A stretch of DNA of 38,723 nucleotides. Origin: a virus. Its lineage: Duplodnaviria > Caudoviricetes. Position 1 is the first letter of the stretch. Each line of letters opens with the position of its first letter. The stretch spans positions 1 through 38,723 of IMG/VR virus record IMGVR_UViG_3300023214_000277; one strand, written 5' to 3'. A program made the translations under genes and the position numbers. The notes under the pieces were generated by a model. The model made no database searches. It was not told the DNA's origin and worked only from the letters and a program-made list of their open reading frames with translations. Positions 1 to 38,723 of the stretch are shown here, piece by piece.

Positions 1-1357
1 GTTCCAGTCCGATCTCCGCAGCAATCGTCTGCGGCGACTTGATGCGCATGCGGCGATCGATGTCGTTGACCTGCGCGTCGGCCAGGCGATCGCGACTGAT
101 GACGCCGGGAAATCCCGCATCGATATCGATTCGCGCGACGCTCCCCTCGGGCAGCCGCCCCGCCTGCTCGGCGACCTCCAGCGCGCGGTAAAGAATATCG
201 CGATCGTGCTGCCACTGCGTATCCTGCCAGCGCTCGAACGATTTGACGGCCGGGCCCTCGGCCACCAGTGTCGAGGCGTAGTTGGCGTTGCTGGCGTCAG
301 ATGTGAGCATGAACTCGGGAAGGACCAGCCGGGCGGCGACCGCCCGCAGCGTCGCCTGCACCACGGTCACGTAGTTCGCTGCGTTGATTCCCTTGCCCGG
401 AAAATCGTATTCGACGTTGCCCGGCACATCCAAGATCGTGCCGGCCGGATAATGTCCGATGTGACGGGTCATGGCACTGGAAACAAACGAGCTGCCGCGC
501 TGTGCCGCGACGGCCGCCCGCAGGGCACTGGCCGTATCCTGCGTGCCGCGCGTATGCCGGCGGAGCATGGCGATTGCCGTCTGGATCGTCGAAACGCGCG
601 CCATGTTGGCCAGCACCTTCGTGGCCGCGTCCAACTGTTTTCGGACCGGCCAAAACAGCGGCAGTCCCCGCTTTTGACCCGAGTCGCAGTGCAGCCGGCG
701 GTGCTGGATCTGGTCGGCGTCGACCCACCCCTCACCACGGAGATGATAGGCGAGCACTGTTTCGATATCGTCCGCCTCGGTCCGGACACCGTGCGACTCG
801 TTACGGCTCGCACCGGCCGGCGCAACGACATCTTCGGGTTCCACAAAACGTACCAGCAGCTCGCCGTCGACCGGAAAGAGGCGCACAAAGACCTCGCCGT
901 CGCGGTCGCGGCGCAAAATCATTTCTTGCTGCCGCAGACTCCAGCGATTGCCGCGCAGGAACTGGTCGAGCACCTCTTGCGCCGCGGTCGCCAGTTGCCC
1001 ATCGGCCTGGTTATCCGGCTGCGCGTCGCGCACCGCGGCGGTGTAGGTATGACCGGTGCCGACGATATAACTAATACGGTTCTCATGCGCGTTGATGGCG
1101 AACGGATTTTCTTGCGCCAGATAACGCGCCGCACTGCGCGCCCGATCCAAATCAACCGCCTGGTGGCGCGGCAGTTCACCGGCGCGGTCGGGCCACGGGC
1201 TGCCGGCATCGTCGGGGCTTCGGCCCACAAAGTTATTCTGCGTCTCGTTGAGCTGCGTCATACTGCGCAGCAGCGTGGCGCAGGCTTCGGCCTCGGCCGT
1301 TTCGAGTTCGCGCAGTGCAGCGCGCCGCGCGCCGGATCCGTTCCACCAGCCAAACAT
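1..1357 (-). CDS. Phage portal protein, lambda-like family (3' end cut by window edge; not in ORF track)
   Basis: Hand translation from ATG 1357 (RBS GGGGTGAGG): MFGWWNG...AARYLAQENPFA...RDGEVFVR...KRGLP...SDASNANYASTLVAE...SPQTIAAEIGLE; open to base 1; follows TerL. Confidence 0.9.
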   Translation of the reverse strand, partial: MFGWWNGSGARRAALRELETAEAEACATLLRSMTQLNETQNNFVGRSPDDAGSPWPDRAGELPRHQAVDLDRARSAARYLAQENPFAINAHENRISYIVGTGHTYTAAVRDAQPDNQADGQLATAAQEVLDQFLRGNRWSLRQQEMILRRDRDGEVFVRLFPVDGELLVRFVEPEDVVAPAGASRNESHGVRTEADDIETVLAYHLRGEGWVDADQIQHRRLHCDSGQKRGLPLFWPVRKQLDAATKVLANMARVSTIQTAIAMLRRHTRGTQDTASALRAAVAAQRGSSFVSSAMTRHIGHYPAGTILDVPGNVEYDFPGKGINAANYVTVVQATLRAVAARLVLPEFMLTSDASNANYASTLVAEGPAVKSFERWQDTQWQHDRDILYRALEVAEQAGRLPEGSVARIDIDAGFPGVISRDRLADAQVNDIDRRMRIKSPQTIAAEIGLE

Positions 1358-1368
1358 CGCCTCACCCC

Positions 1369-1560
1369 TTATGATACGGATCGCTCGGTCGCGCCATCGT
1401 AGCCGAACAGCTCGTCCGCCTCGAAGATGTGTAGCGTCTCTGGCCAGCGCGGATTGTGCCGCGGCCAGCGCGCGATCCAATTCAACACGTCACTCATCGA
1501 ATCGACGACCTCGATTCGCGAATCTCCGCCCGTCGGTTCATAGACGATCACATACATCAC
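1369..1560 (-). CDS. Small hypothetical protein between TerL and portal
   Basis: 63-aa ORF with a GGAGG RBS that fills the gap. Confidence 0.6.
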   Translation of the reverse strand: MMYVIVYEPTGGDSRIEVVDSMSDVLNWIARWPRHNPRWPETLHIFEADELFGYDGATERSVS

Positions 1561-1572
1561 AAAAAGACCTCC

Positions 1573-2964
1573 TTAGACGGTGGCGGCCGTGATCTCCCAC
1601 GGCTCGTCACTTGCGGGCAATTCCAGCGCTTCGGCAGCCCCCGCCAAAGCGATACAAAACGCCATCCCTCGATCGCCGTGTCCATAGTCGTCGCGCGGCG
1701 GATCGATCTTAAAACCCCATGACCGCTCCGTGATGTTCAGATGTTGCAAATCACGCAATAACACCTCGTCGTGATACAGATCGACGCGCCGCTCAGTAAA
1801 GACCTGCAGCAGCGCCGAGGCCATCTCGGCATGGTGCCGGGGGGTCATCGTGTATTCGATCAGGTTGGCGCCGATCGATTCGAGCCGCTGGGCCATCAGT
1901 TCGGCTTGGGCCGGATCATAAAGGATCGGACCGCCAAACGTTTCGTGGCAGCGGCGCACCGCCGCCTCGACACGCATCAGCGGGACACGGCCTTCGACCG
2001 GCGCCCACGATCGGCAGTCGACCAGGCGAATGCGCCCCTCCGTGACAGCCAGCGTAACCAGCGCGGCATGATCGCGCTTCGAGGCCAGATCCAATCCGCT
2101 CACACACATCCAGTCGTGATGGCGCCGTGGTGCCGCACTGAGGCGCTCGTCGATCGCCGCCAAAATATCTTCGCGTGCCAGGGCATCGCCTTTGTCCGGG
2201 ACCCATTGTCCCAGCCAGAGACGTTGATAACGATGCGCCGGATTGCGCTGCTGTGACTCGCGCAGATCCTGCCGGCTGATCCAGGGCGCCGGCTGCGAAT
2301 AGGCGGAAAAATCCCACCGCGGCGACTGCTCGGCAATCTGCCTCCAGCGATACTGCCAGGTGTCGAGCACGCCGGCATTGGTCGCGATCAACACGACACA
2401 GTGCGGCACCTTGTCCGCGTCATCAATCAGCGTCTGGGCGAATTGCTCGCGCTGGATATGGGATAGCTCATTGATGAGCACCATCGACGGGCGCGAGCCG
2501 TGCGTTCCATAGGGATCGGCCGTCAGGATATGACAGACCGCCCCGTTACGACGACATTTGATCTCATTGCGGTCGGCGATAATCTGTTCGGACAGTAGGC
2601 GATTGAGCGGCGCACCGACACGCTTTACCGCCTCGATAATCTGCCGCGTCTCCCGCGCTTGGTCCTGATCGTAGGCGCCGACCCGAATGCGGATATCGGC
2701 TTCGGGGTGTCCGAACAGCAACAACCACATGATCGCCAGTGCCAGGTCGGTATCTTTGCTCGCGCCCTTGGTGCGCTCACGCCAAGCACGATTGACCGCA
2801 CAGGGTTGCCGATGCGCGGCGGCCATCAACATCGGTGCCATGGCCGCCAGGTCGCGCTCTTGGAACGCGCACCAATGATCGCCGAATCGGCCGATACCGG
2901 GGATGTGCAAATTCTTGCAAAAAAACAAAAAGTCAGCGGCACAGCGCTGTAAAAAATCGCTCAC
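1573..2964 (-). CDS. terL: Terminase large subunit
   Basis: ATPase motifs RTKGASKDT, VLINELSH and ATNAG; RNase H-like nuclease motifs GLDLASKRD, YDPAQA and HGDRGMA; upstream of portal. Confidence 0.9.
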   Translation of the reverse strand: MSDFLQRCAADFLFFCKNLHIPGIGRFGDHWCAFQERDLAAMAPMLMAAAHRQPCAVNRAWRERTKGASKDTDLALAIMWLLLFGHPEADIRIRVGAYDQDQARETRQIIEAVKRVGAPLNRLLSEQIIADRNEIKCRRNGAVCHILTADPYGTHGSRPSMVLINELSHIQREQFAQTLIDDADKVPHCVVLIATNAGVLDTWQYRWRQIAEQSPRWDFSAYSQPAPWISRQDLRESQQRNPAHRYQRLWLGQWVPDKGDALAREDILAAIDERLSAAPRRHHDWMCVSGLDLASKRDHAALVTLAVTEGRIRLVDCRSWAPVEGRVPLMRVEAAVRRCHETFGGPILYDPAQAELMAQRLESIGANLIEYTMTPRHHAEMASALLQVFTERRVDLYHDEVLLRDLQHLNITERSWGFKIDPPRDDYGHGDRGMAFCIALAGAAEALELPASDEPWEITAATV

Positions 2965-5162
2965 GAATCCCCCTGCGATGCAAGTTCATAGGGATCGTAA
3001 GCCGCAATGGTCTGTTCGATGAATGTTAGTTGACTACGCAGGGCGTCCAGATACTGACTCCACTGGACCGTTTGCCCGTCGATCGTGTAGGTCGGCTTAT
3101 ATTGCGCGCTGATCGCCTTGATCTGCGCCACAATGTTATCGCGTGCCACCTTCAGATCACCAACGTTATCTCCACTCGACGCGCCGACCAGGGCCAAGGT
3201 GGTCGACTGCAATAGTGCGCCGAATGTGCCGTCGGTCTGATGGTCGGTGAGTTGGGCACCCCATACATCGCTATCGGTCAACAGGTCGTCCAGGTGTCGA
3301 TCGACCGAGCCGGTGGCCGGATCGCCGACCGTCGGCGCGAGTTTCATGGCATCGCGTACCGCCTGCGCTGTCACACCCGCACCGCCCGGCGCCAACTGGA
3401 GGGCATGCGCGGTGTATTGGGTCACTCCAGCATTATTTTGGACCATCTCATTGAGCAGTGCGTCGGATGCGCCGGGCTTGTTGGTCGCGTCGTAGGTGGC
3501 CGCAAAAAGGTGATCGAGATGGATGGCCGCTAGCCGCGCGTCGACGTCGCCGGTCGATAGGTCATTCAGAGCCGCCAGCCCAGCATCCAACTCCGCTTTG
3601 GTTGGACCGTCGTAACTGTTGAGTGACACCGTTACATGCGTCTCGATGTCGCTGGTCGAAACATCGTTGAGACCGGCAATCAAGCCGGGGATCGTGGTTT
3701 GCGTATCGTCTAAGACCGCGTCCAAAATCACATCCAGCCGGCCGGCGTCGGCCCAGTCGGCGAGCACCTGGCCGAGGGTTCCGGCAGCGTGTCCGCTGTC
3801 GGCCGCCGCCCACACGTCGGTGGCCGCCAGGTTGTTCAGGGCGGCAATCTCGTCGGAGATGTTTTTCAGATCATCATCATCGGCACCGCGAATGTTCGCT
3901 TCGGTGGTGCTGATCGCCTGGTCGAGATTGTCGAGGTTGGTCGCCCGGGCGCCGGTGATCCGTGTATCGTGGAGGGTGTCGAGCTTCGCCCGATCGGCGG
4001 CGGTGAAATCGGTGGCGATGTCGTCGACCACCATCGACTGGGCGGCATACTCGCGAGCGTTGCCGCCTTCGGTGACCGACCAGGCGAAATGGAGCGTCTC
4101 TTTAGCATGCGTGTCGGCGACCGTGTAGTCGGCCGTATAGTGGCCGGTCGAGACATTGGTGACACTGCTGAGATTCGCGCTGCGATCGGTCCCGGCTGCA
4201 TTGGTCACCGCCAGGGTCGGCGTGGAGTCGGGCGCCTCCATGTTGCCCGCCTCGTCGTAGAGATAGAGGTGCACCACGTAGTCATCGCTGCCGCTGGTCG
4301 GACGGACCAGGTTGCCGGCCAACACCACATGGATGCGCGTGTTGTTTTGCAGGGCCAACACTTCGGCCGAGCTGGAGACCAACCCGCCGACGGCCAGGTT
4401 GTCGAGATAGCCGGCCCGCGTTGCGGTGATGCGCGTATCATGCAGCGCGTCGAGCTTGGTGCGATCGGCGGCGACAAAACTACTGGCGATCGTCGTGCCA
4501 GTCAGGCCGACCGTGGAAGTCGGACTGGAGACGTTCGCCCAGTCGATCCCCGCATTCCCATCGGCGCTGACATCCAGCTTGCGGCCGGTGGTGGTCGGTT
4601 GCAGCGGTGCCAGGCCGGTATCGTAGGCGACCACCAGTGCGCTGCTGCGACCGTTCGCGTCTTGGGCGATCTGGCCGGCTCCGGTCCCGCGGGTATAGAG
4701 TCCGCCGACCGCTTCGGCCGCCGCATTGGGCAGGGACGTCATCCCGCCGCGCACCGAGTCATAGGGATCGATTCCGAGCAGCGGAATCACCACGTCGGTC
4801 TCGGCCGCATCGGTCGCGCCGCTGATCGATACCATGAGGTAGGTTGCCGCCGAGACGGCATACCGCGCGTCGGCCAACTGGATCTCGTAGATACCCTTAT
4901 GATTGGTCGCATCAACTTCGGCGAAGCGGCACTTGCCGGCCGACGGCGCAGCGTAGGTGCCGAGGGTCGAAATCGTTTCGATGTCGCCGGCCGCTTGGGT
5001 GTAAGCGGTCGGCGTCGCCTCATTGTCGGCGATCGTCGAGATAATCAGACCGCTGCTTGTTTCATCGAGCCCCGTCTGTCCTGCGCCGGTCGACACGGAC
5101 GAATCGAGGATCTTGACGCGCAGGATCACGCTATCTTGATCGTGGGTATAAGAAATCAGCAT
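2961..5162 (-). CDS. Long acidic repeat-rich virion protein (fibre-like) with C-terminal gpW-like domain, ~733 aa
   Basis: Likely ATG 5162 overlaps the upstream stop; Ala/Thr/Asp/Gly-rich; internal repeat FxAADRxKLDxLHDTRITxxRAxxLDNL occurs twice; C-terminus KPTYTIDGQTVQWSQYLDALRSQL. Confidence 0.7.
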   Translation of the reverse strand: MLISYTHDQDSVILRVKILDSSVSTGAGQTGLDETSSGLIISTIADNEATPTAYTQAAGDIETISTLGTYAAPSAGKCRFAEVDATNHKGIYEIQLADARYAVSAATYLMVSISGATDAAETDVVIPLLGIDPYDSVRGGMTSLPNAAAEAVGGLYTRGTGAGQIAQDANGRSSALVVAYDTGLAPLQPTTTGRKLDVSADGNAGIDWANVSSPTSTVGLTGTTIASSFVAADRTKLDALHDTRITATRAGYLDNLAVGGLVSSSAEVLALQNNTRIHVVLAGNLVRPTSGSDDYVVHLYLYDEAGNMEAPDSTPTLAVTNAAGTDRSANLSSVTNVSTGHYTADYTVADTHAKETLHFAWSVTEGGNAREYAAQSMVVDDIATDFTAADRAKLDTLHDTRITGARATNLDNLDQAISTTEANIRGADDDDLKNISDEIAALNNLAATDVWAAADSGHAAGTLGQVLADWADAGRLDVILDAVLDDTQTTIPGLIAGLNDVSTSDIETHVTVSLNSYDGPTKAELDAGLAALNDLSTGDVDARLAAIHLDHLFAATYDATNKPGASDALLNEMVQNNAGVTQYTAHALQLAPGGAGVTAQAVRDAMKLAPTVGDPATGSVDRHLDDLLTDSDVWGAQLTDHQTDGTFGALLQSTTLALVGASSGDNVGDLKVARDNIVAQIKAISAQYKPTYTIDGQTVQWSQYLDALRSQLTFIEQTIAAYDPYELASQGDS

Positions 5163-5779
5163 CCGACAAATCCACCGGATAAGGTTAAGCGTCGAGTGTA
5201 ATGAGGAAACGGACCCCCGCCGGCCGAGCAGTTTCGCAACAGCAGCCACCCGCCGTTACGAAGCTGCAACGCGCCATCCGACGGCAAGTCATTCCGCAGT
5301 CGCATGGCACACGTGGGAATATTTTCGGTGTAATAAATCTTCATCGGACACCAGTCGATGTCGTAATCGCTCGATCCACTGAGGCGCACCCAAAAGCCGA
5401 ATCCATCCGCATTGACGTCTTCAACCGTGCGACCATCCCAGCCCCATAGGTCGGTGGGCCCGCCGATGACGTTCTGACCGACTGTTAGTGTTTCATCGCC
5501 CTTTAAAGTCCCCAGTTGCCCGCCTGGGTTTTCTCGGAGCTGAATGTTATCGACGTCGGGAATGGTGCCCGCAGAGGGCAAATCAATCATTACCTCGAAA
5601 CCGTCGATCGTTGCTCCCGCCGGCAGTGATGCACCATATTGATGAGGGTGGATATCGCTGAAGGAGGAGGCTGCACTGGCCACCGACGCGTCATCGGCGA
5701 ACACGTTCTCGGGGTCTGTCAGTGCATTGATGAGCACCGGCCCCAGATCCGCCGGATTCAGCCAACCAGTATCGGCCAC
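5156..5779 (-). CDS. Putative virion structural/fibre-associated protein
   Basis: 207 aa; RBS GGAGG; LPAGATIDGFEV and GGPTDLWG segments resemble phage structural beta-rich domains; coupled to neighbours. Confidence 0.55.
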   Translation of the reverse strand: MADTGWLNPADLGPVLINALTDPENVFADDASVASAASSFSDIHPHQYGASLPAGATIDGFEVMIDLPSAGTIPDVDNIQLRENPGGQLGTLKGDETLTVGQNVIGGPTDLWGWDGRTVEDVNADGFGFWVRLSGSSDYDIDWCPMKIYYTENIPTCAMRLRNDLPSDGALQLRNGGWLLLRNCSAGGGPFPHYTRRLTLSGGFVGC

Positions 5780-5781
5780 CG

Positions 5782-6315
5782 TCAGACCTCCAATCCGCGC
5801 TGGAGGGCGCGCACGTCGTCGACGGTCGACGCGTCACGTATCTGCGAAATAACCGTGGCTGCCGTCTGGTAAAGCCCGCGCAACTCGGCAATTCGTGCCG
5901 CGGCGATCGCCCGCAGTGCGGCCACATCCGGCACCGGCACCACGTTGCCCCGTGCGTCGAAAAGACTCACGCCGGCGCCGTTGAAATCGTTGCGGTCATC
6001 GGCCGCAATGTGCGCCTCGCGCAGCGCGTCGCCGCCCAACGCAAACGTCTCGCCGCCGGCACTGAATGTCGACCCGTAAATCCGCTCTCGCAGCTTGCGC
6101 TGCACGGCTACCATCGCCAATCGCTTCTGGCGCCGCAAGCGGAATGCGGCAAAGTCGGGATCGTCGATCATCGCCAGCAGCGTCGCCGTATCGGGCTGCG
6201 CCGCGCCGATCTCCGCCGCGTCCCATGAGTCGATCCGCTCGGCCCGCCCGGCCGGCTTGCCGATCGTGAATCCTTCGGTCACACCGAATTGCCACTGGAT
6301 TAGATCGGCCAGCAC
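5782..6315 (-). CDS. Putative fibre assembly chaperone (XkdW/DUF4376-like)
   Basis: 177 aa directly after the C1q-like fibre gene; N-terminal IDSWDAAEIGAAQP and helical C-terminus ending DASTVDDVRAL. Confidence 0.5.
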   Translation of the reverse strand: MLADLIQWQFGVTEGFTIGKPAGRAERIDSWDAAEIGAAQPDTATLLAMIDDPDFAAFRLRRQKRLAMVAVQRKLRERIYGSTFSAGGETFALGGDALREAHIAADDRNDFNGAGVSLFDARGNVVPVPDVAALRAIAAARIAELRGLYQTAATVISQIRDASTVDDVRALQRGLEV

Positions 6316-7181
6316 TACATGATCTCCTTGATCGAAGCCAACGCATTGCCGCCGCTGGTGACCAGCAAATCGGCAGCCGCACCGGAGTTTTGTTTCAGTC
6401 GCGCATCAACCGTGTCGCCGGCCGCGAGCGATGGAATGTGAAAATCGAAGTGGCCGGCCGAAAAGCCTCCGCCGCTATAGTTGATCCGGCGCAATGCGGA
6501 AAAGACATCATTGATATACAGTTCGCAATCGAATTTTTCGCCGCTGGTCAGGGCCGTATCAATGTTAGCAAACACCTCTAAGTCATAGCTTCCGGCGCGC
6601 TGAACCACGAACTTATTGCCGGCCAGGTTCACCAGGCTGCCGATATCGGATCCGACCGCCTCGTCCCAAGTGACCTGGGTCAGTGTGTTGTTGTTCAAAG
6701 TTTGGGCCGACGTCTGCCTCATGCCGGCCGAGTGCGCGGCGAGATGCTGAGAGAGGATCAGCCACTGGCTGCCATTATAACGACACACCAAGCAGTCAGC
6801 CTCGACGAACATCAGCACATCGGAGCTGCCGCCCAGATCATTACCATTGCCGTCGACCGTGACTTTGTGCTTGGTCGTGCTAGTCGCGCCTTCGGTCCCC
6901 ACATAGACGCCGAAAACAAAATTGGTCGCCGGCGAGGCGGGCAGATCGAGCTCGATGTCGCCGGACGACAGATCGCAGACGACCAGGTCCTGATCGGCGA
7001 TCGCATAGGGAGAATCGGTATTGGCCTTGGCCGTAATCGGCAGTTGCAGGGCGCGGCGAAAATCGGGCAGCAAGATGCCGTACTCTTCGCTGCTATTAAA
7101 GAGCACCACATTGTCGGCCTCGTCGGTCGACGTTTTGGACGCCATCGGATTGGTGCCGGCGACCGAACCGAAACTGCTCAC
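6315..7181 (-). CDS. Putative receptor-binding fibre protein with C1q/TNF-like C-terminal domain
   Basis: AQTLNNNTLTQVTWD...NKFVVQRAGSYDL...LAAGDTVDARL fits a C1q-like pattern; N-terminal VCDLSSGDIELDLPASP module. Confidence 0.65.
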   Translation of the reverse strand: MSSFGSVAGTNPMASKTSTDEADNVVLFNSSEEYGILLPDFRRALQLPITAKANTDSPYAIADQDLVVCDLSSGDIELDLPASPATNFVFGVYVGTEGATSTTKHKVTVDGNGNDLGGSSDVLMFVEADCLVCRYNGSQWLILSQHLAAHSAGMRQTSAQTLNNNTLTQVTWDEAVGSDIGSLVNLAGNKFVVQRAGSYDLEVFANIDTALTSGEKFDCELYINDVFSALRRINYSGGGFSAGHFDFHIPSLAAGDTVDARLKQNSGAAADLLVTSGGNALASIKEIM

Positions 7182-7390
7182 GAGCCCACCTCCACGCGAT
7201 CCAGGCGCCGGCGAACCTCGTCGATCGCCGCACCATTGAGTAGGCTGCGACTTTCGTTATCGACCAGCTTGTCGACGATTTTGATTAGCTGCTGCTGGTT
7301 TGTTTCGATCACGGTAATCCGCCGATCCCAACGAATGAAAAAACCGGCCAACAATACCAAGTGCGCCACGACCGTAAGCCAGTCACGCAT
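7178..7390 (-). CDS. Small membrane protein, holin candidate
   Basis: MRDWLTVVAHLVLLAGFFIRW transmembrane segment followed by coiled coil; stop overlaps next start; start uncertain. Confidence 0.5.
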   Translation of the reverse strand: MRDWLTVVAHLVLLAGFFIRWDRRITVIETNQQQLIKIVDKLVDNESRSLLNGAAIDEVRRRLDRVEVGS

Positions 7391-7451
7391 CCCCAGGCGC
7401 ACGCGGCCGGTATTATCCGAGTCGCCCGACCCACCCTTATCATTGCCGCCC

Positions 7452-8042
7452 TTATCCGGGCCGAAGCAAACGCGCACGCTGATGATCCCATAACAGTGAA
7501 CGGGCCAGGTCGCCCGGGGTGGTGTAACCATTAGGCAGCCACGGCACCGGATCGATGCCGCCGTCGATCGCCGCGGCGCGGCTGACCAGCTCGGAGCAGA
7601 CCGGATCGTCGCCAATCGTATCGGGACGTCTCGGCAAGATCCGGGCCGCCAGCCGTACCAGCGGCGTGCGACGCAAGCCCAGATGCACCAATCGGCGCAG
7701 ACCATACGCACCGCCGGACATTTCGCGTGCCAGGCAGCCGGCCGCAGCCCCGCGAAATCCCGGATAGTGGCGCCGGTCGACCGGCACCCAGCACCACATA
7801 CCCGGATGTGCTTCGACCAGCCGCTCTAAGTTGCGGGTCGCGATGCCCGAGAACAGTGCGCCGGTCGCCTCGATCAGCGGGTCGACCGAGGTGATCAGCT
7901 CGGCGTGACAATAGCTGCTCCGCTCTTCCAGCCGCAGCAGCCAGCCGCGCAGGCTGGTCGGTCGCGCCAGCAGCAGGTCGCCGACGGCGATCTGGTCGAT
8001 CAGCTCCGAGAGCGGCGCGGCGGGTGGCAGGTCGCAGGCCAT
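7452..8042 (-). CDS. Permuted papain-like amidase (YiiX/YaeF-type permuted NlpC/P60)
   Basis: GDLLLAR, SYCHAEL (His before Cys), AYG, VCSELVSRA and TTPGDL motifs. Confidence 0.8.
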   Translation of the reverse strand: MACDLPPAAPLSELIDQIAVGDLLLARPTSLRGWLLRLEERSSYCHAELITSVDPLIEATGALFSGIATRNLERLVEAHPGMWCWVPVDRRHYPGFRGAAAGCLAREMSGGAYGLRRLVHLGLRRTPLVRLAARILPRRPDTIGDDPVCSELVSRAAAIDGGIDPVPWLPNGYTTPGDLARSLLWDHQRARLLRPG

Positions 8043-8102
8043 GGTCTGGTAAATCCCAGATAGTGCAGGACGAAAAAAAGAGAAACACAAATCGGCGGGC
8101 GA

Positions 8103-8588
8103 CTAGGAACCAACCTTGTCTGCCGCTTGGGAAGCTGCGATTTGTGTTTTGGCCCGCTGCAGGCTGGCTTGTTCGTTGAGCCGCGCGTTTTCCGCGACCG
8201 CGGCCCGCTCCGCCTCTTCGACGCGAATCTTATTGTCGACGATCCGCCTAATCTGGCTGGCGAACTCCGGATCGTCATCAATCAGCTTCGGCACCATCGT
8301 TTGGGCCACGCCGCGCAGGTGCGCTCTCAGTTCCGCCGGCTTCAATGACAGATCATAAAACGATTTGAGTTTCTGCATCGCGCCGCTGTAGTCGCCGATC
8401 GCCAGGTCGGTCAGCGCCTCGCCGGCATAGGTGAGTCCGTGGCCGTGCAAAATACGGCCGGTCTCGGCGTAGACCCGGCGCCGCTGCTCTTGGCGGTCAT
8501 CGCGTTTGACGGACAACTTGACGGCCAGGAAAGCAGCGGCAGCCACCGCGATCAACGTGATAATGCCTTGGGGCGTGACGCTAAACAT
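8103..8588 (-). CDS. Membrane-anchored coiled-coil protein
   Basis: ATG 8588 with GGAG RBS; N-terminal TM IITLIAVAAAAFLAV; helical C-terminus. Confidence 0.7.
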   Translation of the reverse strand: MFSVTPQGIITLIAVAAAAFLAVKLSVKRDDRQEQRRRVYAETGRILHGHGLTYAGEALTDLAIGDYSGAMQKLKSFYDLSLKPAELRAHLRGVAQTMVPKLIDDDPEFASQIRRIVDNKIRVEEAERAAVAENARLNEQASLQRAKTQIAASQAADKVGS

Positions 8589-8799
8589 CGTTCTGTCTCT
8601 CCAATGAAAAGTGTTCCGGGTCGTGTTCGTGTCGGTCGCAAACATCCCATGGCTGGCGAGCCGGCATCATTGTGCACGGCGTCGCGTTATCGGGATGCGT
8701 GCATACCAGCGGTATAACATTGTGCGTATTGGCGGCATACCAAATGCACGTCTCACAGCAGAATCCACTTGCTAATTTGTCGGCCACCGAACGAGCCAT
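8581..8799 (-). CDS. Small Cys-rich hypothetical protein
   Basis: 72 aa with CCETC..C..C..C; AAGGA RBS; overlaps next start. Confidence 0.55.
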   Translation of the reverse strand: MARSVADKLASGFCCETCIWYAANTHNVIPLVCTHPDNATPCTMMPARQPWDVCDRHEHDPEHFSLERQNDV

Positions 8800-8807
8800 A
8801 ACAATCC

Positions 8808-9374
8808 TTAGTTGCTGACTCGCCGGCGCATCTCAAAGACAAACCCCAGCCCGGCGGCCAACACGCCCACCGCCACAATCAGCCAGGTCGGATTACGCGA
8901 GGGTGCGGGGACCGGATCGACCGGCGGCTGGGGCTGCGGGTCCAGATCGGGCAGCGGCTCGGCCGGTTGCGGTTGCGGAGCCGGCTGCGGTGCCGGCTGC
9001 ACCGGATCGGCGCGGCGGCGCGGGCAATTAGGGCAAAGCGCCTGTTTGGCAGATTTTGCGAGATCCCAGAAAAGCTGCGTCGAATCGTTAGGAACGTTTT
9101 CGCCCGATCGATAATAGAGCACGCGCCCCGACGCTAATTGCAAACAGACTTGGGGAGATTGTTGCGATCGACCCCAATACTCGCGATAGCGGCGCGACCC
9201 GGTGGTGAATCGGTTGAACCGCGTGCGATCCCGAAACGATCGCAGCCGCTCATCTCCAGAAAACATATCGGCCACCTGGCCACCGTCGTCGACCACCGTT
9301 AGATACATCTTGCCGTCGTCGTCGGGCAACTGCGCGGTCACCGCCGCGGCACACAAAACGAGTGATGCAAACAT
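8808..9374 (-). CDS. Exported protein with signal peptide, Pro/Gln-rich linker and C-terminal membrane anchor
   Basis: ATG 9374 with AGGAG RBS; MFASLVLCAAAVTAQ; CPNCP; PQPAPQPQPAEP; TM WLIVAVGVLAAGLGFVF followed by RRR. Confidence 0.75.
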   Translation of the reverse strand: MFASLVLCAAAVTAQLPDDDGKMYLTVVDDGGQVADMFSGDERLRSFRDRTRFNRFTTGSRRYREYWGRSQQSPQVCLQLASGRVLYYRSGENVPNDSTQLFWDLAKSAKQALCPNCPRRRADPVQPAPQPAPQPQPAEPLPDLDPQPQPPVDPVPAPSRNPTWLIVAVGVLAAGLGFVFEMRRRVSN

Positions 9375-9432
9375 GCCATCTCCTAACAAAAAAACGGAAC
9401 GGGGCGGTTGTGGGTCGTCACCGAAAAGCGGG

Positions 9433-10050
9433 TCAAGCCGCCCTGCGTGGCGGCGGGGGGATGTCGGCCAGGGCGATCGACCAGCCAGACCACTGCCCGG
9501 CGAACTGGTCGATCGTAAGCGTTCGCAGCCGAGCCGGATGATTCGAGTCGAGCAGCACAGCACGGCGCGAGTCGAGCGAGACCAACAGCGCCATATGTCG
9601 GCCGGAGGTCACCAGCTCGACGGCGACCGGATGCCGCAGATCCAGTGCCCGCCGCAAAAACGCCCAATCGCGAAATCCTCGGTCGCGCCAGGCATAGGCC
9701 AGTCGCGAGCCGGCGAGTTTCTTTCGCGTGGTGCGCGGCACCTCGCCGCCGCCATAGACGGCCAGCCACTGCGACGCGACGCTGAACCGGCCATGCCAGC
9801 GCATCGCCGTGGCCAGCGTGGCGTAGACGCAGCTCCCCTCTCCGCGAGCCGCATAATTGGCGACCCGCCAGCGAGCCGGGATGTCGGGCGGCTGCGGATC
9901 GTGATTCGGAATCGGACAGACCCCGCCGGGACAACCTTTTTGTGGGCGGTCCGATCCGCTGGGCACTCCCGGGGAATTCCCAGGCACCTGAGATTCCACA
10001 GTGCATCCGGCCGAAAAGAGACAGACCAAAAAAATCAAAAAAAACTGCAT
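9433..10050 (-). CDS. Lipoprotein, papain-fold (C39-like) cysteine peptidase
   Basis: Lipobox FSAG-C; CPGGVCP; candidate catalytic residues in GSCVYA (Cys), RHMALLV (His) and LLDSN (Asp/Asn). Confidence 0.7.
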   Translation of the reverse strand: MQFFLIFLVCLFSAGCTVESQVPGNSPGVPSGSDRPQKGCPGGVCPIPNHDPQPPDIPARWRVANYAARGEGSCVYATLATAMRWHGRFSVASQWLAVYGGGEVPRTTRKKLAGSRLAYAWRDRGFRDWAFLRRALDLRHPVAVELVTSGRHMALLVSLDSRRAVLLDSNHPARLRTLTIDQFAGQWSGWSIALADIPPPPRRAA

Positions 10051-10109
10051 AATCCGGTTTCCCCGCGCCGAAGTCTCTGTTAGGCTACTTCCGCCGGCAG
10101 TGCGACACG

Positions 10110-10149
10110 TGGGCAAAAGACGCACCCGTGGTGCCGTGGTGAGGGTGGT
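10110..10149 (+). repeat. Left copy of perfect 40-bp inverted repeat
   Basis: TGGGCAAAAGACGCACCCGTGGTGCCGTGGTGAGGGTGGT is the exact reverse complement of 14990-15029. Confidence 0.95.
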
Positions 10150-10179
10150 TTGCCTGTTTCGCCCTGTCCCGGCAAAACA

Positions 10180-10207
10180 ACTATGCGCCATAGATTGCCT
10201 ATGTCAA
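10180..10207 (-). promoter_or_regulatory. Putative sigma70 promoter pointing outward across the left inverted repeat
   Basis: Minus strand TTGACA-16 nt-CATAGT with an A/T-rich tract upstream. Confidence 0.55.
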
Positions 10208-10304
10208 AAACTCGCCCAAATTTTTTTCGCGATCCACGCAGGGAGTGCGTCGGTGTGGGCACGGAGGCCCATTTTTTTCATCGCGCTGGCGGCGGGGAAA
10301 CGAC

Positions 10305-10511
10305 GTGAATAGCACCGATCTGACGATCGACTTTCGTGGCGTCGAGCTATCAGTGAGGGATTTTCCGCGCACCCTGCAGGGATGGGTCGCGTTCACAATC
10401 GCCTTTAGCGGCAATGTGGCGTGCCGGAACAAAGCGGCAGCGATGAAAGTATTGCTCAGTCAAGCCGAGGCGATTATTGAGCAAGTCAAGACGGGGGAAG
10501 CGCCCCCGTAA
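10305..10511 (+). CDS. Hypothetical protein
   Basis: GTG start after GGGGAAA; 68 aa. Confidence 0.5.
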   Translation: MNSTDLTIDFRGVELSVRDFPRTLQGWVAFTIAFSGNVACRNKAAAMKVLLSQAEAIIEQVKTGEAPP

Positions 10512-10640
10512 CCCGCTCAAGTGCATCTTCCAAACCGCGATGTCTGCCCGGCGCGGGGGACGGCCGTATCCGCGTGCGGCAGCGCCGGCAGCATCGTGGT
10601 TGGCCGTGCAGGTGTCGTCCCGAATAGATGAGGGTTGAGT

Positions 10641-10988
10641 ATGGCGTCGGAATCCTCGAAACTGCGGCGCGAAAAGTATATCACCTACAGCAGCGCGCGC
10701 CGCTGTGGTGTGCACCTGATTCACTCGCCCGAGTGCGGGCACTATCTGGAGACGATCGGCGGACCGTGTGTCGTGCGGTTCGCCGTTGGTCGCGGCGTCG
10801 GCGCCACACTACGCCACGTCGGCGTGGTGTATTGTCGCCGCTGTCACTTCGAGCCGCAGCGCCATCCACGCATGATCTACGCGCACCAGCTCGTCGGATT
10901 GACCGACTATGAAGCCTTCTTGCGCTGCGCACTCGATGCGGCCTGGGAGTCCATCCAGACAATCACCCAGCCACGATGGTGCCGCTGA
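10641..10988 (+). CDS. Hypothetical Cys/His-containing protein
   Basis: ATG after GAGGG; YCRRCH motif. Confidence 0.5.
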   Translation: MASESSKLRREKYITYSSARRCGVHLIHSPECGHYLETIGGPCVVRFAVGRGVGATLRHVGVVYCRRCHFEPQRHPRMIYAHQLVGLTDYEAFLRCALDAAWESIQTITQPRWCR

Positions 10989-11014
10989 CTACCTGCGATA
11001 TCTCAGATACCCGT

Positions 11015-11479
11015 TTACGGCAGCTCCCGGCCGTCGGGCAACTCGACGCTGCCGGGCCACTGCGTCGGATAGACGCCACGTTCGGCGCGGTGCGCCGGCA
11101 CGATCTCGACCGCGACGACCAGAATGCGGACGGTCCACCGTGGTTGCCGATCATTGACGATCTGACCCAGCACCGCGGCCAGGCCACTGGAGTGGACCAG
11201 CGGATCGACGCCGACAGTGAGGATGTCGGCGTAGACGATGTCATGCGGCACGCCGACCTCCAGCACCTGCTCAACCCAGCGGATCAGCGCCGCTTCCGGC
11301 GCGGCGCCGGAAAGGTCGTGGTGGACCTGGGCACCGGGGATGCCCTGGTCGGGATAGGGCAGCGCGATCCGCAGCAGTTTGCCGTTGGCGATCTCTTTGC
11401 GCTGCCGGCCGGAGAGCCGGTAGCGAATGCCCTGTGATTTCTCAGGCACTGGTATATCCCCCTTAGTTCGTGAGTTCAC
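11015..11479 (-). CDS. Hypothetical protein
   Basis: 154 aa; GTGA overlap with the upstream gene. Confidence 0.55.
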   Translation of the reverse strand: MNSRTKGDIPVPEKSQGIRYRLSGRQRKEIANGKLLRIALPYPDQGIPGAQVHHDLSGAAPEAALIRWVEQVLEVGVPHDIVYADILTVGVDPLVHSSGLAAVLGQIVNDRQPRWTVRILVVAVEIVPAHRAERGVYPTQWPGSVELPDGRELP

Positions 11480-11727
11480 CGCTGCTCGGCGCGCAGGCGC
11501 CGAACCAAGCTGGCCAGCCGTCTCGACTCTCTCGCCGATCGCTCGGCAGCGGCGGCGACCGCGGCGTCCAGCACCAGCGCGCGAATCCAGTCGCTGCCTT
11601 TGTGCTGGCGGAGCTCGTCGAGGATCCGCTTTTCGGCGCGCGAGACACAGATCCCATACGTCTCGCGCCGCGGATGCCGGAGCTTCGGCCGTCCGACCCG
11701 GGCCGTTTTCCCCTGTTTTGTAGGCAT
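11476..11727 (-). CDS. Small DNA-binding protein (GRPK hook plus ribbon-helix-helix-like)
   Basis: GRPKLRHPRRETYGICVSRAEKRILDEL...SDWIRALVL; divergent from promoter at 11781. Confidence 0.6.
   Translation of the reverse strand: MPTKQGKTARVGRPKLRHPRRETYGICVSRAEKRILDELRQHKGSDWIRALVLDAAVAAAAERSARESRRLASLVRRLRAEQR
11591..11705 (+). repeat. 115-bp direct repeat, copy 1
   Basis: 107/115 identical to 12973-13087. Confidence 0.95.
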
Positions 11728-11780
11728 TTTTGCTCGTTCTCGCTCGCGGAAAAAAATCTAGAAAAAATACCGCTGGCCTA

Positions 11781-11808
11781 TTGACGGGGCCGCTAAAGAG
11801 TATAGACT
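11781..11808 (+). promoter_or_regulatory. Putative strong sigma70 promoter
   Basis: TTGACG-16 nt-TAGACT, upstream A-tracts, downstream AAGGAGG RBS and ATG 11847. Confidence 0.7.
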
Positions 11809-11846
11809 ATATTCCAGTCGAGGGCAAAAGCACGAAGGAGGAAACG

Positions 11847-12530
11847 ATGGCGAAGAGCGAACCCACACGCCGGATACCTGGCGTGACTGACGAGCGGATC
11901 ATCCGAGGTTTTTTCGGCCGGCGGGCCAGACCCTATGACTATACTGTCACGGCCGAGGATTTTGACCGCGACGATAACGAGGGACCTGGACACTACGTCG
12001 GCATCACGGTGCCGGCCAGCCTCGCGGATCGATGGGACGCCGGCATCATCGCGTGCCGGCGACGCAAAGTTGGCAGCCGCAGCCCCGAGGGGCTACTGAT
12101 CCGGTATCGGATCATGGCAGCCGATGATACGGCCGATCTGCCGCCGGCGCTGGCCGCATATCTGGCCGCGAAAGAGGCCGCGGCCGAGAAACAGGCCGCG
12201 GCCAAGCGCAAAGCCGCGGCCGAGAAACAGGAGGTGGACCGTCTGCTCGACGGGTTGCGGGCAACAAGCGTAGAGCCCGCTCCCGGGGACTGCACGTTTG
12301 GCGGTCCGGGGATGCAGAGGCTCGACCGCGGAGACACGACCTATCTGGAGGGGCGGACGGCGGACGGACGACGCATCGTCCGCGAGGACTGTCGCGGATA
12401 TGACGACTGTCGCACATATTATCATGCTCCGCATGATATCGCTGTAGCATGGGCCATGGCCTATGCCGCGCGCCAGGGCATCACGCCTGAGCGAGCCCAT
12501 GAGTGCATCGGCAGGTGGTTGTCGCGGTAG
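11847..12530 (+). CDS. Hypothetical (probably early) protein, 227 aa
   Basis: Consensus RBS and promoter; central Ala/Lys helix. Confidence 0.75.
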   Translation: MAKSEPTRRIPGVTDERIIRGFFGRRARPYDYTVTAEDFDRDDNEGPGHYVGITVPASLADRWDAGIIACRRRKVGSRSPEGLLIRYRIMAADDTADLPPALAAYLAAKEAAAEKQAAAKRKAAAEKQEVDRLLDGLRATSVEPAPGDCTFGGPGMQRLDRGDTTYLEGRTADGRRIVREDCRGYDDCRTYYHAPHDIAVAWAMAYAARQGITPERAHECIGRWLSR

Positions 12531-12608
12531 TGACCTGCATCGAGCGGTCGCCGGCCTGTGATATCCCAGGTAGTTTTTCTAGCGGCCGAAGGCCGCATAG
12601 CAAGGAGG

Positions 12609-12761
12609 ATGGCAGTGACGGAAGTGATGGTCCACGTGGACCGAGACGCGGCTATCCGCCGCGGTATCAACGGCACCAATTCGCCGGTGCTGGTATCTCT
12701 CGACGTGGCGGCGATTTCGCCAGAGGATCGCGGACGACTGATCGTGTGGCCGCGTGACTAG
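12609..12761 (+). CDS. Short hypothetical protein, possibly truncated
   Basis: AAGGAGG RBS before ATG/GTG; ~50 aa. Confidence 0.45.
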   Translation: MAVTEVMVHVDRDAAIRRGINGTNSPVLVSLDVAAISPEDRGRLIVWPRD

Positions 12762-12972
12762 TGATATGCTGCGGGGCCGCGCCGGCCCCATTGAAGCCGA
12801 GGTGCGCGAAGAGCTTCGAGCCACCTGGGCGGCTCATTCCGGCGCGGCCCTCTTTTTTCCAGCCTGGGATATCCCGGTGACCCTGCGATATCCCAGTGAC
12901 TGCACTACTCTCGCCGCAAAAACTCCGCGCGGCCGGTCAACTGATAGATCGCCGCGCGCAGGAACGAGCGGC

Positions 12973-13087
12973 TCGCTGCCTTTGTGCTCGCGGAGCTCGT
13001 CGAGGATCTGTTTTTCCGCGCGCGAGACACAAATCCCATACGTCTCGCGCCGCGGATGGCGAAGCTTCGGCCGGCCGACCCGGGCCG
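12973..13087 (-). pseudogene. Start-less paralogous fragment of the 11476-11727 DNA-binding gene (direct repeat copy 2)
   Basis: Encodes ARVGRPKLRHPRRETYGICVSRAEKQILDELREHKGS; no in-frame ATG/GTG/TTG before the upstream stop near 13260. Confidence 0.75.
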
Positions 13088-13135
13088 CTGCCCATTGCCC
13101 GTGCTGGGCAGCGATTGAGTAACCTGGGATTTTAC

Positions 13136-13462
13136 CTAGGCGGAGTCGGAAGGCAATGTTGACTGCACTTTTGCTGGCCCTTGCAACTGCTCCAGATGCA
13201 CCTGGATCCGCTGCAGGTACGCGGTCATAGCCGCCTCTTCCTCCTGCACCTTGACAGCGTCAATCCGGAGATACCCCAGAATCGCCTTGTTCACGTCCCA
13301 CTCTGCAGGCGGGCCGGTAATGCCCGAATCCCTGTGGTTTTCCTTGGCCCAGGCCAGAAACGCCTCCAGGAATGCGATGGTGTCCTTTTTGCGTCGCAGA
13401 CGCCGCAGCTGCGGCACATCAGGTGGTAGCAGATCAATCTCGTCGGGGGCCGTCTCAGTCAC
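13136..13462 (-). CDS. Hypothetical protein
   Basis: 108 aa; GTGA overlap with the PAPS-reductase-like gene. Confidence 0.65.
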   Translation of the reverse strand: MTETAPDEIDLLPPDVPQLRRLRRKKDTIAFLEAFLAWAKENHRDSGITGPPAEWDVNKAILGYLRIDAVKVQEEEAAMTAYLQRIQVHLEQLQGPAKVQSTLPSDSA

Positions 13463-14448
13463 GTAGGGCCTCCACAGGTCTTGAATGCACCCAGGGGGAG
13501 CCGCCAGATCCTTGCCCCGACGTACGTCCTCCTCGGCCGGTATGGAATCACACCCAGGGCGATCTCCCGAAGTTCCCGCGAATCGCGCGGCAGGAAGGAC
13601 TTCCCACGGTCTGCGAGCTGCGTCACATCAACTGCCTGACGAATCGTGCATCCGAATTCGATCTCATACGTCGCGATTCGCCGGAACCACGCGGGCGACA
13701 GCTCGCGTAACGAGGCCCACTGGTCGGAATCGCCGAAGATGCAGCTCATGCATGACACCCGGCCCCAGCCCAGTTTATAGGCCGGGTGCGGGTCCACCCG
13801 GTAACGATGGAGGAGCTCCCAGACCCGTTCCTCGGGCCAGTCAATAATGACACGCCAATGATCGACCCGCCGGCTTTGACTGTTACAGCGGTGCTTCTCC
13901 ATCTCCGCATACTTGCTTCGCGCGGCGGACTCCTGCCGCCGCTCGCCCGTCACGAAGAGAATCTTGGCGTTGCGGAACGCCGGGTCGTTGTTAAGCGCCC
14001 GGGCCGCGACATCGATCTTGAGGTAGGCGGAACACCACCTCACTTTCAGGTCCGCCGAGACCTGCGGGAACTTCCGCCGGGTCGAGCGCTTTCCCGTCGT
14101 GCCACCGACTGTGCTTGTTGTGCCGTCCTGCCGCTGGAACCGCACCGGATTCGTCCGCCTGTCCTCCCGTAGCATCTCGGCCTTAAAGCCACCGCTCCGC
14201 CCCTGGAAGAAAGTCTTCACACCGAACGTCTCACCAAAGGCTGCGCAATACTCTGGCGTACAAGGCCAGTCCATCAGCGGCACGCCATTATCAACGTCCT
14301 GGTGCCAAAGCTGGATCTTCGCGTCGGGGACGCCCAGGTCCAGCATGTGTAGATAACACGCCGTGCTGTCTTTACCCCCGGAGAACGACACGATCACATA
14401 GTCGTACTCATCGAGAGGCAGAATCTCCGTCGTATTCGGCCGTGGCAT
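13459..14448 (-). CDS. Phosphoadenosine phosphosulfate (PAPS) reductase family PP-loop protein
   Basis: VSFSGGKDS, RWCSAYLK, GERRQESAAR and HPAYKLGWGRVSCMSC motifs. Confidence 0.88.
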   Translation of the reverse strand: MPRPNTTEILPLDEYDYVIVSFSGGKDSTACYLHMLDLGVPDAKIQLWHQDVDNGVPLMDWPCTPEYCAAFGETFGVKTFFQGRSGGFKAEMLREDRRTNPVRFQRQDGTTSTVGGTTGKRSTRRKFPQVSADLKVRWCSAYLKIDVAARALNNDPAFRNAKILFVTGERRQESAARSKYAEMEKHRCNSQSRRVDHWRVIIDWPEERVWELLHRYRVDPHPAYKLGWGRVSCMSCIFGDSDQWASLRELSPAWFRRIATYEIEFGCTIRQAVDVTQLADRGKSFLPRDSRELREIALGVIPYRPRRTYVGARIWRLPLGAFKTCGGPT

Positions 14449-14471
14449 CGCGATTCCCACCTAAATCGAAG

Positions 14472-14936
14472 TTACGTGGTACGGACGTCATTCCACCTGC
14501 TGGAACTCTTTGTTACTCTTTCGCCGACCACCCGGCCCGCGAAGGATCGCGTTGTCGCGCATAGATACGGGTCGGTCGAGCCGGCCCCCATCTCGATGCG
14601 TCGCTCACGCCAGGCCCGCAGATCGGCGAGCGTTGCCGCGTCCCACCACAGCGGCACATCCCGGCCGCGGCCCCGTCGCCGACCATCCCGCTGGGACACA
14701 CGCTTGGTCGCTTCCGGTCGCACACGGATATGCGGCCGCTCATCGAGGCAGGCGACGTCGGCCAGTCGCAGCGCCACCATCTCACCGACGCGAAGACCGC
14801 AGCAGACGGCCAGCCGCACGATGGTCAGCGTGCAGCGATTGCCGGCCGTATCTGCCCTCTCCCGCATATCCGTGATGATGCGACCGATCTCACCGGCCGT
14901 CAAAATGCGCCTCGCCGCTATGGATCTCTCAGCCAA
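14472..14936 (-). pseudogene. C-terminally truncated minimal tyrosine recombinase
   Basis: Box I CGLRVGEMVALRLADV, ATK lysine loop and RDVPLWWD are present; no HxxR, GH or catalytic Tyr; no N-terminal arm-binding domain. Confidence 0.8.
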
Positions 14937-14968
14937 CCGGCCACCCGCTCAGTGAAGATCAGTGCACC

Positions 14969-14985
14969 ATCGATATTATATCGAT
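14969..14985. promoter_or_regulatory. AT-rich palindrome between recombinase start and right inverted repeat
   Basis: ATCGATAT-T-ATATCGAT. Confidence 0.45.
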
Positions 14986-14989
14986 CGTC

Positions 14990-15029
14990 ACCACCCTCAC
15001 CACGGCACCACGGGTGCGTCTTTTGCCCA
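14990..15029 (-). repeat. Right copy of perfect 40-bp inverted repeat
   Basis: ACCACCCTCACCACGGCACCACGGGTGCGTCTTTTGCCCA. Confidence 0.95.
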
Positions 15030-15400
15030 GCGTGTGCACCCCCGAGCGCTTCGCCTGTCACTCTCACAGGGCCCCAGACGTCGTGTGAGGCGATCCGTAG
15101 GGGGTCGGCGTATGATTTGACTCGGTCGCAGCCGCACGGCCTTACACGGCCGCTGAGGCGTTCTCGCCGCTTGCCATGCCAAGTCACCGACAAATACCAG
15201 ATCCCTGAGAAATCCCAGGGCCAGGCCAACCCCGCCATCAGACCCGATCAGCACCGGCCAGGGCGAAGCCGCGAAGCGGTCGGATCCGCTCGCCCGAGTC
15301 CCTACACGACTCGGCAACCCAAACAAAACCCCGGGAAAAACCGCACATCCGCCGCAAAGCGGCGCACCAGGCGGCGCACCGGGGACTGATCGGCAGTGCG

Positions 15401-15859
15401 TCAGCCAGGGGGATCGGGCGTCGCCGGCCGCGCGTCGACCACCTGCCAGGCGTCGGTTGGCGTGGTCTCCAGGTCCAGCGCGGCAATCGACTTGTCCCGC
15501 CTCTCGCTCGCCGCCGCAATCTCGCGCACGTGCTGCAGTCGCTCGGTCGGCGATAGATCAGCATGGTGGTGCCGCAGGTAGTACGCCGCCAACAGCGAGA
15601 CGCGCTCCCACCGCACCGCCGTGGTGATCCGTGCCGACTCGGCAATCGTCAGATCCACCGGCCCGACCGTCTCGGACCCCCTTCGCTGATCGAGCACCGC
15701 GGCCGTCAGCGTCGCCTTCAGCCGATTTGTCAATGTCGTGATATACCCCGCTCCGGGCGGCAATCGCCCGGTCGAAAATCCATGCTTCAGCGCGTTGCGA
15801 TTTCCTTTCGGCGCGCCGGCTCCGGGCCGCGCTCCGCCCCGACGATCCGCATCACCCAT
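15401..15859 (-). CDS. Terminase small subunit-like protein
   Basis: GGARPGAGAPKGNRNALKHG motif typical of TerS N-termini; RBS AGGGGG. Confidence 0.65.
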   Translation of the reverse strand: MGDADRRGGARPGAGAPKGNRNALKHGFSTGRLPPGAGYITTLTNRLKATLTAAVLDQRRGSETVGPVDLTIAESARITTAVRWERVSLLAAYYLRHHHADLSPTERLQHVREIAAASERRDKSIAALDLETTPTDAWQVVDARPATPDPPG

Positions 15860-16177
15860 TTTATCCCCCTGTGATTTCCCAGGTACGTTCCCAATAATGT
15901 TTACCAATTCGGTGAACATTGATTGTCCGGCCGCCCGCGCATCAGCGCGGCCGCGCGGGTGCGCCTTCGCCTGGTGAGTCGCCTTCGACTGGCGTCATCC
16001 CCCGATCCCTCCCAAGCCACACAGGTAGACGAATCGCCACCAACCGCCGCCCCTGATACCAGTGTCGATCCCGGCCGTCGGCATACCAGTACGGCGAGGC
16101 GGGCAGCACGGACATCGGCAGCAGTGTCCGCGAACAGTGCCGTCCTACCACTTCGATCGAGCGCGGCGGCACGACCT

Positions 16178-16513
16178 TCAGCCGTCCATCGACGTGATAC
16201 CAGCGATATGGCCCTCGCCGGCCGCGCCTCGATCCCGATCCGGTTTCCACTCGATTTGGCATATCAGCTCCCCCTCGCTGTCGAAGATGGCCAAGCATCT
16301 GCGATTTCGCAGTGCCAGGGCCAGCGGCAGATACCGCGCCTGCCCGTCGGACTTTACCTGTAGCACCGCTTCGCCGAGCCGGTCGCGTGCCAACTCCCGT
16401 TTCGCATCTGGCATCCGAATCAGTTTCGCCACAGCACAGGCCAGACAGACAAGCTTATGATTCGCCGAACGCAAATAAAGCGTACATCCGCACTCATCGC
16501 ACCCTGCCATCAA
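16178..16513 (-). CDS. Hypothetical zinc-finger-like protein
   Basis: CDEC...CLAC; AAAGGGGG RBS. Confidence 0.5.
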   Translation of the reverse strand: MMAGCDECGCTLYLRSANHKLVCLACAVAKLIRMPDAKRELARDRLGEAVLQVKSDGQARYLPLALALRNRRCLAIFDSEGELICQIEWKPDRDRGAAGEGHIAGITSMDG

Positions 16514-16538
16514 ATTCGCCCCCTTTCGAAACTGCAGG

Positions 16539-16739
16539 TGTCCGGGTTGTCCGCGTTGGCTGGGTAGTTTTCACTCGCTCGCTGTTTTGCACGGTTATCA
16601 CTTGTTTTTTTTCAACGCAATGAGTGGGAAACTACCCAGACAACCCGGACACCTAATATCTAACTTCTCGCCAGAGACGAGTTTAAGTATGTCCGGGTTG
16701 TCGCCTATCAACCCGGACACTACCCAGACAACCCGGACA
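16539..16739. repeat. Iteron array, putative replication origin
   Basis: CAACCCGGACA x5 (16539-, 16641+, 16690-, 16709+, 16729+), CTACCCAG x3, T-rich spacer, directly downstream of the primase-helicase. Confidence 0.75.
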
Positions 16740-16761
16740 ATTTTTATTGGACTTACATCAA

Positions 16762-19164
16762 TCACCCCTGAATCTCCGAAATACCGACATAACACCACAA
16801 CCGCTGACCCGCAACGGTAATGCGGCCTCGCGCGATTTTGGGGTCCAAACCGAAGTGTCGATATACCTCGCCGGCAAACTTATTCGCCGCCAGCGGACGA
16901 CTATGACCCGTCTCAGAACACCACACTTTGTACTGTTGATAGACGGCGCGCACGACCGCAAAACCATCAGGATCGGCCCGATAGTGCTCATGCAAAAAAA
17001 GACGCGCGGGGTTATTTTCGATTTCGTAGCCTCGGCGCGCCTCGGCGCAGATGTCCGGCTCTTCGAAATATCCGCGCTGTCCGAGCCGGTGCCGGCCTTC
17101 GAGCGCCCACTGCAAAATCCCAGGCAACTCGCCCTGCTCGGCCCACCACCGCGCGTCGGTCAAGGCCGGATCGACTTCGTGATGCGGTATCTGCACGGTC
17201 CACGGCAGCAGGATCAAGCGCCGCCAAACACCCATCGAGCGATCCCGGATCGTGGGCAACTGATTGGTCGCGACGATCAATTTTGCGGTTGGCGTCGAAG
17301 AAAACGCGCCCTTGAATTTTCGCTCGAACTGCATCCGGTCCCCGCCCGTCCAACTTTTTAGTATGCCTTCGGCGACGCGGTCGATTTCTCCCGAATCACC
17401 GGCAATATTGGCGAGCTTGCCGTAGGTTTGGACCAGCGAAAACTTTTCGCCGATCCGATCCAGCCCGACGTGACTCACGTTCTCGCTTCCTAACACCGCC
17501 TCTAACACGGCCGAAAAAACCCCCTTGCCGTTACGACCTGCGCCTTGGAGTAGCAAGAATTTTTGCAATCGGGTCCCGGCGGTCAAACAGTATCCGATCC
17601 ACTCGGCCAGGAAGCGAATGACCTGCTGATCTCCGGCGAGATTGCGCTCGAGAAATCGATGCCATCGGGGACATTCCGCGCCGGCCCGGTATTCATACGG
17701 CAGCCCCACAGCGCTGAACCACCGCGGGCTGAGCGGCTCCATGATGGGCGGATGCTGATCGAGATCCAGAATCCCATTGGCGACGGCCAACAGATTGCGA
17801 TGCCGGCGCTGGTCGTCGTCGATCCAGATCGGCTGATCGACGTCGGCGGGCACACCGACCAGCGAGCGCAGGGCCCGCACGACGTTCGTCGTCAGGCTGC
17901 CGGTCACCTTCCGCGCGATCCCCGCATTGTCCTTGTCTTCGACGGCCAGGCGGTCGAATTCGTCTTTGATGGCGATCTGCAGTTTCCATTGCAGATCCTC
18001 GTCGGCCAGCACCCGGTAACAGGGACCGACCCACCGCCACCACTCGCTGCGCCAATACCGCAGATCGTGCCCATGACGCTGGCGATACTGATCGACGCAG
18101 ATGCGCGCCAAACGAAACGGATCGTCGGGACTTTCCACCGCTTCGCTGGCCGAGGGTGCCGCATCGCGTGAAAACGTCTCCGCCTGGCCGGCCAGGGCAT
18201 CCAGCTCCGAAACACTGTGATCACACAGATAATCGCGCAGATCGCGCCCGTGATGCTCTGCGATCTCATATGGCAGCCGGACCAGCCGAACCCGCGCGGC
18301 ATGCTCGGCCAGCTCAGGACACCATCCGGGACGCTTCCGGCCACCCCGATCAATCCGATACGTCGCCCCCTCGATGCCGGGCCGGTCGGCGTCCGGAACC
18401 ACCACGACATCGCACTCGGCCAGCATCTCGGCCAGCGGTCCGGCTCGCTCCATCGCGCCGAATGCGCCGGTCACCACGATGCGGCCCGGATCGGCGGATA
18501 GCAGGGCCAAGGCGTCGGTCGGTCCCTCCGTCTTCCAGACTTCGGCGCCCGGCGCGATCCCTTCGACCGTGCCGATCAGACCAGCGCGGGACCCGGCCAG
18601 GGTCAGGATCTTCGCCGACCCGCGACCGGCCGGTAAAGTCGAGCCATCCAGAGCCATCAGCACCCAGCCGACGACCGGCCCGCCGGTCAGCTTCGGACCA
18701 TAGATCGGCAGCGCGATGACGCGATGCGTGCCGGCATAAACGGCACACTGGCCATGGACCAGCCTGATCCCCGCCGGCGAGATGGGCGGCTTTTGCTGGC
18801 ACCAGCGCGCGACCGCGATCCGGTTATACGGCCGAAATTCGAGCAGATCGAGCCGCAGCCGTTTTCGCGGTCGACTGCGAAATCCCAGATAATCGGCAAT
18901 TTTTTGTAGCGACTCGCGAAAAGAACAACCGGTCATCCAGCCGACCGCGGCGATTCCGTCGCCATTACGCTCGCGAAAACACTGGTTGCAAAGCACGGCG
19001 CCGCACTGGCGATCGACCAGGCGAAAACGGTCGGATCCGCCGCAGCGCGGGCAGCCGTGATGCCGGCCGTCGAGCAGCTCCGGCTCGATGCCGGCGACCG
19101 CCGCCAAGATTTCCGGCCAGCGCCCGGCAGCCGCCGCCTTGATGTCGCGCGCCTCAATTCTCAT
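16762..19164 (-). CDS. P4-alpha-like primase-helicase (zinc-binding, TOPRIM, D5/SF3 helicase)
   Basis: CPRCGGSDRF...CNQC; TEGPTDAL; PDADRPG; GAGRNGKG Walker A; ATNQLP; WRRLILLPW. Confidence 0.92.
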   Translation of the reverse strand: MRIEARDIKAAAAGRWPEILAAVAGIEPELLDGRHHGCPRCGGSDRFRLVDRQCGAVLCNQCFRERNGDGIAAVGWMTGCSFRESLQKIADYLGFRSRPRKRLRLDLLEFRPYNRIAVARWCQQKPPISPAGIRLVHGQCAVYAGTHRVIALPIYGPKLTGGPVVGWVLMALDGSTLPAGRGSAKILTLAGSRAGLIGTVEGIAPGAEVWKTEGPTDALALLSADPGRIVVTGAFGAMERAGPLAEMLAECDVVVVPDADRPGIEGATYRIDRGGRKRPGWCPELAEHAARVRLVRLPYEIAEHHGRDLRDYLCDHSVSELDALAGQAETFSRDAAPSASEAVESPDDPFRLARICVDQYRQRHGHDLRYWRSEWWRWVGPCYRVLADEDLQWKLQIAIKDEFDRLAVEDKDNAGIARKVTGSLTTNVVRALRSLVGVPADVDQPIWIDDDQRRHRNLLAVANGILDLDQHPPIMEPLSPRWFSAVGLPYEYRAGAECPRWHRFLERNLAGDQQVIRFLAEWIGYCLTAGTRLQKFLLLQGAGRNGKGVFSAVLEAVLGSENVSHVGLDRIGEKFSLVQTYGKLANIAGDSGEIDRVAEGILKSWTGGDRMQFERKFKGAFSSTPTAKLIVATNQLPTIRDRSMGVWRRLILLPWTVQIPHHEVDPALTDARWWAEQGELPGILQWALEGRHRLGQRGYFEEPDICAEARRGYEIENNPARLFLHEHYRADPDGFAVVRAVYQQYKVWCSETGHSRPLAANKFAGEVYRHFGLDPKIARGRITVAGQRLWCYVGISEIQG

Positions 19165-19552
19165 GCGGTTCGATCAACTCCCGATATCCGGCCGGCGCCG
19201 GAAAGTGCGGCAGCGGTCCCACTGGCTCGCCGTCGGGCTGGTCCGGATCACTCCATCCCCGATCATCCTCGCCGACACCGCGCTGGAAATAGGCGATCAA
19301 AAAGGCGACGGCGCAGGCCGCGTGCTGCAGATGCAAAAGGCCGCTTTCGGTATCATGATCCTGGCCGGACCAAAAGGCATTCATGTGGCGCAGTGCGGCG
19401 CCATAATAGCGCGACCAACGCATGCCCCGCGCCCAATTGTGATCTCCGTATTTTGCGGCGCCGTGCGTCAGCACCTCGCCTAGTCCCTCGATCATCTCCG
19501 GCGGGATCAATTCGAGCCTGTTTTTTCCCCGATCATGCTTTTTTCCCTGCAT
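19154..19552 (-). CDS. dATP/dGTP diphosphohydrolase-domain protein (DUF5664-like)
   Basis: KHDRGKNRLELIP, GAAKYGDHNWARG, AALRH and DTESGLLHLQHAAC motifs. Confidence 0.85.
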   Translation of the reverse strand: MQGKKHDRGKNRLELIPPEMIEGLGEVLTHGAAKYGDHNWARGMRWSRYYGAALRHMNAFWSGQDHDTESGLLHLQHAACAVAFLIAYFQRGVGEDDRGWSDPDQPDGEPVGPLPHFPAPAGYRELIEPHEN

Positions 19553-19556
19553 CGCA

Positions 19557-20240
19557 TTACCTCGATTTTAGGAGCCACGGTTCAAAAAACGCACGGCGGC
19601 CGTCCAGTACGACGCCGCAGCCGAGAATCGGTTTTTGTTTGAAGCGCCGGCCGTAATAGAACTGCAGCCTTTTGGCGTCCACGCCGCATCCGACCGACAG
19701 GCCGAACACCCGAAACTCGGCATTGGCCCACCAAGTGCAGCCGGCCTGGCTGTGATGATGACCGATAATCGTCGACCGAAATTCCTCGCGCGCCTGGGCC
19801 AGCGCGGCGCCCTTCCCGCCGGCGCCGGTCTCGCCGTGGCTGTAGGCCGCCCCGTCGATCACCAGCTTGGCGAATCTCGGATGCACGCGCCAGCCCGATA
19901 AATCCCAGAGATCCGCATAATCGCGCAACACCTCCGGAGGCAGGCCGACCGACTGGGCCTGCCGCTCGGTCAGTGCATCGTGATTGCCGATTAGCCAATC
20001 CGCCTCCGGAAACGCCTCAGCCAGCCGCTTCGTCTGGACGCGCGCCGCGCGGTATTCGCTCGCCGCACTAGAAAGCGACGGATTCCGTTCGTGATAGCTG
20101 ATACTCTGCCAATCGACCACATCGCCGATATGGACTGTGCGATTGGTCTGGTATTTATCGGCTATGCGGCGCAGGAAGGGAACGTACCCCTTCCGCATGC
20201 CGGGACAGTGTGTGTCGCCGATTACCAACACGCGCGCCAT
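19557..20240 (-). CDS. Calcineurin-like metallophosphoesterase
   Basis: GDTH, GDVVD, GNHD, SHG and GHHH motifs. Confidence 0.88.
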   Translation of the reverse strand: MARVLVIGDTHCPGMRKGYVPFLRRIADKYQTNRTVHIGDVVDWQSISYHERNPSLSSAASEYRAARVQTKRLAEAFPEADWLIGNHDALTERQAQSVGLPPEVLRDYADLWDLSGWRVHPRFAKLVIDGAAYSHGETGAGGKGAALAQAREEFRSTIIGHHHSQAGCTWWANAEFRVFGLSVGCGVDAKRLQFYYGRRFKQKPILGCGVVLDGRRAFFEPWLLKSR

Positions 20241-20250
20241 CGGATGCCCC

Positions 20251-20736
20251 TTATTGTGAGTCTTCAAAATGCCGGTGCGCTTGCCACAGGGTCCGAAATA
20301 CGAATCGTTCGGCCGCCACCCGGCCAGGCAAAAAGAACCAGGGGATGCCGTATCGCACCCACCAGCTCTGCGCCGTCCGTGATATGACCTTCGGCCGCAA
20401 TCGACTACGCGGCGGCGGTGCGCGGAGCACGGTCGACAACTCCGCCTCGACCACCACCGCCGCCCGCCGATACTTCGCCAGCCGCTCCATCTCGCGCGCA
20501 AAACAAGCCCGCCGCTGACCGAGCGTCCCAAAGAGATCGGCCATGCTCTTTCTTTCGATGGCGATCCAGTCCGGCCGGCTGTCGAGCTGGTAATCCCCTT
20601 CGCCGAGCGTTTGACGGACCGTCGTCACGTCATAGACCGCATCGCGCCGATCCACGGCGATATCGGCGAACCGATACGGCGCCTGCTCGCGCGTATCGAC
20701 GGCGATGATGAACGGGCACCGCACTTTCCCAGGCAT
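20251..20736 (-). CDS. ERCC4-domain nuclease (putative resolvase)
   Basis: VDTREQAP, GDY and IERKSMADL motifs; alternative start at 20799. Confidence 0.85.
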   Translation of the reverse strand: MPGKVRCPFIIAVDTREQAPYRFADIAVDRRDAVYDVTTVRQTLGEGDYQLDSRPDWIAIERKSMADLFGTLGQRRACFAREMERLAKYRRAAVVVEAELSTVLRAPPPRSRLRPKVISRTAQSWWVRYGIPWFFLPGRVAAERFVFRTLWQAHRHFEDSQ

Positions 20737-20795
20737 TGGCAAATCCCAGATATCCGGCTGGTACGATATGGTGGACGATGCTGCCCACACCAGCA

Positions 20796-21074
20796 TCATC
20801 CCTCGATCCATTTGACCCAGCGGCGGCCGCAGATCCGGCACCGCTTGGCAATCCGCGCTCCGTCGCTGGCATCGGGAGACACCGCAATCACCTCGGCGCT
20901 ACGATGACCGCAGGGCCGGTCCGATTCGGTCAGCGCGGCGCCGGGCCACTCCCCCAGCTCGACGATGCGCCGCGCGGTGCCCGGATCGTAGGCCGCGAAC
21001 TGATCCGCCGGATCATTTTCATCGGCATGATAGCGCGTCCGATGCGCGAGCGGTGTGAGTGGCGCATCGCTCAT
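20796..21074 (-). CDS. Hypothetical protein
   Basis: ATGA overlap with upstream gene; CGH...CRICG. Confidence 0.55.
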   Translation of the reverse strand: MSDAPLTPLAHRTRYHADENDPADQFAAYDPGTARRIVELGEWPGAALTESDRPCGHRSAEVIAVSPDASDGARIAKRCRICGRRWVKWIEG

Positions 21075-21580
21075 ACCGAATCCCAATCGTCATCTCGGGC
21101 CGAGTCGTACTTCGCGAACGCGGCCTGCACCGCGTCGACGGCCATCACGTCCGCAACATCCGGATTCCGCGGATTCCAGATTGAGTTTCCCCAGTTGGCA
21201 ATCGAGACTCCCGACTTGCTCCCCTTGCTCCACTCTTCGACCTCGCAGACCAGCATCTTGCCGGGCGCATCGGCTTCAAAATCGATGTCCGCATCGGTCC
21301 CACCCTCCAACAGCCCCAGCGCCAACGCGGCGACCAGGTGAGATTGAGATGGTGACCCGTCATCCTTGAATTTCAGAAACAGCGCGATCTCTTTTTTTTC
21401 TTGGCCTGGCACCGTGCCGCCGAGCACCTCCAGGTTGATGATCGTCTTTTCGCCGCTGGAGGTCTCTTGTCGCTCGCGGCAATCGGTCACGTAGCAGAGG
21501 TAGCGGCCGGGTACCGGACGCTCCGCATCGTAGGTTTTCGCATCATTTTCGCTCTTCGCGCCGCTGGCATTCAGTCGCAT
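21071..21580 (-). CDS. Putative single-stranded DNA-binding protein (DUF669-like)
   Basis: PVPGRY motif, acidic-aromatic tail DDDWDSV, follows the AAA ATPase. Confidence 0.6.
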   Translation of the reverse strand: MRLNASGAKSENDAKTYDAERPVPGRYLCYVTDCRERQETSSGEKTIINLEVLGGTVPGQEKKEIALFLKFKDDGSPSQSHLVAALALGLLEGGTDADIDFEADAPGKMLVCEVEEWSKGSKSGVSIANWGNSIWNPRNPDVADVMAVDAVQAAFAKYDSARDDDWDSV

Positions 21581-21687
21581 TTTGGCCCCCTTTGGAAACT
21601 CAAAAAGACACTGTGAAAAAACAGATAGCCTGACAGACAACAAGATCCAAACAAAAGATACCGCCGGAAAAACCCGCACCGATGTCG

Positions 21688-22764
21688 CTAAAACGGGATC
21701 TCACCCTGACCCTCGGCCCACGCGAGAAGCTGATCTCCCTGGGCGACGGTCAATTGCGCCAGCTTGGTGGCGCCGGGCTGCAGCTCGCCGATGCACTGCT
21801 GCAGCGCGTCGAGTCCGACCCGATGCGTCTTGCAAAGCTGCTTGATTTTCTGCTGCTGCCAGTGAGGCAGCGGCCCATTCTCGGGCTCGCGAAACGCTTC
21901 GGGCCCGGGCGCCACATCAGCCTTTTCACGGGCGCCCTGTGTTTCAGCAGAATCCTGAGAACCCACAGATACCTGTTGATCGCCAGGTTCGGCCGGCCGG
22001 TCGGCTTTGTTGCCCTGGCCGGCAGACTGGCCCTGCGCCCCGGCGCCGGCGTCAGTCGCGCCGGCCGGCTCCCCCTCGCTCAGCCAGCCGACCAGCGGAT
22101 CGAGAAACGCGGGTCCGGGCAGGCTCGCAACTTGGCCGTCGAGCGCACTGCAGCGCGTCTTATCGACACTTAGGGTATGGTCGAGCGCCATGGAACAGAC
22201 GACGTCGAATTCATAGTCGACCCCATCCCGCTGCACCGGTTTGACGCCGATCTTTTTTGGCACAGCCTTGCCGTTTTCCTCAATCACCGCATATTCGGTC
22301 TTGGTGCGCATCGTCGCGATGACATGGCAGGGCAGCGCAAGTATTTTTTCGACCAAAGCATTGCATTCGGGGGTCACTTTCGCCCATCCCGAGGTGAACT
22401 TATTACCGCCGGCCGCGTCGACCATCTCCAATGCGCCACCCTTGCCGGTCCAGGCATGCGACAGCGAATCGACCACCACCACCGCCGGCCGCATCCGCAC
22501 CGCCTCATCGAGCGCGGCGATATAGGTCCGCGGCGCGAACGACATCAGATTCGCGACGTCGAACTGCCAGGCGACCCCGTCCGGCGCCATCCCGACATAC
22601 TTGCTAGCCGAATAATGCTCGGTGTCGATCACACAAACCCGCCCGCCCCGCGCCAAAGCAATTGCCCAGCGCAGCGCGGTAAATGTCTTGCCCGACCCAC
22701 TCGGGCCCACCAGAGCGATCCGCGCCTTAAGCTGCGCCCGCGAAGCAGGCGAAAAGATACCCAT
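21688..22764 (-). CDS. AAA_24/Sak4-like ATPase (recombination)
   Basis: GPSGSGKT, IDTEH, VDSLSHAW and YEFD motifs; C-terminal EIPF. Confidence 0.85.
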   Translation of the reverse strand: MGIFSPASRAQLKARIALVGPSGSGKTFTALRWAIALARGGRVCVIDTEHYSASKYVGMAPDGVAWQFDVANLMSFAPRTYIAALDEAVRMRPAVVVVDSLSHAWTGKGGALEMVDAAGGNKFTSGWAKVTPECNALVEKILALPCHVIATMRTKTEYAVIEENGKAVPKKIGVKPVQRDGVDYEFDVVCSMALDHTLSVDKTRCSALDGQVASLPGPAFLDPLVGWLSEGEPAGATDAGAGAQGQSAGQGNKADRPAEPGDQQVSVGSQDSAETQGAREKADVAPGPEAFREPENGPLPHWQQQKIKQLCKTHRVGLDALQQCIGELQPGATKLAQLTVAQGDQLLAWAEGQGEIPF

Positions 22765-22854
22765 ATCGTGCCCCCATACCAGATAAAAAACAGTCAACCA
22801 ACAAAACCCACACAACCGCCAGTGAACCACCCGAGAAAAACCAGAGCCACCCAA

Positions 22855-24360
22855 TCAAGCCGCGCTAGAATCTCCCAATTCGCGCTGGTCGAGCAACTCG
22901 ACCAACCGCACCAACTGCGCCGGCGTCAAAATCCGACGCAAAGAAACCACAATCCGATCTAGATCCACCCCACCCCCATCAACTGCGCCGCATTCTGCGC
23001 CGCCCAAACCAAAATCAGCCAATTTCCCCGGGCTATTCGACCCATCACCTAGTCCACGAAGGACTAGGCATTTTGTTGACATGGGTTGACTGGGGGAGTT
23101 GGTGCCGTTTTGACCGCTATATTCGGCTTTCAATGTCCCCGTATGTTCCCCCGTCTCACAGCATGTCTGCGCCGCTTTTTGCGCCGTCTTGGTCGAGTGC
23201 GCCGCTTTTTGCGCCGCTTCTCTCGTCTCTTTCTGCCCGCTCGAATCGGCTGGCTGGCGGTAGCTGTGGGCGGTGAAGTCGTCGTCGATCGCGTGCAGGT
23301 AATGCTTCGCCGCGGTCTGCGCCGAGTTGCCCATCCATGCGGCGACGACGTGCGCCGGCACGGTGCGGGTTAGCTCGGTCTGTCGGGTGGCGCGCAGGTT
23401 GTGAAAGATCCTGGGCCACGGATCGATGCCGGCGTGGCGCAGGATGCGCGCGAAGTCGAGACGCAGGGATCGCGCCTTACCTCGCCGGTGCGTAATCACG
23501 TACTCGCCGTGTTGGTCGCGTGCAACGCTCTGCAAATACGGCACGAGCTGCTTGAAGAGTGGCGCTACCCGTAGGCCGCTCTTCGGTGAATCGATATGGA
23601 TGACGCCCTTTTTCCAATCGATATCCGACCAGCGGAGTGCGTGCAGTTCCGATGGCATGCGGAGTCCAAGATAGCGGCCCAACACAAAGATCAGTCGCCA
23701 CTGGTCGTCGGGGCACGCGGCCAGCACGCGCGCTGCGGTCGCCTCGTCGACGAAGTGGAATTTGTCGGGGTTCGCGTCGTCGGTCGTTTTGAAGCCTTCG
23801 ACCGGTTGGCGCTCGATCATCTGGGATTTCACAGCGGCCCCAAAAAACCACTTCGCGCGGCACAGGTGCTTGGGCACCGTCGAGCGGATTGCGCGGCCCT
23901 TGCCGCTGGGCTTCGGTGCCGCCAACCACTGCTCCCAGCGCACTATGTCATGCGTGGTGATTCTGCGTATGTCGTGATCGGCACCGAAGAACGCGACCAG
24001 CAAATGGCGCGTCTCCTGGTATTTCTTGATCGTCGCCGGCGCCCAATTCGGCGCGCGCAAGGTGATCTGTGCGTCCAAGAAATCCGCCAGTGACGATGCC
24101 TGCCTTTCGGCAGCTAGTCCGACTCGCACGAGGCGATCGTGTGTCGTGTCATCCAGGTCGGCGACCCAGCGCTGGAGTTTGGGCGGCAGGCTGGTGATGC
24201 CGTATCTCTGGCAGTCGGCCAACTGTTCGATATGCTGGCGGACTTGCTCGGCCGTCGTCTTATTGGCGCGGCCCAAACGCACGGTCTTTCGCGATCCGTC
24301 GCCGGCGACGAATTGGACTCGCCAGGTCTTGCTCTTGCGATCTTGGGTTTTGCTCGCCAT
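22855..24360 (-). CDS. int: Tyrosine integrase
   Basis: GLRMPSEL, SPK, FHNLRATR and WMGNSAQTAAKHY motifs; N-terminal arm-binding-like WRVQF...RKTVRLG. Confidence 0.93.
   Translation of the reverse strand: MASKTQDRKSKTWRVQFVAGDGSRKTVRLGRANKTTAEQVRQHIEQLADCQRYGITSLPPKLQRWVADLDDTTHDRLVRVGLAAERQASSLADFLDAQITLRAPNWAPATIKKYQETRHLLVAFFGADHDIRRITTHDIVRWEQWLAAPKPSGKGRAIRSTVPKHLCRAKWFFGAAVKSQMIERQPVEGFKTTDDANPDKFHFVDEATAARVLAACPDDQWRLIFVLGRYLGLRMPSELHALRWSDIDWKKGVIHIDSPKSGLRVAPLFKQLVPYLQSVARDQHGEYVITHRRGKARSLRLDFARILRHAGIDPWPRIFHNLRATRQTELTRTVPAHVVAAWMGNSAQTAAKHYLHAIDDDFTAHSYRQPADSSGQKETREAAQKAAHSTKTAQKAAQTCCETGEHTGTLKAEYSGQNGTNSPSQPMSTKCLVLRGLGDGSNSPGKLADFGLGGAECGAVDGGGVDLDRIVVSLRRILTPAQLVRLVELLDQRELGDSSAA
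22984..23216. other. Putative attP: arm-type repeats flanking a dyad core
   Basis: TGCGCCG pairs 12 bp apart at 22984/22996, 23168/23180 and 23198/23210; dyad CCTAGTCC-ACGAA-GGACTAGG at 23048-23068. Confidence 0.6.
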
Positions 24361-24373
24361 CTCTGCACATCTC

Positions 24374-24577
24374 CTATTGTTGGTCGTCTTGCACTGGTGG
24401 GCAGCCGTCGGCTACCCAGCGGTCGAGGTCGGACCGGCGCCAGCGCACCATTTTGCCGATCCGCATCGGCTGCGGAATGCCGCCCCGCGCGGCCAAGCGC
24501 GAGATGTGCCGCGGTGTGCACGCCAGGTACTCGGCCACCTGGTCGCGGGTCAGCAGCTCGCGCTCGTTGAGTTCCAT
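24374..24577 (-). CDS. Excisionase/AlpA-like helix-turn-helix protein
   Basis: LLTRDQVAEYL...IPQPMRIGKMVRWRRSDLDRW; immediately upstream of the integrase. Confidence 0.88.
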   Translation of the reverse strand: MELNERELLTRDQVAEYLACTPRHISRLAARGGIPQPMRIGKMVRWRRSDLDRWVADGCPPVQDDQQ

Positions 24578-24664
24578 TTTGGAAATCCGCTGGTCTGGGA
24601 AAGCTGGTCCATTGGTGTCAGCTTAAAGCATTTCAAGTCCGCGGTCAACAGAAATTTCCGACAC

Positions 24665-25096
24665 TTAGCTGCTTCGGTCTCCCTTTGCTTTGATACTGTG
24701 TTTGTGTTTCGGACTTAGTACGGCGATCAGCTGATCGAATGTGTCGAATTGGCGCACGTGACTCAAGCAATGAAATACGTTCTCGCGCGGCCCCACGATC
24801 CACACAGCGCGGCGCGTGGCCAAAGCCACACCAAACTCGACATGGCGTCCGCCGCGGGTCTTGCTCGATCGTGGGTGCTCGGTGAATGATATCACGATCT
24901 GCGCACGCATCAGGTCATGAATGTCCTCGGTCGCAAACCGTTCCGCGGCGCCGCCCGAGCCCAGCGTGTCGTCATCGGCTTGATGATTTCCGTGCAGCCA
25001 CCGACTTGTGACCGTGTGCCGCAGATCTTCGAGTTGCTTGCGATACCCGCACAACTCAAGACGCCGGCTGTATCGCGCTGCCAAATAAAAGTCCAT
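24665..25096 (-). CDS. Nucleoside 2-deoxyribosyltransferase-like protein
   Basis: FYLAARY, ED..D and GGRHVEFGVA motifs. Confidence 0.7.
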   Translation of the reverse strand: MDFYLAARYSRRLELCGYRKQLEDLRHTVTSRWLHGNHQADDDTLGSGGAAERFATEDIHDLMRAQIVISFTEHPRSSKTRGGRHVEFGVALATRRAVWIVGPRENVFHCLSHVRQFDTFDQLIAVLSPKHKHSIKAKGDRSS

Positions 25097-25149
25097 TTCC
25101 GTTTTCCTCAGTTCGTGAAACTGAATTGGGGTGATCGATTCATACAGCC

Positions 25150-25986
25150 TTATAAAGGCGGAAGTTCACGGACCCTTAAATCACTCGGCCACTCGTCCCA
25201 GTTGCCGCCATGAGTGCCGCCTATCGTCACGGGTTGATAGTTATCGTAAACCACCGCTCCCAACTGCTTGAGAAAATAGGGGACCTCGTGCTGTCGACAC
25301 TGTCTTAACAGGTCGCGTGCCCACAAGAGATTGAATTCCGCGGCGCTATGTCCGGACTCGCCGCCTTGAATCACCCAATCCAAATGCGGTAGCCATGGGG
25401 TGATCGTGATCTGCTCGTGCTGCGGCTCTACCGAAAGGAAGCGGATCGTGCTGGCACCGCCGACGCGCAGCAGATCCGCAATTCGGCTGGTGGTCCTTTG
25501 GTTGGTAATGCTCGTTCCCGGCCACAGGTTGTTTGGCCATTGGATTCGGTGCTCTAACAGCCAGCGATAAAACCACGCCATCCTACTGGGTCGCTTCGTC
25601 AGCCAGAGCCAGCAATGACGCTGGCCGGCAACCGACGTTACCACATCGATCACTTCTTTTTTGAGGTACGCAAAATCAACAGCGCTCGACAATGCGTCGG
25701 ACATATCCGACACGAAAATCAATCGGGGATAGTCGTTGAGCCACGGTTTATCCGGCCGGCACTGGCCGCTCAAGTCGCGCCACTGCGCCGCGGTCGCCAT
25801 GCGTCCGGGGAAGAGGGTCACTTGCTCAAACGACGGTGCATAACCTTTAATCGATTTTCCAAAGCGCCGATGAAGTACACCGGCATAACACTTTTTTGTG
25901 TGGTGATACCACAATTCACACCCATCGCAGCCCATCGTCGGATTGCAGGTCGAATCGCACCACTGGATTTTTGTCGAAATGGCCAT
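25150..25986 (-). CDS. Phage Gp37/Gp68 (DUF5131) family protein
   Basis: IQWCDSTCNP.MGC, CYA, FVSDMSD, LTKRP, FLSVEP, WVIQGGESG and FLKQLG motifs. Confidence 0.9.
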   Translation of the reverse strand: MAISTKIQWCDSTCNPTMGCDGCELWYHHTKKCYAGVLHRRFGKSIKGYAPSFEQVTLFPGRMATAAQWRDLSGQCRPDKPWLNDYPRLIFVSDMSDALSSAVDFAYLKKEVIDVVTSVAGQRHCWLWLTKRPSRMAWFYRWLLEHRIQWPNNLWPGTSITNQRTTSRIADLLRVGGASTIRFLSVEPQHEQITITPWLPHLDWVIQGGESGHSAAEFNLLWARDLLRQCRQHEVPYFLKQLGAVVYDNYQPVTIGGTHGGNWDEWPSDLRVRELPPL

Positions 25987-25989
25987 ACG

Positions 25990-26286
25990 TCATCCACTCT
26001 TGCGACGAGTTCGGAACCAATATCGTACGCGAAACCACTGGGCATCGATCCGGCGGGCGCGCTCGGCACAGCCGCACGATGGTAGGTCCGCGGCCGATCG
26101 CACGAGATTGACTAACCGCGCAATGCCGATCAGGACCAACAGCTTGTGTAATCGCGTGGCGGGCCCCGCCGGCGGCGCAACCCTGCCGCTATGCTTGGCC
26201 GGGCAGTTGCGGTGCAGGCCGATCTGCCCCGCCTGGCCGCAAGCCGGACACGCGCCGCTTTCCAGGTCGCAATGGATATCGGTCAT
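25990..26286 (-). CDS. Cys-rich hypothetical protein
   Basis: ATGA overlap; CPACG and CGCAERARRID. Confidence 0.6.
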   Translation of the reverse strand: MTDIHCDLESGACPACGQAGQIGLHRNCPAKHSGRVAPPAGPATRLHKLLVLIGIARLVNLVRSAADLPSCGCAERARRIDAQWFRVRYWFRTRRKSG

Positions 26287-26963
26287 GGCGCCAAGATCCT
26301 CAGTTCGCGACTGAGATTGTCGGGATCCCATACAAATCCTCCCTCGCTGTCACACGGGCCCGTGCATTCACCACTGCTGGTATGACTGCCGAACCAGCCG
26401 GTATCGGTGACATCCTGCCAATCCACCGTTGGATCGTTTTGGTTGAAAGGGATATTGAGATTGTCGACCCACTTAACTATCGGGTCCAGCGTAAAGCGAG
26501 GTCGGCTGGCGATCGTCGCGTCGGTCCCATCATTACAGCGGCAGAGGATGTCGCCGTCGGCGTCGCGCGTGGCTCGGTAGACTTCGATCTTGTGAATCGA
26601 TTGCTCGCTGTTGATGCACGCGCTACATATGCCGGGACTGTGGATCGGCTGCCAACCGACGAACGCGACAAACGTATCAAAGATCGTTGATTCGGGACCA
26701 CATCCCCAGAAGGAAGCTCCGTGATCGTAGACCCAAGCGCAACGAGTGGCGCAATAGTTGTCTCCGAAAATGTTATAAATGCCGATGATACCGAAATTGG
26801 TTAGACTGAAACTGGCGTTCAAAACGCTGAAATCGCAGTTGCACTCGTCTTCTCCGCAATCAATAAAACCGCTGTGGCGCAGCTCGACCGATCCGATCAG
26901 GCCGTCCCAGTACGGACAATGTTTCGTGGGCGGGCAAAGACAACAACAGGGCCACTGGGCCAT
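26283..26963 (-). CDS. Cys-rich putative tail-end protein
   Basis: 226 aa, 17 Cys, begins PCCCLC; at end of tail operon. Confidence 0.6.
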   Translation of the reverse strand: MAQWPCCCLCPPTKHCPYWDGLIGSVELRHSGFIDCGEDECNCDFSVLNASFSLTNFGIIGIYNIFGDNYCATRCAWVYDHGASFWGCGPESTIFDTFVAFVGWQPIHSPGICSACINSEQSIHKIEVYRATRDADGDILCRCNDGTDATIASRPRFTLDPIVKWVDNLNIPFNQNDPTVDWQDVTDTGWFGSHTSSGECTGPCDSEGGFVWDPDNLSRELRILAP

Positions 26964-26966
26964 CGA

Positions 26967-27818
26967 TCATCCCTCCAGACAGCGTATTTGGGAGGCGTAA
27001 AATCCTTGCGACTGTACTTCGCGCCAGCGCACCTCAATTTTGTCTCCAGCATTTCCTCCCATGCCGAACTCGTTGGTGACTGTGGCGGACCCGGGACCGC
27101 CGAAGCCGTCCATCGCCACCATGTTGATGACACTGATGTTGGTGGCGCCGATGCCAAACGTCGTCTCAACCTCACCCAGCCAGGTTGTGGTCGGCTGGGC
27201 TGCGATGATGTGCCAGTAGCCTGACTGGTTATCCCACGCGAGCGCCACCCAGATATCGGACCAGATTTTGGTAAATAGCCGATTCATCACCGAGGTTGCA
27301 TCCAGCCCGGTATCGGCCGGCGTGCCGTTGCTCGCGTTGCTCCAGATGCGCACGGTGCCTTGGCTGCCATTGGTCAGGTCGCTATCTGGTTTTCCCCACA
27401 GTATGCCGGGCTGCTCGATCGGCAGCCAGACTTGATGGTTGGTGTCGTAATAACAGATCCTCCATTCGCCTTCCAGATAGATGCCGCGTGCGCGGGGTGC
27501 ACCGACCTGGTCGACGATCCGCTCATCGTCGAGTTGCGAATCATCCACGGAGTTAAGCCACGACGTGCCCAGCCGGCGGATGAGCTCTCCATCCTTGTCG
27601 ATCTGCTGGCCGTCAACATCTTCGGCCAGCTCGACCAGACCCATGCGCAGCCGCGAATGCGCGTCAACATGCTGACGCCCGCCTGCGTTGACGGTGGCCA
27701 GATTATTGCCACCGGCCAGCGTCTGATTCGCCCGCCGCACCAGCCGATTGTACCCGCTCACGCCGTCGGCCGAGATCGGATCTCCGGGGCGAACTGTTTT
27801 GATGGGGCTATCAGCCAT
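26967..27818 (-). CDS. Putative minor tail protein
   Basis: VRPGDPISA...YN N-terminus; position after tape measure. Confidence 0.6.
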   Translation of the reverse strand: MADSPIKTVRPGDPISADGVSGYNRLVRRANQTLAGGNNLATVNAGGRQHVDAHSRLRMGLVELAEDVDGQQIDKDGELIRRLGTSWLNSVDDSQLDDERIVDQVGAPRARGIYLEGEWRICYYDTNHQVWLPIEQPGILWGKPDSDLTNGSQGTVRIWSNASNGTPADTGLDATSVMNRLFTKIWSDIWVALAWDNQSGYWHIIAAQPTTTWLGEVETTFGIGATNISVINMVAMDGFGGPGSATVTNEFGMGGNAGDKIEVRWREVQSQGFYASQIRCLEG

Positions 27819-27883
27819 GTCGGGTCACCATCGGTAATGTTAGATAACGGTGCACTGGTCTATTCCGGGGCTGCATCATGGGA

Positions 27884-28135
27884 TCACCCCGGAACGAAAT
27901 GAACGATGCCCTTGGCCTTGTCGTGGTTTGTGAGCCATAGCAGATACACATCGACTTGCAGGTCCACGACAATCAACAGAATCGCCGGCCGGTCGGCCAA
28001 TGCCTGCCCGCCGTCATCACGCACGATCAGCGAATCGGAACCAACCTGGGCAACACGTATGCGAGGGCCATTGTCGAGATCGAGGTAAACCTCCACCTCG
28101 GACGAACAGCCACTTTCAACGCGCGATTCGAGCAT
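27884..28135 (-). CDS. Small hypothetical protein inserted in tail module
   Basis: 83-aa beta-rich ORF flanked by non-coding spacers. Confidence 0.55.
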   Translation of the reverse strand: MLESRVESGCSSEVEVYLDLDNGPRIRVAQVGSDSLIVRDDGGQALADRPAILLIVVDLQVDVYLLWLTNHDKAKGIVHFVPG

Positions 28136-28171
28136 ACTGCAACCCAGCGATCATGCAAACGGACTCACAAG

Positions 28172-28207
28172 CGACACAAAGACATTAGTCGACACAAAGA
28201 CATTAGT
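28172..28207 (+). repeat. Perfect 18-bp tandem duplication
   Basis: CGACACAAAGACATTAGT x2. Confidence 0.95.
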
Positions 28208-29075
28208 TCTCGGTCGTAAACAGATCATCGAAATCGCCGTTATCATACGGTCCGTCTCCGGCGGTCGGCGGGTCGCCGTCGATCTTGGCGCCGATCAACT
28301 CCCACCCGTCATCCTCGCGAAAGAGCTTGTTCCAGCTATTCGACGCGGTGGTCGTCTTCTCAGCGAAGACCAACTCCAGGTCATAAAGCGTGGCGTTTTC
28401 ACCGAACTCGAACTGCGTTGATATTCGGGCACCGAGAAATAGCAGGTTCCCCTGCGGCGCAATATCGAGGTTGGGCAGGATCACATTGAAAGCGTTGACC
28501 TTGCCGGCCAGGTCGCGGATGGCGGTGACCGGCGGATCGGGATGTCGCTGATAGCGCACCGTATGGTTGACGATGCTGATCATCCGGCCGACGTTCATAT
28601 CCGACTTCAGCGGCGCATCGTCACTATCCCACAACCACTGGCTGCCCGGCACGGTCAGCACTTCGCTCGATACGTCCGCGCCGTAATCGATCAGCGTGCC
28701 CGGAATGATCCCACCCCAACCCTCGCCACTCCCCTCGGTCTGCGCGTTGCTGTGGGTCTGGTATTCGGCAGATAGTAGCACGCCGCCGGGAAAGCGATTT
28801 GTGCCATTTTGCAAGCTTGTGGCTGTCCCGTCGATCTTTTCGCCGTCCAGCGGCTCGGCACTGACACTGGTGACCAGCGCTTGCGGGAAGCCGGGAAACG
28901 GGATACCCTCAGTGAAGGTGATCTGCCCGCCGACGCGCGTATAACTGCCCAGCAACTGCTTGGCCAGCGCGACCGCATCGGCGTCGGCGACCACGAACAG
29001 GCGACGTCCGCGAAAGCCGCCGGTCCCCAGAGACCACGTGGGCGAGCCTTCGAATTCCTCAAATGCGATGGTCAT
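28203..29075 (-). CDS. Putative distal tail protein
   Basis: 290 aa; first same-strand gene after tape measure. Confidence 0.6.
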   Translation of the reverse strand: MTIAFEEFEGSPTWSLGTGGFRGRRLFVVADADAVALAKQLLGSYTRVGGQITFTEGIPFPGFPQALVTSVSAEPLDGEKIDGTATSLQNGTNRFPGGVLLSAEYQTHSNAQTEGSGEGWGGIIPGTLIDYGADVSSEVLTVPGSQWLWDSDDAPLKSDMNVGRMISIVNHTVRYQRHPDPPVTAIRDLAGKVNAFNVILPNLDIAPQGNLLFLGARISTQFEFGENATLYDLELVFAEKTTTASNSWNKLFREDDGWELIGAKIDGDPPTAGDGPYDNGDFDDLFTTEN

Positions 29076-29110
29076 GTTGGTTTGTTGAACTGAAACACAA
29101 GGAGATGGTC

Positions 29111-29527
29111 ATGGGACGCAGCGTAATGGTACGTGGTATTGTTTGGGTTGGTCTGTTTGTCTCGCTGGCCGGATGCGGCCGGCCGCCGGTATCGCAGTTG
29201 ACGACCCCAGTCGAGCCGCCGGCCGGGTTCGACGAATTCCGCCGCTGGGTCCTGGAGGATTACCATAGTCCGATCGACGGGCGGCGCTTGGTTTCGGATG
29301 TCACGTTTCGATCACCGAACACCGCGCGAATTGAAATTATTCCCGAGTCCTGTCCCGCGCCCCCCGACGATGATTGGCTGCTGCCGCTGTTGGCCCTCTA
29401 TGCGCGCCATTGGCTGGTTGATGCTCATCCCACGTCCGCGACATGCGCGCTGGTGTTGTCCGACGACCACGTTGTCGCATCGATCACCTACCATCGGCGC
29501 CGGCTGAGCATGGTGAACCCTAATTAA
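29111..29527 (+). CDS. Antisense-oriented lipoprotein (moron)
   Basis: AGGAG RBS; signal peptide with lipobox LAG-C. Confidence 0.7.
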   Translation: MGRSVMVRGIVWVGLFVSLAGCGRPPVSQLTTPVEPPAGFDEFRRWVLEDYHSPIDGRRLVSDVTFRSPNTARIEIIPESCPAPPDDDWLLPLLALYARHWLVDAHPTSATCALVLSDDHVVASITYHRRRLSMVNPN

Positions 29528-31106
29528 AACTGGCTCTCAGCTCACTGAGCCGGCTAAGGGACTTGCTGATTTTGCCAAGCAATTCATTGCGGTCCTCGTC
29601 TAGTTTTTTGAGCGCCGCGGCCCGCCGCTCTTCCTCGCTGTTGGAGCGTATGCTCTCTTGGATAGCGCGGGCGAAGTCCGCCGCACCAAAGTTTTGGAAA
29701 CCACGTTCTTGACGCTGATTCAGGGCGGCGATTTGACGGTCGACATCAGCCAGCGCGGCGTCATCGTTACTGAGTCGCTGCTCCACGGCCGCTATCTGCT
29801 TTCGCTCGCCTTCGGCGATCCGCGCCGCCGATCCGAACAGCAGGGGAAGCCCGCTTTTTTGCAGCGCGTCGGATATCGCGCTGATAATCGTGTCGGGATC
29901 GTCCAGCGCATCGGCGGTCGAGAATGCCGCCTGCAAGCCGGCGTCGGTCGCCCCGGATACCGCATCGGTGATGCCGCTGAGCAGCGGTCCTAATAGACTA
30001 TTGGACGTGGACTGCCGCTGCGCTTCATTGAGGCGCCTCTGAAAATCACGCACGATTACCGGCGAAGTTGCGAAATCAGGCAGCGCCGATGTTTGACGCT
30101 GTGGTGATGCGGCGAATCGCCTACGCTCGGCGTCGGTGGTCAGCGCAACCAAGCCCGCCACGTGATCGATTTCTTTCTGCGCCGCGTCGAATTTTCCCTG
30201 GTCGATCAGGCCTTGGACACGTTCGGGAAAGTTCAGCTTTCCGGTGACCGTGCGTCGACTGCTAGCGTTTTCTTTGCGCGCCTGCCGGCGTGCCAAAAGA
30301 TCGGTCGATGCTTTGGTGACATCACTGGGCGTGTCATGCAGGATTTCAAGCACGCGCAGCAGATCGCCGTCGGCCAGGGCATCGAGCATTTGATTGAGTC
30401 GCGGCAAGACCTCGGTAGCGATGTCGCGGCCCAATCCCGTCATCTCGGCGCGCAAATCCTGCATCGTATCTTGGAATTTCTGCGCGCCGGCCGACCCAGA
30501 TCGACCGAACGCCAGCCCGGTCTCTTCGACTTTAATGCGCGCCTCATCCAGCGTTGCGATCGTCAAGCGGATCAGGTCGACCCCCTCGGTATCGAATATC
30601 TTGAAGGCAGCGCGGATCCGGTCGTTGCGCGGTAGTTGCTGTAGCGCCGCGATGATCTCGCGGAATGTCTGCGCCGGGTTCTGTTTGTTCAGCCGCCGCG
30701 CGTCGAGGTTCAGCTCGCGCAGCACGTCCCGCGCCTCCCCCATCCCTCGCGCCGCCTCCGCAACCCGGCGAATCATGCGCTGTATCGCCGTGTTGATCGT
30801 TCCCTCGGCGATCCCCTCGCGGCCGGCGGCGAACTGCAGCGCGACCAGGGCCTTTTCGCTGACCCCCAGCTTGCGCGCCGCCTTGGCGATGCGGTCCATC
30901 TCGTCGGCGACGTCCGACAGAGCGCGAAACAGCGCCTGCGCGGTACGCACGGCGAACAGCGCTGCGATGGCGGATGCGGCGCGGGAAGCGAGTTGGCTGA
31001 GACGACCGAGTCGCTTGCCGTTGCGCTCCAGCGCGTCGGCCAACTTTTGGTCTTTGGCCGACAACCGGACAAAGGCGTCGGCCAGGAGGAATTTGGTCAA
31101 TGCCAT
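29520..31106 (-). CDS. Tape measure protein
   Basis: 528 aa, Ala-rich helical; MDRIAKAARKLG...LQFAA; follows the chaperone genes. Confidence 0.85.
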   Translation of the reverse strand: MALTKFLLADAFVRLSAKDQKLADALERNGKRLGRLSQLASRAASAIAALFAVRTAQALFRALSDVADEMDRIAKAARKLGVSEKALVALQFAAGREGIAEGTINTAIQRMIRRVAEAARGMGEARDVLRELNLDARRLNKQNPAQTFREIIAALQQLPRNDRIRAAFKIFDTEGVDLIRLTIATLDEARIKVEETGLAFGRSGSAGAQKFQDTMQDLRAEMTGLGRDIATEVLPRLNQMLDALADGDLLRVLEILHDTPSDVTKASTDLLARRQARKENASSRRTVTGKLNFPERVQGLIDQGKFDAAQKEIDHVAGLVALTTDAERRRFAASPQRQTSALPDFATSPVIVRDFQRRLNEAQRQSTSNSLLGPLLSGITDAVSGATDAGLQAAFSTADALDDPDTIISAISDALQKSGLPLLFGSAARIAEGERKQIAAVEQRLSNDDAALADVDRQIAALNQRQERGFQNFGAADFARAIQESIRSNSEEERRAAALKKLDEDRNELLGKISKSLSRLSELRASFN

Positions 31107-31378
31107 CAGATGCGCCTCATATGCCTTGCGATCCAGTCGTCGAGGTCGGCTTTGCGCGCCGCGGCGCGGCTGCGCGCCACCTCGCGGTTGCGGGTCGCGC
31201 GGTGGCGTCCCTCATCGTCCAGCGCGCGGTAGTGCGTCAGGACTTGGGCCAGCGTCATCGCTCCGATGTCGGCTTGGGTCCAGCCGTTTTTTTCCGCCAG
31301 CGACTGCGAAACTTCGCGCCAAGGGATGCCGTCGTCCGTGTGATCCTCCGCGCCATCCTCCTGAGGCGCGAGCGGAAG
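31106..31378 (-). CDS. -1 frame extension of tail assembly chaperone (gpGT-like; not in ORF track)
   Basis: Hand translation LPLAPQED...IPWREVSQSLAEKNGWTQADIGAMTLAQV...HMRRI; stop overlaps the TMP ATG. Confidence 0.8.
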   Translation of the reverse strand, partial: LPLAPQEDGAEDHTDDGIPWREVSQSLAEKNGWTQADIGAMTLAQVLTHYRALDDEGRHRATRNREVARSRAAARKADLDDWIARHMRRI

Positions 31379-31806
31379 TTTCCCACCGGCATCCCGTCGG
31401 CGGTCGCGTCGGCCATGGCGAAGGCCTCCACCTCCTCATCGCGCATCGAGGTCAATAATCGATCGACGTCCGCTTCGGTCAACTCAGGATGGTATCTGCG
31501 AAATCGCAGCCAGTTGCGAAACGACTCGCCCCGAGGCGTTTCGTACCAGGCCAACACGTCCTTGAGTGTCACCTGGTTGCCGCCGCGGTAGTCGCGATAG
31601 GCGATCGCCAATAGCTGCTGGGCCTGCTTCTCGTCGGCGTCGGCCTCTCGCAGCACGCGCAGCGCCGCGGCGCCGGGCGACTCCAACGACAACTCGATCT
31701 TACCGGCCGCCTCGGCATGATCGCGCAGCGTCAACGTCGTCAGCCGATACGGCCGGCCGTCGATCTGCACCGATACGGTCGGTGGAAACTGTTCGGTAAG
31801 ATTCAT
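31255..31806 (-). CDS. Tail assembly chaperone (gpG-like)
   Basis: Between tail tube and TMP; in-frame slippery heptamer G GGA AAC. Confidence 0.8.
   Translation of the reverse strand: MNLTEQFPPTVSVQIDGRPYRLTTLTLRDHAEAAGKIELSLESPGAAALRVLREADADEKQAQQLLAIAYRDYRGGNQVTLKDVLAWYETPRGESFRNWLRFRRYHPELTEADVDRLLTSMRDEEVEAFAMADATADGMPVGNFRSRLRRMARRITRTTASLGAKFRSRWRKKTAGPKPTSER
31378..31384 (-). other. Programmed -1 ribosomal frameshift site GGGAAAC
   Basis: X XXY YYZ pattern in the correct phase; -1 frame open to 31106. Confidence 0.8.
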
Positions 31807-31875
31807 AACATCCTAACAAACCGAAGGGTGCTGCAAATTAGGACGAAAAGCCGACATCCGTGCCGACGCGCCGGA

Positions 31876-32265
31876 TCAGGCATACGTCGGCTTGGTGATC
31901 GCCGCGGTTCCGCTGAAGCTGGCGGTACCGCCGATGAATTCGCCGTCGTTAATGTCGACGTCGTCCCAGGCAATTTCGTCGATGATCGCCGGCACGGTAT
32001 AGAAACGCGTGTCGTCGAGATACAACTTGAGCGTGACCGCCGATCCCTCGTCAAAGTCGTCGGTGATCGGGTCGGCGTCGTCGAGGGTGAAGGAAATCGA
32101 ACCGCTCGAATCCTTCACGCCCGCGGTGCGCGTCTTCCAACCGGAGGTGCCCGAGGTGGCCCGCGCCGGATTGTTGGAACTGGTCGTCAACTGCCAGGAG
32201 TGGATGTGGGCCAGCTCCGTGCCGCCGATTTCGACCTTGCCGTCTTTGCCGCTCAGCGTTGCCAT
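31876..32265 (-). CDS. Major tail tube protein
   Basis: LSGKDGKV...SW...WKTRTAGVKDSSGSI...FSGT; AAGGAG RBS. Confidence 0.8.
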   Translation of the reverse strand: MATLSGKDGKVEIGGTELAHIHSWQLTTSSNNPARATSGTSGWKTRTAGVKDSSGSISFTLDDADPITDDFDEGSAVTLKLYLDDTRFYTVPAIIDEIAWDDVDINDGEFIGGTASFSGTAAITKPTYA

Positions 32266-32329
32266 GGTTTGGGTCTCCTTGTTAGATTGTTAGAACTGGG
32301 GGAGCGCGGCTCACATCGACCACGATCTC

Positions 32330-32845
32330 TTAGGCGAGGCCCAGCAGCGCGATTTTGTAATCGACCGATCCGGCCCCGTCGTTGGTGATGCGCAGGATAT
32401 CGGCGGTGCCCGAAGTGACCGCCCAGCCGCTCAACACGTTGGCCAGCACTAAGGGACTACTGGCGGGGATCTCGATTTTGCTGGTGGCCGACGCATTGAA
32501 CGGAGTGACGATACTGTTGGAGACCGACGAATCGATATAAAGATCATCGCCGTCGGTCGTCGAGGTATTGTGAATCAGGATCGCCTTGAGAATCGAAAAG
32601 CTCGACGTAACCGACGTACCGAAGATGGTGCGCGTCAGCGCCGTCAAATCGAGATCGTCGTTGGAGGCTGCCGACAACGAACGTGAGTCGTGCCACAACT
32701 CATTGACCTGATTGTCGCCGGTGCCGTTGGCCAACGACACCGTAAAGTTGATGCTGGCCACATCGTCGACGCTCGACAGATCGAGCGCCTCGGTCTGGTT
32801 CCACTTCAACAGCGCTTGCAGCGTGCCGGTCACAATATCAGCCAT
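32330..32845 (-). CDS. Putative virion structural protein
   Basis: 171 aa, Ser/Thr/Asp-rich, upstream of tail tube. Confidence 0.6.
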   Translation of the reverse strand: MADIVTGTLQALLKWNQTEALDLSSVDDVASINFTVSLANGTGDNQVNELWHDSRSLSAASNDDLDLTALTRTIFGTSVTSSFSILKAILIHNTSTTDGDDLYIDSSVSNSIVTPFNASATSKIEIPASSPLVLANVLSGWAVTSGTADILRITNDGAGSVDYKIALLGLA

Positions 32846-33263
32846 GGGTCGCGGTCCTCACAAGAAAAGTTACGTCGATGTTATACATACCGCCGGCGTC
32901 GGTCTCTTCGCGATCCTGGCGCTTGACGTCATGGATCGTCAGCCCGTCTCCCCGGATCGTCGGGCGCCGGAATCGCTCTTCCAGCGTATCGATCAGTTGC
33001 TTGGCCTTCGACAGATTGAAGTGCCACAGCGAAAAAACATACGTCTTACTAATCAGATCGATGCCGCTGCTGGCGGCGCGGATATCTCCGTCCGGACCGC
33101 TCAACAGCGCCAAATACGGCACGTCCCCGCGTTCGACGGGCACGCCATCTTCGTCGAGTGGCGGAACCCGCAGGGTAAAAAAACGGTCCGCTCCTAACAG
33201 ATCCGTCAAGGGACGGTAGGTGACATAATGGCGCCGCAAAAGCTGTTCGACCGAATCGCTCAT
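32838..33263 (-). CDS. Putative tail terminator/completion protein
   Basis: ATGA overlap; size, position and VPY motif. Confidence 0.55.
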   Translation of the reverse strand: MSDSVEQLLRRHYVTYRPLTDLLGADRFFTLRVPPLDEDGVPVERGDVPYLALLSGPDGDIRAASSGIDLISKTYVFSLWHFNLSKAKQLIDTLEERFRRPTIRGDGLTIHDVKRQDREETDAGGMYNIDVTFLVRTATHG

Positions 33264-33691
33264 CGTCGCCACCCTCCGGTTGCCGCCAACTCCGCAATGC
33301 GGGCACGGTTCTGATTCAGCGCCTTGACCAGGTGCGGACGCTGGCGGAACAGTTCTAAAATCAGCATGTGCCGGCCGCTGCGGCGCCATCCGACACGGCT
33401 GGTCAATGATGCCGAGTCATGCTCGGTAGCGATGCTCCGCTGACCTTGCCCGGTGCGCTTATGCGGCGACTGTCCGGGACGGCTGGGGTTGGTGTAGATC
33501 GTGCGCGTGCGCCGATTGCCGCGCGCCGTGCGCCGCTTGACGCGCACCTTTTTCGGTCCCGCCGAGGTGTTCACCAGTCCCTGTGCTTGCTTGACCAAAA
33601 ACTGTGCGGCGAGCTGGACTCCTACCGATTCGCGCCGTCGCGCTTCGGCCAAAAATTTGCGGCGATTGTCTTTTAGGATGCGAAGAGCCAA
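33260..33691 (-). CDS. HK97 gp10-like tail completion protein
   Basis: TTG start after GAGGAGG; SRPGQSPHKRTGQGQRSI, LE and RPHL motifs. Confidence 0.7.
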   Translation of the reverse strand: MALRILKDNRRKFLAEARRRESVGVQLAAQFLVKQAQGLVNTSAGPKKVRVKRRTARGNRRTRTIYTNPSRPGQSPHKRTGQGQRSIATEHDSASLTSRVGWRRSGRHMLILELFRQRPHLVKALNQNRARIAELAATGGWRR

Positions 33692-34323
33692 GGCGTCCTC
33701 CTCGCGATCACGCTTTGCAACTCGCCGATCTCGGTCGGTTCGATTGATTCGATCATATACGTATTGCCGTCGGTATCGACCAGGTAATGGACGGCCAACA
33801 GCGCCAGCGCCGTCTCGACGCGAATCACATACGATCCGTCGACATAGCGCGTGTTCCGCTCTTCGGCCATGTCGCGGGTCAACGTCTCGATGTGTGCGCG
33901 CACCGGCCCGGTAACATCGCGTGGTGCGTACTGGGGTTCTCCGTGCGCGCCATGCGTAACGTGCGACTCGATGACTCGCACGTGATCCGTCAGTCCCGCC
34001 TCCAGTGCCAGGTTGCGGGTGTTGCACTTCCAGACCGACCGTTCAACTTGGCGGACCAGCTCGAAAATGGTCCAGACTTCGGCGCGGGCATCGGTGATCG
34101 TCGAGCCTAGCGCGATGTCGGCCACATGCTCCGATTCGGGAAACTGCCATACCGTCAGCCTACGCAAGGTTCCAGCCGAGTTATCGACCGGCTCGTGCTC
34201 GATGGCCGCTTGATGCGCGTAGGAAATCGTGCTGGTGACTCCGGCGCGGTCGGTAAGGGTCACCTGCTCGGTACCGTCGACCACGTCGCGAAAATCGTTA
34301 TCGACTTGGAGTGTGACCATCAC
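33673..34323 (-). CDS. Putative head-tail adaptor/closure protein (two tandem beta domains)
   Basis: 216 aa after capsid gene; HGAHGEPQY and YMIESI segments. Confidence 0.55.
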   Translation of the reverse strand: MMVTLQVDNDFRDVVDGTEQVTLTDRAGVTSTISYAHQAAIEHEPVDNSAGTLRRLTVWQFPESEHVADIALGSTITDARAEVWTIFELVRQVERSVWKCNTRNLALEAGLTDHVRVIESHVTHGAHGEPQYAPRDVTGPVRAHIETLTRDMAEERNTRYVDGSYVIRVETALALLAVHYLVDTDGNTYMIESIEPTEIGELQSVIARRTPWLFAS

Positions 34324-34396
34324 GCCGTCTTTTGTTAGGAAATGATCTACAAAAGGTTGCCGATATCAACACACGATACTGATATCGACACCCCCG

Positions 34397-34438
34397 GGGC
34401 CGACGCAGCGCAGAGGTGCAGATGCGCTGCGCCGGCCC
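34397..34438 (-). terminator. Strong hairpin downstream of capsid gene (no U-tract)
   Basis: 16-bp stem GGGCCGACGCAGCGCA / TGCGCTGCGCCGGCCC with one G-U pair on the minus-strand RNA. Confidence 0.45.
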
Positions 34439-34483
34439 GCCGTCAGGTCAACCACAGTGAGGTATATCACTGCTTCACGCGGC

Positions 34484-35653
34484 TCACGACGGATCGTTAC
34501 GGACAATCGCACGCGGCTCGATCACCGCGGCGGCCCCGCGTTCGCGTGCTTTGAACGTCGCCACCACGTCGCGCATGAAGTTTTCGCCCGTGTCGCTGGT
34601 GTCTTGCACCACCGACAGCGGCCAGTTTTCGATATACGCGAATGCTCGCGTGATATCGCCCCAGTACCAGGTGTTGGCAGTGACCGACGCGGCCGATTGA
34701 CGATCGGCCAAAAGCTGCGAGGTCACGATTCGGAACGCGGGAATCGTGCCGTCATCGACCGGATTGGCGCTGGTGACCAGGGCGCTATCATCGCCGATCG
34801 CCGTGGCATTGCGCACCCGATTGGCCGTGGCGCGCAGGGCCGGAGGACAGACCAGGTGACGCGACGGCAAAATAAAGTGTTCGCCGGTGTCCGGGTCGGT
34901 CATCGCCAACAACACCAGCTCAGCATTGTCGATGTCGGTATAATCGGCCAGCACATTGACGCCAGCCTGGTTGTCCCAGGGCGTGGCGATCTGGTAGGTG
35001 GCATACGTCGTGCCGTCGACACGAAAACGGTGCGCCGTGGTATTGCCGTCGATCACCGCGTCGATCACGCGGATCTCTTTGTTGAGCGCCAGGCCCTCGC
35101 CGGCGAGCGCGGCGTTGCGCATCACGATGCCGGTCTGATCGAAAAACACGACTTCTTGAGTCACCTGAACCGCGAAGCCGCGCTTCTTGGTCTCGGGCGT
35201 CTCGATCTTCCGTTCGGCCATGCCGGCCAGAGGGTATGGCATCCCCTCATCAATCACCACCGCTTCATCGCCGGGAGTCGAGACCGCCGAAATCGTCTCC
35301 CGCGTCATGCTGGAGGGGATCGTCGGAATCAAGTCAGTGAAGACGCGCGGCACGGTGGCGAACGCCTCGCGCACCTTGGCCATCACGAACTGTTGGGTGA
35401 GGGTCACGAAGTCGGCCACCTTCACCGCGTCGGCCGTCTCCATGATGTCTTGCCAGGCGTGCGACTCGGCATGGGGATTGAGACTGTTGACCCACTCATG
35501 GCCGACGACGGACTCGGCCAGCCGGCGAATCGAAAGGTCGCCGCAGGTGACGCCGCTCCGCTCGTCGTCGATCGCCTCGCAAAGTTCCCGCATCGCCCGG
35601 TTGCGGTCGGCCACATAGAGCCGCCCAAATTGTCGATAACTGATCGCGCCCAT
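34484..35653 (-). CDS. Major capsid protein (HK97 fold)
   Basis: 389 aa; EGMPYP, KKRGFAVQVTQE..FFDQTG, LVCPPAL and WYWGD segments; head-module position. Confidence 0.85.
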   Translation of the reverse strand: MGAISYRQFGRLYVADRNRAMRELCEAIDDERSGVTCGDLSIRRLAESVVGHEWVNSLNPHAESHAWQDIMETADAVKVADFVTLTQQFVMAKVREAFATVPRVFTDLIPTIPSSMTRETISAVSTPGDEAVVIDEGMPYPLAGMAERKIETPETKKRGFAVQVTQEVVFFDQTGIVMRNAALAGEGLALNKEIRVIDAVIDGNTTAHRFRVDGTTYATYQIATPWDNQAGVNVLADYTDIDNAELVLLAMTDPDTGEHFILPSRHLVCPPALRATANRVRNATAIGDDSALVTSANPVDDGTIPAFRIVTSQLLADRQSAASVTANTWYWGDITRAFAYIENWPLSVVQDTSDTGENFMRDVVATFKARERGAAAVIEPRAIVRNDPS

Positions 35654-35730
35654 TATATGTGATTCCCCAGTGTTAGATGGATTGTTAGGATCGTATCATG
35701 CGGTCCGTCGCGCAGGTGCGCTCTGCTTAA

Positions 35731-36423
35731 TCAGCGGACGCCGGCCGCCAACAGCGCCTTGCAGTTGAGCGTCTCGACGTTGGCGCCCCCCGCCTTGATC
35801 TTGAAGACGGCGGCCATCTCGGTCGGCGTGCCCAAGGCGTGCTTGCGCTGGTAGACGTGCACGCCGTCGAGATAGAAATTCACTCGAATCTCGGTGGCCG
35901 AAACGCTGACCACTTCGATCTGCATGTTGAATGCGCCACCGGCGGCGTGCGCCACGCCATCCAGCGCGTTGGCGGCGGTCAGCTCGGCCTTGTGCTGGTC
36001 GGTACCGACCGACACGATGATGTTCCAGTTGGTGCCGCCGTCGACCTTGAAGAAGCCGGCACCCGACATGTCGACCTTCGGGCCGGCGCCGTCGTCGACC
36101 ATCAGATCGGCATCCGGCGCGTTGGCGAAACCGACATAGACGTTGGCGTCGTCGGTGTTCGCCTCGGTGTACGATCCGATGAACTGGCCCCAAAACGGCT
36201 TGTCGTCGCCGAACTTGAAGTGCTCGGGCGTGTTGACCAGCGAGGCGTCATTGTCGGTCGCCGCGGTCGGAACGGTCAGCGATCCGCCAGCCGTATCGGC
36301 GACTGCCACCGTGCCGTTTTCGGCATTGTCGATCAGCGGCAGAAGCTGATTGGCGTACCACTCATACTTGAACTGATCGTTGCCGGCCAGCAGCGAATCG
36401 GCGAGGCGTGGGATTTTAGTCAA
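35731..36423 (-). CDS. Putative capsid decoration/accessory protein
   Basis: 230 aa, beta-rich, between protease and capsid; AGGAG RBS. Confidence 0.55.
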   Translation of the reverse strand: MTKIPRLADSLLAGNDQFKYEWYANQLLPLIDNAENGTVAVADTAGGSLTVPTAATDNDASLVNTPEHFKFGDDKPFWGQFIGSYTEANTDDANVYVGFANAPDADLMVDDGAGPKVDMSGAGFFKVDGGTNWNIIVSVGTDQHKAELTAANALDGVAHAAGGAFNMQIEVVSVSATEIRVNFYLDGVHVYQRKHALGTPTEMAAVFKIKAGGANVETLNCKALLAAGVR

Positions 36424-36516
36424 CTTCGGATCTCCTGTGAAAAGCAGTGCCTGGGATTAGCCAGGCGATGTGGTTAACCAGTCTCTGGCAAACGAGTCGC
36501 GGCTGCCGTGCGGCGG

Positions 36517-37446
36517 CTACCGCTTGCGGCGGATGGCCGAAGCGGCCAGGTCGTCGACGTTTTCGGTCGTCTCGGCGCGCTCGCTGCTGCGGGGTTTGGC
36601 GTCCTTCGTGGCGGCCAGGCGATCCAAGACGGGGATCAACTGGTCGTCGCTCAGGCCGACCAGCGATTCGACCAGCGCCGCATCGTGGGTGATCTTGCGA
36701 TCGTCGAGCCGCTTGACGATTTCGGCCCGCCGCTCGGCTGCCTTTTGGGCGCGCCGCAGCTCGGCCACCTCGGTGCGAAGCTGCCGGTTTTCTTCGACCA
36801 GCTTCGCCTGATCGTGGCCGTCTCGCTGTTCGGCTTGGACCTGCTCGGTGACCTCGCGAGTCAAGGCTGCGACCAGCTCGGGGTAACTCTCGCGCAGTTG
36901 CCGCGTGTCGGTGGGTGTTTCCATGGTGGTCTCCGATTCGTAAAGACTGTGAGTGGTGGCAGGTTGAGGCGTGATATCCACGCTCTTGACCTCCTTAATA
37001 TGTTCGACGAGCTCGACACGCCCGTTATGACGGGTGCGTGCGATAACTCGGTGACTCAATCCGACGCGAGCCGGGGCATGCTCCGCGTCATAGACGAACT
37101 GCTCGGCGAGGGCATGCCGCGGGTTGTAGTGCAGATCCGCGACCAGATCGCCTTCGAGAAACCGGACGTTGCGAATCGTACCAAAACTCTCGGCATACTC
37201 GCGCGCCGTGCCCGAGGTGCCGTGCCCGATGTAAGACGTCTTGCCTTCATAGAGCGGCGCTGCGGCCAACAGCGTCTCGGGCGGATAGTGGCGCCGGTTT
37301 TTGCTGGTGCTGCCGACGATCTTCACATCGCGCACAATGTGTTGCGACGCGTCGTGATTCATCGGCCGCGTGCTGGTGACGCGCTCTTCCAGCAGACGAT
37401 ATTCGTGGCGCTTGGGAAGTGGGAGCGGGTTACTACGCAGTCTCAC
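36517..37446 (-). CDS. Prohead protease with scaffold-like coiled-coil tail
   Basis: SKNRRHY, GH, VGLSH and SVDITPQPATT..LYE motifs; coiled-coil C-terminus. Confidence 0.8.
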   Translation of the reverse strand: MRLRSNPLPLPKRHEYRLLEERVTSTRPMNHDASQHIVRDVKIVGSTSKNRRHYPPETLLAAAPLYEGKTSYIGHGTSGTAREYAESFGTIRNVRFLEGDLVADLHYNPRHALAEQFVYDAEHAPARVGLSHRVIARTRHNGRVELVEHIKEVKSVDITPQPATTHSLYESETTMETPTDTRQLRESYPELVAALTREVTEQVQAEQRDGHDQAKLVEENRQLRTEVAELRRAQKAAERRAEIVKRLDDRKITHDAALVESLVGLSDDQLIPVLDRLAATKDAKPRSSERAETTENVDDLAASAIRRKR

Positions 37447-37482
37447 GGCACGTCTCCTAAGTGTTTTGATGTGGCGGATGAT

Positions 37483-38382
37483 TCATAAATCGATCACCGG
37501 TGAGGCATAACAGCGGCAGTTCGGCTCGTCGGGCAAGTGGGGCAGCGGGTCGCCGTTGTCGGCCACATAACCTTCGCCGCGCCGGATATACCGCCGGCCG
37601 TGTCGTTCTCGGTGCGCCGGCCGCGTGTGTGCATCGAGTGTGGCGAGTACCTCGACCTGATCGATATGGTCTTGTAGACCACGCCATGATTCGCGGTTGG
37701 CCAGTTCCGCGACCCGCAGCGATTCGGTGCGCGCGATCCGCCGACTACGAAAAAGCTGTCCTTCGACGACGTCGCCCAGTCGCCGCGTCAGCGTCTGTTG
37801 GGAATCCCCCGCGCCGAGGCTGTCGACCAAGATCGAGGCGATCGACTGCATCTGCCGGTCGTCGGCCAGGCGGCGCAAGCGGTCGACGAACGTCTCGCGC
37901 GACGACCAGATCGACTGCCGCAACAATGCCTCGACCCGGTCCCGGCCCAGCGGCGGAAACAGCACACCCTCCAGTTCCGCCAGCGTCACATCGGTGCGAC
38001 CACGCAGACGCGCCAGATCATCGACGATCGAGACGCCGGTCGGGTCGTCGTTATGAAGCCTGCCGGCGGCCGGCTGCTCCGCTTCGACCAAAGCGCGGAT
38101 CACGCGATTTCCTCGGCGCCGCAGCTCTTTACCCATCGCCGCCGACGCCGCGGTGTAGCTGATATCGAGCTGATCTCGCAGACTGTCGCGCAGCGCCGGC
38201 ACCAGCCGGCCGGGCAGCTCCCGCAATCTGCCGGCAACCTGGCCGATCGTATCGCCGCGCGCCACCGACCGGCGCAGATCGATGCCCCAATCGACCACGA
38301 TGCGCGTCGTGCGGCGCTCGGTCTGTGCGGCGCGGCGCATCGCCGCGTCATGGTTTCGGCGCTGATCGGCAGCCAGCGTCAT
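37483..38382 (-). CDS. MuF/SPP1 gp7-like minor head protein
   Basis: RRIARTE, ATLDAHTRPAH and PNCRC motifs. Confidence 0.85.
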   Translation of the reverse strand: MTLAADQRRNHDAAMRRAAQTERRTTRIVVDWGIDLRRSVARGDTIGQVAGRLRELPGRLVPALRDSLRDQLDISYTAASAAMGKELRRRGNRVIRALVEAEQPAAGRLHNDDPTGVSIVDDLARLRGRTDVTLAELEGVLFPPLGRDRVEALLRQSIWSSRETFVDRLRRLADDRQMQSIASILVDSLGAGDSQQTLTRRLGDVVEGQLFRSRRIARTESLRVAELANRESWRGLQDHIDQVEVLATLDAHTRPAHRERHGRRYIRRGEGYVADNGDPLPHLPDEPNCRCYASPVIDL

Positions 38383-38723
38383 GCTTGGCCCCTCCCGATC
38401 ATGCGCGCGGCCTCGGATTGGGTGACCCCCAGGCCGACGACCAACTGGGATATCGCAGCGTCCCGGTCCATCTGCCCCGTCTTGACCGCGGTCGCCAAAT
38501 TGCTGGCCACCTGAAGCTGGGCACCGTTGAGTGCGGCGCGCGACGAACTCTCTTCGGCTGGCGACTGCTGGCCGACCATCGCCTCGGCGTCGTCGCGGGT
38601 GACCCGCAGCGCCACCACTAACTGGGATATCGCAGCGTCTCGGCCGAGTTCACCGAGCCGGACGGCGCGCGACACGCTCAACACAAAACTCAGTTGGCCG
38701 GCGTCGAGTGTGGCGGGGAGTCC
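38379..38723 (-). CDS. Probable C-terminal part of the portal gene (open at window edge)
   Basis: Frame open from 38723; ATGA overlap with MuF gene; two copies of LxxxQL...G...RDAAISQLVVxLxVT...M.G. Confidence 0.65.
   Translation of the reverse strand, partial: GLPATLDAGQLSFVLSVSRAVRLGELGRDAAISQLVVALRVTRDDAEAMVGQQSPAEESSSRAALNGAQLQVASNLATAVKTGQMDRDAAISQLVVGLGVTQSEAARMIGRGQA

Follow-up and report, generated by a model that had tools for sequence, protein, structure and literature searches.

Among the closest described systems are the pdif/dif modules of Acinetobacter plasmids, which are served by XerC/XerD and consist of a module flanked by two-armed sites in inverse orientation with a 6-bp spacer (PMC13141974). 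Xer-type sites that lie in inverse orientation and share a spacer recombine so as to invert the intervening DNA, and dif modules are described as inverting on condition that their spacers are identical (PMC13141974). A second group comprises the fimS, ipuS and hyxS switches (FimB, FimE, FimX, IpuA, IpuB), in which a promoter lies within an inverted-repeat segment and a short tyrosine recombinase is encoded nearby (PMC6083910). There, ipuS is 260 bp long, the repeats of the three switches measure 7-16 bp, the enzymes have an intact RHRY set, and recombinase action in trans is known (PMC6083910). Phages themselves encode recombinases acting on inverted crossover sites, namely Rin (tyrosine) and Gin, Cin and Min (serine), which in the cases covered swap receptor-binding-protein C-termini within coding sequence (PMC6109161). 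Cre/loxP of phage P1 and the resolvase-plus-res systems resemble the usual unit of the family described below, with one dyad site and a stand-alone recombinase. Resolution requires direct repeats or a single site.

Here we consider a 4.9-kb block in a phage genome (the window, i.e. the whole stretch of 38,723 nt) that shares features with each of these systems and also departs from each. Like pdif modules, relatives of its recombinase sit in arrays of two-armed sites; unlike them, the family has a dedicated ~210-aa enzyme beside the site and arms that depend on the clade, the carrier is a phage, the repeats hold 22 further identical bases, and the arms are unlike those in the part of the pdif table compared. 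With the Fim-type switches the block has in common a segment bounded by inverted repeats, but it measures 4.9 kb, holds about eight cargo ORFs, has 40-bp repeats and encodes a truncated enzyme inside the segment rather than a catalytically complete one. In contrast to Rin, Gin, Cin and Min, both sites are intergenic, no coding fusion would change, and no fibre-like gene lies inside the segment. Cre/loxP and resolvase-plus-res differ in turn, as the window has two inverted copies and the family lacks a core-binding domain. At roughly even odds (about 0.5), we read the block as a module bounded by its own recombinase's inverted crossover sites, once flippable and now frozen with a predicted promoter facing the terminase genes.

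The inverted repeat and its predicted crossover sites

An exact 40-nt inverted repeat (10110-10149 and 14990-15029) bounds the block. When the window was resampled 20 times under a Markov model, the longest exact inverted repeats measured 14-18 nt; the runner-up in the real window is 16 nt. The repeat claimed in the first-pass annotation is thus borne out, exceeding the chance maximum of 18 nt and forming its own node in the assembly graph. The ~10 imperfectly similar bases described outside it are also present, but matching them needs two 1-nt shifts; the CCGTGGTG tandem and the GCACC-N3-GGTGC dyad inside it were both found. The repeat further contains three GTGGTG-like units, and GTGC-N18-GCAC is found at both block ends and just once elsewhere in the window. 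Searches found no copies of the block or the repeat elsewhere, and no relative came out of viral scans that used the recombinase, part of the repeat or terL as query, near-identical records possibly being omitted from such scans.

Table 1. Features of the block and its surroundings (positions in the window)
Feature	Position	Strand	Remarks
Terminase large subunit (terL)	1573..2964	-	End of lipoprotein-to-terL run
Lipoprotein with Cys-His-Asp/Asn motif	9433..10050	-	First gene outside left site; heads run to terL
Left site (predicted)	10098..10149	+	Outer arm 10098-10109; predicted 6-bp spacer 10110-10115; inner arm 10116-10127; identical 22-nt extension 10128-10149
Sigma70-like promoter match TTGACA-16-CATAGT	10180..10207	-	Predicted by consensus; outward through left site
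Small cargo ORFs	10308-10511, 10635-10988, 11015-11479	+, +, -	No family matches
83-aa probable Arc/ribbon-helix-helix protein	11476..11727	-	Viral clusters at Atlas feature scores 0.92-0.93, one of them labelled Arc-like
Promoter-like TTGACG-16-TAGACT (11781-11808) and 227-aa gene (11847-12530)	11781..12530	+	Lies between the direct repeats; gene has a strong ribosome site
Second, partial copy of small DNA-binding gene	12973..13087	-	115 nt, 93%
108-aa ORF	13136..13462	-	No family match; coupled to PAPS-reductase gene
PAPS-reductase-family gene, intact	13459..14448	-	Starts 24 nt after recombinase stop
Compact tyrosine recombinase, C-terminally truncated	14472..14936	-	Catalytic Arg and Lys present; HxxRH, second His and Tyr missing
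Perfect 17-bp palindrome with TATAAT (14980-14975)	14969..14985	-	Upstream of recombinase; no left-end copy
Right site (predicted)	14990..15041	-	Outer arm 15041-15030; predicted spacer 15029-15024; inner arm 15023-15012; extension 15011-14990
Probable terminase small subunit (terS)	15401..15919	-	Outside right site; NCBIfam NF040601, E 0.0019, below cut-off

The register of the two sites was taken from the sites of relatives. Under a score built from those relatives, the right-site frame ranks first of 150 upstream of the recombinase, and in this top-ranked frame spacer and repeat begin at exactly the same base; on the left side the top frame by family score is one base off. The first 8 nt of the right repeat match the modal family spacer plus AA at 7 of 8 positions, against a background of 47 in 77446 positions. 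The dyad frame, at -99 from the recombinase, has a core score of 4 (the cut for relatives being 5), the family PWM ranks the right site 1344th of 77386 and the same-register left site 11015th, and arm symmetry is 6/12 at each end, a value reached by 7.6% of random frames, with 7-8/12 in other registers. The predicted spacers agree fully only when inverted (direct orientation, 4/6), and 22 identical bases extend past the inner arm, which the site model does not explain. No further window-type site at internal module borders scores near the two ends, and across 401 genomes of the phylum the window-site pattern gave chance-level matches only. The 17-bp palindrome was ruled out as a crossover site, having no copy at the left end.

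The repeats are likely crossover sites that belong to the family of the recombinase beside them, inverted and with identical predicted spacers. The inversion geometry proposed in the first-pass annotation holds to the extent that two inverted same-spacer sites would constitute an inversion substrate, but the working on/off switch does not follow.

A truncated recombinase and the sites of its relatives

The recombinase belongs to a family, defined here, of compact ~210-aa tyrosine recombinases of Planctomycetota mobile elements (phages and satellites), intact members of which retain the full catalytic set. Its N-terminal two thirds, with the CCGLR and LWWDAxTL motifs, match the family profile at E 9.5e-41, covering positions 5-137 of 212; everything from HxxRH to the Tyr nucleophile is absent. 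A C-terminal profile run against all six frames of the window found nothing of the missing part, and a Logan contig is identical base for base across the truncation. Judged from its sequence, the protein is catalytically dead: lacking HxxRH, His and Tyr, it could not catalyse inversion. The 'minimal' recombinase placed ~55 bp inside the right repeat is accordingly positioned as claimed (the ORF starts 54 nt inside) but is truncated, not minimal. The adjoining PAPS-reductase gene, which has a homologue with 79% identity on a 28.6-kb Logan contig (P0110), probably belongs to the DNA that took the place of the recombinase 3' end.

Several ways around the truncation were discarded. Read-through or frameshift rescue is contradicted by the empty six-frame search, and the post-stop 'HGR' overlaps the start of the PAPS reductase, which has a conserved N-terminus in P0110. 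That a flip would complete the gene, as described for ipuA (PMC6083910), was ruled out because the repeat sits upstream of the recombinase gene. The phage integrase (22855-24360) shows no similarity to the small enzyme and carries an arm-binding domain, and was set aside as its source and as a putative driver of flipping.

Assignment to the FimB/FimE type fared poorly, as the window protein matched no NCBIfam invertase model. Intact relatives scored 13.6-17.8 bits against cut-offs of 221-222 (E 0.0018 and 0.038 for two of three tested) and match XerC models better. The claim that inversion would detach the recombinase from transcription is doubtful, since the palindromic TATAAT and the identical inner 22 nt of the repeat would move along; the palindrome is a possible -10 box or operator.

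At the core-score cut of 5, 93 of 138 dereplicated relatives have a 12-6-12 dyad, at a median of 123 nt upstream of the gene (about 100-135 nt being taken as the family's range). Double changes in the outer arms leave them complementary in 67 of 100 cases, in sites chosen partly on symmetry, and homology breaks between 10 nt before the site and its end in 23 of 35 close-copy pairs, many from one organism. The arms vary with recombinase clade and, as far as tested, are not derived from host XerC/D sites; judging only from the adjacency of gene and dyad, it is presumably the enzyme, rather than a recombinase of the host, that uses these sites. The nearest relatives of the window enzyme are only 38-51% identical, and its true site is extrapolated because the enzyme forms a long branch.

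Usually a family member either has a single site beside its gene, in many cases directly following terminase genes, or sits among arrayed sites whose spacers differ, a state unlike a FimB/FimE-type switch; because the spacers differ, a self-similarity search finds almost no second sites in relatives. In one Gemmataceae genome (G008) there are 58 family-type sites with recurring spacers at gene-module joints. There, 48 of 383 alignment ends fall within 25 nt of a site, versus 0.7% expected, and 4 of the 58 sites lie inside long ORFs, versus 324 of 525 random positions. In a second genome (G411) none of 79 alignment ends fell at a site. With 3 mismatches allowed, total genome-wide counts of the site pattern were not above the reversed control; the counts used are those from 1-2-mismatch matches and a PWM scan with shuffles.

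No relative reproduces the layout of the window, and comparison with their loci, in line with a check suggested earlier, lent no support to a switch. Among pairs of sites sharing a stretch, inverted same-spacer pairs numbered 0 of 34 and 0 of 7; there was a comparable inverted-repeat pair in 0 of 118 recombinase loci (longest exact inverted repeat there, 17 nt), and the same arrangement in 0 of 42 lipoprotein loci. Inversion by this family was never observed among these relatives, as none has an inverted same-spacer pair. The more solid result is the recombinase family, in which a compact tyrosine enzyme is paired with a covarying 12-6-12 site. It occurs across phages and satellites of Planctomycetota, and at least one Gemmataceae genome has it expanded to dozens of module joints coded by their spacers. 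It offers a directly testable recombinase-site pair in a phylum in which dif prediction failed (PMC3025954).

Promoter, cargo and competing readings

The promoter match described in the first-pass annotation is where it was said to be, directed outward from a position 30 nt within the left repeat, and is one of two 10/12 matches among 16 consensus matches in the window. No other consensus match lies between it and 6562, and gaps between genes in the lipoprotein-to-terL run are small. It was said to fire into a morphogenesis run; it does face the packed lipoprotein-to-terL run, but the head/tail genes are at the other contig end, with promoter-like matches of their own at 36441 and 34369, and the linear contig breaks inside the portal gene. 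The labels 'lysis' and 'fibre' gained no confirmation, as the ORFs from the left repeat to terL have no Pfam, PHROGs or NCBIfam match, and Atlas leads for the 762-aa ORF among them are all below 0.9. For the lipoprotein, 'C39-like peptidase' is a candidate label to which the library search returned no match. Within the block, RHH Pfam clusters give the 83-aa protein Atlas scores of 0.88-0.89, a lead only. GC skew shifts inside the segment along with gene direction and is uninformative on orientation history.

On the reading we prefer, each repeat would start with the 6-bp spacer that belongs to a 12-6-12 dyad site, and by the Xer-type rule the pair would invert the block; since the two inner arms do not differ, both sites would be restored by a flip. 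Inversion would turn the promoter-like match away from the packed lipoprotein-to-terL run. The assembled orientation would be the productive one, and the block is probably frozen because the recombinase gene lost its catalytic end. Flipping would more probably have been a by-product of module-shuffling than a programmed decision on virion production; for a working on/off switch of that kind, as first proposed, the enzyme is dead and no relative has the arrangement.

A programmed, phase-variable packaging switch, current or recent, would instead depend on an intact paralogue, in the host or a satellite, acting in trans. Its OFF state would cut the lipoprotein-to-terL run from the promoter and aim the promoter head-on into terS. 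The placement and rank of the promoter, the lack of another match down to 6562 and the small downstream gaps fit such a switch; several family copies are common in Planctomycetota genomes, distal recombinases can invert fimS in the examples cited (PMC6083910), and the two inner 40-nt stretches have stayed identical, as selection or recent use would leave them. We nevertheless think it unlikely, given the dead enzyme, relatives without this layout, the size and cargo of the block beside Fim-type examples, the head/tail genes' own promoter-like matches, and the finding of no paralogue with matching arms, the window-site pattern being at chance level in the 401 genomes. Similarly improbable is the related idea that a temperate phage co-opted a module-shuffling recombinase's crossover site as an inversion switch over packaging, the genome being locked ON or flipped by a host paralogue; one orientation would drive the lipoprotein-to-terL operon and the other disconnect it, with the promoter antisense into terS. 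If the flip were real and tuned, it would let the prophage hedge its bets between a productive and a silent state; the present case is one genome with a dead enzyme. No report of inversion gating terminase expression was found in the open literature searched, which is not proof of absence.

The repeats could also be terminal inverted repeats of a mobile cassette that inserted between terS and the late genes, bringing the recombinase, and that moves by insertion and excision, its outward promoter keeping downstream genes expressed. The contents resemble cargo, with genes in mixed orientation, promoters of their own and an internal direct repeat of 115 nt; at one end the recombinase gene comes first, and two proviruses (L003 and L004) have variable cargo between recombinase and the same lipoprotein. 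What makes this quite improbable is that no direct target duplication lies outside the repeats, where the outer bases are themselves inverted-similar, that the predicted spacers match fully only when inverted, that depth is similar inside (6.2-8.2) and outside (6.6-10.5), and that neither block nor repeat was found elsewhere. Nor did any transposase match from the library occur in the window, so the block does not qualify as an insertion sequence or transposon.

It is very doubtful that the repeat is a duplicated regulatory element (an operator, or a hairpin and T-run terminator) unrelated to inversion. A terminator-like hairpin does lie in the repeat, in the path that an outward transcript would take, alongside the GTGGTG-like units; the family PWM match is weak, and the dyad of relatives abuts a conserved promoter-like element, which makes an operator role conceivable. 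Identity nevertheless begins exactly at the family spacer, and the G008 sites, lying between unrelated modules with recurring spacers and alignment ends, fit crossover better than operators.

An assembly artefact, either an unreal repeat or a mis-oriented segment, has low depth (6-10), a single sample and 31-mer contigs that cannot tell which flank joins which end in its favour, but is close to untenable with all four junctions and the repeat node present in run X1, and an arbitrary orientation would itself mean two coexisting forms. X1, a DNA run that may be the source, is the only one containing this DNA; X2 and X3 contain next to none and were excluded, as were joints and loose ends with 20-23-nt sides from other organisms' contigs. 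Its 31-mer contigs break at a 40-nt repeat and so carry no orientation signal, and the four flanking contigs (depth 6.2-10.5) stop where a 31-mer graph would break. The 40-nt repeat forms a separate contig at a raised depth of 20.6, and it is therefore not an artefact of one assembler.

Inverted repeat and recombinase remnant

The two 40-nt copies bounding the block match as inverted copies without mismatch. The longest inverted repeat in 20 Markov resamples of the window was 14–18 nt, and the next real one is 16 nt. In X1, the only one of three listed sequencing runs to hold window DNA and possibly its source, the repeat forms a 40-nt contig of its own; its depth is 20.6, against 6.2–10.5 for the four contigs that flank it. 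Resamples and contigs thus bear out the exact repeat described in the first-pass annotation. The X1 contigs confirm both copies and all four junctions, the pairing of flanks with ends lying beyond their reach; by their depth, the inside of the block is neither in excess nor depleted.

Homologues of the small recombinase numbered 108 in one search and 439 in another (best 38–51% identical). Full-length members, mostly about 210 aa, are made up of a catalytic domain that has the complete R-K-H-R-H-Y set (the pentad as defined in a passage of PMC8138268) and match the catalytic domains of XerA/XerD/XerH. The window copy spans profile positions 5–137 of 212, and the remainder is absent from all six frames of the window. 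An intact PAPS-reductase-family gene begins 24 nt past its stop, and a Logan contig crosses this junction with no difference from the window. The recombinase gene is broken and its enzyme, judged from the sequence, dead.

The PAPS-reductase-family gene has 2858 homologues and weak DndC similarity; it may serve DNA modification. Elsewhere in the block, an Arc/RHH-like gene is repeated directly over 115 nt (93%), and the two copies enclose a 1.3-kb unit that has a predicted promoter of its own and strong ribosome sites. This unit, in which the window's three GATATCCC motifs all lie, looks like a nested insertion.

Coordinates of features in the window
Feature	Position	Strand	Remark
terL	1573–2964	–	
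Lipoprotein gene	9433–10050	–	first outside left repeat copy
Left repeat copy	10110–10149		
Promoter-like site	10207–10180	–	TTGACA-16-CATAGT
Direct repeats (115 nt)	11591–11705; 12973–13087		
GATATCCC motifs	12560; 12868; 12887		
PAPS-reductase-family gene	13459–14448		
Small recombinase gene	14472–14936	–	truncated
Right repeat copy	14990–15029		
Top family-site frame	15041–15012		
Probable terS	15401–15919	–	
AT-rich region	16530–16760		ACTACCCAGACAACCCGGAC-type units
Integrase	22855–24360		full-length, arm-type
Integrase with excisionase	22855–24577		

Dyad sites of the compact recombinase family

We surveyed 175 loci around relatives of the recombinase (L001–L175). A 12-6-12 dyad (arm-spacer-arm) was present in 93 of 138 dereplicated upstream regions, a median of 123 nt before the gene and followed by a conserved promoter-like element. 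Its arms vary by clade yet stay complementary (67/100 double changes, a figure inflated by selection on symmetry). Between close pairs, homology starts at the site in 23 of 35 cases and mostly runs to the gene's stop; the shared unit is therefore site plus gene. The usual neighbours are ParB-methylase, terS-like and terL genes, mostly just upstream.

With a PWM, further sites were found in 29/94 loci at a loose cut; a stricter cut gave 2 matches in 1.38 Mb of shuffles. In the Gemmataceae genome G008, sampled as 35 stretches selected for holding pattern matches or the gene, 539 kb contain 58 sites, compared with 3 in shuffles. Only 4/58 lie within long ORFs, compared to 324/525 random positions, and 46 use nine spacers. 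No same-spacer pair occurs within a stretch (0/34 pairs; about 3 expected by simple arithmetic). Alignment ends fall at sites in 48/383 cases, versus 0.7% expected; the corresponding count for genome G411, with 15 sites, is 0/79. The arrays are intergenic, with dyads a few kb apart, in G008 (L025, L027–L029; L243–L262, L271–L281), L126, L128 and G411 (L017, L263–L270), and reuse a few 6-bp spacers whose order is often kept. They resemble a gene-module exchange system that is coded by spacers and linked to the compact tyrosine recombinase. We read the dyad as the crossover site for this exchange and infer, from adjacency and covariation, that catalysis is by the compact enzyme. Arrays of the G008 type are possibly more interesting than the block itself.

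At the window's right end, the top frame of 150 upstream of the gene, by a score built on relatives, has its spacer starting at the repeat's first base. The repeat's first 8 nt match the commonest family spacer plus AA at 7/8, an octamer found in 17/93 relatives against a background of 47 of 77446, and GTGC-N18-GCAC lies at both repeat ends. The full PWM ranks the two window sites 1344 and 11015 of 77386, their arm symmetry is 6/12, and at the left end the top-scoring frame is one base off; the repeat also extends over 22 further identical bases for which a family site does not account. Among relatives, L034 has the arms most similar to those of the window. On balance, the repeat probably represents crossover sites of the compact family. 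Two inverted same-spacer sites invert in the pdif system (in a passage of PMC13141974), so the inversion geometry first proposed is sound, given this assignment. The window pair is an exception in a family otherwise avoiding same-spacer pairs.

Several loci show other arrangements. Site and recombinase occur in small Planctomycetota elements that also carry primase and serine recombinase genes (e.g. L035, L045, L047, L068), a hint of a type of phage satellite not yet described. Four loci (L049, L053, L055, L115) have the core downstream and in convergent orientation. L005, a small circular element of genome G003 (13.5 kb, 127-nt terminal repeat), has no long inverted repeat; its family recombinase is intact and lies 1.2 kb upstream of a terL that shares 34% identity with the window's. 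In G007:C1 6614800–6637300 (L189, L190), site plus recombinase occurs twice in direct orientation (88.7% over 683 nt) with an identical 30-nt site, 21.8 kb apart; the segment between, whose cargo includes a 4094-aa protein, is possibly an excisable unit.

Predicted effect of inversion and status of the block

The outward promoter-like site annotated just inward of the left repeat is borne out by the sequence; of 16 consensus matches in the window, it and one other reach 10 of 12. The gene run from 10050 to terL is tightly spaced, with only one further minus-strand promoter-like match (6562). Its first gene, the lipoprotein, has relatives in 42 viral loci and no match among solved structures; no ORF between left repeat and terL has a match in family-library searches, and the 'fibre' ORF has weak Atlas leads only. 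The peptidase and fibre labels are tentative, the former being based on a sequence motif.

A flip would take the promoter off the lipoprotein–terL run and aim it head-on into the probable terS. Head and tail genes have their own separate promoter-like matches, and a flip would therefore affect packaging, not the whole late programme. The recombinase would retain a TATAAT-containing palindrome and would not clearly be detached from transcription.

In its predicted working, the block comes closest to an invertible dif module, but with a dedicated enzyme. It does not belong with the FimB/FimE switches invoked in the annotation, its enzyme being truncated and outside that subfamily, nor, by its intergenic sites, with Gin/Cin/Rin systems (as described in part of PMC6109161). 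As an insertion sequence it likewise fails membership. In the excerpts that a literature search returned, no publication dealt with the compact family or with inversion gating terminase genes.

We consider the structure real and a former inversion substrate plausible; our preferred reading, at a probability of roughly 0.5, is a frozen invertible module. Lacking a working enzyme of its own, the block should be fixed in its assembled orientation, presumably the productive one, barring action by a paralogue in trans. Several recombinase paralogues can coexist in a host genome, and fimS is a known case of trans action (in a passage of PMC6083910); a programmed switch, past or in trans, is nonetheless unlikely. 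There is no evidence for a working on/off switch: the recombinase lacks profile positions beyond 137, and in none of 118 relatives' loci of at least 4 kb does an exact inverted repeat >17 nt place an arm 300 nt or less from the gene, a result that holds for the 78 whose sequence extends far enough to either side. A search of 401 genomes found none with window-type arms. An inserted cassette is somewhat less likely again; in two proviruses (L003, L004) the recombinase is followed by variable cargo, the same lipoprotein and then probably terL (L004 is cut at gene start), and no long repeat was found in these loci. That the repeats are a duplicated regulatory element is doubtful, slightly more so than a cassette. 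An artefact at the repeat, a concern raised in the annotation, is highly improbable with both copies and their junctions present in X1.

Dense short direct and inverted repeats lie 1–2 kb downstream of the recombinase in the proviruses (L003 2477–2950, L004 1916–2170).

Phage setting

The 38,723-nt record represents the near-complete genome of a temperate tailed phage; portal, terL, primase, excisionase, tape measure, capsid and integrase genes were identified, and nearly all window genes are on the minus strand. Contig ends break the portal gene, and joining them does not restore the reading frame. The host phylum is likely Planctomycetota, because the small-recombinase homologues come from Planctomycetota records. 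The integrase (501 aa, long C-terminal tail) and excisionase are co-directional with all other genes and stand immediately before an AAA_24 gene; no repressor gene was identified. Between 5000 and 20000, the sole differences between the X1 contig and the window are four substitutions at 8502–8512. After the primase, an AT-rich region with repeated ACTACCCAGACAACCCGGAC-type units in both directions (40-nt repeat, 80%) is a candidate replication origin.
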